Shown piece after piece: positions 1 through 64,000 of a DNA stretch of 64,000 nt. Made by a program: the position numbers and the translations under genes. Positions within the stretch are counted from its first letter, which is position 1, and the number at the start of each line of letters is the position of its first letter. The notes below the pieces were generated by a model. It was given only the letters and a program-made list of their open reading frames with translations, was not told the DNA's origin and made no database searches. This DNA comes from a virus (lineage: Duplodnaviria > Caudoviricetes), in IMG/VR virus record IMGVR_UViG_3300033172_000001, positions 2,157 to 66,156 of that record. One strand, 5' to 3'.

Positions 1-182
1 AGAAATATTCTCTTGAGGACGAACTTTATTTTAGTAGGATTGCAATCGGTTTTCTCATGGGAAAATATGTTTTTGAAGATGACGAAATGGGGTTGCTTTC
101 AGAATACCAGATGTTTGTTGAAGATTTACGTCAATGGGCAAGGAACGAGAGGGCGAAACTTGGATTATGAAATAACATTAAA

Positions 183-764
183 ATGATGAACACTACAACA
201 AATTTGTGGATAACATCTGATCATCATTTTTTGCATTCAAATATTGCAAAGTATTGTAACAGACCAGAGAATTTCAATAAAATTCTTGTGAATAATTGGA
301 ATTCTCTGGTTCATGATAACGATATTGTCTTGCACTTAGGCGATTTTTCTGCTGGTGTTGGTTCTTATCCGAACGGTTACAAGACACTAAAAATAATTTC
401 TGCTTCTTTAAAAGGAACACGATTTCTTATCAGAGGCAATCATGATCATAAACCAGTAAATTACTTCACGGATGAATTGTGGTTTATTGAAGTTTATCAA
501 CATTTTATTATTGACGAATACTTTTTCTCTCATTATCCTTTGGTTGTCTTTCCTAAAGATTCCAAAAAAATACAAAATAAGAAAAAACATCTTCTTTCTG
601 TCTTCAAGAAAGAAAAATGCCGGTATGTCATTCACGGACATACCCATGTTCCACATCCTAACCTACCAAATCATTTTAACGTTTGTGTTGATTTACATGG
701 TTACTCTCCAGTTTTATTCTCCGACATAAAAAAATATTTTCATCAAAACAAAGAAATCTCTTGA
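183..764 (+). CDS. Calcineurin-like metallophosphoesterase
   Basis: Motifs DHH (SDHHF), GD (HLGDF), GNHD, HYP and HGHTH. Confidence 0.85.
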   Translation: MMNTTTNLWITSDHHFLHSNIAKYCNRPENFNKILVNNWNSLVHDNDIVLHLGDFSAGVGSYPNGYKTLKIISASLKGTRFLIRGNHDHKPVNYFTDELWFIEVYQHFIIDEYFFSHYPLVVFPKDSKKIQNKKKHLLSVFKKEKCRYVIHGHTHVPHPNLPNHFNVCVDLHGYSPVLFSDIKKYFHQNKEIS

Positions 765-804
765 AAAGTTCTTCTGAATAGTTTATTCTGTATGTGAAAG
801 TTAA
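761..804 (+). promoter_or_regulatory. Early sigma70-type promoter, family copy 1
   Basis: TTGAAA-17 nt-TATTCT-5 nt-TGAAAGTTAA. Same layout recurs at six other sites. Confidence 0.75.
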
Positions 805-841
805 GAGATACTTGAGATTAATTCTGAAAGAGAGGTTGATC

Positions 842-1063
842 ATGAAGAAAAGCAAAATGAAAGCAATAAGCGGCTGTGACTTTGTTCGTAATGCAAAATG
901 GGATCCGCAAAAGCGAACCGAAAAAGGTTGGGCGTTGTGGGCGAAGCGTGAAGCCGCTCGGTTGAGCAAACGAGACAGATTTGGGTGGAACGCTTCAATT
1001 TGTCATATTGAGCGTGACGGCGAAAAAATGTTGCGAATTAGTTTTGGAGGACAGCCCGAATGA
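842..1063 (+). CDS. Small early hypothetical protein
   Basis: GAGAGG RBS then ATG at 842, downstream of the early promoter. Confidence 0.6.
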   Translation: MKKSKMKAISGCDFVRNAKWDPQKRTEKGWALWAKREAARLSKRDRFGWNASICHIERDGEKMLRISFGGQPE

Positions 1064-1167
1064 AACAAAAAAGCTTGACGGATCGAAAAGGACCTGTTAA
1101 GCTGTAGATAATCAAAGGCAACATACCAAACAAAATGCCGGGACATCCCGGCGAGGAGATTGAAATG
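1037..1167 (+). repeat. Direct repeat copy 1 (gene 3' end + promoter + leader + RBS); copy 2 at 1576-1720
   Basis: Both copies encode ISFGG(Q/H)xE*, then share TGAAACAAAA, GCTTGACG, TGTTAAGCT, ATCAAAGGCA, AATGCCGG and a GAGGAG RBS. Confidence 0.85.
1075..1103 (+). promoter_or_regulatory. Sigma70 promoter with extended -10
   Basis: TTGACG-17 nt-TAAGCT with TG upstream of the -10. Confidence 0.7.
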
Positions 1168-1541
1168 AGCGTATTTGTTATCCTGAATCACAATCTTACC
1201 CAAGATCAGCGTGAAGAACTTGAAGAAAAGTTTGGAAGAGTAGTGGAGCTGGACGCGGAAGAGAAGGCAATGTGGGCGCAAATACCGGCCGAGGGCGATC
1301 ATTTGGAGGTACAGAAACATATCTGGCCTATCCTGATGAAGGTAAATGAGCATGATGCTGTGATTTGTCAGGGCGAGTTCACGGCATTCTGTGCTGTGTT
1401 CACAATGTGCCAACCGCACATAAAGACGTACTGGTTGCCTGCTCCAAGCGGGAGACCGTAGAAACAACGGGACAAGATGGTGCCGTTGTAAAGAAGGCAG
1501 TGTTTAGACACGTGCAGTTTCGACGTGTACCGATGATCTAA
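1165..1541 (+). pseudogene. csx20: Csx20-like protein (type III CRISPR ring-nuclease family), split by a -1 frameshift near 1400-1420
   Basis: N-part MSVFVILNHNLTQDQ...WAQIP...CQGEFTA; the -1 frame continues KDVLVACSKRETVETTGQDGAVVKKAVFRHVQFRR*. Together these match the Csx20 pattern as I recall it (NH.LT..Q, W..IP, QGE/DF, KR...E...DG...K..VF.HV.FR). Confidence 0.7.
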
Positions 1542-1624
1542 AAAGGCATCGCGCCTTGTCGCCTGCTAAATAAAGATCAGCTTTGGAGGACATTCCGAAT
1601 GAAACAAAAGAAACACAAAAGAGC

Positions 1625-1653
1625 TTGACGGGTTAAAATAAACATGTTAAGCT
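1625..1653 (+). promoter_or_regulatory. Sigma70 promoter with extended -10 (duplicate of 1075-1103)
   Basis: TTGACG-17 nt-TAAGCT. Confidence 0.7.
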
Positions 1654-1717
1654 TTAAACAATCAAAGGCAGCATAACCAACAACAATGCCGGATGACCCG
1701 GTGAGGAGGATGTTATA

Positions 1718-1948
1718 ATGAGAAAGGACGGGATTAAAAGGTGTGTTGAAGTACCGGGGATATACGAGTTGAAGACCTTTACGGAGGTCATCGAGGCTCG
1801 TGGCGTGGAGAAAGGGTCTGTCCGTTGGAACAACTTGAGGACGGAGTACGAGTACCACTTGGAAAAACCCCATAAGCAATGGGGCTGGATATGGCACGCA
1901 ACCTTTGGACTCGGCGACGATCCGCCTAACGACCTTCCCCTTGAGTAA
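1718..1948 (+). CDS. Hypothetical protein
   Basis: GAGGAGG RBS; follows the duplicated promoter. Confidence 0.6.
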   Translation: MRKDGIKRCVEVPGIYELKTFTEVIEARGVEKGSVRWNNLRTEYEYHLEKPHKQWGWIWHATFGLGDDPPNDLPLE

Positions 1949-2037
1949 TAATCACCGGTGGCCATTAGAGCATCTAATGGCCACGATAGTGTTCAATATT
2001 GGACACAGAACAGACACAACACAACAAGAGGTGAAGC

Positions 2038-2451
2038 ATGGCAGTGTGCGTCCATCAGATCAAGCCGTATGATTTACCCCTGCAGCCGAATGCTCTGCGG
2101 GTTGAGATTATCACTCCCTGTCCGGTATGTATTCTGCGGCCTAAGGTTGACCAGTTCGGCAGACGGTACGAGGTGTTTCGCTGGGTTGGATCAGGTGGCG
2201 ATCCGACATCTGCGGCGATGCCCTGTGTCGGCCGGAATAGTAGGCTCTGTCCTTGTCGAGTGATTGCCGAGGACTCGCTGATGAACGGATTCAAGAGCGG
2301 CCCGTGCCCTGTCTGCAGAACGTTTAACCGGCGTGACGGATACGGGCCTGTAGAGTGTAGAGAATGCGGACTGCTGTTCGAGCTGGTTGCAGAGAGCAAG
2401 GAGCCTGAAAAAACTGTAACAATGGAATACATCCACTCACAATTTTTATAA
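2038..2451 (+). CDS. Cys-rich putative zinc-binding protein
   Basis: Several CxxC pairs (CPVC twice, CPCR, CREC); GAGGTG RBS. Confidence 0.5.
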   Translation: MAVCVHQIKPYDLPLQPNALRVEIITPCPVCILRPKVDQFGRRYEVFRWVGSGGDPTSAAMPCVGRNSRLCPCRVIAEDSLMNGFKSGPCPVCRTFNRRDGYGPVECRECGLLFELVAESKEPEKTVTMEYIHSQFL

Positions 2452-2460
2452 GGAGAGAGT

Positions 2461-3942
2461 ATGGGAGGAAATATTTGCGTGAAAATTCAAAGTGATACCA
2501 CGCTTGTGGACTTTGTTAAATTGAACGCAGAACAGCAAGCAACCGTTTTAAAACAACCATATGAAGTGTTTGAGAAATACGATGGAGTAAAAATTTCTGT
2601 TGTGTACAATCCGTTCGTTGATTCAAAGAAGTTTTTTGATCATATTACTGTTTCGTATAAAGGGTTTGAAATTTTCCCGTTTGAAAAAATCGGAACGGTT
2701 CCACAAGAGTCGTATGGATATATTCAGTTCAGTAAAATTTGGAGCACTCTTAAATTCATTGAGTCAAAAATTAAAAATTTTGCAGGAAGTGAGCTGACAG
2801 AATTTCTTTTTGAATTCATTATGCGAAAGAACACAATTGCAACCGAATATAAGCGATACCACGAAATGATTCTGGTTGGTTCCCGTAGGATTAAACAAAT
2901 TTCTAATAAATTTGGGATGGTGACGATTATCCCTAAAACGAACGAGGATTGCTTCAGACTGCATGATTCGTTTAAGCGTACTTGCGTATACCCTAACCTT
3001 CTTTTTACTGGCACAACAAATCCTAGTGCTATCCGTTCGCTTGCATATAATTTGGAGTCAGAATTTGGAGGTAAAGCAGAAGGAATTGTTCTGCACTCAA
3101 ATTTTGGTCTATCGTATAAAGTAGTTGATCCAGAAAAACGAACAAAGCGATACATACGCGAAAAGACAGCGAAATACTTTTTCCCTGATCCTGATCAGCA
3201 ACGTTATTATGAAGAATTCGTTGAAGGAGAAGCGAATAGGATTGTTTCTTCTTATTGTCAATTTCCCGATGTGGAAAAGAATACGTTCAAAAAAATGCTT
3301 GGAACAATGTTTTATTATATATATAATCCTCCTTATTCGTACCCAGTTGATTCTGGTGGGCACCAAAAACACCAAATCAATATCAAAGATGACGTTTATG
3401 TTAAAGTGAGGAATAAAATAATCAAAAAGTATATGGATTTTTACGGTTTCAATTACAAGATTGATTCCAATACAGAAATCAAGAATGTTCATCCGCTTCC
3501 CAAAGCATCGTTTCCGTCTTTGATTCTGATTCGTGGTCTTCCGGGTTCTGGTAAGTCAACTCTTGCTTCTGCGATGGTAAAAGCGTCCAAGGTCAAAACG
3601 TATCATTATGAAGCAGATCAGTTTTTTACCAATGAAGAAGGAGAATATAAGTTCATTCATGATGAAATCACAGATGCCCATAATTGGTGCTTTACGAATG
3701 CAATTAAGGCTCTCAAGAATGGACATTCGGTTATTGTGGCGAACACGTTTGTCAATTATAAAGAGGTTGAAGACTATTTTCTTTTTTGCCTTGACAATGA
3801 CATTAAATTTGATATCATTGAAGCTCAAGGAAATTATGGTAGTGTTCACGGTGTTCCAGAGCGCGCAATTGAGCGCATGAAGAGCAAATGGGAAAGTCTT
3901 GCGTCAATCAAAGAGACTATGAAAAACGAAACTTTTAATTAA
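2461..3942 (+). CDS. RNA-ligase-like nucleotidyltransferase fused to a polynucleotide-kinase (AAA_33-type) domain
   Basis: N-part EKYDG (motif I), AEGIVL (IV), YKVV (V). C-part IRGLPGSGKST P-loop, EADQFF, VIVANTF, HGVP. Confidence 0.6.
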   Translation: MGGNICVKIQSDTTLVDFVKLNAEQQATVLKQPYEVFEKYDGVKISVVYNPFVDSKKFFDHITVSYKGFEIFPFEKIGTVPQESYGYIQFSKIWSTLKFIESKIKNFAGSELTEFLFEFIMRKNTIATEYKRYHEMILVGSRRIKQISNKFGMVTIIPKTNEDCFRLHDSFKRTCVYPNLLFTGTTNPSAIRSLAYNLESEFGGKAEGIVLHSNFGLSYKVVDPEKRTKRYIREKTAKYFFPDPDQQRYYEEFVEGEANRIVSSYCQFPDVEKNTFKKMLGTMFYYIYNPPYSYPVDSGGHQKHQINIKDDVYVKVRNKIIKKYMDFYGFNYKIDSNTEIKNVHPLPKASFPSLILIRGLPGSGKSTLASAMVKASKVKTYHYEADQFFTNEEGEYKFIHDEITDAHNWCFTNAIKALKNGHSVIVANTFVNYKEVEDYFLFCLDNDIKFDIIEAQGNYGSVHGVPERAIERMKSKWESLASIKETMKNETFN

Positions 3943-3959
3943 TAAGGAGAAATTAGAGC

Positions 3960-4292
3960 ATGAGCATTAAAAATGGTATTTTGTATCTGACACGGGAAGA
4001 AATTAGAGCAGTATTCAAGAAAATCAGAGAAGAATATGGTATCAGCAAACCGTATAAAACTTACTGCGATACTCGGTTTTCTTTTCATCCTTCCAATATT
4101 GATGGAAGGAACTTGAAATTTTATGTTCTTCAAGCAAAAAATGAAAAACAGTTCAAGAAATTCAAGAAACATCTTGACGAAGTATTGAATGCTTTTGGCT
4201 ATTCATCAAAAGAAATTTTTGAAGGATACGGCGATGATTGGGAATATTATTTCTCAATTCAGATTTACAACAACACAGGAGATCAAAAATAA
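3960..4292 (+). CDS. Hypothetical protein
   Basis: ORF with RBS; no recognised motif. Confidence 0.5.
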   Translation: MSIKNGILYLTREEIRAVFKKIREEYGISKPYKTYCDTRFSFHPSNIDGRNLKFYVLQAKNEKQFKKFKKHLDEVLNAFGYSSKEIFEGYGDDWEYYFSIQIYNNTGDQK

Positions 4293-4294
4293 AC

Positions 4295-4555
4295 ATGACA
4301 AAAGACGATAATATGTTTGATTTTGCAAAAGAAATTTTCAAGATCAATGAATACGCTTCTGTCGCAAGCGATGGTATTATTGCTGGAGACTTTGACGGAT
4401 TTCTTGATTCCGGATCATATTCTCTGAATGCTCTTCTTTCTGGTTCAATTTATGGCGGGTTTCCTCTTGGGAAAGTATCTGCATTAGTCGGTCCATCAAA
4501 AGTAGGCAAATGTGCAAGGGGATCTGAGATTATAGAAATTTATACCAGAGAATAA
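4295..4555 (+). CDS. uvsX: UvsX/RecA N-terminal fragment plus 14-aa N-intein
   Basis: DSGSYSLNALLSGSIYGGFP...GPSKVGK (Walker A up to Lys), then CARGSEIIEIYTRE* (intein block A, 4511-4552). Confidence 0.9.
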   Translation: MTKDDNMFDFAKEIFKINEYASVASDGIIAGDFDGFLDSGSYSLNALLSGSIYGGFPLGKVSALVGPSKVGKCARGSEIIEIYTRE

Positions 4556-4578
4556 ACAATACTTTTTCTTATTTTAGA

Positions 4579-4629
4579 CACTCCTGTTTTTATAAATAAA
4601 AGAAACAATTTTTTATAAAAACAGGAGTG
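4579..4629 (+). promoter_or_regulatory. T4-type late promoter inside an 18-bp RBS-sequestering inverted repeat
   Basis: TATAAATA at 4591-4598. CACTCCTGTTTTTATAAA (4579-4596) is the perfect complement of TTTATAAAAACAGGAGTG (4612-4629), which contains the AGGAG RBS. Confidence 0.85.
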
Positions 4630-4632
4630 AAA

Positions 4633-5622
4633 ATGAGAAGAGAAAAAAATTGGAGATGTATAGAATATTGGTTAAGTAAGAATTACACAGAAGCTGAAGC
4701 AAAAATATTGATTTCCCAAAAACAAAAGGAATCAAATTATTTTTGTGTTGAATATTGGATTAAAAGAGGATGCACAGAAAAAGAAGCCTTATTAGAAATT
4801 GAAAAGAAAAAAGCTGAATTTAAAGAAAGAGTCAACGAACCTGATCACCGCAAAAAATTGTCAACTGCACAAAAAAATCTTCACAAAAAAGAATACTGGA
4901 TAGAAAAATGGGGTGACGAAGGGGAAAATAAATTTATTGAATTCAAACAAGCGAATTTCAAAAATTTATCAGAAGGACAAAAACAGTTTCAACTTAAAAT
5001 AAAAGAAAATCCATCTGGATTTAGAGAATATAATAGATTATGTGTTGAATATTGGACCAAAAAAGGTTATGATGAAGAGTCTGCGAAAAATCAAATATCA
5101 AAAATACAAAAACGAGATTTGTTGTATTTTGTTGAGAAATACGGAGAATCTGATGGTTATGAAAAGTGGAAACACAAAATTAACACCTGGCAATCATCTA
5201 TCTCTAAACAAAAAGAAGAAATTAACGAAAAACAAAGAAAAAACAGTCATTGCGGGTATTACACAGAAGAATTATTAAAAAGAAAAAATATAGATTTTCT
5301 TAATTTTTATTTACTTGAATTTGAGGATGACAAAGGTAAATTTTATAAATTTGGTATCACAAAAAGAAACAAAATTCATAAACGATGGAAGGCGTGTTTG
5401 GACTATAAAGTATTGTTTTTCAATAAAAAGAAAGCTATTGAGGCACTAAAAAAAGAAAACGAAATAAAAAATTTGATAAAATGCGGAAGATTGCAGACAA
5501 GAGAAACGAGCTTAATAAAATCAAAAGAAATAATTGATGAATCAGAAAAAGACATTTTGTTTAAAATACTAAAGGAGGAATTTCGTGAAAAAGCACACAA
5601 TGACTTATCAGAATTTATATGA
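4633..5622 (+). CDS. Free-standing putative homing endonuclease (YW-x-K-x-G repeats; C-terminal GIY-YIG/T5orf172-like domain)
   Basis: Repeats CIEYWLSKNY, CVEYWIKRG, EYWIEKWG, CVEYWTKKG, YFVEKYG. C-terminal FYLLEF...FYKFGITKR...KRW. Sits between the two split-intein halves. Confidence 0.65.
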   Translation: MRREKNWRCIEYWLSKNYTEAEAKILISQKQKESNYFCVEYWIKRGCTEKEALLEIEKKKAEFKERVNEPDHRKKLSTAQKNLHKKEYWIEKWGDEGENKFIEFKQANFKNLSEGQKQFQLKIKENPSGFREYNRLCVEYWTKKGYDEESAKNQISKIQKRDLLYFVEKYGESDGYEKWKHKINTWQSSISKQKEEINEKQRKNSHCGYYTEELLKRKNIDFLNFYLLEFEDDKGKFYKFGITKRNKIHKRWKACLDYKVLFFNKKKAIEALKKENEIKNLIKCGRLQTRETSLIKSKEIIDESEKDILFKILKEEFREKAHNDLSEFI

Positions 5623-6871
5623 ACAATATGGTGAAGGTGATTATGAAGTGCCGTATCCAGTAAATGATGAAATTTTTGTTAAAACTCCTACAGGGAAATC
5701 AAAAATTTTGGCTGTGATCAAAAAACGAAGTAATGTAATTCGTGTTTGTTTTGAAGATGATGAAATTTTTGAATGCTCAGAAAATCACGTTTTCTCTTGT
5801 GATGGTGAAACGGTTTTAGCAAAAAACGCAAAAATCGTGGACACCATTCACGGAAAGAAAAGAATTGATAAAATTATTGACATTGGTGAGGAAGATGTAT
5901 TTGATGTTAGCATTGAATCCCCACATTGGTACATTGCTAAAGAAAGCAGTGGATTGATTCATCATAATACTTTCTTTGTTTTGACAACAATGAAGGAGTT
6001 TCTTGCTGCTAATCCTAAGGCGATTGTTGTTTTGTTTGAATCTGAATCAGCCATAACGAAAACCTCTCTTGAAAATTTTGGTATTGATACAAAAAGAGTA
6101 ATGGTTCTTCCTGTTGAGACTGTTGAACGTTTCAGACACCAATGTTTGAGTTTGTTGATTAAATACGGAGAACAGCCAGAATCAGAAAGACGAAAAATGC
6201 TTATTGTGCTTGATTCTCTTGGTATGCTGTCCACTGAAAAAGAAATGGGTGATATCACAGAAGGGAAGAATACAAGAGACATGACGCGGGCACAGATCAT
6301 TAAAGCCGCGTTTCGTGTCTTAACGTTGAAACTTGGTAAGATAGGAATTCCGTTTCTTCTTACGAATCATTCTTATCAGACAATGGGATTATACTCCCAA
6401 ACTGTTCAGGGCGGCGGGTCCGGCCCTGAGTATGCGGCGTCCACAATCGTTTTCTTGTCAAAGAAGAAAGACAAGTTAGGAAGCGAAGTCGTGGGTAATA
6501 TCATTCATTGTAAGCTGAATAAAGGCAGGCTAACAAAAGAAAATTCTACCGTTGATACTGCGATCAATTATGAAACTGGGTTAAATCGCTGGCACGGAAT
6601 GATTGAATTTGCTCTTGAAGCAGGTATTTGGGAAAAGTCTGGAACACGGATAAAAATCCACACAGACGAATTACTTTTTCCCAAAGCAATCATGAATGAT
6701 GTTGACAAATATTTTACATCTGATATACTATCTAAAATAGATTCGTATTGCAAACAGAAATTCCTTTACGGGAATGCACAAAAAGATGAGGATGTAGAAA
6801 AAGAGGAGAATGTAGAAAATGGAGAATCCAGTTCAGACAGTAATAACAACGATTCGGGCGAAGAAGTCTAA
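5585..6871 (+). CDS. uvsX: C-intein (5585-5968) fused to UvsX/RecA C-terminal fragment
   Basis: AGGAGG RBS before GTG 5585. Intein blocks B (ECSENH), F (VFDVSI..PHWYI) and G (HHN/T). Then TFFVL...FESESA...DSLGML...DMTRAQ, typical of UvsX. Confidence 0.9.
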   Translation: MKKHTMTYQNLYEQYGEGDYEVPYPVNDEIFVKTPTGKSKILAVIKKRSNVIRVCFEDDEIFECSENHVFSCDGETVLAKNAKIVDTIHGKKRIDKIIDIGEEDVFDVSIESPHWYIAKESSGLIHHNTFFVLTTMKEFLAANPKAIVVLFESESAITKTSLENFGIDTKRVMVLPVETVERFRHQCLSLLIKYGEQPESERRKMLIVLDSLGMLSTEKEMGDITEGKNTRDMTRAQIIKAAFRVLTLKLGKIGIPFLLTNHSYQTMGLYSQTVQGGGSGPEYAASTIVFLSKKKDKLGSEVVGNIIHCKLNKGRLTKENSTVDTAINYETGLNRWHGMIEFALEAGIWEKSGTRIKIHTDELLFPKAIMNDVDKYFTSDILSKIDSYCKQKFLYGNAQKDEDVEKEENVENGESSSDSNNNDSGEEV

Positions 6872-7100
6872 GGAGAAACTTGTTTTTGAAATTCTTGATG
6901 GTCCGTTTGAAGGAGTAGAATATTCTATTAATGAAGATTCACTTTCAGTTGAAGGCGAAGATGTTACATTTATGTATGAAATCAGCAATCCAGACATTTA
7001 TCGTGCTGCTGCAAGAAATATGCTGGAGCGTATTATCAAGTCGGATGTTATCAAGCGGATTGAAAATCATGTAAACGAAAAACTTGGAACAAATGGGTGA
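6819..7100 (+). CDS. Hypothetical protein at the gp40 position (start uncertain)
   Basis: Lies between uvsX and gene 41, as in T4-like phages. Confidence 0.4.
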   Translation: MENPVQTVITTIRAKKSKEKLVFEILDGPFEGVEYSINEDSLSVEGEDVTFMYEISNPDIYRAAARNMLERIIKSDVIKRIENHVNEKLGTNG

Positions 7101-8547
7101 CATAGAAGCACAAGAACTGTCAAGAGTAGAAGACCTTATATTTAATGGATTGATCAACAATGACAATTATTTTTATAAGGTCTTTCCTTTCCTCAAAGAA
7201 GAATATTTTGACGATAAAGAAAAGGTAATATTCAAAATATTCAAATTTCATCATGATAAGTTTGATAAAAAAGCAACACCAGAAATTCTTGAGGTTTATC
7301 TTGACAAATACAGAAATACCAACGAAACACTCTTTTCTGCTGCAACTGAATTTTTCTTTAAGATTAAACCAGAACGACCAACTTTAGATTATGATTGGTT
7401 GACAGATGCAACGGAAGAATATTGTCAAGACAAAGCTTTATATAATGCGCTTGCAAAAGCAGTTTCAATTTATGATAAAGAAACAGACGAACAACCGAAA
7501 TCAAGCATTCCTGAAATTCTCCAAGAGGCTCTTGGAGTAACATTTGATAATGACAATGGTCTTGATTATTTTGAGGACGCACAAAAAAGATTTGAACGTC
7601 TTCATTTAAAATATGATAAAGTTCCTTTTTTGTGTGACGTTTTAAATGAAATTACTGATGGTGGATTTGAACTAAAGACGGTTAACTGTTTTTTGTCGGC
7701 AACAAACGTGGGCAAATCCGCCATGATGACCTGGCTTTCAACCGAGTATTCATTACAAGGAAAGAAGGTTCTTTACTTGTCAATGGAAATGGCAGAAGAA
7801 AAGATTGCTCAACGAATGGATGCTTGTTTGTTCAATCGTACTTTGTCACAAGTTAAGAATATGGGCAAAGATGAATTTCTTGGTAGTGTTCATAATTTGA
7901 CAAAAAAGGGAATGGGCAAGATCATAGTGAAAGAGTTCCCAACATCAACCGTTCATATGGGGCACGTTGAAGCGTATTTGCGGGAGTTAAAATTAAAAAA
8001 GAATTTTGAACCCGATGTGGTAATGCTTGACTATTTGAATATTTGTTTATCAAAGCGCGTTTCTTTGAATAAAGGAACATATATGTTCGTCAAATCAATT
8101 GCGGAAGAATTTCGTGGTTTAGCAGTGAAAAACAATTTTTGTGGCATTACAGCTGTTCAGGGGGACCGTTCAACCATTGAGTCTTCTGATATTGGATTGC
8201 AGAATGTTGGCGAGTCAAAGGGTATCAATGATACAGTGGATTTCATGCTTGGTCTCATGGCTCCTGAAGAAATAAAAGCGCAGGGTATCATGCTCTGCAA
8301 ACAACTCAAAAGTCGTTATGGAGACGTAAACAGAAAGAAGCGATTCGCTTTGATATTTGATTCTGAAAAAATGAAGTTTGAAGACAGTTCCGATTTAAAA
8401 ATAGAAGGATTTAATGCTCCTAAAGGAGATAAGACCAAAGATGTCCCTTTATTTGATAAAAGCACAAACAACAGAATTCTTGAAGAGAGACCAGATATAA
8501 CAGGAGATGCAACAAAAGCACTTCTTTCAGGAGGGATAAAATGGTAA
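7093..8547 (+). CDS. 41: DnaB-like replicative helicase gp41
   Basis: SATNVGKS Walker A, SMEMAEEKIAQRMDA, IVKEFPT, LDYLNI, SIAEEFRGLA, QLKSRYGD. Confidence 0.93.
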   Translation: MGDIEAQELSRVEDLIFNGLINNDNYFYKVFPFLKEEYFDDKEKVIFKIFKFHHDKFDKKATPEILEVYLDKYRNTNETLFSAATEFFFKIKPERPTLDYDWLTDATEEYCQDKALYNALAKAVSIYDKETDEQPKSSIPEILQEALGVTFDNDNGLDYFEDAQKRFERLHLKYDKVPFLCDVLNEITDGGFELKTVNCFLSATNVGKSAMMTWLSTEYSLQGKKVLYLSMEMAEEKIAQRMDACLFNRTLSQVKNMGKDEFLGSVHNLTKKGMGKIIVKEFPTSTVHMGHVEAYLRELKLKKNFEPDVVMLDYLNICLSKRVSLNKGTYMFVKSIAEEFRGLAVKNNFCGITAVQGDRSTIESSDIGLQNVGESKGINDTVDFMLGLMAPEEIKAQGIMLCKQLKSRYGDVNRKKRFALIFDSEKMKFEDSSDLKIEGFNAPKGDKTKDVPLFDKSTNNRILEERPDITGDATKALLSGGIKW

Positions 8548-8744
8548 TTTATCAATGGTTCAACACAGTAAAAGGAACTGATATATACGGAAGAGAGGTT
8601 CCTATTAGAATTCTATGCGAACTTCCTGATGTTGACATTCCTAGTTATATGAGAAAGAGACTTCCGCCTTCTTTTAAAACAGATTTTGATTTAATTGACG
8701 AATTTATAAAGGAAAACGACGCATGGGAAAAATCAAAGGAGTAA
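8541..8744 (+). CDS. Hypothetical protein
   Basis: Short ORF coupled to neighbours. Confidence 0.4.
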   Translation: MVIYQWFNTVKGTDIYGREVPIRILCELPDVDIPSYMRKRLPPSFKTDFDLIDEFIKENDAWEKSKE

Positions 8745-9562
8745 ACGTTTATGTGATTTCCGACATTCATCTTGAATTTTATGATGGTGCAGGAGCAAAT
8801 GCAATAATGAAAAAGATTGCTGCCCAAGTAAACCAATTTGAATGTAATGTTGTCGTGATTGCCGGTGATCTTTGCCCTATTAGGTGGGCAAGGCAAGTTT
8901 TGAATGAATTTGCGGAAATGGTTCCTGATAGTGATATTTTGTATGTTCCGGGGAATCATGAATTTTACGGAGAAAATTATGCAAGAATAAATAGAGACAA
9001 GCTCAATATTATTGTCTGGGAAGATTTGAATGATCGGGTTTTTATGTTGGATCGTTCAACGTATAGTAAGAATGATGTTGTTTTTCATGGAATTACCGGA
9101 TGGATAGACGAATCATGGCAACGAATTCATTTTGATGAAGACATGGTTGAATATGATTTTTACAGAAAGCGGTATTCTGATTTTTCTCAAATTAAGAATT
9201 TTCAATTGACTCTTGAAAAAGGAAAGTCAGACTTTAAATGGCTTTGTAACCAATTGAATAATTACAAAGAGTACAATGCTCGAATTCAAGAATACAATGT
9301 TTATCAGCACCAAATTGTGATAACTCATTTCATGCCATGTAAAGAATTCATCCATCCAAGGTTTCTCAAAAGCAAAATAAATAATTGTTTTGCAAACGAT
9401 TGGAAAGAGAAGATCAAAAATCTTGGAGTTGATTATTGGATTTATGGTCACACCCATGACAAGAGCATTAAGACAGAAAACAGCACAAAATTTATTTGCA
9501 ACCCGGTTGGTTATCCCCATGAGCCAGCTTATTTATTAACGGCTTACGTCATTAACCTCTAA
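8723..9562 (+). CDS. Metallophosphoesterase
   Basis: SDIHLE, AGDL, PGNHE, THFMP, YGHTH, NPVGYP. Confidence 0.88.
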   Translation: MGKIKGVNVYVISDIHLEFYDGAGANAIMKKIAAQVNQFECNVVVIAGDLCPIRWARQVLNEFAEMVPDSDILYVPGNHEFYGENYARINRDKLNIIVWEDLNDRVFMLDRSTYSKNDVVFHGITGWIDESWQRIHFDEDMVEYDFYRKRYSDFSQIKNFQLTLEKGKSDFKWLCNQLNNYKEYNARIQEYNVYQHQIVITHFMPCKEFIHPRFLKSKINNCFANDWKEKIKNLGVDYWIYGHTHDKSIKTENSTKFICNPVGYPHEPAYLLTAYVINL

Positions 9563-9574
9563 AAGGAAGAAAAA

Positions 9575-9826
9575 ATGGAAACACCACAGGAATCAACCCT
9601 TGACATTTTTGATTATTACACTATAATGGATAGAACATCTGTTATTTTAAACAATTTCGGAGATGTTGCGGTTCTGGCTGAAAGCTGTCCCGAATTGTCT
9701 GCTAAAGCAGATTCGTTGACAGAAGCGATTGCCGATTTTTATCAAAGTGCCGCTGATCGTTTCGATAAGGAACTTGATGAAATTGATGTTAGTGGAGAAT
9801 ATGATGAAGAGAATGAAGAGATTTAA
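9575..9826 (+). CDS. Acidic hypothetical protein
   Basis: ORF with RBS. Confidence 0.5.
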   Translation: METPQESTLDIFDYYTIMDRTSVILNNFGDVAVLAESCPELSAKADSLTEAIADFYQSAADRFDKELDEIDVSGEYDEENEEI

Positions 9827-9855
9827 AATGTCTTCAATTATTATTGATTGACACA

Positions 9856-9888
9856 AAAAGCAGAAGGAAATCCTTCTGCTTTTCTTTT
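9856..9888. terminator. Bidirectional intrinsic terminator
   Basis: AAAAGCAGAAGGA-AA-TCCTTCTGCTTTT between convergent genes. Confidence 0.75.
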
Positions 9889-9916
9889 TAAAGGAGAAAG
9901 GAATGATTAAAACCTT

Positions 9917-10684
9917 TCATCGTTTTTGACATTTCTCGCCGTGATGTTGTTTAAAATTTCCAGCATCAAAGAATCCGCCACAATGTTCACATTCAAATTT
10001 TGGTATATTTCTTGATGCTGGGTCAAAATTAGGATTTTCTTTACACTTTTCACCGTGCCATTTGTGATAGTTTAAAGAATTGTAATATTTACCACAGTAT
10101 TCGCATAATATATCTGGTCTTTCTGACATGATTTTTCTTTGTTGACGTGATCGTTTTTTTCGTGTTTCTGGATTAGCCCACCGTCTTCTGTTTTGTTCAC
10201 TATGTTTACTTCGTGTTTCTATGGACCTTTTGATCCCACAATTTGCTTGTTTCAACTCCCCGGAGATGTATCTTTCATCTAATACGGATATTCTAAAAAT
10301 TTTGCCTCTGTCATCTTTGACAGAAACCTTTCCTTTTGATGCTTTCCAAGCATCTCCTCTACCTCCGGTGCAGAGATTATATGTGTCTTTCCGTTTTACA
10401 AATGCTTCATTTACAAGTTCTGCTTCTTTAGCAAATGCTTCATTTACAAGTTCTGCTTCTTTAGCAAATGCTTCTTTTGCTGTATAAAAAACATGAAGAG
10501 TTTCACGAATGAAGTTTTCTTCACCATATTTCTTGATTGCTTTTTTCAAATCTTTGCCGCTACCCAAATAACCATCAAAGATAATAGGAAAGAAAAAATC
10601 TTGTTTATGAACGCCAATATAGATTTTCTGATTGACAAGATTAGTAGTCTGGTATACAATATAAATATGTTTAGATTCTGACAT
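9917..10684 (-). CDS. Free-standing GIY-YIG (Seg-like) homing endonuclease with C-terminal Cys/His zinc-binding motifs
   Basis: IYIVYQTTNLVNQKIYIGVH...GYLGSG...TYNLCTGG; CEYC..HKWHGEKC and CEHC..HHGEKC. Confidence 0.88.
   Translation of the reverse strand: MSESKHIYIVYQTTNLVNQKIYIGVHKQDFFFPIIFDGYLGSGKDLKKAIKKYGEENFIRETLHVFYTAKEAFAKEAELVNEAFAKEAELVNEAFVKRKDTYNLCTGGRGDAWKASKGKVSVKDDRGKIFRISVLDERYISGELKQANCGIKRSIETRSKHSEQNRRRWANPETRKKRSRQQRKIMSERPDILCEYCGKYYNSLNYHKWHGEKCKENPNFDPASRNIPKFECEHCGGFFDAGNFKQHHGEKCQKR
10399..10474 (-). repeat. 33-nt in-frame tandem duplication (EAFAKEAELVN x2)
   Basis: AAATGCTTCATTTACAAGTTCTGCTTCTTTAGC at 10400-10432 and 10433-10465. Confidence 0.9.
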
Positions 10685-10770
10685 GCTATACCTCGAATAT
10701 AGTGTGTCGGAGTTTAGGTTCACAGAAGAATTGACGGTTCTTCTGTGAACTGTTTATATTATTATTTATA
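10685..10770 (-). promoter_or_regulatory. Late promoter plus structured 5' leader of the GIY-YIG gene
   Basis: TATAAATA on the minus strand (10763-10770); 13-bp hairpin at 10718-10750; same layout at 42286-42370. Confidence 0.8.
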
Positions 10771-10782
10771 TAAGGAGATATT

Positions 10783-11730
10783 TTGAAAATAGGAATTTTT
10801 CACTATGATTTAGATGGAGTTTCATCTGCAATTGTGTTGAATCAAGTTTTCAAATTTGATCAGATTTTAAGGGGAGGATATAGTCGTATCCCTGAATTGA
10901 TTGACAAAATTCCTGATGATGCTTCCATTATTGTCTCTGATTTAGTCATTTCAGAAAATGATTATGAAAAACTTTTAGATAAGTCTAAAGGAAAATTGAT
11001 AATCATTGATCACCATCCTGAAACCAATAAAATCAAAGAAAAATATCCGAAGCATCCAATTTATTATGCAGAAGACAAAGCAGGAGCAATGCTCTGTTAT
11101 GAATTGCTGCAAAAGAAAGGAATAAAATTTTCGCTTGACTTGCGTGAATTAGTAAGATATACTAACGCATACGATTTATTTAAGCGAAAAGAAGAGAAAG
11201 CATTATTCACTGAAGGGTTTAACTTGAATCTTCTCTTCTGGAAATATCATTTTGATGCTTTTTTCACTAGGTTTGAAAATGGATTTGATGGATACACTGA
11301 AGAGGAACTTAAATTTATCGAATATTCGCGGAAGATGCAGAAAGAAATGTTAGAATCCACAAAATATCACGAATTTTTGGGGAACAATTCAAAAGCTCTT
11401 ATTTCTGTTCTTGCCAATTCTTCAATAATCAATGAAGTTCCTTACTATAAGACTGGATATGATGTTTATTTTATGATCACCAAGTTCAAAAATAACATTA
11501 ATATCAGTGTCCGGACAGGAGATAACGGCCTCATTATAAATTCTCCCTGCAAAGAAATTGAAAAATTAAAATACGTTTCAAGCGCGGGCGGACATCCTCA
11601 AGCGTGTGGAATTACAGTTGACGTGGACACTCCTGATGAAGCTCTAACCCGAATTATTTTGACTTATTATAAACTATTAGAGGAAACGAATGCCGATATC
11701 CTTAACAGAAAAACAAAAAGCCGCAGTTGA
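10783..11730 (+). CDS. DHH-family phosphoesterase
   Basis: HYDLDG, SDL, IDHH, DHHA1-like GGHPQACG. Confidence 0.85.
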   Translation: MKIGIFHYDLDGVSSAIVLNQVFKFDQILRGGYSRIPELIDKIPDDASIIVSDLVISENDYEKLLDKSKGKLIIIDHHPETNKIKEKYPKHPIYYAEDKAGAMLCYELLQKKGIKFSLDLRELVRYTNAYDLFKRKEEKALFTEGFNLNLLFWKYHFDAFFTRFENGFDGYTEEELKFIEYSRKMQKEMLESTKYHEFLGNNSKALISVLANSSIINEVPYYKTGYDVYFMITKFKNNINISVRTGDNGLIINSPCKEIEKLKYVSSAGGHPQACGITVDVDTPDEALTRIILTYYKLLEETNADILNRKTKSRS

Positions 11731-12397
11731 AGCAGTTCTGAAATTGATCACTGAAAAGAATCTTGCAGGAGAGATTCCAGAAGATTCTTGGAAAAAAGCA
11801 ATTGTTGATTGTGGTTTGCGGGTTCCGTGGAAAGTTTTTAAGCCGTATCTTCGTGATGATAATTCTATTTGGTATGAAGACTTTCTGGAACTATGTAAAG
11901 AAGCCAACATTGCTCATGTTTCTAATACTGGCATGGATGCTACTAGTACCCTGATTGACGAAATGATATCTTCTGATGAAGAATTGGAAGAAGATCAAGA
12001 AGAAACCGAGGAAATTGATACAACTCCAAAGAAAATTCTGAAAGATATTGGAATTGACAAATTTCATTATCGGGAAATTGTTCTTGAATCTGATGCAGAA
12101 GATAAGTATATCAAGACAAGAAAACGCCGCCGGATCAAAGAACGAGATCGGTTAAAATTCAAGAATCCAGTTTACATATTAGAAGTTATTGACTCTTTTG
12201 ATGAATCATGTGTTATCGGTGCAACTCTCAGTCTGGTTAATGCTTGGAAAATGAGAAAGCGAGCATTACACGACCACGGAGACACTGAATTTGAGGATTT
12301 TGAATTTGAACTTGAAACAAAAGGGGGGATTGTGATACGGTCAAATCAAATTAAGACTCTCCGTTGTCGTATTCAAAAATTTGAACTTGCGAGGTAA
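11690..12397 (+). CDS. Hypothetical protein
   Basis: Long ORF with an acidic central stretch. Confidence 0.55.
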   Translation: MPISLTEKQKAAVEAVLKLITEKNLAGEIPEDSWKKAIVDCGLRVPWKVFKPYLRDDNSIWYEDFLELCKEANIAHVSNTGMDATSTLIDEMISSDEELEEDQEETEEIDTTPKKILKDIGIDKFHYREIVLESDAEDKYIKTRKRRRIKERDRLKFKNPVYILEVIDSFDESCVIGATLSLVNAWKMRKRALHDHGDTEFEDFEFELETKGGIVIRSNQIKTLRCRIQKFELAR

Positions 12398-12847
12398 ATG
12401 ATGGAATTAGACCACATAGATTTTGAATTATTGAAAGATGCTCTTTTTTCAGAAATGTATAAAGAGTTAGACGCAAAAGATTTTAAAGAATTATTTAAAC
12501 ATGGTTTTGCGTTTGGTTCTGCTGTTTTTGGTGATAAAAAAACAGCAAAAGATTTTGATATTGCCGTGTATTTTGAAAGCCGGTCTTTTATTCAAGAATT
12601 ATTGGACGAAAAGAAAATTATTTACACAAACGGTTATAACAGTGACGATTACTTTGGGTGTTTTTACGGAAAGTGTCGTGGTGTTGTTATTAATATTCTT
12701 GATTTTTATACAAAGGAGCGGTTTGAAAAATACATGAAAGCAACAGAAATAATGACATATCTATATAAACACGATGGTTTTAAATCCCGGATGAATGATA
12801 AGCGTTTTCGGGTTCGTTTGTTTGAATTTTTTGTTGACGAACTCTAA
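12398..12847 (+). CDS. Putative minimal nucleotidyltransferase (Pol-beta superfamily)
   Basis: FGSAV....KDFDIAV matches the hGS-x-DxD motif. Confidence 0.5.
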   Translation: MMELDHIDFELLKDALFSEMYKELDAKDFKELFKHGFAFGSAVFGDKKTAKDFDIAVYFESRSFIQELLDEKKIIYTNGYNSDDYFGCFYGKCRGVVINILDFYTKERFEKYMKATEIMTYLYKHDGFKSRMNDKRFRVRLFEFFVDEL

Positions 12848-12865
12848 AAAACAAAAGAAATTAAA

Positions 12866-13180
12866 ATGAAAAAAACACAAAAAAATTCTTATAGTAATTC
12901 TCTTGAATCGTTTGTTGATATTCAGAACGAGAGTGATGATTGGGAAAATCTGTGGGTGAATATGCCCGAGTATATTCAAGACGATGAGAAAAAATATTCT
13001 TCTATTCAGATTCATTTTAAAACAAAAGATGATTTTGATGATTTTGTGCAAAAGATGAATCAACCAATAACCGAAAAAACCAAGTCAATTTGGATTCCAG
13101 AAAGGAAAAAAGAACAAAATAGGCTATTTAGATGGGTCGAGATCAATGAAAACAAAAACGGACATGAATCCAATGTATGA
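12866..13180 (+). CDS. Glycosyltransferase-associated small protein (paralog 1)
   Basis: IHFKTKDDFDDF..KMNQ.IT..TKSIW, shared with the next ORF. Confidence 0.55.
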   Translation: MKKTQKNSYSNSLESFVDIQNESDDWENLWVNMPEYIQDDEKKYSSIQIHFKTKDDFDDFVQKMNQPITEKTKSIWIPERKKEQNRLFRWVEINENKNGHESNV

Positions 13181-13475
13181 AAACTGCATGGAATTGCTTG
13201 GTGACGAACACGAAAAAATAACACTTGAGAGTTTTGTTGAAATACATTCTAAAAATGATGCTGATCTAAAAATTATCTGGGATGAGATTTCTGATATCGT
13301 AAAAGATAGTGACAAGAAATATAAAAGTTTGTATATTCATTTTGAGACGAAAAACGACATGGAAGATTTTTCAAAATCAATTAATCAAAAGATCAATAAA
13401 TCATCCAAAGAACTGTGGTACACAAAAAACAAACAAGAAAATAATTCAATTTTAGAGGATTTTTTAGAGTGCTGA
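13146..13475 (+). CDS. Glycosyltransferase-associated small protein (paralog 2)
   Basis: IHFETKNDMEDF..SINQ.IN..SKELW. Confidence 0.55.
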   Translation: MKTKTDMNPMYENCMELLGDEHEKITLESFVEIHSKNDADLKIIWDEISDIVKDSDKKYKSLYIHFETKNDMEDFSKSINQKINKSSKELWYTKNKQENNSILEDFLEC

Positions 13476-14482
13476 TTAATTCAAAATTCACAAATCCGAA
13501 ATATCCAGTTTACATTATTTCTAAAAACAGAGCAGATTCAATGCTTACCTCAAGGGCACTTGCACGAATGAGAATTCCTCATTTTATAGCAATTGAGCCT
13601 TTTAATCTCAAAGAGTACGATGAGGCATTAGACAATTTTGATATAAGAAAATATGTTACTCTTTTGGTTCTTCCTTTTGAGAATCACGGCGATGGTCCCG
13701 GAAGAGCAAGAAATTGGTGCTGGGAGCATTCAATCTCTATTGGTGCAGAAAAACACTGGGTCATGGATGATAATATTCATGATTTTTATCGTCTTCATAA
13801 TAACACACGATATAGAGTTGAAACGGGTGCTTTGTTTAGGGCGGCAGAAGATTTTGTTGATAGGTTTGAAAATGTTCCTGTGTCTGGGTTAAATTATAAA
13901 TTTTTTTGTCCCAAAGGTGCAAAACAGCCGCCGTTCGTCAAAAACACAAGGATTTATTCGTGTTTGCTGATCAGCAATAATTGCAAATACAGATGGCGAG
14001 GCAGATACAACGAAGATACCGATCTTTCATTAAGGATATTAAAAGACGGTGATTGTACGATTCAGTTTAATTTTTTTCTTCAAGATAAAGCAGCCACCCA
14101 GACCCTGGGTGGAGGAAACACCGAAGAATTTTATGCAAAGGAACTTGCCGATGTGATTGATGATGATAAGAAAGATAAATTGTCTACTATGTTGAAAGAT
14201 AAATTCATTCAACGCTTGAATCCCACGGGCACAAAAAACAAGACCGAAATGTTGGTAAGAATGCATCCTGACGTGACGAAATCAATTTGGAGATTCGGAC
14301 GCATTCATCATTTCGTGAACTATACACCATTCAAGAAAAACAAACTTAGATTGAAAGATGGATTGAATATTCCAAAGACAGTAAATAACTATGGAATGAC
14401 TCTTGTTAAATTCAAAGATGACGAAGAACTAGAATTATATTTCAAAACTAAAGCTGATTTGTCCACACTGGAGAGTCAATGA
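13469..14482 (+). CDS. TAGT/GREB1-like GT-A glycosyltransferase (probable DNA-base modification)
   Basis: YPVYIISKNRA, ARNWCWEH, WVMDDNI (DxD-like), YSCLLI, WRGRYNEDTDLSL, GGNT. Confidence 0.75.
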   Translation: MLINSKFTNPKYPVYIISKNRADSMLTSRALARMRIPHFIAIEPFNLKEYDEALDNFDIRKYVTLLVLPFENHGDGPGRARNWCWEHSISIGAEKHWVMDDNIHDFYRLHNNTRYRVETGALFRAAEDFVDRFENVPVSGLNYKFFCPKGAKQPPFVKNTRIYSCLLISNNCKYRWRGRYNEDTDLSLRILKDGDCTIQFNFFLQDKAATQTLGGGNTEEFYAKELADVIDDDKKDKLSTMLKDKFIQRLNPTGTKNKTEMLVRMHPDVTKSIWRFGRIHHFVNYTPFKKNKLRLKDGLNIPKTVNNYGMTLVKFKDDEELELYFKTKADLSTLESQ

Positions 14483-14550
14483 AAATTGACAAAGCATAAA
14501 TACATATAAGAATTTCTCTTACAAACTAAACAAAACAAAACAAAAGGATC

Positions 14551-15468
14551 ATGAAATCATTTAACGAATTTAACGAATACTTGCTTGAAAAACTTATTAC
14601 TTTTGGTGGCAAAGCATACCCAAAATTTGGTAATGTTGTCATTCTTGCTGGTGGCGGTGGCTCTGGGAAAGGATTTATACAGTCTCAATTAATGGGAATT
14701 CAAGGAAAGACGTTTGATGTTGACGCATTGAAAAGCCTTGCAGTCAAAAGCGAAAAAATCGCCCAAAGAGTCAAGAAAGAACTTGGTGTTGATCTTTCGC
14801 AGTTCAAGGTCAAAGGCGCGCTAAAAAATCCCGAAACCGTTTCATTACTTCATGATATTATTGGTGACGAATTGAGGCTCCCGGATAAAGAAAAACGGGC
14901 TTTTTTCTCCTCAATTATGACAGCCGACCCCGAAAGAAAACCTAACATTATTTTTGACGTAACCTTGAAATCTCTCCAAAAGTTTGACAATCTAATATCA
15001 AATGTTACCCGTCTTGGATACGACAAGAAAAACATTCATCTTGTGTGGATTATTAATGACATTGAAATTGCTCTGAAACAAAACGCAGAACGTAGCCGTT
15101 TTGTTAAACCCGAAATTCTGATTAACACTCATGTTGGCGCCCAACAAACTGTTGCTGATGTTATTAAACTTGGAAATAAGTTGAAATCTTATATGGATGG
15201 TGATATAGTATTTGCGTTCAATAAAATCGATGTTGATACGTCTTACATTAAATCGCCAGAGAAAGAAACAGATTTCAAATTCTTGACAACGAAAAACAAG
15301 AAAGGCGAAACCGTTAAAGTTGATGTGTCTGGTGGCGGTGGATATTTGAAGGACGCCAATTTCTTTTATATCAAACGTGCTGGAAAAGCGGTAATGAATT
15401 TTAATGATATTGATAAAAACATTCGAGCAAAAATAAGAGACTATGTTCCCAAGGGAGCAGAGTGGTAA
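14551..15468 (+). CDS. P-loop kinase-like protein (zeta-toxin/AAA_33-like)
   Basis: VVILAGGGGSGKGF, FDVD, IFDVT, ALKQNAERSR; CATAAATA late-type promoter upstream. Confidence 0.65.
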   Translation: MKSFNEFNEYLLEKLITFGGKAYPKFGNVVILAGGGGSGKGFIQSQLMGIQGKTFDVDALKSLAVKSEKIAQRVKKELGVDLSQFKVKGALKNPETVSLLHDIIGDELRLPDKEKRAFFSSIMTADPERKPNIIFDVTLKSLQKFDNLISNVTRLGYDKKNIHLVWIINDIEIALKQNAERSRFVKPEILINTHVGAQQTVADVIKLGNKLKSYMDGDIVFAFNKIDVDTSYIKSPEKETDFKFLTTKNKKGETVKVDVSGGGGYLKDANFFYIKRAGKAVMNFNDIDKNIRAKIRDYVPKGAEW

Positions 15469-15520
15469 TTCTTTAATGCATTAAAAATCATTCTAAAAAT
15501 CAAAATAAGGAAAAAATAAA

Positions 15521-16393
15521 ATGCCAGTTTCACGAATTAATCCTTCATCTTGGATGTATACTGATGGCAATGGTAAAGTTCAATCAGATGATATTGTCAA
15601 AGCAGCGGGCGGATGGTATAAAGTTCATCCGAATGGTTACAGAGAACTCATTCATTGTCTGAAAGATATTGGAAATGCCGCTCCGGTAATCATTTCTTTG
15701 GTAAACCCTCCCGACGATTCTTATTATGAAACAGATCCTCTGACGCTTGAAGTTGAATTTTCTGAAATTGTCAATGTTGTAACAACTGGCGGAACGCCTT
15801 ATGTTTACTTGACAGATCCAGTTTCAGGTGATACAGTTGAACTTGATTACGCTTCTGGTACAGGAACAGATACATTGACTTTCACCGGAACAATGTCTGA
15901 TATTGTGGCAGAATCGCTTCTTTTCTACCCTGAAATTCAACTTAATGGTGGAACTATCCTTGATGCAACATTGAATCCGATTGACAATGATTTCCCTTCA
16001 ACTTATGAACAACCTTGGATTATCGCAAACACTGAAGTTATTTTTGATGTGCTTAACCCAACAGATGGAGAATATGAAGTAACAGACGCTCTTACTTTTA
16101 CAGTAACCTATTCCGGTGCTGTTACGGTTAGTGGTACTGACACTGTTTATCTCCGCGTAACGGATTCTGAAGATACTGATATTGATATTGCATTGACTTC
16201 AGGAGACGGGTCAACTGATCTTGTCTTTACTGGACCAGCAACTGGTGCCGCCGATGGCCCGTTGACCGTTCATCCTGCCCTGATTCTTGGGGCAGATACA
16301 TTATTGGTTGACGCAAACACAAACGAAGTATCCGTTTCTTTCCCGAGTGGATACACTGCACCAGAAATTGAAATTATTACAGTAACCCCATAA
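15521..16393 (+). CDS. Putative virion decoration protein with two Ig-like repeats
   Basis: Repeats Y...D.LT..V.FS..V.V...Y...SGTGTDTLTF and Y...D.LT..V.YS..V.V...Y...SGDGSTDLVF; very acidic and Thr-rich. Confidence 0.55.
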   Translation: MPVSRINPSSWMYTDGNGKVQSDDIVKAAGGWYKVHPNGYRELIHCLKDIGNAAPVIISLVNPPDDSYYETDPLTLEVEFSEIVNVVTTGGTPYVYLTDPVSGDTVELDYASGTGTDTLTFTGTMSDIVAESLLFYPEIQLNGGTILDATLNPIDNDFPSTYEQPWIIANTEVIFDVLNPTDGEYEVTDALTFTVTYSGAVTVSGTDTVYLRVTDSEDTDIDIALTSGDGSTDLVFTGPATGAADGPLTVHPALILGADTLLVDANTNEVSVSFPSGYTAPEIEIITVTP

Positions 16394-16402
16394 TGAGGTA
16401 TC

Positions 16403-16780
16403 ATGAAACCTTATAAGAGCATTACGACACTTCTAAAGGAAGTGAAAGCTCCGAAAATATTGGCTGCCCATCGGAAGAAGGCTGTTACTGCTGTTCAAAA
16501 GGTACTCAAGCCGATTTATTTTGATCGTATACCGATTAATGAAATTGCTGATGCACTTGCAAAAGTCGGTGTTGTCATTCTTCAAGAGGACAACACCGAA
16601 TGGTCAGGAATCTTTGTTGGTTCGAGTGGCAATGTCACTCTTGCTCTTGGCCCAATAGAATCTGGCGAAAAAGTAAACGGAATTATGACGTATCAATCTT
16701 ACTCAAACGTCATGCTTGCTCTTCAGTGGTACAAAGAGCCGCCAAGAAAGAAGTTTGAAATAAACGGCTATATCACTTAA
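16403..16780 (+). CDS. Hypothetical protein
   Basis: ORF with RBS in the late cluster. Confidence 0.55.
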   Translation: MKPYKSITTLLKEVKAPKILAAHRKKAVTAVQKVLKPIYFDRIPINEIADALAKVGVVILQEDNTEWSGIFVGSSGNVTLALGPIESGEKVNGIMTYQSYSNVMLALQWYKEPPRKKFEINGYIT

Positions 16781-16833
16781 TTTAATGTCCTCTTTTGTTG
16801 ATAAATACAAAAAACAAAGGAGGACATACTTTC

Positions 16834-17196
16834 ATGATATGCGATGATTATTCATTCATACAAACAGCAAAAACCTTTTATGATAATGGTGATTGCAATT
16901 CATTAGAAGAATTTGAAACCGATATTTCAAGAATTGTTTTTATTGGAAATCATTTCAATAGATTTGATAGACACGGAACGACTAATATTTCTTTGTTGTT
17001 GAACCATTTTATTTCTTTTGTTAATTGTTTCGGTTTTATTAGTGAAGAACTATTGAAATACAAATTACCTCACCATTTTGAAAAGATAAATTCATTGTTT
17101 ATTTTTATAGGGAATAAAACATTTGACGGAGAAACAAAAATTGATGAAGAACTTTTTATTGCCCTTCAAATAAACACAAAAAAGAAAAAAGCATAG
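16834..17196 (+). CDS. Conserved T4-like hypothetical protein
   Basis: EEFETDISR...LLLNHFISFVNCFG pattern; GGAGG RBS. Confidence 0.55.
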   Translation: MICDDYSFIQTAKTFYDNGDCNSLEEFETDISRIVFIGNHFNRFDRHGTTNISLLLNHFISFVNCFGFISEELLKYKLPHHFEKINSLFIFIGNKTFDGETKIDEELFIALQINTKKKKA

Positions 17197-17203
17197 GCAA
17201 TTT

Positions 17204-17956
17204 ATGTCCGCTTCAAGAGCTATTGACTACTATATGTCTTACCGTTTTATCCGAGAATTGACAAAATCTTGGACACAAATGGAGGCGTATAAACTTGGAA
17301 TTATTGACGAAAAAGGAAACATATTAAAAAAGTCAAGAGAGTTGAAATCACAAGACGAACGTAATGCATATACTCCTTTTAATAGAATGGTGTGGAATCT
17401 TAAAAAGTTGCTTGAAAAACTTGGCGGCAAGTCAAAAATTGTTTCATATTCATCCGCCGCTTGGATGTTAAAAGAAAACAAAAAGATGGTCCAAATGGAA
17501 ATCGAAAAGATCCTCAGTGAAGAGGAAGCAGCAACAAATACTTCATCGGGAGTTGCAGACAAAGACACTCCGTTGTTTGTTGTAAGACGAAAGAAAAAGA
17601 AAAAAGAAGAAACCGAAGAAATCAAAGAAAAAACAGCGTTGTCTTTAAATAAACTTTTACTTGAACTTGATCCTGAAAAACGAATCAATTCTTTAACTGA
17701 AGCAGCAAAAAGACCACTTAAAAGACGAAGAAAAGTTATTCGTAAAGGAAAAGTTAGATATAAAATTTTCTGTGGTCCTGGAAAGAAAGCCGAAGGAAAC
17801 AGATGTGTAGTAAAAACATCTAAAGACAAAATGAGATACAAAAAGGCTGCAAGACTTCGCAAAAAGAAAATGGCAGGGAAATCAAAAACTGCCATTATCA
17901 GGAAGGCTTTGAAGTCAAAGAGAAGAAGAAAAGCTATGGGGTTGAATAGGAGGTAA
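17204..17956 (+). CDS. Conserved T4-like hypothetical protein with highly basic C-terminus
   Basis: YRFIRELTKSW..MEAYKLGIIDEKGNILKK...LKKLL; K/R-rich tail. Confidence 0.55.
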   Translation: MSASRAIDYYMSYRFIRELTKSWTQMEAYKLGIIDEKGNILKKSRELKSQDERNAYTPFNRMVWNLKKLLEKLGGKSKIVSYSSAAWMLKENKKMVQMEIEKILSEEEAATNTSSGVADKDTPLFVVRRKKKKKEETEEIKEKTALSLNKLLLELDPEKRINSLTEAAKRPLKRRRKVIRKGKVRYKIFCGPGKKAEGNRCVVKTSKDKMRYKKAARLRKKKMAGKSKTAIIRKALKSKRRRKAMGLNRR

Positions 17957-18083
17957 ATTTTTATTTTCTTTCTTGATTTTCTGATAATTACTAATTATAA
18001 TGAAATAAAAAGTCAAGGAGGAAATATGTTAAATTCGTTTTATCAAAAGCACGGACATCGAAATATATGTCCGTGCTTTTTTA

Positions 18084-19100
18084 ATGGAAAATATCATGAT
18101 TAGTTCAAGAGACTTGTATTTTATGAACCTTTTGTCTTTAAGAATGGAAATCAAGAAAACCCGTTCTGGTGTGTGGAACTGTAAATGTGCTTTTGGGTGC
18201 GACAATAAAAATAGAAAAAAACGAATGTTCTTTCTTTTAAGAGATTCGTATATAACTGTTTATTGTCACGATTGTGGATATTCAAGAAAACTCAAAGGAT
18301 TCCTTGAAGACAAATTTCCAGAATTAATTGAAGAATATAATTTTTATGGGTTTAAACCTCCTCTTAAAAAAGAAAACATTGCAGAAAAGCTTTTAAATAT
18401 TTTGGATGAATCTCAAAATAAAAATTCACAAACATACATTCATGATTCAGAATTATTCAAAATAACAAAAAGTTTCAATGATCTAAAAGATTCTCATCCA
18501 GCAAAAAAGTACACCAAGAAAAGATTAATCCCATTTGACCAAGTAAGATATTGTGCGAATTTGAAAAAACTACATGAACGTTTGTTCAATGAAGAATCAA
18601 AATTTTTGCCTGTTCCTTGTTTAGTCATTCCATTTTTCAGAAAGTCAGGTAATATTGAAATTCTTCAAGCAAGAATGTTTGATCCAAAATTAAAACCCAA
18701 ATACCTAACATTAAAATTGAATCCAGAAGCAGAAAAAATTTATAATCAAGATTTTGTTGAATATTCTGAAGACGTGTTTATTCTTGAAGGGCCGATTGAT
18801 TCTATGTTTGTTCCTAACGCAATCGCAATGGCAGGTTCAGACGCTTCTCCGTCAATTCCCGGAAAATACATTTGGGTATTTGACAATGAACCCGGCAATA
18901 AAGAAATTGTTCACAAAATGAACAAAAAGATTGATGCAGGAGAAAGAATCGTTATTTGGCGCAAAGAAGACAATTTCAAAGATATTAATGATGGTTTAGT
19001 TAAAAAAATGTTTGACACCGCCGAAATTTTTGATATACTAAAAATGAGAACTCAACATGGCATTAAAGCTAAACTAGAAATCGCAAAATGGAGGAAATAA
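18084..19100 (+). CDS. 61: DNA primase gp61
   Basis: N-terminal zinc finger (NCKCAFGC...YCHDCG), IPFF, QAR, ILEGPIDSMF, VFDNEP, KDIND. Confidence 0.92.
   Translation: MENIMISSRDLYFMNLLSLRMEIKKTRSGVWNCKCAFGCDNKNRKKRMFFLLRDSYITVYCHDCGYSRKLKGFLEDKFPELIEEYNFYGFKPPLKKENIAEKLLNILDESQNKNSQTYIHDSELFKITKSFNDLKDSHPAKKYTKKRLIPFDQVRYCANLKKLHERLFNEESKFLPVPCLVIPFFRKSGNIEILQARMFDPKLKPKYLTLKLNPEAEKIYNQDFVEYSEDVFILEGPIDSMFVPNAIAMAGSDASPSIPGKYIWVFDNEPGNKEIVHKMNKKIDAGERIVIWRKEDNFKDINDGLVKKMFDTAEIFDILKMRTQHGIKAKLEIAKWRK
19044..19097 (+). repeat. Primase 3' end (18 codons), duplicated at 19873-19926
   Basis: MRTQHGIKAKLEIAKWRK versus MRFQHGIKAKLEITKWRK at the DNA level. Confidence 0.9.
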
Positions 19101-19101
19101 T

Positions 19102-19866
19102 ATGGATGCTTACGAACACGGGTTCGTCGTAAAATCTCAGAAGGAACTTGAGGAGCTTATGGGTCCTCCCGACAGATACGGTTGGGGTAATCCAAAAGAC
19201 GAGTTTGCTGACGCTTTCACCGTCGAAATGATGAAGTACATCGGAAGACCTTCCTTTGAGAAACCCCTTGTATTTAATGACGTAAAAGAAAGAGGCATTA
19301 AGGTGAGGGGGGCGTGGGGGTGGAACTTCGATACCCGATGGGTCCATGAACTCAAGCGGTGTACGTTTGAGGAGCTGGTCAAGTTGAATGTTCCCTTCGA
19401 CAAGGTGTATGCCGTGTGCGTACCTAGCGACATCGGGTATCGTATCTCGATGCGGGCTGGGTTAACCAAAGACGATATTGATCTTGTGCCACTTGAATTA
19501 GCCGTTGCTCTTAGGAACACCGTGGTCCCTGATCACTCCTTCGTCTACCTCATCTCTGAGGTGGTAGACACTATCGATTACCTCGGGCACTTGTGGCTGC
19601 CTAACGAGCTTGAGGTACTCTACGTCGAGCCCGCCAAGACTACCGAAGTGCCTGCGGAAAAGTACATCGAGAAGTACAAAGGCAAGGGTGTGTCTTATCG
19701 TATTCTCACGTATCCTAATATGGCCGGGGTTGAGTACGTGGATATGTCGATCTTCGACAAAACCTACAAGATTGACGATAACAGCCCCTCCTCTTTTGTG
19801 ATTTTTGCAGACCGATACGTAATTCCTCTTGGTTGCATTTGGGTCAAGGTAAAGATGGAAGTATGA
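19102..19866 (+). CDS. Hypothetical protein with foreign, GC-richer composition
   Basis: Flanked by the duplicated primase end; N-terminus resembles ORF 45521-45661. Confidence 0.65.
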   Translation: MDAYEHGFVVKSQKELEELMGPPDRYGWGNPKDEFADAFTVEMMKYIGRPSFEKPLVFNDVKERGIKVRGAWGWNFDTRWVHELKRCTFEELVKLNVPFDKVYAVCVPSDIGYRISMRAGLTKDDIDLVPLELAVALRNTVVPDHSFVYLISEVVDTIDYLGHLWLPNELEVLYVEPAKTTEVPAEKYIEKYKGKGVSYRILTYPNMAGVEYVDMSIFDKTYKIDDNSPSSFVIFADRYVIPLGCIWVKVKMEV

Positions 19867-19916
19867 GTGGCGATGAGATTTCAACATGGCATTAAAGCCA
19901 AGCTAGAAATCACAAA

Positions 19917-20288
19917 ATGGAGAAAATGAAAATGAAGTCATCCCAGTCAGAAATCAATGAATGTGATGAAAAGGTAACAATCCTTTTGAAACGATTGGAA
20001 AGGGATTATTTAAATACAAAACGTTCTCTCAACAAAGAACATTATATAGAGGTGTTTCTTATAAAAATTAACTACAAATCTGGAATTAGTGAATATTTTT
20101 GGTGTACAGATTTTGAATGTAAATACTCCGGTAGTGGTGCCGTTACTTCTATAAGATGGAATCAGTTGTTTGATAGCTATCATCCAATTCATGTTGGAGT
20201 TGACAACATTGAATCCATTTTTGTTACTGATCGGGCCGCGCTTCCAAAAGAAACGATTGATCTTATTGAGAATCACGAAACTGAATAA
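19917..20288 (+). CDS. Hypothetical protein (FWCTDF family, paralog of 37147-37461)
   Basis: Shared F/Y-K-x-G-x-S-x-x-FWCTDF...W...D-x-I-x-S-I. Confidence 0.55.
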   Translation: MEKMKMKSSQSEINECDEKVTILLKRLERDYLNTKRSLNKEHYIEVFLIKINYKSGISEYFWCTDFECKYSGSGAVTSIRWNQLFDSYHPIHVGVDNIESIFVTDRAALPKETIDLIENHETE

Positions 20289-20303
20289 AAGGAGAACAAG
20301 ATT

Positions 20304-20576
20304 ATGAGCCTCAAAAACCGAATTTTTCACAAGAAAGGAAACATCGCTATCTTTGTATTGTCTTTTTTTGTGTATGCCGCTGTCCGAAGTGCTTTCAATA
20401 TAAACCCGAATGATATCATCGTTGTTTTTCCGATTGTGTGGATTGCTGTTTGGATTAAATGCATGGCCTTTGTTGTTACGTTTTATGTTTTTGACCGTGT
20501 TTGGGAACTTCTCAAAAAAGAATTCAAGGAAGTTATCGTTGACACAAATAATGAAAACAAGAAAGGGGGAAGCTGA
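20304..20576 (+). CDS. Small membrane protein
   Basis: Two hydrophobic segments. Confidence 0.5.
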   Translation: MSLKNRIFHKKGNIAIFVLSFFVYAAVRSAFNINPNDIIVVFPIVWIAVWIKCMAFVVTFYVFDRVWELLKKEFKEVIVDTNNENKKGGS

Positions 20577-20577
20577 A

Positions 20578-20823
20578 ATGACACTGAAAAACTTTCTGGT
20601 TAATAAGAAAATTAATATTGTAATTTTTGTTTTTGCTCTTATGGCTTCTGCTGGAGCAAAAACAAAATATGGAATTAATACTACTTCGGAGATGTGGGAT
20701 GTGTTTTTGACGAGATGGGCATCAGCTTGGATTCAGTGTATGCTTATTTCTTTTATTGGATATAAGATGTTTTCTTGGTTCAAGAATATCAAGAATAAAA
20801 AAGCATTCAAAGCCGAAAATTAA
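20578..20823 (+). CDS. Small membrane protein (resembles the preceding ORF)
   Basis: Two hydrophobic segments; W..WI.CM shared with 20304-20576. Confidence 0.45.
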   Translation: MTLKNFLVNKKINIVIFVFALMASAGAKTKYGINTTSEMWDVFLTRWASAWIQCMLISFIGYKMFSWFKNIKNKKAFKAEN

Positions 20824-20840
20824 ACAAGGACGAAATAATT

Positions 20841-21977
20841 ATGGATGATATTAAATTCACAAAGATTACTCTTTATAAGCGAGCAAAGAACAAAAAGGTT
20901 TCTGTATGGTCGTGTTGGGTTGAGGAAGAAAACGGCGTGTCTGTTATTTTTCGGGAGTCTGGGTATACAGATGGAAAAAAGACAGTAAAGAAGAAATACG
21001 TCCGAAAAGGAACGAATAAAGGAAAGAGCAACGAAAATTCTCCTTTTGAAAATGCTCTTTTCATGGCGAACAATCTTATCAAGGGCAAAATGGAAGAAAA
21101 TTTTGTCAACAATATTCTTGATGTTGATCTTCCGCCTAAGTTTCTTTATCCTGCTCTTGCTATCAGTGACACGAAAAAGGCAAAGTATCCATGTTTCGTC
21201 CAGCCTAAGTTGAATGGGGCTAGGGCTGTTTCATTCAGACATTTGAAAGATAATCGTCTTCTTTCGCGGAACAGGAAAGAATTTGCAGGAGTTGATCATA
21301 TCACGGAATCTTTGTTTTTGTTTGACGGTTTTTCTCCTGACGGGGAAATTTACAAGCACGGGCTGTCTTTTCAGCAACTTATTTCATTGATGAAGAAAGA
21401 ATATAAAGAAGGAGAGAATGAGAATTATAAAAATCTTTCGTCAATTGATCTTGAATATCATGTGTATGATCTTGCTATTCCAGATAAAACCTATCTTGAA
21501 CGAAAAGAAATTCTTGATAATATAATCCCTGATGAACATCCGATTATCAAGCAAGTGGAAACGGTTCAAGTGAATTCGTTTGATGAAGTAAAGAAATATC
21601 ATGATAAGTGGGTTGCCGAAGGATACGAAGGCATAATTATTCGGAACAAAGATGAAAAATATGCCTTTAATGATCGGAATAAGTCTCTCATTAAATATAA
21701 AGAATTCCAAGATGAAGAGTTTGAAATTGTTGGCTATGAAATTGAAGAATACGACGATTCTTTGAATAACCAAATGCTTGAATTGGTTATTTGGAAATGC
21801 AAAGCTGGAAACGAAACATTCAATGTTCGACCTGTTGGATCGGTAATTGATCGTGCTGCGGCTCTCAAGACAGCGGATGAACAAATTGGCAAAATGTATA
21901 CTGTCAGATTTCAAGAGAAGTCTAAAGACAGGGTGCCCATCTTTCCAACAGGATTAGGAGTTCGTGACTATGAATGA
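20841..21977 (+). CDS. ATP-dependent DNA ligase
   Basis: QPKLNGAR (motif I, KxNG variant), DGEIY, YHVYD, GYEGIIIR, LIKYK, TVRFQ...PIFP. Confidence 0.9.
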   Translation: MDDIKFTKITLYKRAKNKKVSVWSCWVEEENGVSVIFRESGYTDGKKTVKKKYVRKGTNKGKSNENSPFENALFMANNLIKGKMEENFVNNILDVDLPPKFLYPALAISDTKKAKYPCFVQPKLNGARAVSFRHLKDNRLLSRNRKEFAGVDHITESLFLFDGFSPDGEIYKHGLSFQQLISLMKKEYKEGENENYKNLSSIDLEYHVYDLAIPDKTYLERKEILDNIIPDEHPIIKQVETVQVNSFDEVKKYHDKWVAEGYEGIIIRNKDEKYAFNDRNKSLIKYKEFQDEEFEIVGYEIEEYDDSLNNQMLELVIWKCKAGNETFNVRPVGSVIDRAAALKTADEQIGKMYTVRFQEKSKDRVPIFPTGLGVRDYE

Positions 21978-22099
21978 ACCAAACTTCCAGACAGAGGTCG
22001 AGAAGGTTTATTTCTTCGAGCCTTTGAAAAAAGAAATATCCGTTGAGAATATGCAGAAGATTGTGGATACAAACGAGAAATTAGTTAAGGATTTGAAAG

Positions 22100-22891
22100 A
22101 TGGAAATAAATAAAATCTACAATGAGAATTGCCTTGATACTATGGCAATGATGCCCGATGGTTTTGTTGATTTAATTGTGACAAGTCCTCCTTATGATAA
22201 TTTGCGAGATTATAAAGGGTATTCTTTTCCCTTTGAAGAAATTGCAAAAGAATTATTCAGGGTTACAAAAACTGGTGGTGTTGTTGTTTGGATAGTAGCA
22301 GATGAAACAAAGAAATTTTGCGAATCATTAAGCTCTTTTAAACAAGCAATCTTCTTTGTAGAACATTGTGGCTTTAATCTGCTTGATACGATGATTTATC
22401 ATAAAAGCAATTATGCACCAGCATATCCAACATTAAGAAGATACGCCAATACTTTTGAATATATGTTCATTCTAAGCAAGGGTAAACCAAAAACATTTAA
22501 CCCAATCCAACAAGAGAAGGTTCTTAAAAATTACAGGGGGAAAAAATCGTCTTTTAGGCAAAAAGACGGGTCACTATTATCAAAGGTCATTGATTGTGAC
22601 AGGAAAACGAAAGATGCTGAAAATGTATGGACATTATGCCCAACAAAATCAAAAGATGCGGGAAATCATCCTGCCGTGTTCCCAGAACAATTAGCAAACG
22701 ACCACATAATATCATGGTCAAACGAAAATGATATTGTTTATGACCCCTTTATGGGTTCTGGGACAACCGCAAAGATGGCTATCCTAAACAAGCGTAATTG
22801 GATAGGAAGTGAAATGGCAGAAGAATATTGTAAAATTGCAGAGAGGCGAATAAATGATCTTCCTTACTGGATTAAGAATCAGGGAATATGA
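22100..22891 (+). CDS. N4-C/N6-A DNA methyltransferase (beta class)
   Basis: TSPPY, HPAVFP, DPFMGSGTT. Confidence 0.92.
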   Translation: MEINKIYNENCLDTMAMMPDGFVDLIVTSPPYDNLRDYKGYSFPFEEIAKELFRVTKTGGVVVWIVADETKKFCESLSSFKQAIFFVEHCGFNLLDTMIYHKSNYAPAYPTLRRYANTFEYMFILSKGKPKTFNPIQQEKVLKNYRGKKSSFRQKDGSLLSKVIDCDRKTKDAENVWTLCPTKSKDAGNHPAVFPEQLANDHIISWSNENDIVYDPFMGSGTTAKMAILNKRNWIGSEMAEEYCKIAERRINDLPYWIKNQGI

Positions 22892-23080
22892 ATAATTTTT
22901 TGAATTCGGCCGCACCAAGAATCGTTGGTGTTATCGGGGTTGTTATCGGAGTTGTTACTTTGATTGGTATAATGAAATGGATTTTTGATGATGTATTCAG
23001 CACAGCACTGATTACCCTTGTTATAATACAATGGTTTATCATATCCTTCATTATAGAATAGAGGAACGAAAGGAGAACGA

Positions 23081-23344
23081 ATGTCAGACGTAAAATGTTT
23101 TATTTTTGACCATGATAGGAAAGTCAGATATGATCAAAACAAGTACGACAAAGAATATTGGGTTTCTCATGAAAACGGTGTAAATGTTGGAGACGTACGG
23201 GTTTTTAATCATACGCTTCATTTTGTATGGTCAGTTGAAAAAAGACGTTGGCCGAGAAAAAATAAAGTAAGATGGAAGCCCGTTCTAAAACTTCATCTAA
23301 AATACGTTTTTGACACTATCGGGGAAGAATATGGATTGGTTTGA
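23081..23344 (+). CDS. Hypothetical protein
   Basis: AGGAG RBS. Confidence 0.5.
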   Translation: MSDVKCFIFDHDRKVRYDQNKYDKEYWVSHENGVNVGDVRVFNHTLHFVWSVEKRRWPRKNKVRWKPVLKLHLKYVFDTIGEEYGLV

Positions 23345-23717
23345 AAAACAAATTGTCGGTCCTTTGCGCGAAATCGCTAAAAATTGGGGAGGCAAAAGAT
23401 CGTCATTGTGGAATGATGTGCGAAAAGAACACTTGAAAAAGTTTCCTGCATGTGCTATATGTGGAAGGGAAGATGTTCAGATGAATGTTCATCATATTCA
23501 TCCATTTCATGTTCGTCCTGATTTGGAGCTTGCTCCCGACAATCTTATAACGCTTTGTCGGGATCATCATTTTGATTTTGGTCATCTGCGAATGTGGAAA
23601 TCATGGAATGTGAATATCAGAGAAGACGCCTTGATATGGAGCAATCGTTTTAAAAATCGTCTGGATCAAAAGAGGATTATTTCAATCTTGGACATAAAGA
23701 CTGAGGAGAAAATATGA
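23331..23717 (+). CDS. HNH endonuclease
   Basis: CAICG...VHHIHP...NLITLCRDHH. Confidence 0.85.
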   Translation: MDWFEKQIVGPLREIAKNWGGKRSSLWNDVRKEHLKKFPACAICGREDVQMNVHHIHPFHVRPDLELAPDNLITLCRDHHFDFGHLRMWKSWNVNIREDALIWSNRFKNRLDQKRIISILDIKTEEKI

Positions 23718-24166
23718 AAAAAGTATTTGATATTGAAACGCTGTCAATGATTGAAGTGCCTGAAGATTATATTAGATGTTCAATTTGTAAAAAGTGGAAG
23801 CCGCCTGTTGAATATTGTCGGAACAAGGACGGGAAGCAGACACGGACCAACTGTGAATCGTGTTATATGATGGATTTTGATGAAATGAAAAGACTAGGAA
23901 GCGCAACAAAAAAGATTCTTTATTCTGAAAAAGCTCAGCGTATTTTGAAAGAAGAAGCAGACAAACAAGCGTATTACGAAAATTCCGTTCCAGTTGAAAC
24001 GATGATTGAATATCTTCAATCACTCCCTAAAAATTCTCGTTTGTTTGTCGAGCAGTCGGGATATTATGCAGAAGGAAAGTTTGGATATGTAGAATATCCT
24101 ATTTTTAAAAAATCATTTGATGATATTCCATATTACTGTATAGGGTTTTCTTCCCAAGAAGCATAA
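23714..24166 (+). CDS. Hypothetical protein with CxxC pairs
   Basis: CSICK...CESC. Confidence 0.5.
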   Translation: MKKVFDIETLSMIEVPEDYIRCSICKKWKPPVEYCRNKDGKQTRTNCESCYMMDFDEMKRLGSATKKILYSEKAQRILKEEADKQAYYENSVPVETMIEYLQSLPKNSRLFVEQSGYYAEGKFGYVEYPIFKKSFDDIPYYCIGFSSQEA

Positions 24167-24339
24167 AAGGAGCATATTTGAAACAACGAATTTTTATAGA
24201 GTCAAGGTTCAGTATCCAGATTCAGACAAATACTGGCTAGGAGCCAAATTCAGTTCAAGAGAAAAAGCAGAGAGGCATTCCGAGACTATTAGGAATGCCT
24301 CTGTTGTAATGTGTGTACCAATCAATACTAGGAGACGAA

Positions 24340-24888
24340 ATGAAGGCGATTATTATCGTTAATGGCTATCCAAGGGCCGGCAAGGATACATTCATTGATT
24401 ACTGTGAGTCTTACTTTTACCAATTGCCATTTAGAGCTAATTTTTTCTTTGAAAGGCATTCAACCGTTGATACAGTGAAAGACATTGCCAAGAAAATGGG
24501 GTGGAACGGAGAGAAAACCCCTGAAATGCGAAATATGCTTTCAGAGTTGAAGGATCTCTATACCAAATATTTCAATGGTCCTTTGAATGAAATCAAAGAT
24601 GCCATGAATTATGGTCTGGCTATTGACGTTGTTCTTTTCACTTGTATGCGTGAACCAGAAGAAATTAGAAAAACAGTTCAGTGGGCCGAAGAGAATGGTA
24701 TTAAATGGTTTACCGTTCTTGTTGTGAATCCAAACAAAGAAGAAAATTACCACATGTCCCATAGTGATGCTCAGGTGCTCGAATTTAATTATTCTCATGT
24801 CATTATGAATGATGGAGATCTTGGGGATTTGGCGGATAAAGCGTTGACTTTTTCCGAAAACGTTATTAAAATCTGTAATTTTAAGTGA
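24340..24888 (+). CDS. Deoxynucleoside monophosphate kinase-like protein
   Basis: NGYPRAGKDT P-loop, R..LSELKD, CMREPEE, H.SD. Confidence 0.7.
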   Translation: MKAIIIVNGYPRAGKDTFIDYCESYFYQLPFRANFFFERHSTVDTVKDIAKKMGWNGEKTPEMRNMLSELKDLYTKYFNGPLNEIKDAMNYGLAIDVVLFTCMREPEEIRKTVQWAEENGIKWFTVLVVNPNKEENYHMSHSDAQVLEFNYSHVIMNDGDLGDLADKALTFSENVIKICNFK

Positions 24889-25108
24889 AAATGAAGATTC
24901 ACAAAATCAAGAAATACAAAGATATTGCTGAAACAGATCATGAACCGGGTGATGTATTCAGGGTTCAAGAACGAGAACGGGCATGGCGATGGGTGGTTGC
25001 CGTGAAATATAATCGCATGTCTTTCGGGACGAAGAAAGAGGCCGTGGAATTTTCTGAAAACTGGAGGAAATTAAACGAATAAAATTTCATTTTTTCTTTG
25101 AAAAAGTA

Positions 25109-25152
25109 TTGACGATTCTCGGTAAATCGTTTAATGTTTACTTGAAAGTTGA
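25109..25152 (+). promoter_or_regulatory. Early promoter, family copy 2
   Basis: TTGACG-17-TAATGT-5-TGAAAGTTGA. Confidence 0.75.
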
Positions 25153-25178
25153 GAGTGACTTGAGACAAACAAAAAATC

Positions 25179-25754
25179 ATGAGGTTACAAATGACTTTTT
25201 CAAGTAAAGCAAAAAAGAATGCAGCACTCAAAGACGTTTCCCGTGCTTTTGAAAAAAACGTTCATGATAAACTTCATCGCTTAACGCATGATTTAAGCAT
25301 TGAATGCCGCGACAAAGGCGACAAAGAAAACGAAGAACGTTATCATGAATTGTACTGGTCAATTCCTGATATTCACAACTGGCGCGAAAAACATTCCAAG
25401 ATGTTTGCTGAATTTGCCGAGATCGTTGAAGAGGCCGAAAGCCTCTTTGAAACACGAAAAGCAATCAAAGAAACTGAGGTTGCCCCGAAAGCTGAAAAGA
25501 CGGTTGATCCGCGTGAAGAAAAAGTTTACAAGTCAATTGCTGATGAAATGGAAGCCCGGAAGGCTTCTTATGTTCGCGGTCTCTCTCTTGCCGAGATTTT
25601 CGGCGGTCTCAATGTCACTGCTAACAGCCACATGGTTACAAACAGTCATGGTACTACTTTCCCCCGAACTTTCTTCTATCTGTTCGGGAAGTTGACTGCT
25701 CTGAATGTAATCATTGCGGTTCACGAAAAGTTGGAAAGCGAAAAAGAAGCCTGA
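25179..25754 (+). CDS. Early hypothetical protein
   Basis: ORF directly after the promoter. Confidence 0.6.
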   Translation: MRLQMTFSSKAKKNAALKDVSRAFEKNVHDKLHRLTHDLSIECRDKGDKENEERYHELYWSIPDIHNWREKHSKMFAEFAEIVEEAESLFETRKAIKETEVAPKAEKTVDPREEKVYKSIADEMEARKASYVRGLSLAEIFGGLNVTANSHMVTNSHGTTFPRTFFYLFGKLTALNVIIAVHEKLESEKEA

Positions 25755-25793
25755 AAAATGTCCTGAGCAAGACAAAAAACTGCTCTTTTTTTG

Positions 25794-25837
25794 TTTACAA
25801 GGATTTTAAAATCGTTTAATGTAGTTGTGAAAGTCAA
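25794..25837 (+). promoter_or_regulatory. Early promoter, family copy 3
   Basis: TTTACA-17-TAATGT-5-TGAAAGTCAA. Confidence 0.7.
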
Positions 25838-25867
25838 GTGAAGCTAATTCTAAAAGAGAGGTTGATC

Positions 25868-26221
25868 ATGAAGAAAGCAATCGTCGCCATCGTTACCACC
25901 GAGTCTGCCGAGTTCAAGACCTTTTTCGCCGGTCTTGTCAAGAAATATCACGAGCATTGCGACAAAGAAGGTTATACGATTCGTGATTTTCACTTTTTCA
26001 CCGAAGGTAAGCGATACATCAAAGTTTGCACCGGTATTGAAGAAACCAGTAAAGTCGGCTCTTCTTATTGCTTCATTGACAAGACCAACGGCAATGTTCT
26101 GAAACCGGCTTCTTGGTCTTCTCCTGCAAAACACGCTCGCGGCAATATTTTTGATGCCGACAACGGTCTTGATTGTTGTGGTCCTTACGGCGTTACTTAT
26201 CTTCGCGGAGGGAGTTATTGA
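25868..26221 (+). CDS. Conserved phage hypothetical protein
   Basis: YIKV...YCFIDK..G.VLKPASW..PAK.ARGNI, a pattern I recognise from diverse phages. Confidence 0.65.
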   Translation: MKKAIVAIVTTESAEFKTFFAGLVKKYHEHCDKEGYTIRDFHFFTEGKRYIKVCTGIEETSKVGSSYCFIDKTNGNVLKPASWSSPAKHARGNIFDADNGLDCCGPYGVTYLRGGSY

Positions 26222-26388
26222 AATGAAAGATGACCAGATTATTTTTGAACCCGGTGACATTCTCTGTTTTTATGGAAATGAGTATGAAGTCATTCAAGGA
26301 AACCCTAATGGTGAGCCAGAAATTATCGCTATGCAAGGAATTCACGAAACAAGTTTTTGGGTATTTCCCAGAAAAGAATTGAGTAAAC

Positions 26389-26781
26389 ATGAAAAAATTA
26401 AACAAAGAATACACGAATGATATTTTTTGGTGGAGCGTTTTCACCACTATGCAAACAGGAATTTTATGGCACTTGGTTTCTTCCGGTCCGTCATGGATAA
26501 TGAATATTGCTCTTGTGCTTGCCGCCATAACAATATTCTTTTCTGTGTCTTATTCAATTTCACTCTATGATTTTATCACGGACAATTATCCATCTAAATA
26601 TTCGTGGATTTCGTCTATGCCGATTACCATAAAAGGAGCTTTTGCTTTAACAAACGGCACTCTATGGTGCATGTATGGTTTCCCGATTATCGGAGTTCTT
26701 TTGTTCGTTTCTGCTTCTTTTAATATGTTTGTTCATCATGAAAAGCTGAAATTTCACAAAAAGATGGGATGGATTGAGTAA
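26389..26781 (+). CDS. Multi-pass membrane protein
   Basis: About four hydrophobic segments. Confidence 0.5.
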   Translation: MKKLNKEYTNDIFWWSVFTTMQTGILWHLVSSGPSWIMNIALVLAAITIFFSVSYSISLYDFITDNYPSKYSWISSMPITIKGAFALTNGTLWCMYGFPIIGVLLFVSASFNMFVHHEKLKFHKKMGWIE

Positions 26782-26869
26782 AAAACTCCGGGCGAAGGTT
26801 GATAAATACGTTCAAGTATTCAAATATTCAAATTTGAAACCTTTATCAACTTTTTCCGGAGAAAAAACA

Positions 26870-27352
26870 ATGAAAACAATTTATTTCGCTCTTTTTGTTG
26901 TGGGAGTTTTTTTAATTTCAGCATGTTCCTTCACACCAGGCAACCACGATCTCCAGGCCGGACACGAGAGTCAACCCACCGAAACCTTTGAGGAAGAATT
27001 TTCGCGGCCTCATGTTGCACAGATTGCTTATTCGTCCGAATCGGACGGCTCATGGACCGGGTGGAACAAGTTTTGGTTTGGCGCAGCCATCGGTGGGCAG
27101 GTCTTCGACGTAGTGTCCACGGACAGGGGTTTGGATCGAGGGTGCAAGGAGATGAACCCGCTGTTTGGCTCCAACCCGTCAACCGGCACTATTGTGGCGG
27201 CCAAGCTCGGCGTGCTGGCGCTGGCGTATGCGACCACAGAGTACTGGCTGCCTGAAGAATCAAGGCAATCTACGCGCAACTGGGTCTACAGCGCGCTGGG
27301 AGTGACCGGGCTCGCCGCGGGCGTGTGGAACTCGGCACAGGATTGCCAATGA
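26870..27352 (+). CDS. Putative lipoprotein (DUF5658-like membrane domain)
   Basis: Signal peptide with lipobox LISAC; D..ST..GL..G..EMNPLFG; GATAAATA late-type promoter at 26801. Confidence 0.55.
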   Translation: MKTIYFALFVVGVFLISACSFTPGNHDLQAGHESQPTETFEEEFSRPHVAQIAYSSESDGSWTGWNKFWFGAAIGGQVFDVVSTDRGLDRGCKEMNPLFGSNPSTGTIVAAKLGVLALAYATTEYWLPEESRQSTRNWVYSALGVTGLAAGVWNSAQDCQ

Positions 27353-27576
27353 TGCTGCACGATCAATTTTCACAACACAAGCAACACACAAACATGAATT
27401 AGAACACCGCAAAGGTTATGACGATCCTCCTCTCTTCGGATGGTTCTAAATTTCCCATAGGAATGACGAGGATTGTCTACCTTTTGATTTTTAATTAAAG
27501 TGCATACTCGAATATATGTTCACCAAAAAATTGATTGCAAGTCAAAATACAAACATATAAAGGAGAAAACCAAAAA

Positions 27577-30036
27577 GTGGAAACAGAAGATTATTTTAAG
27601 AACAACCAAATGGCGATTGATATTTTTAATGCAAAATATGCTTTTGATAAAGAGAACGGAGAAAAAGAAAACGTACTAGAGGTGTTTACTCGGGTAGCAC
27701 GAAATCTTGCTGTTTATGAGTCTGAGCCCGAGAAATGGGAAAAAATCTGGATTGATGATATGATGGAAGGATGGTACCGCCCCGGTGGTTCCATCCTTTC
27801 GGGTGTTGGTAGCAAATCTACCATTTCCTTAGCCAATTGCACGACTATACCCCTTTCTGAGGACTCTATTCAAGGCATTAATAAATGTGTTTCTGATATG
27901 ATGATCTGTGCTGCGAAACGTCAGGGACTTGGTGTTGATGTTTCTGTTTTGCGTCCTAAAGGAGCAAAAGTAAATAATGCAGCAAACGAATCCACAGGAG
28001 CAATTCCGTGGATGGAATATCTTCAGTCAATGGGTAATTATGTCGGACAAGCAGGCAGGCGTCCGGCGGTTCTGCTTTCTATCAAGTGTAATCATCCTGA
28101 TGTGATTGAATTTATTAATTCAAAGACTGATTTGAATCTTATTCATAATGCAAACATTTCTGTTCAGATTACAGACGCTTTTATGGAAGCCGTCATTGAA
28201 GACAATGATTGGGAATTGCATTTTGAAACCAAACACGAAATCATTTCCAAGATTGTCCGAGCAAAAGATATTTTCAGTCTTATTTCTGAATCTGCTCATG
28301 TTAGCGCGGAACCGGGTGTTCAGTTCATTGATCTTATGCGGAAAGGATCTATGATCCACCAAATTTATCTTGCTACTGGTGATAAACGTTTTTGTGTGGT
28401 CAGTACCAACGCCTGCAGCGAAAAACCGCTTGCCCCTTATGGAATTTGTCTTTTGGGTTCAATCAACATGGGTATGTTCCCAAATAATCCTATGGAATAT
28501 GGTCCAATTCTATATCAGAAGACACAAAATCTAATCCGTCTTTTGGATAATGCTATTCAATACGAAATTGACAATGACCGTTATGGTGTACCCGAACAGC
28601 GTGATCTTGCAAAACTGACAAGAGAGGTTGGTATGGGTATTACCAATCTCCACCAGTGGTTCTTGAATGCAGATATTCAGTATGATTCAAAAGAAGCAAT
28701 CAAAGCAATTTCTGAATTCATGGAATATTATGCAAAGTTTGCTTTTCAAGCATCCCAAGAACTTGCAGAAGAAAAAGGTCCAGCGGGAGCATACGAATTA
28801 GGAATCACTGCAAAGGATCTGATGGGATCAAGTTTCTTTAGTAATGTCATTCATTCTCTTGAACTTGAAAACGATCTTGATGAAGTTCTCCCGCTTCGGA
28901 ACTTGGCACTTTTATCCATCGCGCCCACGGGTTCGCTTTCTATGACATTTCCTGAAGGGTGCATTTCTTCTGGTCTTGAACCCATTTTTGCTCCTGCTTA
29001 TTGGCGAAAGACAAGAGCAGTATCTAAAAATGAATGGGAATATTATTTTGTCATGCCATCTGGAGTAAAAGATTATCTCATGTCAAAGATACCTAAAGAT
29101 TCTTCTGATTTTTCTTTCCTTGAAACATTGCCAGAATCAATCAAAGATGAATCTGGAGAAATTGGAAAACATGCAATGAAAATTCTTAAAACCTATCTTG
29201 GCGAAGGATTCTTTAAGGCTGCTCATGAAATTGATCCATTCATGAAACTTGAAATGATGGCAGGAATGTATAAGTTTATTGATGCTGCTGCCTCAGTGAC
29301 GTATAACTTGCCCGAGGATTGTACGGTTGAAACAATTGAATCTCTGTACATGAAAGCGTGGGAACAAGGAGTGAGGGCTGTTTCTGTGTATCGTGAAGGT
29401 TCCCGTGAAGGAATTCTTGTTTTCACTCCGCCGGATCAGCAAAAAGAAAAAAGAGTGACGTATTGTGATGAACGACCAAGCACAATACATTTCAATTGTG
29501 CGCCGAAACGCCCGAAAGATGTTTCTTGCGACATTCACCACGCTAAAGTTGTAGGAAAGGATTGGATTGTTCTAGTCGGAATTCATGAAGGATTTCCGTA
29601 TGAAATTTTTGCAGGAGAAGCGAACAGGGAAGAAATGTACGTTCCTCATTCTGCAAAACAAGGAATTCTTCGCAAAGACGGACGAAAATATTCACTAATT
29701 GTTCCTATCAAAAAATCTGATGTGGAATACAAGGATATTGCAAATCTCTTTATGAATGAACGTTATCGGTCCACCACAAGACTTATTTCTCTTGCGTTGC
29801 GTCATGGTGTGCGTCCTGCATTTATAATTGATCAGTTGAAGAAAGCAGACGAAGGAATCACCGAATTTTCTTCTGTTGTGACCCGTGTTCTTGGCAAATA
29901 CATGAAGGCGCTTGAATTTGAATATCTAAATAAAAAAGACGGTGATTCTTGTCCATTCTGTGGGAGTACAGAATGGATATATCAAGGATCATGTAAAATT
30001 TGCGCCGCGTGTTCAAAAGGGTCAAAGTGTGACTGA
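27577..30036 (+). CDS. nrdJ: Class II (B12-dependent) ribonucleotide reductase
   Basis: PGGSIL, ANCT, TNACSE, CLLGSIN, REVGMG, SIAPTG, YREGSR, C-terminal NrdJb-like and Zn-ribbon domains; no nrdB nearby. Confidence 0.88.
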   Translation: METEDYFKNNQMAIDIFNAKYAFDKENGEKENVLEVFTRVARNLAVYESEPEKWEKIWIDDMMEGWYRPGGSILSGVGSKSTISLANCTTIPLSEDSIQGINKCVSDMMICAAKRQGLGVDVSVLRPKGAKVNNAANESTGAIPWMEYLQSMGNYVGQAGRRPAVLLSIKCNHPDVIEFINSKTDLNLIHNANISVQITDAFMEAVIEDNDWELHFETKHEIISKIVRAKDIFSLISESAHVSAEPGVQFIDLMRKGSMIHQIYLATGDKRFCVVSTNACSEKPLAPYGICLLGSINMGMFPNNPMEYGPILYQKTQNLIRLLDNAIQYEIDNDRYGVPEQRDLAKLTREVGMGITNLHQWFLNADIQYDSKEAIKAISEFMEYYAKFAFQASQELAEEKGPAGAYELGITAKDLMGSSFFSNVIHSLELENDLDEVLPLRNLALLSIAPTGSLSMTFPEGCISSGLEPIFAPAYWRKTRAVSKNEWEYYFVMPSGVKDYLMSKIPKDSSDFSFLETLPESIKDESGEIGKHAMKILKTYLGEGFFKAAHEIDPFMKLEMMAGMYKFIDAAASVTYNLPEDCTVETIESLYMKAWEQGVRAVSVYREGSREGILVFTPPDQQKEKRVTYCDERPSTIHFNCAPKRPKDVSCDIHHAKVVGKDWIVLVGIHEGFPYEIFAGEANREEMYVPHSAKQGILRKDGRKYSLIVPIKKSDVEYKDIANLFMNERYRSTTRLISLALRHGVRPAFIIDQLKKADEGITEFSSVVTRVLGKYMKALEFEYLNKKDGDSCPFCGSTEWIYQGSCKICAACSKGSKCD

Positions 30037-30062
30037 CGGGAACACCAGAAGAAAAAAGAAAT

Positions 30063-30221
30063 ATGGCTAAAAAAATAGAAATCTCATGCATTGAATGTAA
30101 TGCTGATTTTGAGGTTCTTCATGAAATGAGTTCAACGTATTCTCCTAAATTCTGTTGCTTTTGTGGAGAAGAAATAGTAGATGATGATTATATGTATTGC
30201 GAAGATGAAGACGAATATTGA
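30063..30221 (+). CDS. Small zinc-ribbon protein
   Basis: CIECNADF...PKFCCFCG, acidic tail; not in the ORF track. Confidence 0.6.
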   Translation: MAKKIEISCIECNADFEVLHEMSSTYSPKFCCFCGEEIVDDDYMYCEDEDEY

Positions 30222-30335
30222 TTCATAAAAAGGAATCTTATGAACAAAAAACTTTTTTATTCTTGGATCTGTGTTATTGTTTTCTATGGGTTCAACGGTT
30301 TGCAATTATTAATCACTAATTAATCTGGAGGTTTT

Positions 30336-30566
30336 ATGTATCGTGTATTTGAGCATTTTCCGAATGATGCCGAGTTTGTGTGTCCTATTTGCAAGAAAAA
30401 CGATGATTCTTCGTGTTGGCTCATGCCAATTGACGGAACTCAGGAAGACAACATTGAACAAGCCACCCCTGTGCATGTGAAGTGTACGGGGGAGGAACTA
30501 ATCGGAAAAATGAGGTTTAACCAAAAAATGAAAATTATTTATGCTTTTGTTGAAGAAAGTTCTTGA
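30336..30566 (+). CDS. Hypothetical protein
   Basis: GGAGG RBS; CPIC...HVKC. Confidence 0.55.
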   Translation: MYRVFEHFPNDAEFVCPICKKNDDSSCWLMPIDGTQEDNIEQATPVHVKCTGEELIGKMRFNQKMKIIYAFVEESS

Positions 30567-30641
30567 AATTATATTCAAGGAGAGTTAAAATATATATGTA
30601 AGTTGATTGAATGACTTTTAATTCTCCTTGAAGAGGTTTTT

Positions 30642-31985
30642 ATGATGAATCTGCCTGAAAAAATCAAAAATATCTGGTCAGTGCTTGAAAGTGCTGGCCA
30701 TCCCACGTTTCTTGTCGGTGGTGCTGTTCGTGATCATTTTCTTGGTCATGAACCACACGATTTTGATCTTGCGACAAAGGCCAAGCCCGAAGAAATCATT
30801 TCACTTGCAAAGAAGAATTTTCCCGAGGCAGATATCGATTTTGTTGGTGCTACATTCGGGGTTGTTCTGATTGACGGCATTGAAATTGCTACGTTCCGCG
30901 GTGATCGTTACAATGGCAACGGCAACGAAAAGGATGTTTCAATTTCGTTTGTTGACACGATTGAAGAAGACCTTTCCCGTAGAGATTTCACCTGGAACGC
31001 AATGGCGATTAGTTCTATTGGAGAAGTCATTGACCCTTTCAACGGTTATGAAGACCTTGAAAACGGCATAATTCGTTTTGTTGGTGATCCTAATGTTCGG
31101 ATTGCAGAAGACGCCAACAGGATTATTCGTCTTTGCCGATTTGTTGCAAAGAACGATTTTGAAATTAATTTTGAAACGTTTAAGGCTGTTCGGGATAATC
31201 TTCATCTTGTTTCAAGCATTGCACCTGAAAGGATCAAGATGGAAATCATGAAGGCCATGGAATTGAAAAACGCTTCCGCGTTTTGGGGTGCGTTACTGAC
31301 AGTCGGCGTTCTTGAAATGATTCTTCCTGAAATGGCAGAATCATGGAATCACACTGGCGGAAAGTTTCACACTGAAACTGTTTGGGACCACATGATGCTT
31401 GCTGGTGATCATGTTTCTACTAAGTTTCCAATGGTCAAGTTAGCTGCTTATTTACATGATATCGGAAAGCCGCTTGCATATAAGATTGCGGGTGATGGGA
31501 GTTTTTCCGGTCATGAAGTTCTTGGCAAGGATATCATCGTTAGCCGTCTCAGGGACCTTCGCTTCAGTAATGACGAGATTTCCCAGATTGCTGGTCTGTG
31601 TAATTTCCACATGCGACAAATGTTTGATCTTTCTCCGAAGGCGCGCCGAAAGTTAAAGAAGGATCTGAATGAAGCAAACCTTTCATGGAAGGATTTGACT
31701 CGGATTCGTATTGCTGACTCAAAAGCAAACATTGCAAAAGATGCTCTTGCACTTCATGAAATCAAGAACATTGTTTGTGGTTGCACGATGGTTGAAGAGG
31801 TTGTTTTTAGCACCCATTCACTGGCTGTTTCAGGCAAGGATCTTATTCGTGAATGGGAACTTTCTCCGGGTCCAATTGTCGGTAAGTTGCAGAAGTTTTT
31901 GCTTTCTTTTTCAATTGAAGAAGGAAACAATGATCCTGATTGTCTTCTTTTGAAGAGCAAAGACTTTTTTCTCGATAATGATTAA
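30642..31985 (+). CDS. cca: CCA-adding / tRNA nucleotidyltransferase with HD domain
   Basis: LVGGAVRD, HDFDLAT, EIATFR, EDLSRRDFTWNAMA, EDANRIIR, ERI, HDIGKP. Confidence 0.88.
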   Translation: MMNLPEKIKNIWSVLESAGHPTFLVGGAVRDHFLGHEPHDFDLATKAKPEEIISLAKKNFPEADIDFVGATFGVVLIDGIEIATFRGDRYNGNGNEKDVSISFVDTIEEDLSRRDFTWNAMAISSIGEVIDPFNGYEDLENGIIRFVGDPNVRIAEDANRIIRLCRFVAKNDFEINFETFKAVRDNLHLVSSIAPERIKMEIMKAMELKNASAFWGALLTVGVLEMILPEMAESWNHTGGKFHTETVWDHMMLAGDHVSTKFPMVKLAAYLHDIGKPLAYKIAGDGSFSGHEVLGKDIIVSRLRDLRFSNDEISQIAGLCNFHMRQMFDLSPKARRKLKKDLNEANLSWKDLTRIRIADSKANIAKDALALHEIKNIVCGCTMVEEVVFSTHSLAVSGKDLIREWELSPGPIVGKLQKFLLSFSIEEGNNDPDCLLLKSKDFFLDND

Positions 31986-32076
31986 AAAGTCTTTACAACC
32001 ACCCATAACTATGTTTAGATTATTTCGTAAAGCGTGATACGCGATAAGATAATTCAAATTTTAAGGAGCAAAAACA

Positions 32077-32238
32077 ATGGTAATACCTCTTTTTAAGAAC
32101 AGTCCTCACTCAGATATGCCAGGAATGTATAGGTTTATTGATGCTACAGCCTCAGTGACGTATAACTTGCCCGAGGATTGTGCGGTTGAAACAATTGAAT
32201 CTCTGTGTGTAATTAAAAATTCAAAAAAAAACAAATAG
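32077..32238 (+). CDS. 53-aa ORF containing an 87-bp copy of internal nrdJ sequence
   Basis: AAGGAG RBS; 32120-32206 matches 29261-29347 at 83/87 nt, in the same reading frame. Confidence 0.6.
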   Translation: MVIPLFKNSPHSDMPGMYRFIDATASVTYNLPEDCAVETIESLCVIKNSKKNK

Positions 32239-32248
32239 GAGAATTATT

Positions 32249-32581
32249 ATGGCAACTCCCCGCACTCCCAAAGTTCCGTATCCAGTAAAAAACGATTTCA
32301 AGACCTTTTATATCTACAAAGAAGGAAAGTGTGTTTTCAAAGGCAACAAACAGGAACTTTTTAAATCTCCATTTAGTGAAAATTGCCATTCTATTGCTGC
32401 AATTCGTGATAAATTTATCATGGAAGAAGTTGTTGATACGGATGGATTTAAGAAAGTAATGAAGGCATATAACGATGAACAGAAAGAAATTCACGAGGCG
32501 CTGCAAAACGGTGAAACGGTCACCTTTGACTTCGAAGGTATGAGCCAGTTCGTGTTATACATGTTGGAACAACGGAGCTAG
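32249..32581 (+). CDS. Hypothetical protein
   Basis: AGGAG RBS. Confidence 0.55.
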   Translation: MATPRTPKVPYPVKNDFKTFYIYKEGKCVFKGNKQELFKSPFSENCHSIAAIRDKFIMEEVVDTDGFKKVMKAYNDEQKEIHEALQNGETVTFDFEGMSQFVLYMLEQRS

Positions 32582-32610
32582 GAAGAATTACATGGAAAAG
32601 GAGTCTGAAA

Positions 32611-32853
32611 ATGTATCAAATACCCTTGTATGGCCCGGAAACACTACCGACAAACGGTCAGCAGATATTGTTGTTTTTGCATGACGGAACAGTTTGTAGT
32701 GCGTGGTTTTCTAATGTTGCTCCAGAGAACGACGCGAAAGACGACGGCGAGTATGATTGGATATGTTGCGAAGATAGGTTCTTGATAGATGGTCACGACA
32801 CGCACCTTATTCGGGGTTGGCTACCGTTATGCTATTTTGAGGGGTTTGTATGA
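32611..32853 (+). CDS. Hypothetical protein
   Basis: AAGGAG RBS. Confidence 0.55.
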   Translation: MYQIPLYGPETLPTNGQQILLFLHDGTVCSAWFSNVAPENDAKDDGEYDWICCEDRFLIDGHDTHLIRGWLPLCYFEGFV

Positions 32854-32982
32854 TAACTTCCTGTAACCACAGCGAGAATATTATTTGCGGTTCTTGCCTG
32901 ATGAAAAATCACCAAGAGAAGCAGGTTGCTGAAAATTTGTTGCGCGGCGAAATTCTAATTGAAGAGATAAGGGGGGGACAAT

Positions 32983-33327
32983 ATGAGTGACAACAAAACA
33001 GTCTACAGAGGAAAAGATTACCCGGTGCATAGCAACGCACCTTGGAGGATTGAAGGTGAGAATGTGAAAACAGCCATTTCTTCTGGATGCAAGCGCATAG
33101 CGATGGTGGACTATTTTGATTGTGGCACCGGCGATCCACGTAGCATTTCCAAGGAAGAACACGAGGCAAACGCCCGCTTGATAGCCGCCGCTCCTGAAAT
33201 GCTGGAAGTGTTGCGCTGGCTTGATAATGCGTATGATTGTAGAGAGGCATACAATGGGAATGTAGCATTTTCCCATGAGGATTTGGAAAAAGTGCGCCGG
33301 GCAATCAAGCTGGCGATGGAAGGCTAA
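32983..33327 (+). CDS. Cassette-like hypothetical protein (ANARLIAAAPE motif)
   Basis: Its stop TAA is part of the TAAC of the downstream attC-like site. Confidence 0.65.
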   Translation: MSDNKTVYRGKDYPVHSNAPWRIEGENVKTAISSGCKRIAMVDYFDCGTGDPRSISKEEHEANARLIAAAPEMLEVLRWLDNAYDCREAYNGNVAFSHEDLEKVRRAIKLAMEG

Positions 33328-33375
33328 CCCAGAGCGCAGCGGTGCGTAGCATCCGCCTGACGTGAGTTGTTATCT
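33322..33375 (-). mobile_element. attC-like site A (inverted relative to ORFs)
   Basis: Minus strand AGATAAC-AACTCA-CG[T]CAG[G]CGG...CCGCTGCG-CTCTGG-GTTAGCC, with two extrahelical bases. Confidence 0.7.
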
Positions 33376-33391
33376 TTAATGGAAAAACCAA

Positions 33392-33637
33392 ATGAAAACG
33401 CCAAAAGAAAAGTACATGAACGACCCTGAATATAACCGCTTAGTGAACATGCTGGAAAACCTAATTGCGCAGGCTCAATTTACGCCATCAGAGCTGAGAG
33501 AGGCCTGCGTTTTGGCAAGCATCAATTACGAAATGCGGAATATTCGCCACTTCAATATTTCCAATATTCACCCCAAACTTGAAGATGCCCTAAGAACGCT
33601 TGACGAATTCGTTAGCAGCGGCAGGCCAAGAAGATAA
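33392..33637 (+). CDS. Cassette hypothetical protein
   Basis: Bounded by complementary cores GTTATCT and AGATAAC. Confidence 0.65.
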   Translation: MKTPKEKYMNDPEYNRLVNMLENLIAQAQFTPSELREACVLASINYEMRNIRHFNISNIHPKLEDALRTLDEFVSSGRPRR

Positions 33638-33664
33638 CGTTTAAGCTCAGGCGCCTTGTTATGG
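33632..33664 (-). mobile_element. Internally deleted attC-like site B
   Basis: Minus strand CCATAAC-AAGGC-GCCTGAGC-TTAAAC-GTTATCT; both R boxes and spacers kept, central stem lost. Confidence 0.6.
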
Positions 33665-33680
33665 CGCGGGAGGTAATCAT

Positions 33681-33884
33681 ATGGAAAGCAGAACCATTAA
33701 AAGACCACTTTCTAACGAGAAGGTGTATTCAGAGAAGGACGTTGTGTTGTACCTCGAAAGGTTCCTAAAAGGGTCTCTTTGCGGAGATTGTTTTAATGGC
33801 TCACCTTGGGGCGAAAAAGAAAACGAAAGGCTCTATTTTGCTCTTTCCGAAATTGACTACGGAAATTTCAAGGTAGCACCATAA
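33681..33884 (+). CDS. Cassette hypothetical protein
   Basis: Bounded by GTTATGG and CCATAAC; GGAGG RBS. Confidence 0.6.
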   Translation: MESRTIKRPLSNEKVYSEKDVVLYLERFLKGSLCGDCFNGSPWGEKENERLYFALSEIDYGNFKVAP

Positions 33885-33910
33885 CGTGGAGGCGGAAACG
33901 GAGAAAGCAC

Positions 33911-34112
33911 ATGGACAAATACCTGTACCGAATAACGACGAAGCGGACGAATGTGTGGAGCACGAAAAAACCGAAGCCTGTTTATTTCGTTGCCGAAAGC
34001 AAGGAGGCGGCGTGGAAATGGGCAACGGAACACCTTCAAAGCGGCCTATCGGTTGCGAAAGTGACGCGATTGGCTTGTCCAGGCGGGCGGCCATGTTTTT
34101 GCTGGTCTCTAA
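33911..34112 (+). pseudogene. Cassette gene with a probable +1 frameshift near 34075
   Basis: The shifted frame ends VQAGGHVFAGL* at the TAA of the attC TAAC (34110-34112); the unshifted frame reads through the site. Confidence 0.45.
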
Positions 34113-34180
34113 CGGCTGATTTAACCGGCGCGTTAGCGCGCCCGAGCGAGGAACGAGCGATGTTGAACGAATTGTTATAC
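34107..34180 (-). mobile_element. attC-like site D (inverted)
   Basis: Minus strand GTATAAC-AATTC-GTT[C]AACA...GGTTAAA-TCAGCC-GTTAGAG. Confidence 0.75.
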
Positions 34181-34402
34181 GTGCTGGCGCGAAACTACGA
34201 AGACGCTAGAAATTACGCTAGAAATTACGCCTACAAAAAAGGCTATCACTACTCACGAATGGTTAATGTTGATCGACGCGAGAAACTGATGGGGTTGCGC
34301 GATGTAAAGTTGCATGTGGTTCCTGGCGCCGAGGATCGGAAGAATTATGCAGAGCTAATGCATGAAGCGAAGATTCGGTGCTTTGAGATCGTGGACGTAT
34401 AA
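34160..34402 (+). CDS. Cassette hypothetical protein (start lies inside the attC)
   Basis: GAGGA then ATG 34160; bounded by GTTATAC and GTATAAC. Confidence 0.55.
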   Translation: MLNELLYVLARNYEDARNYARNYAYKKGYHYSRMVNVDRREKLMGLRDVKLHVVPGAEDRKNYAELMHEAKIRCFEIVDV

Positions 34403-34420
34403 CACTGGAGGTAAACGGCG

Positions 34421-34732
34421 ATGAATGAAGCGAAGCGTAATGAAGAGTCCAGTTTGACCGAGTTGTTAGCTGGGCAAATGATGACTGTGTTAATGACAGA
34501 GAAAGACGACATCATACGAGAAGCCATTAACAGAAAAATCGGTACGGATTGGACGCTAGAAGATTTGAAGGGGCGTTGCCATGTAACCAAGTCGCCCAAC
34601 ACTTACGAAGTGTTTTATCTGGATGGCAAGGCAATTGTTAAATTTGACGATCCACATTTAGAGCAAGATTTTAACGAGCTACCAAAGCATGTTGTTAGCG
34701 CACATATTAAGTACGCGTTTATTGACAGCTAA
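34421..34732 (+). CDS. Cassette hypothetical protein
   Basis: GGAGG RBS; stop is in AGCTAAC. Confidence 0.6.
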   Translation: MNEAKRNEESSLTELLAGQMMTVLMTEKDDIIREAINRKIGTDWTLEDLKGRCHVTKSPNTYEVFYLDGKAIVKFDDPHLEQDFNELPKHVVSAHIKYAFIDS

Positions 34733-34793
34733 CGCTTGAGTTCACGCGGGCTGGCCGCAGTTTGGCCAGCCCGCGTGAAACGAATTGTTATGC
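34727..34793 (-). mobile_element. attC-like site F (inverted, best preserved)
   Basis: Minus strand GCATAAC-AATTC-GTT[T]CACG-CGGGCTGGCC-loop-GGCCAGCCCG-CGTGAAC-TCAAGC-GTTAGCT. Confidence 0.85.
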
Positions 34794-34812
34794 GATTTTT
34801 CAAGGAGATGAC

Positions 34813-35106
34813 ATGAATTGTCCAAAATGCGGAAGCGAAAACGTATCAACTGAGAGACGTATTGACGGAATGAAAACGTGCCTCGACTGCGGTTATAAAT
34901 GGCGCAATGTAGCACAGGCAGGACACGTAGTAACAAGTTGCCACGAAGATAGAACATACAAGCGATATCTCTGTTGGGTCTGCGGAGAAATCCACAAATG
35001 CACTCCGTCTTCTGATTTTTACACCACAGACGCCCACGGGGAGGTGCTTGTCTGCGAAAGATGTTTTCACGAATACCTCGGGCATCGGCTGAACGCTGAA
35101 AAGTGA
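34813..35106 (+). CDS. Cassette zinc-ribbon protein
   Basis: MNCPKCGS...CLDCG...CWVCG...CERC; bounded by GTTATGC and GCATAAC. Confidence 0.6.
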   Translation: MNCPKCGSENVSTERRIDGMKTCLDCGYKWRNVAQAGHVVTSCHEDRTYKRYLCWVCGEIHKCTPSSDFYTTDAHGEVLVCERCFHEYLGHRLNAEK

Positions 35107-35121
35107 GTAGCGGATATTAAC

Positions 35122-35165
35122 GCATAACCGCAAGGGTAAGCGGCCCGCCCCTTAGCCTGTTATTC
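35122..35165 (-). mobile_element. Degenerate attC-like site G
   Basis: GCATAAC-CGCAAG-GGTAAGCGG...GTTATTC on the plus strand. Confidence 0.5.
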
Positions 35166-35198
35166 GTCAAGATACTGACGGCGAACTGGAGGAAGAAA

Positions 35199-35402
35199 AT
35201 GAAAACCGACTACCAAAGATTTCGGGTGTATAGCATTAAAGGTTGTATGGGTGAATTTTACTCATACGGATTTGACGTAGAATCATCACGTAATATTTTT
35301 GCGTTGATGAAAAAAGAAAAAGTAAAAATATTATACCAAAGACCAATAACAAAAATATGCGATGATAATGGAACTATCGTTTACGAAAACGAAGAAGCCT
35401 AA
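35199..35402 (+). CDS. Hypothetical protein
   Basis: GGAGG RBS; ends in GCCTAAC followed by an attC-like half site. Confidence 0.55.
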   Translation: MKTDYQRFRVYSIKGCMGEFYSYGFDVESSRNIFALMKKEKVKILYQRPITKICDDNGTIVYENEEA

Positions 35403-35457
35403 CAACTGCTTCAACTGGACAGTCGAATCTAATGGAATTTGAAAAGGAGTCTGAAAA

Positions 35458-36459
35458 ATGAAAAAGATTGATTTGCCTACTGGTAAAATTGTAATTGACG
35501 AGTATTCCAAAGGCGAGCTTGAAACGTTGTCCATTGGTGATTATGGTAAAGACAAGAACATTCGGGCACAATTTCTTGGATTTAACGAAGAAATTAACGG
35601 TGTTGCAAATGGACCAGTAAAGTCTTTGTCTGAAAAATGGGTCATGACTCTTTCCACTCAATACGGCTGTCCTATGAAGTGTCGTTTTTGTGACGTTCCT
35701 AACGTCAAGTTTGGTGGAAACGCTACTGTTTCTGATCTTTATAATCAATTTGTGAATGCCCGAAAATGTTATCCCAGAGTAAAATACACTGATCGGCTGA
35801 ACATTCATTTTGCACGAATGGGAGAACCGACTTTTAATCATGAAAACGTTTTTAAATTTGCTGAATCTCTTATCAGCGAAAAGTTTTATATTCAGTATAC
35901 TCTTGATTTCAGGATTGAAACCATTCACCCCGTTTTCACGACGATGCTTCCCAAAGTGCTGAAAAAGAATAATCTTGAAAATATCTTGGCTCAATGGTGT
36001 ACCATTAAAAACGAAACATTTAATGGCCAGGCAGGGCTTCAATTGTCAATCAACACGACAGACGAAGAAAAGAGAAATTACATGTTCTATAATCTTTCCC
36101 ATTCTCTCAAAGATATTTCGCTTATGGCAAGATATCTTCCGCCTCCTGTTGGTCGGAAATACTGTTTGAATTTTGCAATTACTTCAAGTAATGATATTGA
36201 TGCAAACAAACTTGCCGAGCTATTTGATCCTATGAGTTGGATGGTAAAAATCACTCCGATACATAACAATGACGCTTGTAAAGAGAACGGCTTCAAGACA
36301 GAAAACGGATACTGTTCTTATGAAGTTTACCGGGAAGCAGAAAACAACTTGATTGAAGCTGGTTTTGATGTTATTGTCTTTGTTCCGTCTATGGATGAAG
36401 AAAATGGCACTATCACTTGTGGGAATGCAATTCTTGGAGGATCAAAAATCAAAATATAA
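35458..36459 (+). CDS. RlmN/Cfr-like radical SAM protein
   Basis: LSTQYGCPMKCRFCD (CxxxCxxC), ARMGEP, QLSIN, C-terminal ITCG. Confidence 0.75.
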   Translation: MKKIDLPTGKIVIDEYSKGELETLSIGDYGKDKNIRAQFLGFNEEINGVANGPVKSLSEKWVMTLSTQYGCPMKCRFCDVPNVKFGGNATVSDLYNQFVNARKCYPRVKYTDRLNIHFARMGEPTFNHENVFKFAESLISEKFYIQYTLDFRIETIHPVFTTMLPKVLKKNNLENILAQWCTIKNETFNGQAGLQLSINTTDEEKRNYMFYNLSHSLKDISLMARYLPPPVGRKYCLNFAITSSNDIDANKLAELFDPMSWMVKITPIHNNDACKENGFKTENGYCSYEVYREAENNLIEAGFDVIVFVPSMDEENGTITCGNAILGGSKIKI

Positions 36460-36462
36460 GTG

Positions 36463-36506
36463 TTGACTCAAGGCGAAAAATCGTTTATTCTGTTTGTGAA
36501 AGTTAA
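36463..36506 (+). promoter_or_regulatory. Early promoter, family copy 4
   Basis: TTGACT-17-TATTCT-5-TGAAAGTTAA. Confidence 0.8.
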
Positions 36507-36537
36507 GTGATGCTTTAAAAACAAACAAACAAATGAG

Positions 36538-37134
36538 GTGACTATGAAGATTTTCAGTGACGACATGAAAGCCATTCTTGATCGTGCCGACGAAGTTAAA
36601 TCAAAATTGAAAGATTTTGGTTTTGCTGAAATTGACATTGATTTTCGCATTGAAGTTTTGAAGCGTGGTTTTGCTGGTCTTGCGTATACAGGCGAAGCGG
36701 GCTACATGTACGTTGATGAACGAAAACCTCGTCTCGGTACCGAATACCGCGAACGCCCGGTTGTTAAAATTTCCTCTGACTACCTCAAAGAATACCGCGA
36801 AGAAATTCTTCATCGGACTGTTGCCCATGAAATTTGTCATTGTTATGTTCATCATTATTATCCTCGGGCAAAGCAGGCTCATGGCCCTGAGTTTCGTCGG
36901 ATGATGCGTCTCCTGGGGCTTGACGGCTCTACTTATCACAGCATGAAGCTGAAAAACGGTCCTAAGAAGCGAGTATATACGAAAAAGCGTTATGGGTACA
37001 AAAACCCGGTTTCTGGTGAAATGTATTGGATCACGAAAGCAAAGCACGAAAAAGCCATGAAGGGTTTGACTACTCTTTACGCAAAAGGCGGAGTAGCTGT
37101 TATATTCACCGGCGAAGTTAAGGAAGTCAAATAA
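36538..37134 (+). CDS. SprT-like zinc metalloprotease
   Basis: TVAHEICH...HGPEFRRMM...H. Confidence 0.8.
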   Translation: MTMKIFSDDMKAILDRADEVKSKLKDFGFAEIDIDFRIEVLKRGFAGLAYTGEAGYMYVDERKPRLGTEYRERPVVKISSDYLKEYREEILHRTVAHEICHCYVHHYYPRAKQAHGPEFRRMMRLLGLDGSTYHSMKLKNGPKKRVYTKKRYGYKNPVSGEMYWITKAKHEKAMKGLTTLYAKGGVAVIFTGEVKEVK

Positions 37135-37146
37135 GGAGAAAATAAA

Positions 37147-37461
37147 ATGAAGAAATTTTCTGAGATGGTTGAGGCTCAAGATATACTTAATGATTTAGAG
37201 ATTTATAATCCTGCGTATGTTTATTTGATTGAATTTATTTTTAAAAACGGAACATCTAAAGAATTTTGGTGCACCGATTTTTCAATTAATGACGAATCGT
37301 ATACATGGAAAGCATTGTTTTCTAAAGAATATCTAATAAAATTTAATCCAGATGATATATCGTCTATTTGGCAAAAAGAAGTAAAACCAATATTTAAAAA
37401 ATATTATTTGGAGCATCCCAAAACTTTTGCGTGTTTCAAAGATCATTTTGAAAAAGAATGA
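37147..37461 (+). CDS. Hypothetical protein (FWCTDF family)
   Basis: Paralog of 19917-20288. Confidence 0.55.
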   Translation: MKKFSEMVEAQDILNDLEIYNPAYVYLIEFIFKNGTSKEFWCTDFSINDESYTWKALFSKEYLIKFNPDDISSIWQKEVKPIFKKYYLEHPKTFACFKDHFEKE

Positions 37462-37469
37462 GGTAAGAA

Positions 37470-37691
37470 ATGCACTTCATGCCAGCAATCGGTTCTCGTG
37501 TGATGTATGAATATCTTGATGCTTTGATCCCGTATCTTATTATTGGATACGAAGAGGATGATATTGCGATAATCAAAGATATGGACACTGGTCACGAAAC
37601 GTGGGTTATCGTTAAATTCTTCAAATATGATGGGGACCATCCGCGTGGCTATCGTACAGTTTGGAACAATAAATTAACTTTATTGGATTGA
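37470..37691 (+). CDS. Hypothetical protein
   Basis: GAGGT RBS. Confidence 0.5.
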   Translation: MHFMPAIGSRVMYEYLDALIPYLIIGYEEDDIAIIKDMDTGHETWVIVKFFKYDGDHPRGYRTVWNNKLTLLD

Positions 37692-37708
37692 GGGAGAAAA
37701 TGGCTAAC

Positions 37709-37952
37709 GTCAACTGCCCCCCAATTCAAGCCTGACGGCTTGAATTGGGGGCTTGCAAAAGCCATAGTTGATTAGCCTAAGTGTTTCGAGCACTACGTTA
37801 CGCAAGAATATATAGGCACCTACGGATGTTAATCCAAGTCTGTAGCTCTGCGGTTGGTGATTAAACAGTTCTGATGGGTAGGAACAGTGTTGTCAACATC
37901 AAACCTTGCGATAACATTGGCGATGGATTTCAACTCTGAAAGGAGACGTAAC
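37709..37952 (+). ncRNA. IscB omegaRNA scaffold
   Basis: Characteristic blocks CTACGTT, ATAGGCACC, GCTCTGCG, TTAAACAG, ACAGTG, AAACC, AACATTGGCGATGG upstream of iscB. Confidence 0.8.
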
Positions 37953-39214
37953 TTGAGAGTCTACGTACTAAACATGCGCGGGGAGCCGCTAATGCCGACT
38001 ACCCCGCGAAAAGCAAGAATATTGTTGCGTGACGGTAAGGCGGCAGTTGTAAAACGCACACCGTTCATGATTCAATTAAAATATGCAACAGGCGAAAACA
38101 AGCAGGAAATTACATTGGGTATAGATGCTGGTAGTAAAACAATTGGCTTGTCGGCATCTACGGAAGACGAAGAACTCTATTCGTCTGAGGTACAAATTAG
38201 AAGTGACATAGTAGACCTTTTATCCACAAGAAGACAGAACCGCAGGACGCGTCGCAATCGCTTGAGATATCGTCCTGCCAGATTTGACAACAGGGGAAAA
38301 GACAAAGGCTGGCTTGCACCGAGTATTCAAAATAAGATTGGTGCTCATTTGTCGGCTGTTGAAAATGCCCGTAAAATCCTACCGATTAGTAAAACCGTAG
38401 TTGAAGTGGCCTCTTTCAATATACAGAAAATTAAAAATCCTGAAATTAAGAGCAAAGACTATCAAAAGGGCGAGCAGTTAGGATTTTGGAATGTGCGGGA
38501 GTATGTGTTGTTTAGAGATGGTCATCAGTGTCACGGAAAGAAAGGCTGTAAAAACAAAATCCTTAATGTACATCATATTGAAAGCCGTAAAACAGGTGGC
38601 GATTCACCAAATAATCTTATAACGTTGTGTGAAGATTGTCATAAGGCATATCACAACGGAACACTCAAATTGAATCTAAAAAGACAGCCATCATTTCGGG
38701 ATGCAGCTTTTATGGGAATTATGCGGTGGGCATTTTATAACAAACTCAAGGAGCTATATCCAAATGTTTCGTTAACCTATGGCTATATTACTAAAAATAC
38801 ACGCATCAGAAATGATTTACCCAAAGAGCATAGGATTGATGCGCTTTGTATTGCGGGACATCCACAGGCAAAACTTGCTGATGAGTGGTATGCGATTAAG
38901 AATTTTCGCAGACATAACCGGCAAATCCATAAGGCAAACTTTTTAAAAGGTGGCAAGAAGAAATTGAATCAAGCTCCATACGAGGTATACGGGTTTAGAT
39001 TGTTTGACAAAGTACGATACGACGGCAAGGAATGTTTTATTTTTGGTAGAAGGAGTAGTGGGTATTTTGACTTGCGTATGTTGGATGGGGCAAAAATTCA
39101 CGCCTCAGCGATCTATAAGAAATTAACCTTGCTTGAGAAGTCAAGCGGACAAATAATTGAAAGGAGGAATGCGCATTCCTCCCCCACTTTAGAAGTAGGG
39201 GTATCCTGCGCCGG
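37709..39214 (+). mobile_element. Non-autonomous IS200/IS605-type IscB element
   Basis: Left end GTCAACTGCCCC...GGGGGCTTG...GTTGATTAGCCTAAG; right-end hairpin TCCTCCCCCAC...GTAGGGGTATCCTG; no tnpA. Confidence 0.85.
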
Positions 39215-39218
39215 ATAA
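37953..39218 (+). CDS. iscB: IscB RNA-guided endonuclease
   Basis: PLMP, RuvC-I GIDAG, R-rich bridge RRQNRRTRR, RuvC-II E, HNH (HHI...N...CEDCH), RuvC-III HRIDA; TTG start after AAGGAG. Confidence 0.93.
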   Translation: MRVYVLNMRGEPLMPTTPRKARILLRDGKAAVVKRTPFMIQLKYATGENKQEITLGIDAGSKTIGLSASTEDEELYSSEVQIRSDIVDLLSTRRQNRRTRRNRLRYRPARFDNRGKDKGWLAPSIQNKIGAHLSAVENARKILPISKTVVEVASFNIQKIKNPEIKSKDYQKGEQLGFWNVREYVLFRDGHQCHGKKGCKNKILNVHHIESRKTGGDSPNNLITLCEDCHKAYHNGTLKLNLKRQPSFRDAAFMGIMRWAFYNKLKELYPNVSLTYGYITKNTRIRNDLPKEHRIDALCIAGHPQAKLADEWYAIKNFRRHNRQIHKANFLKGGKKKLNQAPYEVYGFRLFDKVRYDGKECFIFGRRSSGYFDLRMLDGAKIHASAIYKKLTLLEKSSGQIIERRNAHSSPTLEVGVSCAG

Positions 39219-39219
39219 C

Positions 39220-39678
39220 ATGAAAAAGCTCCAAGATGCACTTGATAAACTGGCCGATCTTTATGAATACGGGCATCTTCAATTAAGCGCAGATCCTGTG
39301 GGATTTCTTGAAGATGTTATTTCTGAAATCAAAGAACTCCGAAAAGAACGCCATGAACTAATGCTCCGATTGGATTCGTTTGATGATGAATGCCACGAGA
39401 TAGAAGAGAAGTATCCGGCAGGAGAAAAAGTTTTTGTTCATCTAAACGATGACGCGGGATTGATTTTGGCTTCTGTTGAACCGTATTCTTGTCCGGGGGA
39501 TTGGATAAACTCCTTTTCGTCCATCAACAATGCAGAGTCTTATGTCAAAGAGAAGGGATATAAATACGATAGAACGAAGAATTTCTATTGCACCCTATCT
39601 CCAGTTAAAAGGACAGTATATGAAAGACTCGTGGGGGAAATCCCAAACTCCCAAAAATTTCATCCCTTTGAAACATAG
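39220..39678 (+). CDS. Hypothetical protein (5' end probably interrupted by the IscB element)
   Basis: An orphan RBS+ATG GCT AAC at 37700 rejoins in frame if the element is removed. Confidence 0.55.
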   Translation: MKKLQDALDKLADLYEYGHLQLSADPVGFLEDVISEIKELRKERHELMLRLDSFDDECHEIEEKYPAGEKVFVHLNDDAGLILASVEPYSCPGDWINSFSSINNAESYVKEKGYKYDRTKNFYCTLSPVKRTVYERLVGEIPNSQKFHPFET

Positions 39679-40159
39679 GGACATAATCAAATTAAAAGAA
39701 GAATTGCATACCGCTCAAAATAATATTTGCCCTATCCTCAAGAAAGAATTTCCTCTTGAGGACATGGTAGTTGATCATGCCCATAAAAGAAAACAAATGG
39801 ACGAGCCTAACGAAGAAAATGGCGGTCTTGTTCGTGGAGCAATAAATCGGTACGCAAACATTATGTTGGGCAAGATTGAAAATTCATGGAGACGTACGGG
39901 ACTTGAAAAACAAGGTTATGACTTGCCTTCTGCTTTAAGAGCAATGGCCGATTATCTTGAACAAGAACCCTTGCCTTATATTCACCCTTCTGAAAAGATT
40001 CCTCATAAAAAGGTAATGAAATCTTGTTTTAATAAACTCATTAAAGAGATGAAAAAACAAGAAGTTAAACGCCTTCCTCTTTATCCAAGAACAGGAAAAA
40101 TAACAAAAAAACTTGAATCGTTGTTTGAAAAATATAAAATACCGATAGAATTTTATTGA
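39620..40159 (+). CDS. 49: Recombination endonuclease VII-like (gp49)
   Basis: CPILK...VVDHAH...GLVRGAI...AN..LGKIEN; start uncertain. Confidence 0.75.
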   Translation: MKDSWGKSQTPKNFIPLKHRDIIKLKEELHTAQNNICPILKKEFPLEDMVVDHAHKRKQMDEPNEENGGLVRGAINRYANIMLGKIENSWRRTGLEKQGYDLPSALRAMADYLEQEPLPYIHPSEKIPHKKVMKSCFNKLIKEMKKQEVKRLPLYPRTGKITKKLESLFEKYKIPIEFY

Positions 40160-40199
40160 TTTTGCTGAATAAAGCGTGTATTCTGTTTATGAAAGTTAA
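40156..40199 (+). promoter_or_regulatory. Early promoter, family copy 5
   Basis: TTGATT-17-TATTCT-5-TGAAAGTTAA. Confidence 0.75.
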
Positions 40200-40229
40200 T
40201 TGAACGATAAAAACAAAACGGAGCTAATT

Positions 40230-40544
40230 ATGCAAGAATTTGAATACGGTGTTTATCATCTTGGTGTTGCTTTGAGTCTTTTTGTGACCGAATGGTCTGT
40301 TGATCCTGGCGAAGCTGCTAGTCATTGGTCTCCTGGTTATGCACCAGAAGTTATAGGGATGGACGGGTACATTCGTCTTGAACCCGAATATGTGTGGGAT
40401 GATCTTGAAGAAGGAGCAAAAGAATTTCTTGCGCTCTTAGATAGTGATCCCGAAAAAGCATTCCATGATCTTATTTTTGAATATTGGGATGATGTTGCAC
40501 GGGAATTGTTAGAACAACTTGAATCAGAAATAGAGGAGTATTAA
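40230..40544 (+). CDS. Acidic early hypothetical protein
   Basis: GGAG RBS after the promoter. Confidence 0.55.
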   Translation: MQEFEYGVYHLGVALSLFVTEWSVDPGEAASHWSPGYAPEVIGMDGYIRLEPEYVWDDLEEGAKEFLALLDSDPEKAFHDLIFEYWDDVARELLEQLESEIEEY

Positions 40545-40549
40545 ATAAA

Positions 40550-41404
40550 ATGATTTTAACAGATTTTTCGGCGCTATGCATCTCCTCTATTACCGGGGCG
40601 GTGTTCAGGGAGAAGATTACATTAAATGACAATCTTCTCCGTCATATCATCTTGAACAAATACCGAGAAATAAACGTCAATTTATCAAGTCAATTTGGAG
40701 AACTTTTGGTTCTATGTGATTCAAAATCATGGCGAAAAGATTATTTTCCTTATTATAAAGCCCATCGCCGAAAGATAAGAGATGATTCGGTTATTGATTG
40801 GGATATGGTTTTCCGTGTAATGAATGAAATGAAAGTGATTCTTCATGAAAACTTTCCATTTTATGTTGTTTCGGTCAAAAACTGTGAGGCAGATGACTTG
40901 ATTGCAGCGTTTGCTTATAAAGCGGAATCTCCTGTGTGCATCGTTTCAAAAGACAAAGATTTTTATCAACTTCAAAAAAATACACTTGTAAAGCAGTGGG
41001 ATTATTCTTCAAAGGATTTTATTGAAATCAACGAACCGGATTACTTCCGGAATGAACTTATAATTAGAGGTGATTCTGGAGACGGTGTTCCTAATGTTCT
41101 TTCTGATGACGATACTTTTGTGACTGAAGGAAAGAGACAAAAGCCAATTACGAAAAAACGTCTTCAAGATTTAATGATCCACGCAAAAGATGATTTTGTT
41201 TCTGCTCCGGTTGAACTCCGAAGAAATTGGGAACGAAACAAAAAATTAATTGACTTACTTGATCCAGTTGATATTGCTTTTGAAGGTATTGAAATTTTTA
41301 ACGAACAAAAGCTAAATAAAAATGTATCGCAGGGTGATACAATGAAATATTTGGCAGAAAACAAAATGGTCGTCTTGCTTGGAAAAATGACAGATTTTTC
41401 ATAA
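40550..41404 (+). CDS. rnh: T4-like RNase H / 5'-3' exonuclease
   Basis: MILTDFS, SWRKDYFPYYKAHR, EADDLI, SKDKDFYQLQ, IRGDSGDGVPNVLS. Confidence 0.92.
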   Translation: MILTDFSALCISSITGAVFREKITLNDNLLRHIILNKYREINVNLSSQFGELLVLCDSKSWRKDYFPYYKAHRRKIRDDSVIDWDMVFRVMNEMKVILHENFPFYVVSVKNCEADDLIAAFAYKAESPVCIVSKDKDFYQLQKNTLVKQWDYSSKDFIEINEPDYFRNELIIRGDSGDGVPNVLSDDDTFVTEGKRQKPITKKRLQDLMIHAKDDFVSAPVELRRNWERNKKLIDLLDPVDIAFEGIEIFNEQKLNKNVSQGDTMKYLAENKMVVLLGKMTDFS

Positions 41405-41460
41405 TCAAAGAGTCAATAAAACTAAAACCACAAATGAAAAGGAATGGTCTTTAGAAATTT

Positions 41461-42285
41461 TTATGGAGTCTTAAATTTACAATTATTAAAATGTCTAGAC
41501 ATCATTGCTGGTTTTTTGCCCTCTTTACCACAATGGGGGCATTTTATTGTCGGTCGTTTCTTTGCACTTTCTGACATTTTTTGTTTAGTCTCTTCGGAAA
41601 GTTTATTACCGTGCGCGGGATGATCTTTCCCCGTTTTACCATACATTGGATTATTACTACCAGAAGAAGCAAAACTAATTTTCTTTTTTGCTTCTTCTGT
41701 GTGTTTTCTTCCTCTATTGGCATCACCAATTTTTTGTTTAGTTTCTTCAGTATGGTGTTTACCAAATAAAGGATGATTTTCGCCTGATAATTTTTCGCTT
41801 ATCTTTTGTTTAGTTATCTCAGTTAATTTTCGCCCCATACAGGCTTTGGATAAATTTTTTCTATGCGATGCTGATTTGGGTATTCCATAAATTGGGGAAT
41901 TTTCTCCAGATAAGTTTTGCGATCTTTTTGTTTCGCTCATTTTTCTTATCATTTCCTTAGAATTCTTATATCCTTGCCGTAATGGACCTCCCTGTCCTCC
42001 AATACAAATATTATAGGTATCTTTACGTGCAATAAATGCTTCATTTACAATTTCTCTTTCTTTGGCATAAGCTTCTTCGGAAGTATAATAAACAAAAAGA
42101 GTTTCACGGATAAAATTTTCTTTACCGTATTTCTTTATGGCCATTTGTAAATTTAATCCAGAGCCGAGATATCCATCAAAAAGCACAGGAAAATGAAAAT
42201 CTTGGTGATGCACGCCAATATAAAACTTTTGATTGACAAGATTGGTAGTTTTGTATACAATATAAATATGCTTAGATTCTGACAT
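41461..42285 (-). CDS. Free-standing GIY-YIG homing endonuclease with NUMOD3-type repeats
   Basis: IYIVYKTTNLVNQKFYIGVH; repeats HTEETKQKIG, HTEEAKKKIS, LSEETKQKMS; C-terminal CPHCG...H...C. Confidence 0.9.
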   Translation of the reverse strand: MSESKHIYIVYKTTNLVNQKFYIGVHHQDFHFPVLFDGYLGSGLNLQMAIKKYGKENFIRETLFVYYTSEEAYAKEREIVNEAFIARKDTYNICIGGQGGPLRQGYKNSKEMIRKMSETKRSQNLSGENSPIYGIPKSASHRKNLSKACMGRKLTEITKQKISEKLSGENHPLFGKHHTEETKQKIGDANRGRKHTEEAKKKISFASSGSNNPMYGKTGKDHPAHGNKLSEETKQKMSESAKKRPTIKCPHCGKEGKKPAMMSRHFNNCKFKTP

Positions 42286-42370
42286 GCTATACCTCGAATA
42301 TAGATGTTGGGATTTAGGTCTTTAAGGGAATTGCGAGTTCCCTTAAAGACTGTTTATAGTATTATTTATA
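42286..42370 (-). promoter_or_regulatory. Late promoter plus structured leader of the second GIY-YIG gene
   Basis: TATAAATA on the minus strand (42363-42370); 13-bp hairpin at 42318-42350. Confidence 0.8.
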
Positions 42371-42398
42371 CAATTAATTAAAGGAGAAAGAAAAGAAA

Positions 42399-43061
42399 AT
42401 GGATCCACATCTTTACCACGAAATGTTGACGAAGAAAATTCTGGACGAAAAGTTCAAGAATGGTCAATTGAACAATTTATCAATTCCTGAAAAACTGGAA
42501 ACGATTTCAAAAATTACCCCGTTCAGAGAAAGAGTAAAAGCCCTTCAAGCGAATTCCGAACGGTCGCTTAACACGATTCTTTTGTATACATTCGGAGATT
42601 ATAAATGGAAGTTCACGAAAGAAGACGTTGACAAACTTGAATACAAAGAGCCTCCTGCGGATGAAGATGTTTTTATTCAAGGAACAAATCTGAACCAAGA
42701 GGCAAAGCGACTTTATATTTTCATGGAAGGAGAGAAAGCAAGCAAAGAAAAACTTTCTGAAATTCTTTTGGTGATGCTTGAAAATCTTCACCCAGACGAA
42801 GGAAAAATTCTGAAAGGTATGTTTGAAGGAATTTCTCCTTATAAAAATATCACCAAAAAACTTGTCGCAGCTGCATTTCCTGATCTTTTCCCTGAAGACA
42901 AGAAGGAGGAGAAAAAGCCCAAGGGAAATATAAACCCTACGTTGAACCCTTCTCCAAAGCCATCAGATGGATCAAAGAAAAAATCAACGAAGCAAACGGA
43001 ACCTACTCCGGTGAAGAATGAAGACAAGAAGGAGGAGTCAAATGCCGACTTATCTGTATAA
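42399..43061 (+). CDS. Conserved T4-like hypothetical protein
   Basis: E..RLYIF...MLENLHPDEGKIL pattern; low-complexity tail. Confidence 0.6.
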   Translation: MDPHLYHEMLTKKILDEKFKNGQLNNLSIPEKLETISKITPFRERVKALQANSERSLNTILLYTFGDYKWKFTKEDVDKLEYKEPPADEDVFIQGTNLNQEAKRLYIFMEGEKASKEKLSEILLVMLENLHPDEGKILKGMFEGISPYKNITKKLVAAAFPDLFPEDKKEEKKPKGNINPTLNPSPKPSDGSKKKSTKQTEPTPVKNEDKKEESNADLSV

Positions 43062-43314
43062 GTGCGATGATTCATATCCACACAAGGGATGCGGGCACGA
43101 ATGGGAGGAGACGCTAAGCATTGCAGAACGAATCATGCCGATGAAAGGAAAATGTCCCGATTGTGGAAAGAAAGATAATATCATTCGTCTTTTTACTTCC
43201 GTGAATATTTATCATGGTGTTGTGAATCCTCACAAAAAGATGGACGAAAATTTCAAGTCTGAAATGAAACGTATAAAAAAAGATCATCCTGAAATGGAAA
43301 GTTCTTACTTCTAG
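43042..43314 (+). CDS. FmdB-like zinc-ribbon protein
   Basis: MPTYLYKC...CGHEWE...CPDCG. Confidence 0.75.
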   Translation: MPTYLYKCDDSYPHKGCGHEWEETLSIAERIMPMKGKCPDCGKKDNIIRLFTSVNIYHGVVNPHKKMDENFKSEMKRIKKDHPEMESSYF

Positions 43315-43323
43315 GAGAAAGAA

Positions 43324-43545
43324 ATGAGTAACACAACGAACAAAGACAATTGGAAAGACAAAGCAACAGGAATGATTTGTTCAAATTGTACGAATTATGC
43401 ACCAAAAAACGAATATATCGGTCGGTGCCGCAGGAATGCGCCAACAATGAAAGGTTTCCCTCCTGTTTTTCCATCTGATTGGTGCGGAGAACATAAAATG
43501 AATGATGTATTGGTTGCAGAGAGGAAGAAAAATGCCGCTGTTTGA
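43324..43545 (+). CDS. Small Cys-rich protein
   Basis: CSNC...CRRNAP...FP...DWCGEH. Confidence 0.6.
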   Translation: MSNTTNKDNWKDKATGMICSNCTNYAPKNEYIGRCRRNAPTMKGFPPVFPSDWCGEHKMNDVLVAERKKNAAV

Positions 43546-43741
43546 ATTTTTGTGCAAAGTGTGCAAGTACAATTTTGAGGAATTTTCAAATGTTCATGTT
43601 GACAGTAAAGGAGCCGATATCGCTGAACAAGTTCACAAATGTCCAAGATGTGGTTCTTATGAGACCATGAAACAGATTTCAACTTGTAATTTTCATTTAA
43701 AAGGATCGGGGTGGGCAAAAGATGGGTATGCAAAAAAGTAA
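43532..43741 (+). CDS. FmdB-like zinc-ribbon protein
   Basis: MPLFEFLCKVC...CPRCGS...FHLKGSGW..DGY. Confidence 0.75.
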   Translation: MPLFEFLCKVCKYNFEEFSNVHVDSKGADIAEQVHKCPRCGSYETMKQISTCNFHLKGSGWAKDGYAKK

Positions 43742-44114
43742 AGTCACAAAGTCTGATATATTATATCTCAACATTAAAGGCGCAATTGCTGGTTTAAATA
43801 AAGAAGACCAAAAAAAGATTTTTGAAATCGTTGATGATTTTGAATACGAAATTGATACAAACAAAGATCATGCTATGATTGCATTGAGTCTTTTAGCAGC
43901 AAAATACGGATACAAATGAAAACCAAAATGATTCTCACAAAAGAAGGCGACTCGTCTAAATCACGGGACAAATATAATATTACTCTTCTTTGTTCTGTCT
44001 GTGGAGCAGAGTATATTATGAAATGGATAGATTATGAAATAGACAAGGGGTGTAAGTTTGATTGCGAATATTGCAAATTCAAAGGAGTAGTAGAACCGAA
44101 ATTGAATGTTTTAA

Positions 44115-44750
44115 ATGGATGATGTAACCGTTTCTTATGACGATGTTGGCCGCCGTTACCATGTTCATGATCAAAAATTTTATTCTGTCACTACCGCTCT
44201 TGGGAATACCGCTGACCATTCTTTTCTGGAAAGATGGAAAAAGATAACTCCTGATCATGAAAGAATCAAAGAGCAAGCAGGAAAATTAGGCACTGATTAT
44301 CATTTGCTTGGAGAGAAACATCTTTTGGGCGAGCCACTACCAGATGTTCAATGGCTCGCCCAAAAACTTTTTCAGAACACTATTCCAGAATTGTCTTCTG
44401 TTGACAAGACAGTTTGTGTTGAAAAATTTTTATATAATGAGAAAATAAGACTTGCGGGAAGAACAGATGCCGTAGTAATATGGAAAGGAAAGTTAGCGAT
44501 TCTTGATTTTAAATGCCTGAATCATGTTCGGAGAGATTATCTTTCTGATTATTGGCTACAAACAGCGATTTATGCTTTCATGTATTCAGAATTATTCCAT
44601 GAACGTCCGTTAAAATTAATTCTTGTTTGTGCGAATAAGAAAACGTTTAAGACAGAAGTGTTTGAAGATCACCCCGATAATCACGCTAGACAAGCAGCAA
44701 AACGAATTTATGATTTTAACAAATTGATAAAGGAGAAATACAATGAATGA
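44115..44750 (+). CDS. PD-(D/E)xK exonuclease (Cas4/lambda-exo-like)
   Basis: YSVTTAL, GTDYH, EKFL, AGRTDA, ILDFK, Q.AIY. Confidence 0.85.
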   Translation: MDDVTVSYDDVGRRYHVHDQKFYSVTTALGNTADHSFLERWKKITPDHERIKEQAGKLGTDYHLLGEKHLLGEPLPDVQWLAQKLFQNTIPELSSVDKTVCVEKFLYNEKIRLAGRTDAVVIWKGKLAILDFKCLNHVRRDYLSDYWLQTAIYAFMYSELFHERPLKLILVCANKKTFKTEVFEDHPDNHARQAAKRIYDFNKLIKEKYNE

Positions 44751-44886
44751 AGATTCACCGCTGCACTGACAATACGGAAAAGACGTGTAGGTACGATGCT
44801 GAACCGTTATGAGGTTTTGGGCTGGCAGAACGAAACGCATCACCAGCACATTTCGGGAAAAATTTTTTAAAAATGAGTAAAACCTG

Positions 44887-44930
44887 TTGACTTCCTTTTC
44901 GGAATAGTTTATTCTGTTCTTGAAAGTTAA
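44887..44930 (+). promoter_or_regulatory. Early promoter, family copy 6
   Basis: TTGACT-17-TATTCT-5-TGAAAGTTAA. Confidence 0.8.
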
Positions 44931-44972
44931 ATGAGACGTTTGATTGAGTGAATTCTAAAAGAGAGGTTGATC

Positions 44973-45212
44973 ATGAAACATTGTCTGTACATTCCCGAAA
45001 AATTGAACGTTGCTGTTTTTGAAGAAACCGGCAAAGATGAAATGACCGTTTCGGCTACGCTCGGCTGGTCGAGCATGAAATACCGTGAGAAGATGACCAA
45101 AGACGAGGCCCGCGCCTTTTATCGTGAATTGTGTTGTAAAGGCTGGGTTAAGCCTGATGCAAAAACCGCAGCAAAGTTTACCCACTCTTATGTTTACCGC
45201 ATTTATGACTGA
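44973..45212 (+). CDS. Early hypothetical protein
   Basis: Leader AATTCTAAAAGAGAGGTTGATCATG shared with the genes at 842 and 25868. Confidence 0.6.
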   Translation: MKHCLYIPEKLNVAVFEETGKDEMTVSATLGWSSMKYREKMTKDEARAFYRELCCKGWVKPDAKTAAKFTHSYVYRIYD

Positions 45213-45440
45213 GGAGGTTTGTGAAATGTTTATCCGCCAGACAGAAGTTCCCGACCCTGAATTCCCGTGGTATCTTGTTCAATACTTTCCTTTTTCAACC
45301 AATATCTATATCTTTTCCCGCCACAAATCTTATCAAGAGGCTCAGGATTATCGGCGAGAACAAAAGAAAGAAGGGTTGTGTTTTGTTTCTCCGTATGCCG
45401 AAGTTTGTTACTATTTAGATCAAAAAAGGTAAAAAAGTTA

Positions 45441-45484
45441 TTGACTCTGGTTTCAAAATAAAGTATTCTGTTCTTGAAAGTTAA
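45441..45484 (+). promoter_or_regulatory. Early promoter, family copy 7
   Basis: TTGACT-17-TATTCT-5-TGAAAGTTAA. Confidence 0.8.
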
Positions 45485-45520
45485 TTGATGCTCAAAATTA
45501 ATTCTGTCGGAGGAAACAAC

Positions 45521-45661
45521 ATGGGTACTTACGAACACGGATTCGTTGTAAAATCTAAGGAAGAGTTGGAGGAGCTTATGGGCACCTTCGGCAGTAATAG
45601 CTGGCGAAATAGAAAGGGCAAATGGATCGACGCTTTCGTCAACGACAAGACGGGGTGGTAA
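45521..45661 (+). pseudogene. 46-aa truncated paralog of the 19102-19866 N-terminus
   Basis: MGTYEHGFVVKSKEELEELMG versus MDAYEHGFVVKSQKELEELMG. Confidence 0.65.
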
Positions 45662-45664
45662 TGT

Positions 45665-46480
45665 ATGAAAATTAATTTGATGCAGGGCGATTGCCTTGAG
45701 AGGATGAAAGAGATTCCTGATGGGAGTGTTGATCTAACAGTAACTTCACCGCCATACGATAATCTGCGCAATTATAACGGAAATAACGCCCTTTGGGGTG
45801 AACATGTTTGGAAGGCGGTTATTAAAGACCTATACCGTGTTACTAAAGATGGTGGCGTGGTAGTTTGGGTTGTAGGTGATGCGACAATAAAAGGCAGCGA
45901 GACCGGCACATCATTCAAGCAAGCGCTTTGGGCTATGGAGTGTGGTTTTAATTTGCACGACACGATGATTTATGAAAAGGCTCAAGCGTGTTTTGGAAGC
46001 AATAATTGTTACTTGCAAGCCTTTGAGTACATGTTCATTTTAAGCAAAGGAAAGCCAAAAACATTGAACTTTATACGCGACCGAGTAAATAAACGCAGCG
46101 GCGTGGAGAGTATGAGCGCAGGCGGATTAAGTGTTGATGGTGTCAAGGCAAGCAGAATTAAAAAAGAAATGAAGGCTGTTGGCAAGCGCAAAAACATTTG
46201 GAAGTATGGTGTTGGCGGAGGAAAAACAGGGCATCCAGCCGTATTTCCAGAGCGGCTGGCCCACGACCACATCATAAGCTGGTCAAACGAAGGTGATACT
46301 GTTTTTGATCCATTTATGGGCAGTGGTACGACTGGCAAGATGGCTAAGCTGACAGGACGCAACTTTATCGGCATTGAGCTTGATCCGGAATACTTCGCCA
46401 TTGCCAAGCAGCGCATCGAGATTGCGAAATCTACAATTCCGCTTCTTTCTAATGAGAACATAATGAAATTTTTTTGTTAA
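45665..46480 (+). CDS. Second N4-C/N6-A DNA methyltransferase (beta class)
   Basis: TSPPY, HPAVFP, DPFMGSGTTG. Confidence 0.92.
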   Translation: MKINLMQGDCLERMKEIPDGSVDLTVTSPPYDNLRNYNGNNALWGEHVWKAVIKDLYRVTKDGGVVVWVVGDATIKGSETGTSFKQALWAMECGFNLHDTMIYEKAQACFGSNNCYLQAFEYMFILSKGKPKTLNFIRDRVNKRSGVESMSAGGLSVDGVKASRIKKEMKAVGKRKNIWKYGVGGGKTGHPAVFPERLAHDHIISWSNEGDTVFDPFMGSGTTGKMAKLTGRNFIGIELDPEYFAIAKQRIEIAKSTIPLLSNENIMKFFC

Positions 46481-46894
46481 ATATAAAAACGAATTCAGTT
46501 CCCGCGAATATTTTAATCACAAAAAAGATTCCGCCGTCTAAAATTATTCTTAACATTCATAATCTGGTAATGTTTACTGGAGGCATAGGTTTAGATGATT
46601 TGAGCGTGAATTCTGCTTTCAATTGGTAAGAGATCCTTGTTGATAAAGGAACCAAAATCACAGAAAAAGACATTACGGTTTTAAAATGAGTGAAAACGCA
46701 AGCGAAACAAGCGAAACAGAAAACCCGCTCATTCCCGAAATATATGAAAACCCAGTTGAATTCCAGATCATTTTTGAAGATTCAGCAGGAAGAAGAATTC
46801 ACGGTTACATTGAAGCAAATGGATGGGATGACATTCAGGAAAAAATTAAGCCATGTGTTCTTGTTAGTACAATGAGAGTGACAAAATAAAAAGT

Positions 46895-46967
46895 AGCGGT
46901 GTAGCTCAATGGTAGAGCTGGCGAATTTGAATCGCCAGATTCAGTTCAATTCCGGACACCGCTTCCA
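46895..46967 (+). tRNA. Atypical tRNA, anticodon TTG (Gln), possibly degenerate
   Basis: AGCGGTG/CACCGCT acceptor, GCTC/GAGC D-stem, GGCGA/TCGCC anticodon stem, GTTCAATTC T-loop, encoded CCA; 3-nt variable loop and a T-stem mismatch. Confidence 0.6.
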
Positions 46968-47035
46968 AACAAAAACAAAAGAACGTTGACACTAGAATTA
47001 AAGTTTTACATTATAAAGAATAAAAGGAGCAAATC

Positions 47036-47296
47036 ATGAAACACGTTGAAGTTAATGATCCTAACGTATTCAAACCATTCATCATCGGCATTCAAATTGA
47101 AAGTGTTGAGGACGCAATTAAATTATATTCAATGTTTAATCATGCTTCTATAACAGAAAGTTTTGAAATTCCAGAAGAAGTCCATGATGGCATTCGTCGT
47201 AATATTTTACGCGATTGCGACGAAGCTGCTTATTATAAATCGTTTTTTGAAAAAGCGGATCAAGCATTGACCAAAAAATGTAAAAAAGACGTTTGA
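47036..47296 (+). CDS. Hypothetical protein
   Basis: AAGGAG RBS; TTGACA promoter upstream. Confidence 0.5.
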   Translation: MKHVEVNDPNVFKPFIIGIQIESVEDAIKLYSMFNHASITESFEIPEEVHDGIRRNILRDCDEAAYYKSFFEKADQALTKKCKKDV

Positions 47297-47299
47297 AAA

Positions 47300-47827
47300 A
47301 TGAGAATTAAACAAAATTGGATGTATTTTAAATATTTGATTCGCCACAAATATTATGTTATGAAGGCGTGCCACATGCTTGGATTAGGAACGTGGGTCGG
47401 ACTGAAACATGATATGAGCAAGTTTCTTCCTTCTGAGTGGATTCCATACAAGGAATGTTTTTATGACGAAACCGGAAAAAAGCGTTATCTTGAAACAGAA
47501 GAATTCATTAATGCATGGTTTCTTCATCAAAAACGAAACAAACACCACTGGCAATATTGGCTTTTAACTCTTGACAAGGGTAACGTTCAAGCAGTAAAAA
47601 TGCCAGAAAGATACATGGTTGAAATGGTAGCTGATTGGATAGGAGCAGGAATAGCGATTACGGGCGAGATGGAAGTTTGGGAATGGTACAAAGCAAATAG
47701 AAATAATATGACGCTTCATCCGGAAACAAGAAACGACGTTGAAATGCTTTTACGTTGGACAAAAATAATTCATAACAAAGAGGAGATAAAGGATAGAATA
47801 TATGAGAGAAATTTACCGAAAAATTAA
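47300..47827 (+). CDS. DUF5662-like (HD-related) protein
   Basis: RHK..V...HDMSKF..EW...H..RNKHHWQYW...MP...EMVADW. Confidence 0.7.
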   Translation: MRIKQNWMYFKYLIRHKYYVMKACHMLGLGTWVGLKHDMSKFLPSEWIPYKECFYDETGKKRYLETEEFINAWFLHQKRNKHHWQYWLLTLDKGNVQAVKMPERYMVEMVADWIGAGIAITGEMEVWEWYKANRNNMTLHPETRNDVEMLLRWTKIIHNKEEIKDRIYERNLPKN

Positions 47828-47918
47828 AGACGTAAAAACTGAGGCACTGACCACAAATATTCTTCAAAAGAAAATCAATAAATTTTTTGCTGAAATGTCT
47901 AATTAAAGGTGAACAGCG

Positions 47919-48284
47919 ATGAACAATGAAAACGCAGAATTCAACGAAAACGAAGAAATCCAGAAAATGATGCCGAATTCTGGAAAGATTTATGATTTTG
48001 AATTCGGTCCAAAAGAACGCATGCCAGACGAATCTTTTCAAAAATACAAACTTCGCCGAAAGGTTGAGGCGTATATTTTGAACACGCGACTTGCACGGGG
48101 AATAAATACATGGGACGCTTCTAAGCATGGAGGCTTTACTGATCCCGGGAAGAAACAGCGCAAGACGTTCAATAAAGTAAAAAAGATGTTCCTCAAACAA
48201 AAGATGAAGGAATACAAACAGAATAATTATGGAGCCAAGATGCCGCTTGAAGTCATTGAAGATATCAAGACTTCTTGGTCCTAA
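47919..48284 (+). CDS. Hypothetical protein
   Basis: Basic ORF; no recognised family. Confidence 0.5.
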   Translation: MNNENAEFNENEEIQKMMPNSGKIYDFEFGPKERMPDESFQKYKLRRKVEAYILNTRLARGINTWDASKHGGFTDPGKKQRKTFNKVKKMFLKQKMKEYKQNNYGAKMPLEVIEDIKTSWS

Positions 48285-48406
48285 AACAAATAGGTTTATA
48301 TAAAAATCACAATACAGGCTAATCCTAGCGATCCTGAGACGAAAGACACAAAGAACAATGTTCTCTGTTTCAAAAGAATAAATAATATACAAGGAATAAA
48401 AAGAAA

Positions 48407-48634
48407 ATGGACAAATTTATTAGTATTATTAATGATGAATCTGCTAGTTTTGATGAAATTGAATCTGCTATTACTGTTTTAACAATGAGAAGGGAAAACT
48501 TTGATTGGCAAGAACAAACATATAAGGCAAAATCTGAAGCAGCGTTAAATAATAAAAATTTTGTCACTGGAATTCTGAAATTATTGTATCTAAAAAAACA
48601 GAAATTAAAACCAAATGAGACAAAAAAGGAATGA
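48407..48634 (+). CDS. Hypothetical protein
   Basis: Overlaps the holin start. Confidence 0.5.
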   Translation: MDKFISIINDESASFDEIESAITVLTMRRENFDWQEQTYKAKSEAALNNKNFVTGILKLLYLKKQKLKPNETKKE

Positions 48635-48981
48635 ATTTTTTCGGAGAAAATTTCACTTATATAGTTACTGCCGTTGTTGTTGCTATGGTAGGCGGTGTTG
48701 CAAACTGGTTTATGAGTGAAGATCATACCATGTTTCAATTTATTGTGGCTGTCTTTTTAGCTGGTTTTGCTGGATTCCTTGTAGGCGAATTGTGTATTGA
48801 AGCCAATATTTCAGAATCATGGGCATTCTTCTTTTGTGGAACCGCTGGTCTTTCAGCAGAAGTTGTTTTAAAACTCTTGAGAAAATACGGACTGAAGAAA
48901 TTGAGCAAATTGACCGGCGAAGAAATTACAGATTTTATTCAACCGCTTGAAAAAGACAAAAAAGACAAAAAAGAGGAATAA
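48631..48981 (+). CDS. Holin (LydA-like, about 3 TM)
   Basis: AMVGGVANW...AGFAGFLVG...GTAGLSA and a charged C-tail. Confidence 0.75.
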   Translation: MNFFGENFTYIVTAVVVAMVGGVANWFMSEDHTMFQFIVAVFLAGFAGFLVGELCIEANISESWAFFFCGTAGLSAEVVLKLLRKYGLKKLSKLTGEEITDFIQPLEKDKKDKKEE

Positions 48982-48984
48982 ATT

Positions 48985-49818
48985 ATGTACAGTGCAAGGA
49001 TAGGAGAATATATTCTTAATTTCTTTACTGACTCTTCAATTACTCCGATTCAAATGATCGGATTAATTGAAATTTTCATTGGTATTTTTGGATTGTATGT
49101 TGCTCATTTGTTCAAAAGAAGTGCCATGTTCCGGTTTAAATTGGCTATGGTTTATACATTGCCAATTATCGCCGGAACAATGTCTGTGACTGATTTATCT
49201 GATAATCATTTTTACAAGCACTTATTAATATTGACTTACATGTTATTCATTACTATACTATATTGGCGTGAAGTTAAATCACTGACCACAACAGAAGGTT
49301 ATCACAAAAATTCACTCGCGAATTATCTTGACGATGTTCCTGATTTAATTTGGGTCAAGGACGCGGATATGAGATACACATATTGCAACAAAGCAGTTTT
49401 GAAAACTTTTGGTTTTTGTAAAAATGAAATATTAGGAAGAACGGATATTGAACTAGGTGTAATCAAGAAAAGAAATAATGAACGATATGATTTTGATTTA
49501 ATTTGTGATAAATCAGATCACGAAGTACGATTGTCCCAGAAAGCACAAAAAACAATTGAATCTGGATATATCAAAGATAATTTTTATTCATTTCAAGTTT
49601 ATAAAGCTCCAATTCTGATTGAAAGATTAGATCCTCATGATCCCTCAAAGAAACATATTGGATACATTGGAATTGCGCGGGATTTGACTTATGATGTTAT
49701 TGATCATAAAGAAATTGAAGAAATGATTGTGAATGACGAAATTGATAAGGCAATTAATCTGTTTTGTTTACACACAAAACGATATAAAAACATTGAATTA
49801 AAAGACAAGGAAAAATAA
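48985..49818 (+). CDS. Membrane-anchored PAS-domain protein with no output domain
   Basis: About four TM helices, then LDDVPDLIWVKDADMRYTYCNKA...GRTDIEL...SDHEV...YKAPI...YIGIARDLT (PAS/PAC). Confidence 0.75.
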   Translation: MYSARIGEYILNFFTDSSITPIQMIGLIEIFIGIFGLYVAHLFKRSAMFRFKLAMVYTLPIIAGTMSVTDLSDNHFYKHLLILTYMLFITILYWREVKSLTTTEGYHKNSLANYLDDVPDLIWVKDADMRYTYCNKAVLKTFGFCKNEILGRTDIELGVIKKRNNERYDFDLICDKSDHEVRLSQKAQKTIESGYIKDNFYSFQVYKAPILIERLDPHDPSKKHIGYIGIARDLTYDVIDHKEIEEMIVNDEIDKAINLFCLHTKRYKNIELKDKEK

Positions 49819-49823
49819 ATTTC

Positions 49824-49897
49824 AAGAGGTGTAATATTGAAGAGTCTGATAATTCCTTTCAAGAGGTGTAATATTGAAGAGTCTGATAATTCCTTTC
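49824..49897 (+). repeat. 37-nt tandem duplication of RBS plus start region
   Basis: AAGAGGTGTAATATTGAAGAGTCTGATAATTCCTTTC twice. Confidence 0.9.
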
Positions 49898-50578
49898 ATT
49901 GTTTCTTTTTTTGCATTTGCTCCAACAGAATGTCTTACCAGTTCAACCGACCAATATTATTTCAAATACAAATACAACAAAAAAACAGCAAAAGAAAGGG
50001 TCATAAAAAATTACAAAGATTCTTTTTTTGTCAAGAAACAAAAGAAGACTCAAAAAGAAAAATCAGTCAACAACAAAAAAGATGAAAGCGGATTGCTTTT
50101 CGCCGAATTCAAAAATTTACAAAAACAATTATTAGGAGATTCAGAAGTGCAAAAAGTTCTCAATATAACAAATTCAGATAGACATTGGCTTGCTTTAAAT
50201 ATTTTTCACGAAGCCAGAGGAGAAAATCTTCACGGTAAAATGGCAGTTGCTTTTGTGACTTTAAATAGAGTTGTTCACAGAGCATGGCCAGACACGATCA
50301 AGGGGGTTGTTACTCAGCCTTATCAATTTTCGTGGTATAATTCAAAGAAAGTGCCTCCTATCACCGCTGCCCAACAAAAATCATGGGAAGAATGTAAAAC
50401 AATTGCAGACCTTTCAATTGAGTTGTATAATGCTATGGCAGAATCAAAAGAATTTGAAGTTGATGGGCTGGTACGAGGGGCAGACCATTATTTTGCGGAT
50501 TACATCAAACCACCTAAGTGGGCTGCAAAAATGGCATATCAAGCAAAAGTGGGTCGGCATTTATTTTACAAGATGTAA
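49874..50578 (+). CDS. SleB/Hydrolase_2 cell-wall hydrolase with signal peptide
   Basis: LALNIFHEARGE...AVAFVTLNRV...WPDTIKGVVTQPYQFSW...GADHY...GRHLFY. Confidence 0.88.
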   Translation: MKSLIIPFIVSFFAFAPTECLTSSTDQYYFKYKYNKKTAKERVIKNYKDSFFVKKQKKTQKEKSVNNKKDESGLLFAEFKNLQKQLLGDSEVQKVLNITNSDRHWLALNIFHEARGENLHGKMAVAFVTLNRVVHRAWPDTIKGVVTQPYQFSWYNSKKVPPITAAQQKSWEECKTIADLSIELYNAMAESKEFEVDGLVRGADHYFADYIKPPKWAAKMAYQAKVGRHLFYKM

Positions 50579-50603
50579 AACATGAAAAGAGAAAGGAGAA
50601 AAT

Positions 50604-50828
50604 ATGATTGTCAGAAAAGAGGAATTTTGTGCATGGGTTGAACGACACAAGATCAAAACAAACCAAAATTATATTGATTCAGTGTTGGATGCTTGTGACA
50701 GATTCAAGATTCAAGAGGAATTCGTTCCTAGTCTTTTGAATGACAAGATCATTCAAAATATTCAAGCAGAAGCCAAAGAGCTAAAATATCTTCCTAATAA
50801 TGAATATAATATAAAAGAATTCCTATGA
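50604..50828 (+). CDS. 33: Late transcription coactivator gp33
   Basis: F...VE......YIDSV...C....IQEE....LL...I...IQAEA.ELKYL; synteny with 59 and 32. Confidence 0.8.
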   Translation: MIVRKEEFCAWVERHKIKTNQNYIDSVLDACDRFKIQEEFVPSLLNDKIIQNIQAEAKELKYLPNNEYNIKEFL

Positions 50829-51457
50829 AAATTGGTGTTTTTAAGACGTATGAATTGTTTTGTGCGATGAAATTACATTGGAACACAAAACATTATAATT
50901 TTGTTGAATACAAAGGGAAAACTAAATTAACAAGAGTTTCACTTGATACGTCTTCAGAAAAAAGTTTTTATTATCATCTAAACGAGAAATATAAAACATC
51001 TGAAGAATTGATAGGTTATCTGATTCCTTGTTTTTTAGAAAACCCGAAAGTCAATGTGCGTGATTTGTGCGATGAACGATATAAAAACGCCGCAGAAAAA
51101 TGGTTAAATAAGATCAAATCACTGAAGTCTGTTTTCAAAGATGATGTTTTTCATATTGCTTTATTCATAAAACAGAATAAAATTGATTCTGATTATTTCT
51201 TTTGTTCTGATATGATTTATAAAGCACTAATTAATGACAGCATTCAACTTGAAACTTTTATTATTTTGAATTTTATTTTAAAATTTCTTGACAAACACGC
51301 CGTAGATGATATAATATACAAGTATGAGTATGAAATGAAGGTGAATAAATATAAAGCCTTCATTTCAGTAAATCTTGATGCTTACAAAAAAATCTTGATT
51401 AATTCAATAGCCGAGGCTAAGGAGGAAGGTTATGTGATATCAAAAATTTCTGTGTAG
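50825..51457 (+). CDS. 59: Helicase loader gp59
   Basis: AMKLHW...YNFVEYKGKT...LETFIIL...KYKAFI; synteny. Confidence 0.8.
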   Translation: MKIGVFKTYELFCAMKLHWNTKHYNFVEYKGKTKLTRVSLDTSSEKSFYYHLNEKYKTSEELIGYLIPCFLENPKVNVRDLCDERYKNAAEKWLNKIKSLKSVFKDDVFHIALFIKQNKIDSDYFFCSDMIYKALINDSIQLETFIILNFILKFLDKHAVDDIIYKYEYEMKVNKYKAFISVNLDAYKKILINSIAEAKEEGYVISKISV

Positions 51458-51472
51458 GTAACATAGAAAAAA

Positions 51473-51500
51473 CTTTCAACTGCTTTCAACTGCTTTCAAC
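51473..51500 (+). repeat. Three CTTTCAAC units at 10-nt period in the gene 32 leader
   Basis: CTTTCAAC-TG-CTTTCAAC-TG-CTTTCAAC. Confidence 0.8.
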
Positions 51501-51532
51501 TTTTAAACAATTTTCAAAGGAAACGCAACTGT

Positions 51533-52453
51533 ATGGATTTTAGCAAAATTAACGCAAACGAAAAATCTCTGAACGATCTTCTCAATGCATTCGGCAAAAC
51601 CCGATTTGCAAAATCTGATTTCGGCGATGAAACCGAATGGAAACTTCAGAAAGACAAAGCTGGAAATGGATCAGCAAAGCTCCGTTTTCTTCCTTCTCCC
51701 ACCGGCGAGTATTTTGTAGAAACACGGGATCATGGATTCAAGCTCAATGGTGCATGGTACATTGAACGTTGTCCAAAGACTATTGATTGGGATAATCCTT
51801 GTCCTGCTTGTGAATATGCAGACGCTCTAAAGAAAGGACGTGAATGGGACCATATTCCTGAGTCTGAACAAGCAGTGATTCGTCCAATCTTTGGTAAAAC
51901 TTCGTATTGGGCAAATGTTCTTGTAGAAAAGGATCCTGAGAATCCCGAGAATGAAGGAAAGATTTTCAAGTTCCGATTTGGGAAGAAAATCCTGGAGAAG
52001 ATTTATAATCGGGCAATTGACGATCCTATTGACGGAACAAAAGGAATCAATGTGTTTGATCCTGTTGAAGGAGCCTCGTTCACTCTTCGTTGCAAGAAAG
52101 TGAAAGGATTCTTTAATTATGATGATTCTTCATTCGGAATGCCTGAACCACTTTTCGGTGGGGACGCTGACAAAATTGATGAACTGATCAAGAGCGGACA
52201 GAATATCAATGAAGAACTAGGAGAAAAGAAATTTTCTTCGTATGAGGAGTCAAACAAAAAGCTCAAACGTCTTATTGGTGGAAAAAACGTTGTTATTCCA
52301 GATACTCCACCGGTGAAAGAGAGTCATAATGACAAAGAAGAAAAACAGTATGATTCTTCAGAAGGAGTTGATCATCCAGAAGAAAATGAGGACGATGACG
52401 CTTTTAACTACTTCAAGCAACTGGCTGATACTGATGACGATGCGCCATTCTGA
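51533..52453 (+). CDS. 32: Single-stranded DNA-binding protein gp32
   Basis: WKLQKDKAGNGSAKLRFLP, HGF...WYIERC...CPACE, YWANVLV, FRFGKKI; acidic tail. Confidence 0.95.
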   Translation: MDFSKINANEKSLNDLLNAFGKTRFAKSDFGDETEWKLQKDKAGNGSAKLRFLPSPTGEYFVETRDHGFKLNGAWYIERCPKTIDWDNPCPACEYADALKKGREWDHIPESEQAVIRPIFGKTSYWANVLVEKDPENPENEGKIFKFRFGKKILEKIYNRAIDDPIDGTKGINVFDPVEGASFTLRCKKVKGFFNYDDSSFGMPEPLFGGDADKIDELIKSGQNINEELGEKKFSSYEESNKKLKRLIGGKNVVIPDTPPVKESHNDKEEKQYDSSEGVDHPEENEDDDAFNYFKQLADTDDDAPF

Positions 52454-52483
52454 TTGTTGAAATATAAACAATCCAAGTAAAAC

Positions 52484-52520
52484 AAAAGAGGCGGAACAAT
52501 TATTGTTCCGCCTCTTTTTT
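52484..52520. terminator. Bidirectional terminator
   Basis: AAAAGAGGCGGAACAAT-T-ATTGTTCCGCCTCTTTT between convergent genes. Confidence 0.85.
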
Positions 52521-54846
52521 AATAACCAAATGAGTTGCTCATTGAACGAATTGATATGTCCGTTTCTCTCGGAGAAAGATTTGTATGAACTGATGATTTG
52601 TTTGATGAATTATTGATTGTCGTTTTTGGTGCATTGACGATTGCAGAACCACCGCCGCCTTTAGGCGTATTTGCGGTTCTTGCTGCATTGATGGAATTTC
52701 CGTATAATGATCCTGTTCTTGAGTCTTGAAAATTAATTTTTGGCTGAATAGGAGAAAGTTTGATATCGCCCTCTTCGTTTATACCAACAAATTTCAATTG
52801 ATTTTCATCATTACTCTTGACAGTGAATTCCTCTTTGTCTTTGAGAATTCTTCTTAAATTTTTTGTTGTTTCTTTGTCCCAATCATTCAAATCAAGAATA
52901 TCTTGAATCTGTTCAGCGTTGGCTTTTTTGACTTTTTCCCAGTTTCTAATTTCAGAATAACCGATAATATTTCTCTGAATGTCACCTTCTTCAATCATTT
53001 TACGGACAAATTCATCAGGCATTAATCCTTTTATCTTTTCTCTTGCGCCCATAACTTTTTCGGCCACTTTATCTTTTCCTACATTCAGTAGCCGTTTTGA
53101 CTCACCATAATATGCTTTTGCTTCTTCTTTTGCTATTTCAAGATTCCTGGCAAGATTTTCCGGGGCGTCCTTAATAAACTGAACAGGCGCACTTGCTGGT
53201 TCTGATCCTCTAAACTGCTTAACAACTTTTCCAACACCCGGAATCTTTTCAAGACTATTGAGAACCATATCAAATATTTTATCAAAAAGTTCATCCGCAA
53301 AAGACTTTACTTTGTCAAAAAGGAATGCCAAATCATCTTCATCTGGCAGTTGAATATTAAATAACGCTTCAAACCATCCTCTTATAAGTCTGAATGGTGC
53401 TTTTATCATGTTCGTTAGAGAGAACCCTTCAGGGAACGCAATGTCAAAAATATTAAGAAAAAAATCTTTTATTCTATTCAGAGTTTCATAAAACTTCAAA
53501 TAAAGTTTTGTTACTTTTTTGTCTACCCATTCTCCAAAATGAGTATCCAATCCAAAAATGCTAGTTATTACATCAACAAAGGATGCCAATTGGCCAAACA
53601 TTCCACCAACAGCAGAAGAAAGTCTGTCTGTTATTGTCACCATTTCTTCTGTTTTGTTTAATTTTTCTGCGGCATTTTTCCATCCTTTAAATGCGCCCCA
53701 AATTGATTCTAATATCAGAAGAGGATAACCAACCAATTTACCTAGTAGTCTTGTTGATTTTCCAAGAACTTTAAAGAATTTCACAAATCTTTCTTTAAAA
53801 ACTAACCACATCAACATCAAAGAATCAAAATCTATTCCTAATAATTTGCTAAAAATTCCTTGCTTCTCTGTTGATTTGTCTGAAATAAAAGATTCTTTGT
53901 CTATGCCACCAAGACCTTTAAGAGCATTAATTGTTTCATCGTGTCTTATTTGATCTTCATGATGCTTTTCAATTTCAGCAAATCTATTGCCTTGAGAATC
54001 CTTCGTAAGAATATTTACGCCATCTTCAATTCCTTCAAGTTTTTTATTTGAAACATCAATTGCTTCTTTTAGAACAACATTGCCTTTTGTCAAAAGATCA
54101 ATTATTGAATTGCTTATTTCAATGTCTTTCTCTTCATACCATGAATCTTCTTTTGTTTCTTTCTTTTTCTCTGCTTTTTTCTTTGCTTTTTCCGTTTCAT
54201 TTGGTTCGTCGGTTTTTAATATACCACGTTGTTTCACCATCTGTTCAAACTGTTTTTCTTTCGCTTCACTCATAAGACTTTCTTTCTTTTGTTTCTTTTC
54301 TTTGCGAACATCAACCGTATCTTGAATTAATGATCCAAGAAACATGAAAGCAGGATTGTCTAGGCCAATAGCCCCAAGCAAACCAGTAATAGAAGGAAGT
54401 TTTTCTTTAATTTTTTCCTTCATTACGTTTTTCATTGAATAATCAGTTTCAAGCAATTGTTTGTTGGTTCTTTCAAGTTCAGAAACCATATCATTGAAAA
54501 ATTTACTTTCTTCAACGGTGATTTCTTTCATTTCAGACAATTCATCAATTTGCTTTTTGAAATATTTTATAATTTCAGTGTTGTGTTTGGCTTCTGTTCG
54601 TGAATCAGCATCAAGAACACCAGAAACAATTTTTGTTTGAGTATCAAAAAGTTCATCAAACAATGCACTTTGGTTTTTATTTTCTTTTTCAAATCTTTCC
54701 GCAAATTCTTCATAGAGCATTGACTTACCAAATCTTGCAAGATCAGGAGATTTGCGGATAATGTCGTCAAGAGCATTAGATAATGCTTTGATATCCTTTG
54801 GATCAATTTGTTCTTGTTCTTGTCCTGATAAATTTTGGTCAGCCAT
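52519..54846 (-). CDS. Tape-measure / baseplate hub protein (gp29-like)
   Basis: Long helical protein with hydrophobic blocks; C-terminal AIVNAPKTTINN; follows 26 and 51. Confidence 0.6.
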   Translation of the reverse strand: MADQNLSGQEQEQIDPKDIKALSNALDDIIRKSPDLARFGKSMLYEEFAERFEKENKNQSALFDELFDTQTKIVSGVLDADSRTEAKHNTEIIKYFKKQIDELSEMKEITVEESKFFNDMVSELERTNKQLLETDYSMKNVMKEKIKEKLPSITGLLGAIGLDNPAFMFLGSLIQDTVDVRKEKKQKKESLMSEAKEKQFEQMVKQRGILKTDEPNETEKAKKKAEKKKETKEDSWYEEKDIEISNSIIDLLTKGNVVLKEAIDVSNKKLEGIEDGVNILTKDSQGNRFAEIEKHHEDQIRHDETINALKGLGGIDKESFISDKSTEKQGIFSKLLGIDFDSLMLMWLVFKERFVKFFKVLGKSTRLLGKLVGYPLLILESIWGAFKGWKNAAEKLNKTEEMVTITDRLSSAVGGMFGQLASFVDVITSIFGLDTHFGEWVDKKVTKLYLKFYETLNRIKDFFLNIFDIAFPEGFSLTNMIKAPFRLIRGWFEALFNIQLPDEDDLAFLFDKVKSFADELFDKIFDMVLNSLEKIPGVGKVVKQFRGSEPASAPVQFIKDAPENLARNLEIAKEEAKAYYGESKRLLNVGKDKVAEKVMGAREKIKGLMPDEFVRKMIEEGDIQRNIIGYSEIRNWEKVKKANAEQIQDILDLNDWDKETTKNLRRILKDKEEFTVKSNDENQLKFVGINEEGDIKLSPIQPKINFQDSRTGSLYGNSINAARTANTPKGGGGSAIVNAPKTTINNSSNKSSVHTNLSPRETDISIRSMSNSFGY

Positions 54847-54855
54847 ATTTGCTCT

Positions 54856-54975
54856 TTATTTTGTTTTTTCTATAAATTGAACAAGCAATCCGATATAAGA
54901 TTCCCTTTCCCATGGCTGCAACATATTTAATTCAGTTAGACTAAATTTGTATTGATTCATCAAAATGAAATTCAT
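54856..54975 (-). CDS. 51: gp51-like baseplate hub assembly protein (frame open upstream to 55025 and beyond)
   Basis: NFILMNQYKFSLTELNMLQPWERESYIGLL; not in the ORF track. Confidence 0.8.
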   Translation of the reverse strand: MNFILMNQYKFSLTELNMLQPWERESYIGLLVQFIEKTK

Positions 54976-55010
54976 TCGTATTCTATTAAAAATAGAATCA
55001 TGAGAAAGGC

Positions 55011-55742
55011 TTACCCGAAAAAATTTCTAATCCCCCCTAATTGATATTCATGAATTTTATTACAAGTTAAGCATTTTCCTTTTATTGAATGGACCATTTT
55101 TGGTGCATTTTCAATGAAATCAATAATCTTTTTCAATGTCTTTGAATTCATGTTTTTAATGAATCTTTCTTTTTCTTCAAATGTAAAATCGGATGCACTG
55201 TAAACGTTATCTCCACTAACGACGGTTTCCATCAATTCAGAAACAATTTTAATGGGGTTTGACTTTTCTTTATCATCAAGCAATAATATCAATGTTTCAA
55301 AACCGGGATATTTCATAACAAGCGAAACTGTATCATTCAATTTGACAACATTTCCACCTTTCACAAAAGTTGGTGCTTTAACGTCTTCAATATTAAAAAC
55401 ACAATCAACATTTCCTTTGCATTCTGGGGTCTTGCACTTCAAAGAAATTTCAACCTCTTCGCCGATAGATTTTGATCTAAGTTTAAGGAAGAAATATTCA
55501 ATATCAAAATAAGCAAGAGTGTTTGGGTCAACTTCACCAAACGTACACGAACGAATCAACTCTTTGATATTGTCAATCACAAGTTCAATATCTTCTGATT
55601 CTTTTACCATTAACATACTCTGTTCCTCTCCCACAGTAAAAGGTCGGTATTTGACTTTTTGACCGGAAGAAGGAATGACCAATGAATAAATTGGCGCCTG
55701 ATTTAGGGTATCAAGAATAGACTGCTTTGTTTGTTGTTTCAT
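55011..55742 (-). CDS. 26: Baseplate hub assembly chaperone gp26
   Basis: VIPSSGQKVKYRPFTVGEE, DIEYFFLKLRSKSIGE, MKYP, C..C...GIRNFF. Confidence 0.88.
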   Translation of the reverse strand: MKQQTKQSILDTLNQAPIYSLVIPSSGQKVKYRPFTVGEEQSMLMVKESEDIELVIDNIKELIRSCTFGEVDPNTLAYFDIEYFFLKLRSKSIGEEVEISLKCKTPECKGNVDCVFNIEDVKAPTFVKGGNVVKLNDTVSLVMKYPGFETLILLLDDKEKSNPIKIVSELMETVVSGDNVYSASDFTFEEKERFIKNMNSKTLKKIIDFIENAPKMVHSIKGKCLTCNKIHEYQLGGIRNFFG

Positions 55743-55823
55743 TTTGTTCTCCTTTCTCTTTATTGCTTATTGATTCTCTGTATTGCCACTGGCATAATTT
55801 TGAAATTCTTGATAATTTCAAAA

Positions 55824-56756
55824 TTAGTTGTAATCCATTTCAGAAGACGCATCAATTTGTTCTTGAGCGGGCAAATGTGGTTCTGCTTTGGGTTTAACTG
55901 TTGTTGGCTCTTGTGTTTGTGGCAATTGAACATCTGCTTTATCTCCAGCATGAACATTCGGGTCATAAATTTGAACATCGACTTTATCTCCAACATAAAC
56001 ACCGTTGACATAATCATCCGGGTTATAATCTGGTGGTACATAATATTCAGATACCATATCACTATCGTCAAATGTTTCATTTTCTGGTTCTGGATACTCA
56101 CCAGGAGTTTTATTTATATTAGGTTTGGGTTTAACTGTTGTTGGTTTTGGTTCAGCAGGAACCTGAACATCTGCTTTTGGTTTAGTGTGTACTGGTTTTG
56201 TTCCTTCAGGAACTTTATCAAATACTGTTGTACTTTCCCCTTGCTCGCCTTTAACTTCCCAATGGTGATAAGTAAATGAAACATTAAATAATGGAAGTTG
56301 ATCACCAGCAGTATAATCAAATGTCAAAGGATCCATACTAACAGGATATGCTTCAAAAAGTGTCGTGCTTGTCTTTACTTTTCCTTGTTTGTCTAAATTA
56401 TTAATAACAACTGTTCCTATAATTTCTTCATACCATGCCATATTCCATGAAGGATTTCCGCTCATTAATCGTTGCCATTGATTGAAGAAATCTCTTTCTT
56501 TCAAAACATCAGAGGCAATAAAAGACAATTGAACATCATCATATAATTCCATATAATGAATTTTTCTAACTGGACCATGAGTAAACAATTCTGTAGTTGA
56601 AAAACCACGGCCCGGCAATACAACAGAAGTACACCTTAATGAAATTTCTCTATCAAGAGTTCCAAAAGGCCCAGTAATCATAACTTCATATTTTGACAAA
56701 TCAAGTAAAGGATATTTACTCAATGATGCCTTTAATTCCTTTATTGATAATCCCAT
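55824..56756 (-). CDS. 54: Baseplate tail-tube initiator gp54-like, with low-complexity C-terminal extension
   Basis: LRCTSVVLPG, ERDFF..WQ, EAYP, F.V.FTYH.W. Confidence 0.7.
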   Translation of the reverse strand: MGLSIKELKASLSKYPLLDLSKYEVMITGPFGTLDREISLRCTSVVLPGRGFSTTELFTHGPVRKIHYMELYDDVQLSFIASDVLKERDFFNQWQRLMSGNPSWNMAWYEEIIGTVVINNLDKQGKVKTSTTLFEAYPVSMDPLTFDYTAGDQLPLFNVSFTYHHWEVKGEQGESTTVFDKVPEGTKPVHTKPKADVQVPAEPKPTTVKPKPNINKTPGEYPEPENETFDDSDMVSEYYVPPDYNPDDYVNGVYVGDKVDVQIYDPNVHAGDKADVQLPQTQEPTTVKPKAEPHLPAQEQIDASSEMDYN

Positions 56757-56762
56757 TTTGTT

Positions 56763-57353
56763 TTACCGGTAATATTTTCGTGAATCTGTCCAAACTTGTT
56801 TCTCTGTAGCGCCCTTGAATCTTGCTGCAGGAAGATGTATTGCTAAATGCCACTGTGAAGGCCTTATAATCATGATATTTGATCGTATATTCTTTTTAAT
56901 ATATCTCTTCAAACAAGGCTGAAAGTATCTATATTTTGATACGCTTTTTAATAATCCGTATGTAATTTTTAATTTTGTTGATTTGTTGAACCTAGCATTA
57001 TTTATCACATCCATCAATCTTGTGAGAAACGTTCCTCTTACTTTTGGGGGCAAATAATGCAGATTCAAAGAAAGAAAATGTTCGTTTGTTTCCTCAATAA
57101 CAATAGTTAACGGAAATTTATCCCAATACGGAAGTTTTCCATCGTATTTCGCTTGATATTTGTAATATACCATTCGTCCAATCAAAGGCACTTGTCCTCT
57201 ATAGCGAAGATCAGACATTGATTTTGATGATATATCAGACCGAGACAAATTTTTTATTTTTTCAGCAAACCACTTTTTGGCAAGACGTTCATCTTCGCCT
57301 TTATAAATATTCGTAGCGAACGGATTTTTCTTTGTTGTCTGTTTAATTGCCAT
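56763..57353 (-). CDS. 2: DNA end protector gp2
   Basis: GRMVYYKY.AK...LPYWDKFPL...LNLHYLPP...CLKRY...VW.DS. Confidence 0.92.
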   Translation of the reverse strand: MAIKQTTKKNPFATNIYKGEDERLAKKWFAEKIKNLSRSDISSKSMSDLRYRGQVPLIGRMVYYKYQAKYDGKLPYWDKFPLTIVIEETNEHFLSLNLHYLPPKVRGTFLTRLMDVINNARFNKSTKLKITYGLLKSVSKYRYFQPCLKRYIKKNIRSNIMIIRPSQWHLAIHLPAARFKGATEKQVWTDSRKYYR

Positions 57354-57891
57354 TTCGTTTCATCGTGGTTATTGGTTTCAGTCTTTTGATCTGTTTTTTG
57401 TTTTTTCCGCGTTGCACATGCCTGAATCGTTGAGAAACTTGAATTTTGATTCCTAATTTTTGCAATTCTTCTTCTGTCCATATAACGAAAACCGCGCCCC
57501 TTCTTTCAGCAACGATTTTTGCAGCATCCCATTTGCTTGTATTCACCGCATACGTTTTTGCTTCATATAAATATCTTTTTTTTGTCTTCTTTTTAGTCTT
57601 AACTGGTTCTTTTGTCTGTGCTTTTGGTTTTACTTCAACCAGCAATTTTGCTCCATTTTTAAATACAATATTGAAGTCAACATAATATCGGTGAGGTTTT
57701 CCGTCAAACTTTGAAATATAAGGAATTACAATTTCCTCTGAGCCCCACAATAAAACATCGTCATTATTGTCCAGCCATATCATGAGACTCCTTTCCCATG
57801 ACGATCTAAAAACTATTTCTTTGATTCTTCTGGGGTTGGAATACTTTTCTGGATTTTTTGGTCTGTAAAAACCTTGATAAAATTTTGACAT
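57343..57891 (-). CDS. 4: Head completion nuclease gp4
   Basis: YQGFYRPKNPEKY...RSSWE...WGSEE..IPY...HRYYVDF...EVKP...VN..KW.AA. Confidence 0.93.
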   Translation of the reverse strand: MSKFYQGFYRPKNPEKYSNPRRIKEIVFRSSWERSLMIWLDNNDDVLLWGSEEIVIPYISKFDGKPHRYYVDFNIVFKNGAKLLVEVKPKAQTKEPVKTKKKTKKRYLYEAKTYAVNTSKWDAAKIVAERRGAVFVIWTEEELQKLGIKIQVSQRFRHVQRGKNKKQIKRLKPITTMKRNGN

Positions 57892-57927
57892 AGCCTCCGC
57901 AATATCTTATTGATTGAGTATGAGTTG

Positions 57928-57964
57928 TATAAATAAAAGAAATATCTTTTCAGTTTTATTTATA
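57928..57964. promoter_or_regulatory. Face-to-face T4 late promoters for gene 48 (+) and gene 4 (-)
   Basis: TATAAATA at 57928-57935 (+) and 57957-57964 (-). Confidence 0.75.
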
Positions 57965-57984
57965 CAAAGACAAAAGGACATAAA

Positions 57985-58743
57985 ATGGCAATTGATTTAT
58001 TGTTAAATCATAAACAACAAAGCGGAATTACTCGAATAGGCGATTTCGGTCAAAACGCTCCTTTTACAATGTTTAGAGTTGGCGGCGAAATAATCTTAAT
58101 TCAAATGCCAGTTTCAATCATGAGCAGAGGGGCGTTATTGTGGGACCAGAGAGATTTTACTCCAGATAGTGTTATGGCGAATGCAGCAGTTGAATTAGTT
58201 GATGCAGATTCTTTAATTAAAAATTTACCATGGGCAGGAACAACTGCTGGAAGAGGTATCGTTGAACAAGCGAAAAGAGGCGTACAATCAAGAATAGGTG
58301 AAGCTGTTGGTTTTAGGGACGCAGCAGACTACATGGCACACAAAGCAGGAAAAGCAGTCAATCCGAATAAAGAATTGACTTTCTCTGGTCTTGGATACAG
58401 AAACTTCAACTTTGAATTTGAAATTGTTCCAACAAACAAAGCAACGAATGACGCAATTGCAGTGTTCACAGCAACCATGCAATACTACGCCGCGCCTGAT
58501 TTTGCAGGAGCAGGAAAAACGTATTTTGCTTATCCTGATCTATGGGAAGTTAGTTTTGTTCCTGATAATTATTTACCAAGAATAATGCCTTGTTATTTGA
58601 CAGATTATTCAATCAACTATGCAGGAGCAGGTAAATTGGTTCTTCATGAAAGCGCAGCGCCCCTTGCGGTTACATTTTCAATGACATTCACCGAAGCAGA
58701 ACTTCACATGAGAGACAAGATTCTATCAGGATATTGGGGATAA
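57985..58743 (+). CDS. 48: Baseplate tail-tube cap gp48
   Basis: NPNKELTFSG...RNFNF.F..P...YPD.W...C.LT...NY...P...SMTF.E. Confidence 0.88.
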   Translation: MAIDLLLNHKQQSGITRIGDFGQNAPFTMFRVGGEIILIQMPVSIMSRGALLWDQRDFTPDSVMANAAVELVDADSLIKNLPWAGTTAGRGIVEQAKRGVQSRIGEAVGFRDAADYMAHKAGKAVNPNKELTFSGLGYRNFNFEFEIVPTNKATNDAIAVFTATMQYYAAPDFAGAGKTYFAYPDLWEVSFVPDNYLPRIMPCYLTDYSINYAGAGKLVLHESAAPLAVTFSMTFTEAELHMRDKILSGYWG

Positions 58744-58744
58744 A

Positions 58745-59323
58745 ATGAAAATTTTCAAAGAACGATTTTATTATTTCAATGGATTCCCGAGAATTAAATA
58801 TTATCTGAATGATGAAGAAAAAGATTCAATTGATTTTCTTCATAGATGGGCTTTTAGGGAAACAATAAAAAACAACTCTGCTTCTTTTTCAAAATGGATT
58901 ATCCGTGATGAAGACACGATGTTCAGCATTGCTGAAACTCTTTACAAATCACGATATTATTTTTGGGTTGTTTTAATGATGAACGATATGATTGATCCTT
59001 TATTTGATTGGCCAATGAATGAACACGATTTGTATGAGTACACAAAAAAGAAATACGGCCCTGAAAACATTGATGGTGTTCATCATTACGAAGCAGATGA
59101 AGACGATAATCTTTATTCGTATCCTCCGGGAACAATTGTTTCTCTTGACTATCAGAACCACATTGAATCTGGTACATCAAGAAATATCATTGCAATTAAT
59201 AATTACGTGTATGAATCAAGAAAAAATGAAGATAAGCGAATTATCAAACTTTTAAAACCAGAATATCTTGATCAGGTAAAGAAAGAGCGGGATCAAATCA
59301 CAAAACAAGGATTCATAATCTAA
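58745..59323 (+). CDS. 53: Baseplate wedge gp53
   Basis: YIIR-like DEDT..IAE.LY...YFWVVLMMN...DP..DWP...HHYE...NE.KR.IKLLKP. Confidence 0.88.
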   Translation: MKIFKERFYYFNGFPRIKYYLNDEEKDSIDFLHRWAFRETIKNNSASFSKWIIRDEDTMFSIAETLYKSRYYFWVVLMMNDMIDPLFDWPMNEHDLYEYTKKKYGPENIDGVHHYEADEDDNLYSYPPGTIVSLDYQNHIESGTSRNIIAINNYVYESRKNEDKRIIKLLKPEYLDQVKKERDQITKQGFII

Positions 59324-60795
59324 TGGCTTACAATTACTTTGGCGCAGAAATTGATCCAGGTGCGTATGACGTTGATTATTTGAAGATAATCGGGGATGAA
59401 GGAGAAGTAGATGTTACATACCTCCTTATTGAATTGAACATCATTGAAAATATTTTTGCAAAATGCATTACAGGATCTATTGTTTTACAAGATTCGTTGA
59501 ATATCATAACGAATCTTCCAGTAAGAGAAGGTGATTTGATTGAAGGAAGACTAAAAACTATTGATACTGATCCTTATGTTTCAATGTTTGACCCTGACGG
59601 AGAAATTGAATTTACTTTTGAAATAATAAAAATTTCACACCAAGAAAAAATCAAACAAGATTCTCAAGTTTGGTCTGCTTCTTTTGTATCATCAACATGG
59701 ACAGACAATCTTGCTAATAGAATTTCAAGATCATGGAAGCAAGTTCAATATAACACCATTATTGAAGACATATTTATGGACTATTTGAGACACCAAGGAT
59801 TAAAGAAAAAACTGCCGATTAAACCATTAGACGCAAAACCAACAGAAGGATTGTGGAATGTTGTTATTCCTAATTGGAAACCTTATGATGCAATAACTTG
59901 GATTTCAAGGCGTTCGTTTGATGGAATTGCTGTTAATTTTTTGTTTTATGAAGACAAAGAGCAGTTTTATTATATTTCAATGAATGAAATTCTTGGCAAA
60001 GGTCCTGTTGAAGAATATTTTACATCTTCAGCGGATAGATTTGTTTCAGATGGAATGTCAGACGAACCAAATCCTGAGTATCTTCGTCCGAGATACTTGA
60101 ATATTGCCACAATGAAGTTTCTTGGTTATCATGACATTACAAAAGCAGCAGCAAAAGGAATGATCGGAAATAGAATGATACGGTGGGATCCTTTTTATAA
60201 AAGGGTGACTGACTTCTATCCTCATGGCCCAGAAGCACCAAATTATACACTTGATGAACCTTACAATTATATTGACGATTTTGAAGCATTAAACCACTGT
60301 GAAAAATTAAGAGAACTTATCAGGGACGAAGTAAGCGCAAAATTCAGCACAGAAGAAGCTAATACTGTTTTAACGGTTGTTCCTGATCATAACCATTGTT
60401 GGGATGACCAAGAAACATTTGAGACAGAAAAATATGTTCGTCAAAGACCGGGCCAAATTGAACAACTTGAATTCTTGGCGCTTGAAGTAACGATGCCGGG
60501 AAACTTCACCAGAAGAGTAGGAGAAAAAATAGAAATTGACTTTAATTCTCCTGAGTTTAAATTTAAAGGACCAGACGAAACGCCTGTTCCTGATGTTCGT
60601 TTTAGGGGGAATTGGCTTATTGCTACTTTAAGACGAAAATTCACTTCAGACAGACACACGCTTGTTTGTGAACTAATAAAAGACAATTATCATACGTTGA
60701 GAATTAATCCGATTTGGGAGGATATGCTTCCTCCTAAATCAGATCCTCAAGCAAAACTCAAGTATGACGGTCACGGAAATGTTAGAGGTCTTTAA
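59323..60795 (+). CDS. Baseplate hub protein (gp27-like)
   Basis: ENIF..ITGSIVLQDS.N...P...VIPNWKP..AI...FLFYE...PGN...G.KI...GNWLI..LR..F. Confidence 0.7.
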   Translation: MAYNYFGAEIDPGAYDVDYLKIIGDEGEVDVTYLLIELNIIENIFAKCITGSIVLQDSLNIITNLPVREGDLIEGRLKTIDTDPYVSMFDPDGEIEFTFEIIKISHQEKIKQDSQVWSASFVSSTWTDNLANRISRSWKQVQYNTIIEDIFMDYLRHQGLKKKLPIKPLDAKPTEGLWNVVIPNWKPYDAITWISRRSFDGIAVNFLFYEDKEQFYYISMNEILGKGPVEEYFTSSADRFVSDGMSDEPNPEYLRPRYLNIATMKFLGYHDITKAAAKGMIGNRMIRWDPFYKRVTDFYPHGPEAPNYTLDEPYNYIDDFEALNHCEKLRELIRDEVSAKFSTEEANTVLTVVPDHNHCWDDQETFETEKYVRQRPGQIEQLEFLALEVTMPGNFTRRVGEKIEIDFNSPEFKFKGPDETPVPDVRFRGNWLIATLRRKFTSDRHTLVCELIKDNYHTLRINPIWEDMLPPKSDPQAKLKYDGHGNVRGL

Positions 60796-62417
60796 TGGAA
60801 TCACAAAATTTAATGGGGTTGACAGGAAGATTTTTTCACTTTGTTGGTGTTGTTGAATGTATTCTTGATCCTGAAAAACTTGGTCGCGTTCGGGTAAGAG
60901 TTTTAGGAGAGCATACACAAGACAAAGCTGAAATTCCTACTGATCATTTACCGTGGGCAATGGTGGTTATGCCCGTGAATTCTGCATCTATATCAGGAGT
61001 TGGAGAATCTCCTCTCGGCCTTATGGTAGGTTCATGGGTTGTTGGATTTTATCTTGACGGGGAAAACAAACAACAACCTTGCATTCTCGGTTCTTTGGGT
61101 GGATTTCCTCTTGATCCTCCTTTTGGTGATGTTGGTTTTAATGACTTCACTGAATGTTTTCCGCAAGAGGACAAACTTGAAGAACCAGACACAAATAGAC
61201 TTGCAAGAGGAATTGTCGGCGAACATGTTAAAGAACACGTTGCCGTTACTGTCAGAAAAGAATCAGTAATGAACAATATTGCAACTGCCGCTGATCAATG
61301 GTCAGAGCCAGAAACACCTTATGCTGCAATCTATCCTTACAATTATGTATGGGAAGGTCCGTATAATCCAAAGTGTGACGGGTGTGAGTGGGGGCATTTA
61401 GAAGAATGGGACAGCACCCCCGGGGCAGAACGATATTTCAGACAACACAAAACGTCACAAAATTTTCTTGAAATTCACCCTGACGGAAAAGAAGTACGAA
61501 AAATTTATGGAGATGGATTTGAGATTGACTTAGGATCAAAACATTTGTACGTTGAAGGCGATTATCGGGTTACTGTCATGGGAAACAAAGATGAATACAT
61601 TAAAGGAGACTATTGGCAACACATTGAAGGTGATTATATCAGAGTAGTAGAAGGCGATAAGATTTGCATGACTGAAGGGAAAGACGCCTTGACTTCTCAA
61701 GATGAAATAATTCAAAGAGCAAAAGGAAATATATTCGTTGCCTCAGAACAAAACCTGATAAATCAAGCAAATACTGATATAAATATTCTTTCTGGTTCAA
61801 AAGTCAAAATATCTTCTGTTCAAGAATCAACAATAGGAATTGGTTCTTATTCTCCTATCACAATTGAACCCATCCCGCCAATTAACGTTGATTCAGATAG
61901 TTTTCCTTCTGTTACATTAAAATGCGATGAAATGAATCAAGAAAAAGATACCATTTCAAACACTATTATTCCAGAAATTCCTGCATTTTCATTAGAAGCA
62001 TCCTCAACGTTTGACACTCAAGTAAAAGTTGTTCCGGATAAAATTTATGTTGACGCCGACGATATTCATGAATTAGGCGAAACGTATTTTAAAGAAGACG
62101 TTCATTTTAACAAAAATGTTTTTGTTTTCAACACAATAAACGTCAATGATGATATCAAAATTGACGGAGATTTGCATGTTGGAATGGACGCTTATATAGG
62201 CAACTATCTTGAAGTATTTAAAGAAATATGGGGAATTGTAGTTGAAACTCCGGGTATCCCGCCAGAAGAAGCAGACGTTCCAACAAAAGCAGAAGAAACA
62301 GAAAAAGCGACAATCACAGGAGCATCTGAAATACCAAACAAAACTTATTCGCCTAATAATAAATCCACAACTCCGGTTGAGCCAGACGATTATTTTGAAT
62401 GCGAAGAAAGCGATTAA
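60795..62417 (+). CDS. 5: Baseplate hub / tail needle gp5 (OB-fold, no lysozyme domain)
   Basis: GVVE..DPEKLGRVRVRV.G.H...LPWA...GSWVVGF..DG...QQP...YPYN...GHLEEWDSTPG.ER; beta-helix-like repeats. Confidence 0.88.
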   Translation: MESQNLMGLTGRFFHFVGVVECILDPEKLGRVRVRVLGEHTQDKAEIPTDHLPWAMVVMPVNSASISGVGESPLGLMVGSWVVGFYLDGENKQQPCILGSLGGFPLDPPFGDVGFNDFTECFPQEDKLEEPDTNRLARGIVGEHVKEHVAVTVRKESVMNNIATAADQWSEPETPYAAIYPYNYVWEGPYNPKCDGCEWGHLEEWDSTPGAERYFRQHKTSQNFLEIHPDGKEVRKIYGDGFEIDLGSKHLYVEGDYRVTVMGNKDEYIKGDYWQHIEGDYIRVVEGDKICMTEGKDALTSQDEIIQRAKGNIFVASEQNLINQANTDINILSGSKVKISSVQESTIGIGSYSPITIEPIPPINVDSDSFPSVTLKCDEMNQEKDTISNTIIPEIPAFSLEASSTFDTQVKVVPDKIYVDADDIHELGETYFKEDVHFNKNVFVFNTINVNDDIKIDGDLHVGMDAYIGNYLEVFKEIWGIVVETPGIPPEEADVPTKAEETEKATITGASEIPNKTYSPNNKSTTPVEPDDYFECEESD

Positions 62418-62509
62418 ATACTAAAAGAATGAAGTCAATTCATCTCCCGCTTATAGAAGACGGGAGACTTCTTGCCACAAATTCGTTAAAATTTTTCTAA
62501 TGGTCTAAA

Positions 62510-62935
62510 ATGGCAAACAGATATAAATATAATTACATTGAATCAAATCCAAGCAGAACATACACGGATTTAAATTTTTCGTTTGCGAAACACCCAATAA
62601 CAAATGATGTTGCGAAAAAAACAAACGAGGAAGCAATCAAACAAAGCCTAAAATCTTTAATTTATCTTGGGAAAAATGAAAAACCTTTTCATCCTGAAAT
62701 AAGTGGAGGGATATATGATTTCTTGTTTGAAAACATTGCTGAAGAAAATCTTGATGTTATTTTAGAGAAAAAAATCCATCATGTATTAAGTGTTTATGAA
62801 CCAAGAGCGGAAATTCGGGGTGTATCAGTAAAAGCCTCTCCTGAAAGAAATGGATTCAGTATTTCAGTTTATTTTGTCGTTCTCAACACATTATCTCCAG
62901 TAACCCTAGACATGTTTCTTAAAACAGTCAGATAA
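62510..62935 (+). CDS. 25: Baseplate wedge gp25
   Basis: YTDLNFSF..HP...AIKQSL..LI...EKPF.P...LFE...YEPR. Confidence 0.92.
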   Translation: MANRYKYNYIESNPSRTYTDLNFSFAKHPITNDVAKKTNEEAIKQSLKSLIYLGKNEKPFHPEISGGIYDFLFENIAEENLDVILEKKIHHVLSVYEPRAEIRGVSVKASPERNGFSISVYFVVLNTLSPVTLDMFLKTVR

Positions 62936-62944
62936 GGAATTAAC

Positions 62945-64000
62945 ATGGCAAACAATCTTGCAGAAATAAACATTACGGAACTTGATTTTGATCTTATCAA
63001 GAAAAATTTAATTGATTATTTCAAAGCCGATCCTACTTTTTCTGACTATGAATTTGAAGGATCGGCTTTGAATATTTTGATTGATATTCTTGCATATAAC
63101 ACCCACATGAATGCAGTTATGGCAAACATGAGCGCAAATGAAATGTTCATTGACTCTGCCCAAATGCGGTCATCCGTCATTTCAATAGCAAAAGCTCTGG
63201 CGTATACTCCTAGAAGTGTACGAACAGCAAAAGCAGAAATTGAAATTACATTTAACAACGTTTCTGGTTCTCCTGCTTATATAACAATTCCAGCAGGAAC
63301 ACGGTTTTCGTCTAACTCAAAATATATTTTTAGCACGAAAGATCAATATTTTGCCTATCCAACTGACACTGTTGGAGTATATTCTTGTCCCAAACTTGAA
63401 ATTTATGAAGGGATTATGAACGATTTTTCTTATACTGTCAACTATAATGATCCTGATCAACGATTTATTATCCCTAATGTCAATGCCGATATCTCAACAC
63501 TGTCTGTCAGAACATTGTCCGGAGCATCCACAACCGCTTATTCTTTAAATCAAAATATTACTTTGCTGGATCCGTCTTCGCTTGTGTATTTCTTACACGA
63601 AAATCCTTCTGGATATTTTGAAGTTTCTTTCGGTGATAATATCCTTGGAAAACGCCCGATTAATGGAAGCAAAGTTATTCTTTCTTATGTTGTATCAGCA
63701 GGCAAGGAAAATGCAACAAATTCTTCAATTTTTACTCCTTATCAGCCAATTAGTGGATATTCGTCCTACACAATAAAAACGCTTATTTCTGCTTATGGAG
63801 CCGCTGAGAAAGAGTCAAAAGAAGAAATTGCGAATCGGGCACCAAGAATGTACAAGGCGCAACACAGGGCGGTTATTACAGAAGATTATGAAAATTTTAT
63901 GTTACATGAATTTCCGTTCATTGAATCACTTTCTGTTTGGGGAGGTGAGCATAACGACCCACCGATTTATGGTAAAGTTTTCTTCTCAATAAAACCTTCC
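62945..64000 (+). CDS. 6: Baseplate wedge gp6 (5' part; runs off the window)
   Basis: MANNL...ELDFD.IK.NL...FSDYEFEGSALN.L.D.LAYNTH...E.F.DSA..R..V...AK.LAY.PRS...RAVITEDY...WGGE. Confidence 0.92.
   Translation, partial: MANNLAEINITELDFDLIKKNLIDYFKADPTFSDYEFEGSALNILIDILAYNTHMNAVMANMSANEMFIDSAQMRSSVISIAKALAYTPRSVRTAKAEIEITFNNVSGSPAYITIPAGTRFSSNSKYIFSTKDQYFAYPTDTVGVYSCPKLEIYEGIMNDFSYTVNYNDPDQRFIIPNVNADISTLSVRTLSGASTTAYSLNQNITLLDPSSLVYFLHENPSGYFEVSFGDNILGKRPINGSKVILSYVVSAGKENATNSSIFTPYQPISGYSSYTIKTLISAYGAAEKESKEEIANRAPRMYKAQHRAVITEDYENFMLHEFPFIESLSVWGGEHNDPPIYGKVFFSIKPS

Follow-up and report, generated by a model that had tools for sequence, protein, structure and literature searches.

Integrons have been treated as bacterial devices, and the clusters of attC sites known from phages have until now been taken for stray fragments of them. 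CALINs, which IntegronFinder defines as two or more attC sites within 4 kb and no nearby integrase, have been described in virulent phages, including the 132-kb PH101, and assayed with IntI1, which recombines phage attC sites of a type similar to those discussed below (Qi et al. 2023, PMC9892861). That study calls the arrays of TJE1 and PH101 typical of bacterial ones, the polarity of genes relative to attC being unmentioned (PMC9892861). Sedentary chromosomal arrays possess intI, attI and Pc, keep their genes on the attC top strand, and are made of small single-ORF cassettes of unassigned function, with attC bodies that recur between different genes. Only a minority of chromosomal integron cassettes are inverted, and these are mostly toxin-antitoxin pairs. 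A different device, established in T4-like phages, is swapping mediated by PeSL (promoter-early stem-loop) motifs, which are conserved composites of promoter and terminator and work through homology (Arbiol 2010, PMC2839356; Comeau 2014, PMC4122927).

Here, I describe an array of attC-type sites in a T4-like phage, contained in a stretch of 64,000 nucleotides (the window) of a 66-kb record that is about 37% complete. On its own, this instance adds one more member to the kind described in 2023, and the preliminary description of this DNA overstated its novelty; the backward layout of the genes has gone without comment in the known phage arrays. As in the arrays of Qi et al., whose phages are lytic, several attC sites lie a few hundred bases apart among small ORFs, with no intI; the R boxes of PH101 and of the window are both of the ATAAC/GTTAT type, and both arrays adjoin ribonucleotide reductase genes. 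The window differs from them in belonging to a T4-like phage, in being partly degenerate and in lying within a block that is absent from close relatives. Small single-ORF cassettes of unassigned function and a recurring attC body are shared with the sedentary arrays, whereas an integrase was not found in the window and its genes lie on the bottom strand. The R' of a cassette complements its own R'', as in the Vibrio superintegron and in the integron of Vibrio phage Va_90-11-286_p16 (MK672802), in which GTTATGC, for instance, has GCATAAC as its counterpart further on. The reading favoured here, at a probability of about 0.7, is that of a real CALIN of some seven backward cassettes, acquired as a mosaic block, the sites of which are potential IntI substrates.

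Sites were scored with R1, a covariance model made from five IntI1-assayed attC sites (that of aadA7, two of TJE1 and two of PH101). Its positive controls, a third TJE1 site (37 bits) and four sites of the Vibrio-phage integron (24-30 bits), all scored on the gene-sense strand in a default-filter run; with filters off the 126-nt Vibrio sites are lost, probably through a length limit. Over the 64 kb, both strands and filters off, only four matches reach E <= 0.1, all of them in the array and on the minus strand (34471-34397, 34793-34727, 34180-34107 and 33375-33322; 17.8-30.2 bits), the next best standing at 14.9 bits. This bears out the attC anatomy that the preliminary description had read on the minus strand. 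The sites and junctions are as follows.

33322-33375, minus strand: attC site S1, with R' GTTAGCC and R'' AGATAAC on the minus strand (R1 17.8 bits, E 0.1).
33632-33664, minus strand: J2, a deleted attC with 19 nt between its cores, no R1 match.
34107-34180, minus strand: attC site S4, top strand GTATAAC AATTC GTTCAAC ... TCAGCC GTTAGAG (R1 18.8 bits, E 0.05).
34397-34471, minus strand: attC site S5, L'' GGT[C]AAAC pairing with L' GTTTACC (R1 30.2 bits, E 5e-5).
34727-34793, minus strand: attC site S6, the site F of the preliminary description (R1 28.2 bits, E 1.7e-4).
35122-35165, minus strand: J7, a short attC-like site with 30 nt between its cores, read and folded, no R1 match.
35397-35430, plus strand: truncated attC half-site of canonical polarity (GCCTAAC AACTG CTTCAAC...), 3' of gene G.

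All six two-core sites carry TAAC/GTTA, the R''/R' boxes of attC, and at position 5 most have T in place of the purine, a trait shared with many R' boxes of Vibrio. The R1-scored sites also present the stem of attC, with L'' paired to L', bulges on one arm and spacers of 5 and 6 nt; junctions J2, J3 and J7, short or devoid of a partner core, do not. When ten phage sites are aligned, 8-10 of them retain the UAAC/GUUA pairs, and 11 of 12 L-stem pairs covary (93.5% of cells paired). By sequence and structure, the four R1-scored junctions are attC-type sites. Only S5 and S6 reach E < 1e-3. The arms of S6 (top strand GCATAAC AATTC GTTTCAC...GTGAAC TCAAGC GTTAGCT) are 27 nt long and 81% complementary, its hairpin having a free energy of -24.8 kcal/mol, and both of its spacers, AATTC and TCAAGC, recur in the top strand of the aadA7 attC (Table S3 of Qi et al. 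2023), as the preliminary description had pointed out. S5 overlaps the RBS and first 17 codons of gene E, the N-terminus of which is conserved among homologues; the site thus coincides with conserved coding sequence, and the protein may contribute part of the R1 score. Internal deletion, earlier ascribed to several sites, holds for 33632-33664, of which L111 has the full-length counterpart with the common ends AAGCT and GCGCCTT-GTTATGG (28.1 bits, minus strand), and does not hold for the junction at 34397, which is the full site 34397-34471. In L041 only the right half of S4 is kept, from 34142.

Other searches were less informative. Rfam gave no match over the array region, HEARO alone exceeding the gathering score in 30000-38000; blastn of S6 against plasmids returned chance matches only, and megablast of 32000-36500 against cultured phages returned none. 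A hand-written attC scanner with fixed 5/6-nt spacers and a bulge-tolerant stem was dropped, for it did not separate the strands on a real Vibrio array and gave equally many matches in non-integron DNA.

From 33322 to 35403 the window comprises seven single-gene units, B, C, D1, D2, E, F and G, preceded by a leftmost unit of overlapping genes. In what follows a caret marks the cut.

32611-32853, 32850-32990 and 32983-33327, plus strand: overlapping genes X1, X2 and A, the leftmost unit, ending in GGCTAA^C.
33328-33637, plus strand: cassette B, site S1 and an 81-aa gene (33392-33637) whose last codon is the TAA of AGATAA^C; cores GTTATCT 33369 / AGATAAC 33632.
33638-33884, plus strand: cassette C, 67-aa gene 33681-33884; cores GTTATGG 33658 / CCATAAC 33879.
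33885-34112, plus strand: cassette D1, ORF start at 33911, without an R'' core.
34113-34402, plus strand: cassette D2, 80-aa gene ending in GTATAA^C; cores GTTATAC 34174 / GTATAAC 34397.
34403-34732, plus strand: cassette E, 103-aa gene 34421-34732; cores GTTAGCT 34465 / AGCTAAC 34727.
34733-35127, plus strand: cassette F, 97-aa zinc-ribbon protein 34813-35106 (weak Pfam matches); cores GTTATGC 34787 / GCATAAC 35122.
35128-35402, plus strand: cassette G, AT-rich 67-aa gene 35199-35402; cores GTTATTC and GCCTAAC, not complementary.

Five of the seven units have R''/R' cores complementary at 7/7 positions, each pair enclosing one ORF and the whole tiling 1.8 kb. The chance of five such pairs is about 2e-5 if only the two bases after GTTAT are counted as free, and the 64-kb window holds only three other GTTA-type complementary pairs 150-350 nt apart. 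The four pairs noted earlier are present, the pair of cassette E (34465/34727) is added to them, and the units they bound, presented as consecutive, are not strictly so. The cassette format is C^attC-RBS-ORF-TAA, and the gene's own stop codon forms the final three bases in five of the seven units. For B, an open frame spans the unit on the plus strand only; likewise, only the plus frame of D2 is open, its RBS and ATG (34160) lying within S4. The TAA expected to end D1 (34110-34112) is out of frame, with read-through into D2 and a 163-aa product; gene callers accordingly report 163 aa or 77+80 aa on identical DNA. The leftmost unit has lost its own 5' core at the insertion junction. X1, X2 and A occur together in L028, L029 and L041 at 79-97% nucleotide identity, and in L029 GCATAA^C precedes X1. 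Gene A belongs to PF27050 (Phage_P22_Y8K6) and to phrog_1273; besides it and the weak zinc-ribbon match in F, no informative family was found for the cassette proteins in Pfam or PHROG. The array is not an assembly artefact, since the stretch recurs at 99.9-100% identity in seven contigs of other assemblies and at 98.9% in an eighth.

The array is a CALIN and not a complete integron, since an integrase was not found in the searched records. A complete integron has intI beside the array, attI and Pc; a tyrosine recombinase (PF00589) was found neither in the 66-kb record nor in eight related viral records, which extends the absence first noted in the window. With the record about 37% complete, a phage-borne recombinase may yet be encoded in the rest of the genome. 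By R1 scoring, R1 standing in for IntegronFinder's attc_4, the pair of sites at E < 1e-3 is separated by 256 nt, and a further two at E <= 0.1 fall within 1.5 kb, as the CALIN definition has it. An Oceanospirillaceae MAG, in which a phage-like contig bears an E homologue, has neither an integron integrase nor an R1 match, and the host was not identified through an IscB-like protein, the best identity of which (73%) falls among assorted anaerobes.

How the cassettes came together, and whether they still move, may be two separate matters. An IntI-type origin is inferred because the complementary cores are chained and because C and E are cut at G^TT elsewhere; the cassettes would originally have been cut and joined at G^TT by an IntI-type tyrosine recombinase. 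Cassette C occurs in L111 and L112 with different neighbours, three contexts in total, similarity ending at CCATAA^C, and E homologues in L113 and L114 start directly after TAA^C next to other neighbours; the same cassettes are thus found in different arrays with cuts at TAA^C. One attC body of about 50 nt also stands between three different gene pairs. Cuts at the crossover point are confined to these more distant occurrences of C and E and are not seen in the closest relatives. There, what changes is the block, bounded by direct repeats.

32595-32613, plus strand: left direct repeat, 19/20 nt, GAAAAGGAGTCTG(A)AAAATG, comprising an RBS and ATG and bounding the inserted block.
35441-35460, plus strand: right direct repeat, from which the radical-SAM gene takes its RBS and ATG.

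The array lies within a block of 2.85 kb (32611-35457) with a GC content of 0.47, against about 0.35 outside. Three relatives that are 82-96% identical (L001, L044 and L045) are without 32614-35440; the junction alignment of L001 has a single copy of the repeat, and L044 and L045 are arranged alike. In a 98.8%-identical relative part of the block is swapped, with breakpoints inside gene A and S4 and not at G^TT. Modules shared with other phages (90-98% identity) have their breaks within genes, and the L028 copy of cassette F (89.7% identical) directly follows a homologue of gene A, behind a different attC.

The preliminary description proposed that this lineage now gains, loses and reorders cassettes by attC x attC recombination through an IntI encoded by the host or elsewhere. 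Gene order does vary among relatives, as it anticipated; the well-formed sites, the five cassettes with perfect R''/R' complementarity, the cuts of C and E at TAA^C elsewhere and the activity of IntI1 on similar phage sites (PMC9892861) are all compatible with such an activity. Nevertheless, every difference among relatives of 82-99% identity falls at the RBS repeat, in gene interiors or in the middle of S4, the integrase was not found in the nine viral records, and 44 loci (494 kb) that include the radical-SAM neighbour gave no attC match; ongoing shuffling is therefore considered unlikely. In the favoured reading of an acquired CALIN, the T4-like phage (about 35% GC) would have acquired the array and not built it, taking the 2.85-kb, 47% GC mosaic block from an accessory-gene pool common to higher-GC phages. 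Entry would have been by recombination at the short RBS-region repeat, and later change of the block in the lineage mainly by homologous or illegitimate recombination. The array genes would be expressed as ordinary read-through early genes, and a host-encoded IntI might still act on the attC sites while the phage infects.

The polarity of the array is backward relative to its genes, the gene-sense (plus) strand being the attC bottom strand. That the plus strand is instead the top strand, with canonical polarity and an asymmetry due to the noise of degenerate sites, is very improbable: units read on the plus strand do look like textbook cassettes (TTATNN, RBS, ORF, stop codon within RYYYAAC) and a complete attC follows cassette C in L112, yet no site scores as much as about 10 bits on the plus strand, against 18-30 bits on the minus strand. 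Furthermore, the plus strand of S6 has the spacers in the pattern of the printed aadA7 bottom strand (TAAC GCTTGA ... GAATT GTTA), and the bulged bases, which attC sites place beside L'' (Nivina 2016, PMC5027507), are found on the plus strand's 3' arm, S1 having three of them on its L'' arm. Bulges were counted on MFE folds of short well-folded sites, the long Vibrio and PH101 sites being noisy. Among E homologues of 80-83% identity, moreover, the downstream attC sites are mutually unrelated and the unit boundaries stand at TAA^C. The inverted polarity first proposed hence stands on the R1 scores, the aadA7 strand and the bulges, and fails for the half-site 35397-35430, which runs the opposite way and resembles the left half of L041:934-983 (R1 34 bits, plus strand); the latter and a marginal L021 site (7414-7472, 18.3 bits) are the other exceptions.

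A non-IntI recombinase moving the cassettes, e.g. a phage-borne Xer-like enzyme, would suit the failure to find IntI in the searched records; it is a poor candidate, for no searchable array-bearing record has any tyrosine recombinase and the sites match classical IntI1-recombined attC down to the aadA7 spacers. Least credible is that the hairpins are the phage's own regulatory or recombination motifs, attC lookalikes akin to PeSL with modular shuffling by homologous recombination: as with PeSL, intergenic stem-loops flank small accessory genes in a hyperplastic early region with indels and replacements among close relatives, the block indel falling at a short RBS-region repeat, but no sigma-70-type early promoter with a terminator stem-loop conserved between copies was found, promoter-like (9 vs 7.4 expected) and terminator-like (5 vs 3.9 expected) sites are near chance with none at a junction, the sites are dissimilar and so offer little mutual homology, they match validated attC in sequence, spacer and bulge position, and chained complementary cores are foreign to PeSL.

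Beyond the favoured reading of the window as an acquired CALIN, I tentatively suggest, with more doubt than confidence, that phages keep a backward-cassette pool of their own, exchanged among unrelated phages by host integron integrases during infection. In such a pool attC would stand 5' of the gene, the bottom strand, which is the recombinogenic one, would serve as coding strand, and most cassettes would end with the stop codon. Since attC sites fold best on the lagging-strand template (Loot 2017, PMC5371416), the reversed polarity would, if replication is co-directional with transcription, put the bottom strand on that template, the recombination-prone orientation; it would also leave the genes silent after landing in a bacterial integron. 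If phage arrays are systematically backward, they would form a reservoir of their own, tuned to the transcription and replication of phages, through which a host enzyme could pass small accessory genes, possibly ones for host takeover or counter-defence, between unrelated phages. The window provides a test case, with its well-formed S5 and S6, variants with and without the block, and multi-context cassettes. Among further phages listed by Qi et al., R1 has no match on jenny 12G5, H188 and 3/49 and one marginal partial match on P12002L. TJE1 does not fit the proposal of a backward pool; the arrays that do are those of the window, L021/L022, L025, L113, PH101 and Myoviridae ctTUS972, the last two having the attC top strand opposite their annotated genes.

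Seven single-gene cassettes lie on the + strand of the window, to the right of gene A (32983-33327):

33328-33637, + strand, cassette B
33638-33884, + strand, cassette C
33885-34112, + strand, cassette D1
34113-34402, + strand, cassette D2
34403-34732, + strand, cassette E
34733-35127, + strand, cassette F
35128-35402, + strand, cassette G

The sequence of 32983-35420 is as in the preliminary description, small genes with good Shine-Dalgarno sites following one another, five of them, as well as gene A on the left, ending in TAAC. The four complementary core pairs reported there are all present, and a fifth is added (GTTAGCT at 34465 with AGCTAAC at 34727). The five pairs tile 1.8 kb with one ORF per pair; only three other GTTA-type complementary pairs 150-350 nt apart exist in the whole window. 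On the + strand each unit runs from a C through the attC, which at times includes the ribosome-binding site and start codon, to the ORF; a terminal TAA is present in 7/7 units, being the gene's own stop codon in five. The frame across units B, C, D2 and E, like that of the cassette F homologue in contig L021, is open on the + strand only. Three junctions are degenerate: J2 has cores 19 nt apart (a full-length version occurs in contig L111), J3 is without R'', and the cores of J7 are 30 nt apart. D1 is out of frame with its expected terminal TAA (34110-34112) and reads into D2, the two forming one 163-aa ORF (33911-34402); on identical D1/D2 DNA, gene callers give either 163 aa or 77+80 aa. An assembly artefact is ruled out because eight contigs from other assemblies match the array stretch, seven at 99.9-100% and the eighth at 98.9%.

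An Rfam search gave no match in the array region. Reference attC sequences came from the supplementary data of Qi et al. 2023 (PMC9892861), where both strands of the aadA7 attC and of the IntI1-recombined phage sites are printed. A covariance model, R1, was trained on aadA7, two TJE1 sites and two PH101 sites, aligned as top strands with the canonical structure imposed, and was run unfiltered on both strands of the whole window. At E <= 0.1 over 64 kb it returned four matches only, each of them within the array region on the minus strand, which supports the attC identity proposed earlier:

34471-34397, minus strand, attC site S5 (30.2 bits, E 5e-5)
34793-34727, minus strand, attC site S6 (28.2 bits, E 1.7e-4)
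34180-34107, minus strand, attC site S4 (18.8 bits)
33375-33322, minus strand, attC site S1 (17.8 bits)

The next-best score elsewhere in the window was 14.9 bits. Outside the training set, the third TJE1 site scored 37 bits and four sites in the integron of Vibrio phage Va_90-11-286_p16 24-30 bits, all on the gene-sense strand. With ten phage sites aligned to R1, L-stem cells were paired in 93.5% and 11/12 L-stem pairs were changed on both sides, the alignment being model-fitted and thus biased toward the model. Promoter-like and terminator-like motifs were not enriched in the array and none was located at any junction.

That the sites are inverted relative to the genes, the gene-sense strand being the attC bottom strand, is supported by four lines of evidence. 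The + strand of S6, site F of the preliminary description, reads AGCTAAC GCTTGA ... GAATT GTTATGC, as against TCTAAC GCTTGA ... GAATT GTTAGAC in the printed bottom strand of aadA7; in TJE1 and the Vibrio integron the top strand is the gene-sense strand. Extrahelical bases lie beside L'' and direct strand choice (Nivina et al. 2016, PMC5027507); the bulged bases of S1 are in the 3' arm of the + strand, likewise in related L021 and L028 sites, and S5 has the classic pair GGT[C]AAAC and GTTTACC. Homologues of E in contigs L113 and L114 (80-83% identical) have downstream attC sites unrelated to S6, and their units start immediately 3' of a TAA/C; therefore, the hairpin 3' of a gene is part of the next cassette. 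A half-site 3' of G (35397-35430) has polarity opposite to the rest of the array and is similar to L041:934-983, itself scoring 34 bits on the + strand with R1.

The array appears to have reached this lineage as part of a mosaic block and to change by homologous or illegitimate recombination, because of block-free relatives, repeat flanks, GC contrast and non-crossover breakpoints. In L001, L044 and L045 (82-96% identical across the flanks), window 32613 is followed at once by the radical-SAM gene (35458); copies of GAAAAGGAGTCTG(A)AAAATG at window 32595-32613 and 35441-35460 border the 2.85 kb that they miss, and GC is 47% in the block vs ~35% in the backbone. L041, L042 and L043 are 98.8% identical to the window from 34142 rightwards and carry a gene A variant and a 70-aa gene instead of 33019-34141, with breakpoints within gene A and within S4. 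That 70-aa gene (L041:2150-2460) is preceded by a perfect TTGACA-17-TATAAT promoter of its own and is a self-expressed moron within the cassette block. Unrelated phage contigs of higher GC (L021, L028, L029) share pieces of the block at 90-98% nucleotide identity, the breakpoints of these pieces being within genes. No attC was found in 44 loci (494 kb) that carry the radical-SAM gene neighbouring the array. Homologous or illegitimate recombination is usual in T4-type hyperplastic regions (PMC2839356, PMC4122927).

Active IntI-driven shuffling, as proposed for this phage, is not demonstrated: gene order does vary among relatives, but the differences between close relatives fall at a ribosome-binding-site repeat, inside genes or within S4, and no integrase was found. 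A PF00589 search extended the absence of an integrase from the window to its 66-kb record; the domain was also missing from the L001 record and from seven further viral records, related or carrying arrays, two of them at least 98% complete. An IntI, if one acts here, would need to be supplied by the host or encoded in the portion of the genome that is missing from the record. In the host search, the IscB-like protein beside the array matched proteins of assorted anaerobes at no more than 73% identity, and the MAG carrying an E homologue contained no detected integron.

Signs of site-specific movement of cassettes come from more distant contigs. Cassette C has different neighbours in L111 and L112, its similarity beginning 7 nt before GTTATGG and stopping at CCATAA/C; in L112 it is followed by a complete attC. 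A single ~50-nt attC body (GGTAACCGGTTGCGCGGCAGTTTGCGCAATCC...) lies between three different gene pairs (L021:4318-4369, L028:980-1025, L112:440-489); its loop, GCAGTTT, is that of S6 as well, and the stems differ. L021 and L113 hold more chains of complementary cores. Upstream of cassette C, L112:1-174 encodes the C terminus of a protein resembling DNA cytosine-5 methyltransferases, in the region of the ENS motif; methyltransferases also occur among phage cassettes (Qi et al. 2023, PMC9892861).

Elements of this kind are known: 17 phage CALINs (attC clusters without integrase) have been reported, and five virulent-phage sites were shown to be recombined by IntI1 (Qi et al. 2023, PMC9892861). 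As in the window, sites and genes lie on opposite strands in PH101, where R1 puts the four sites (NC_029094 75919-77987) on the + strand and the annotated genes are on the minus, a 180-aa one being open on the minus strand only, and in Myoviridae ctTUS972, which has three sites on the minus strand with genes on the + (MW202573 2281-3738); TJE1, unlike the window, has the canonical orientation. The attC top strand of PH101 and ctTUS972 being opposite the genes, the backward layout thus already exists in published arrays. It is unmentioned in Qi et al. 2023, and no paper describing it was found; an array with all its cassettes backward is thus a variant that has drawn no comment.

[quoted passage not shown] 2017, PMC5371416). 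Genes and positive GC skew run along the + strand until ~52 kb of the window, though skew in phages may mirror transcription instead of replication. If replication is co-directional with transcription, the coding strand would be the lagging-strand template, and the backward array would lie in a recombination-prone configuration.

The window covers bases 2157-66156 of its source record (66,156 bp, estimated ~37% complete) and has PHROG matches to ribonucleotide reductase large subunit, tRNA nucleotidyltransferase, DnaB-like helicase, DNA ligase and gp5-like baseplate hub. "T4-like" is valid only in a broad sense, because a tail protein is just 23-25% identical to those of cyanophage, Vibrio and Rhizobium T4-like myoviruses; no close relative at the DNA level was found among cultured phages. 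A 91-nt direct repeat (29257-29347 and 32116-32206, ~94.5% identical) has one copy within the ribonucleotide reductase large-subunit gene and the other within a 53-aa ORF 2.8 kb downstream. The L001 ribonucleotide reductase gene holds ~960 additional bases (L001:759-1717 vs window 27834-27839), a candidate intron or homing-endonuclease insertion. A HEARO RNA at 37709-37934 (134 bits vs a gathering score of 83) is followed by a 443-aa HNH/IscB-like ORF (37887-39218); together (37709-39215) they form a clean insertion missing in L041 and L045, where the flanks are 90-98% identical.
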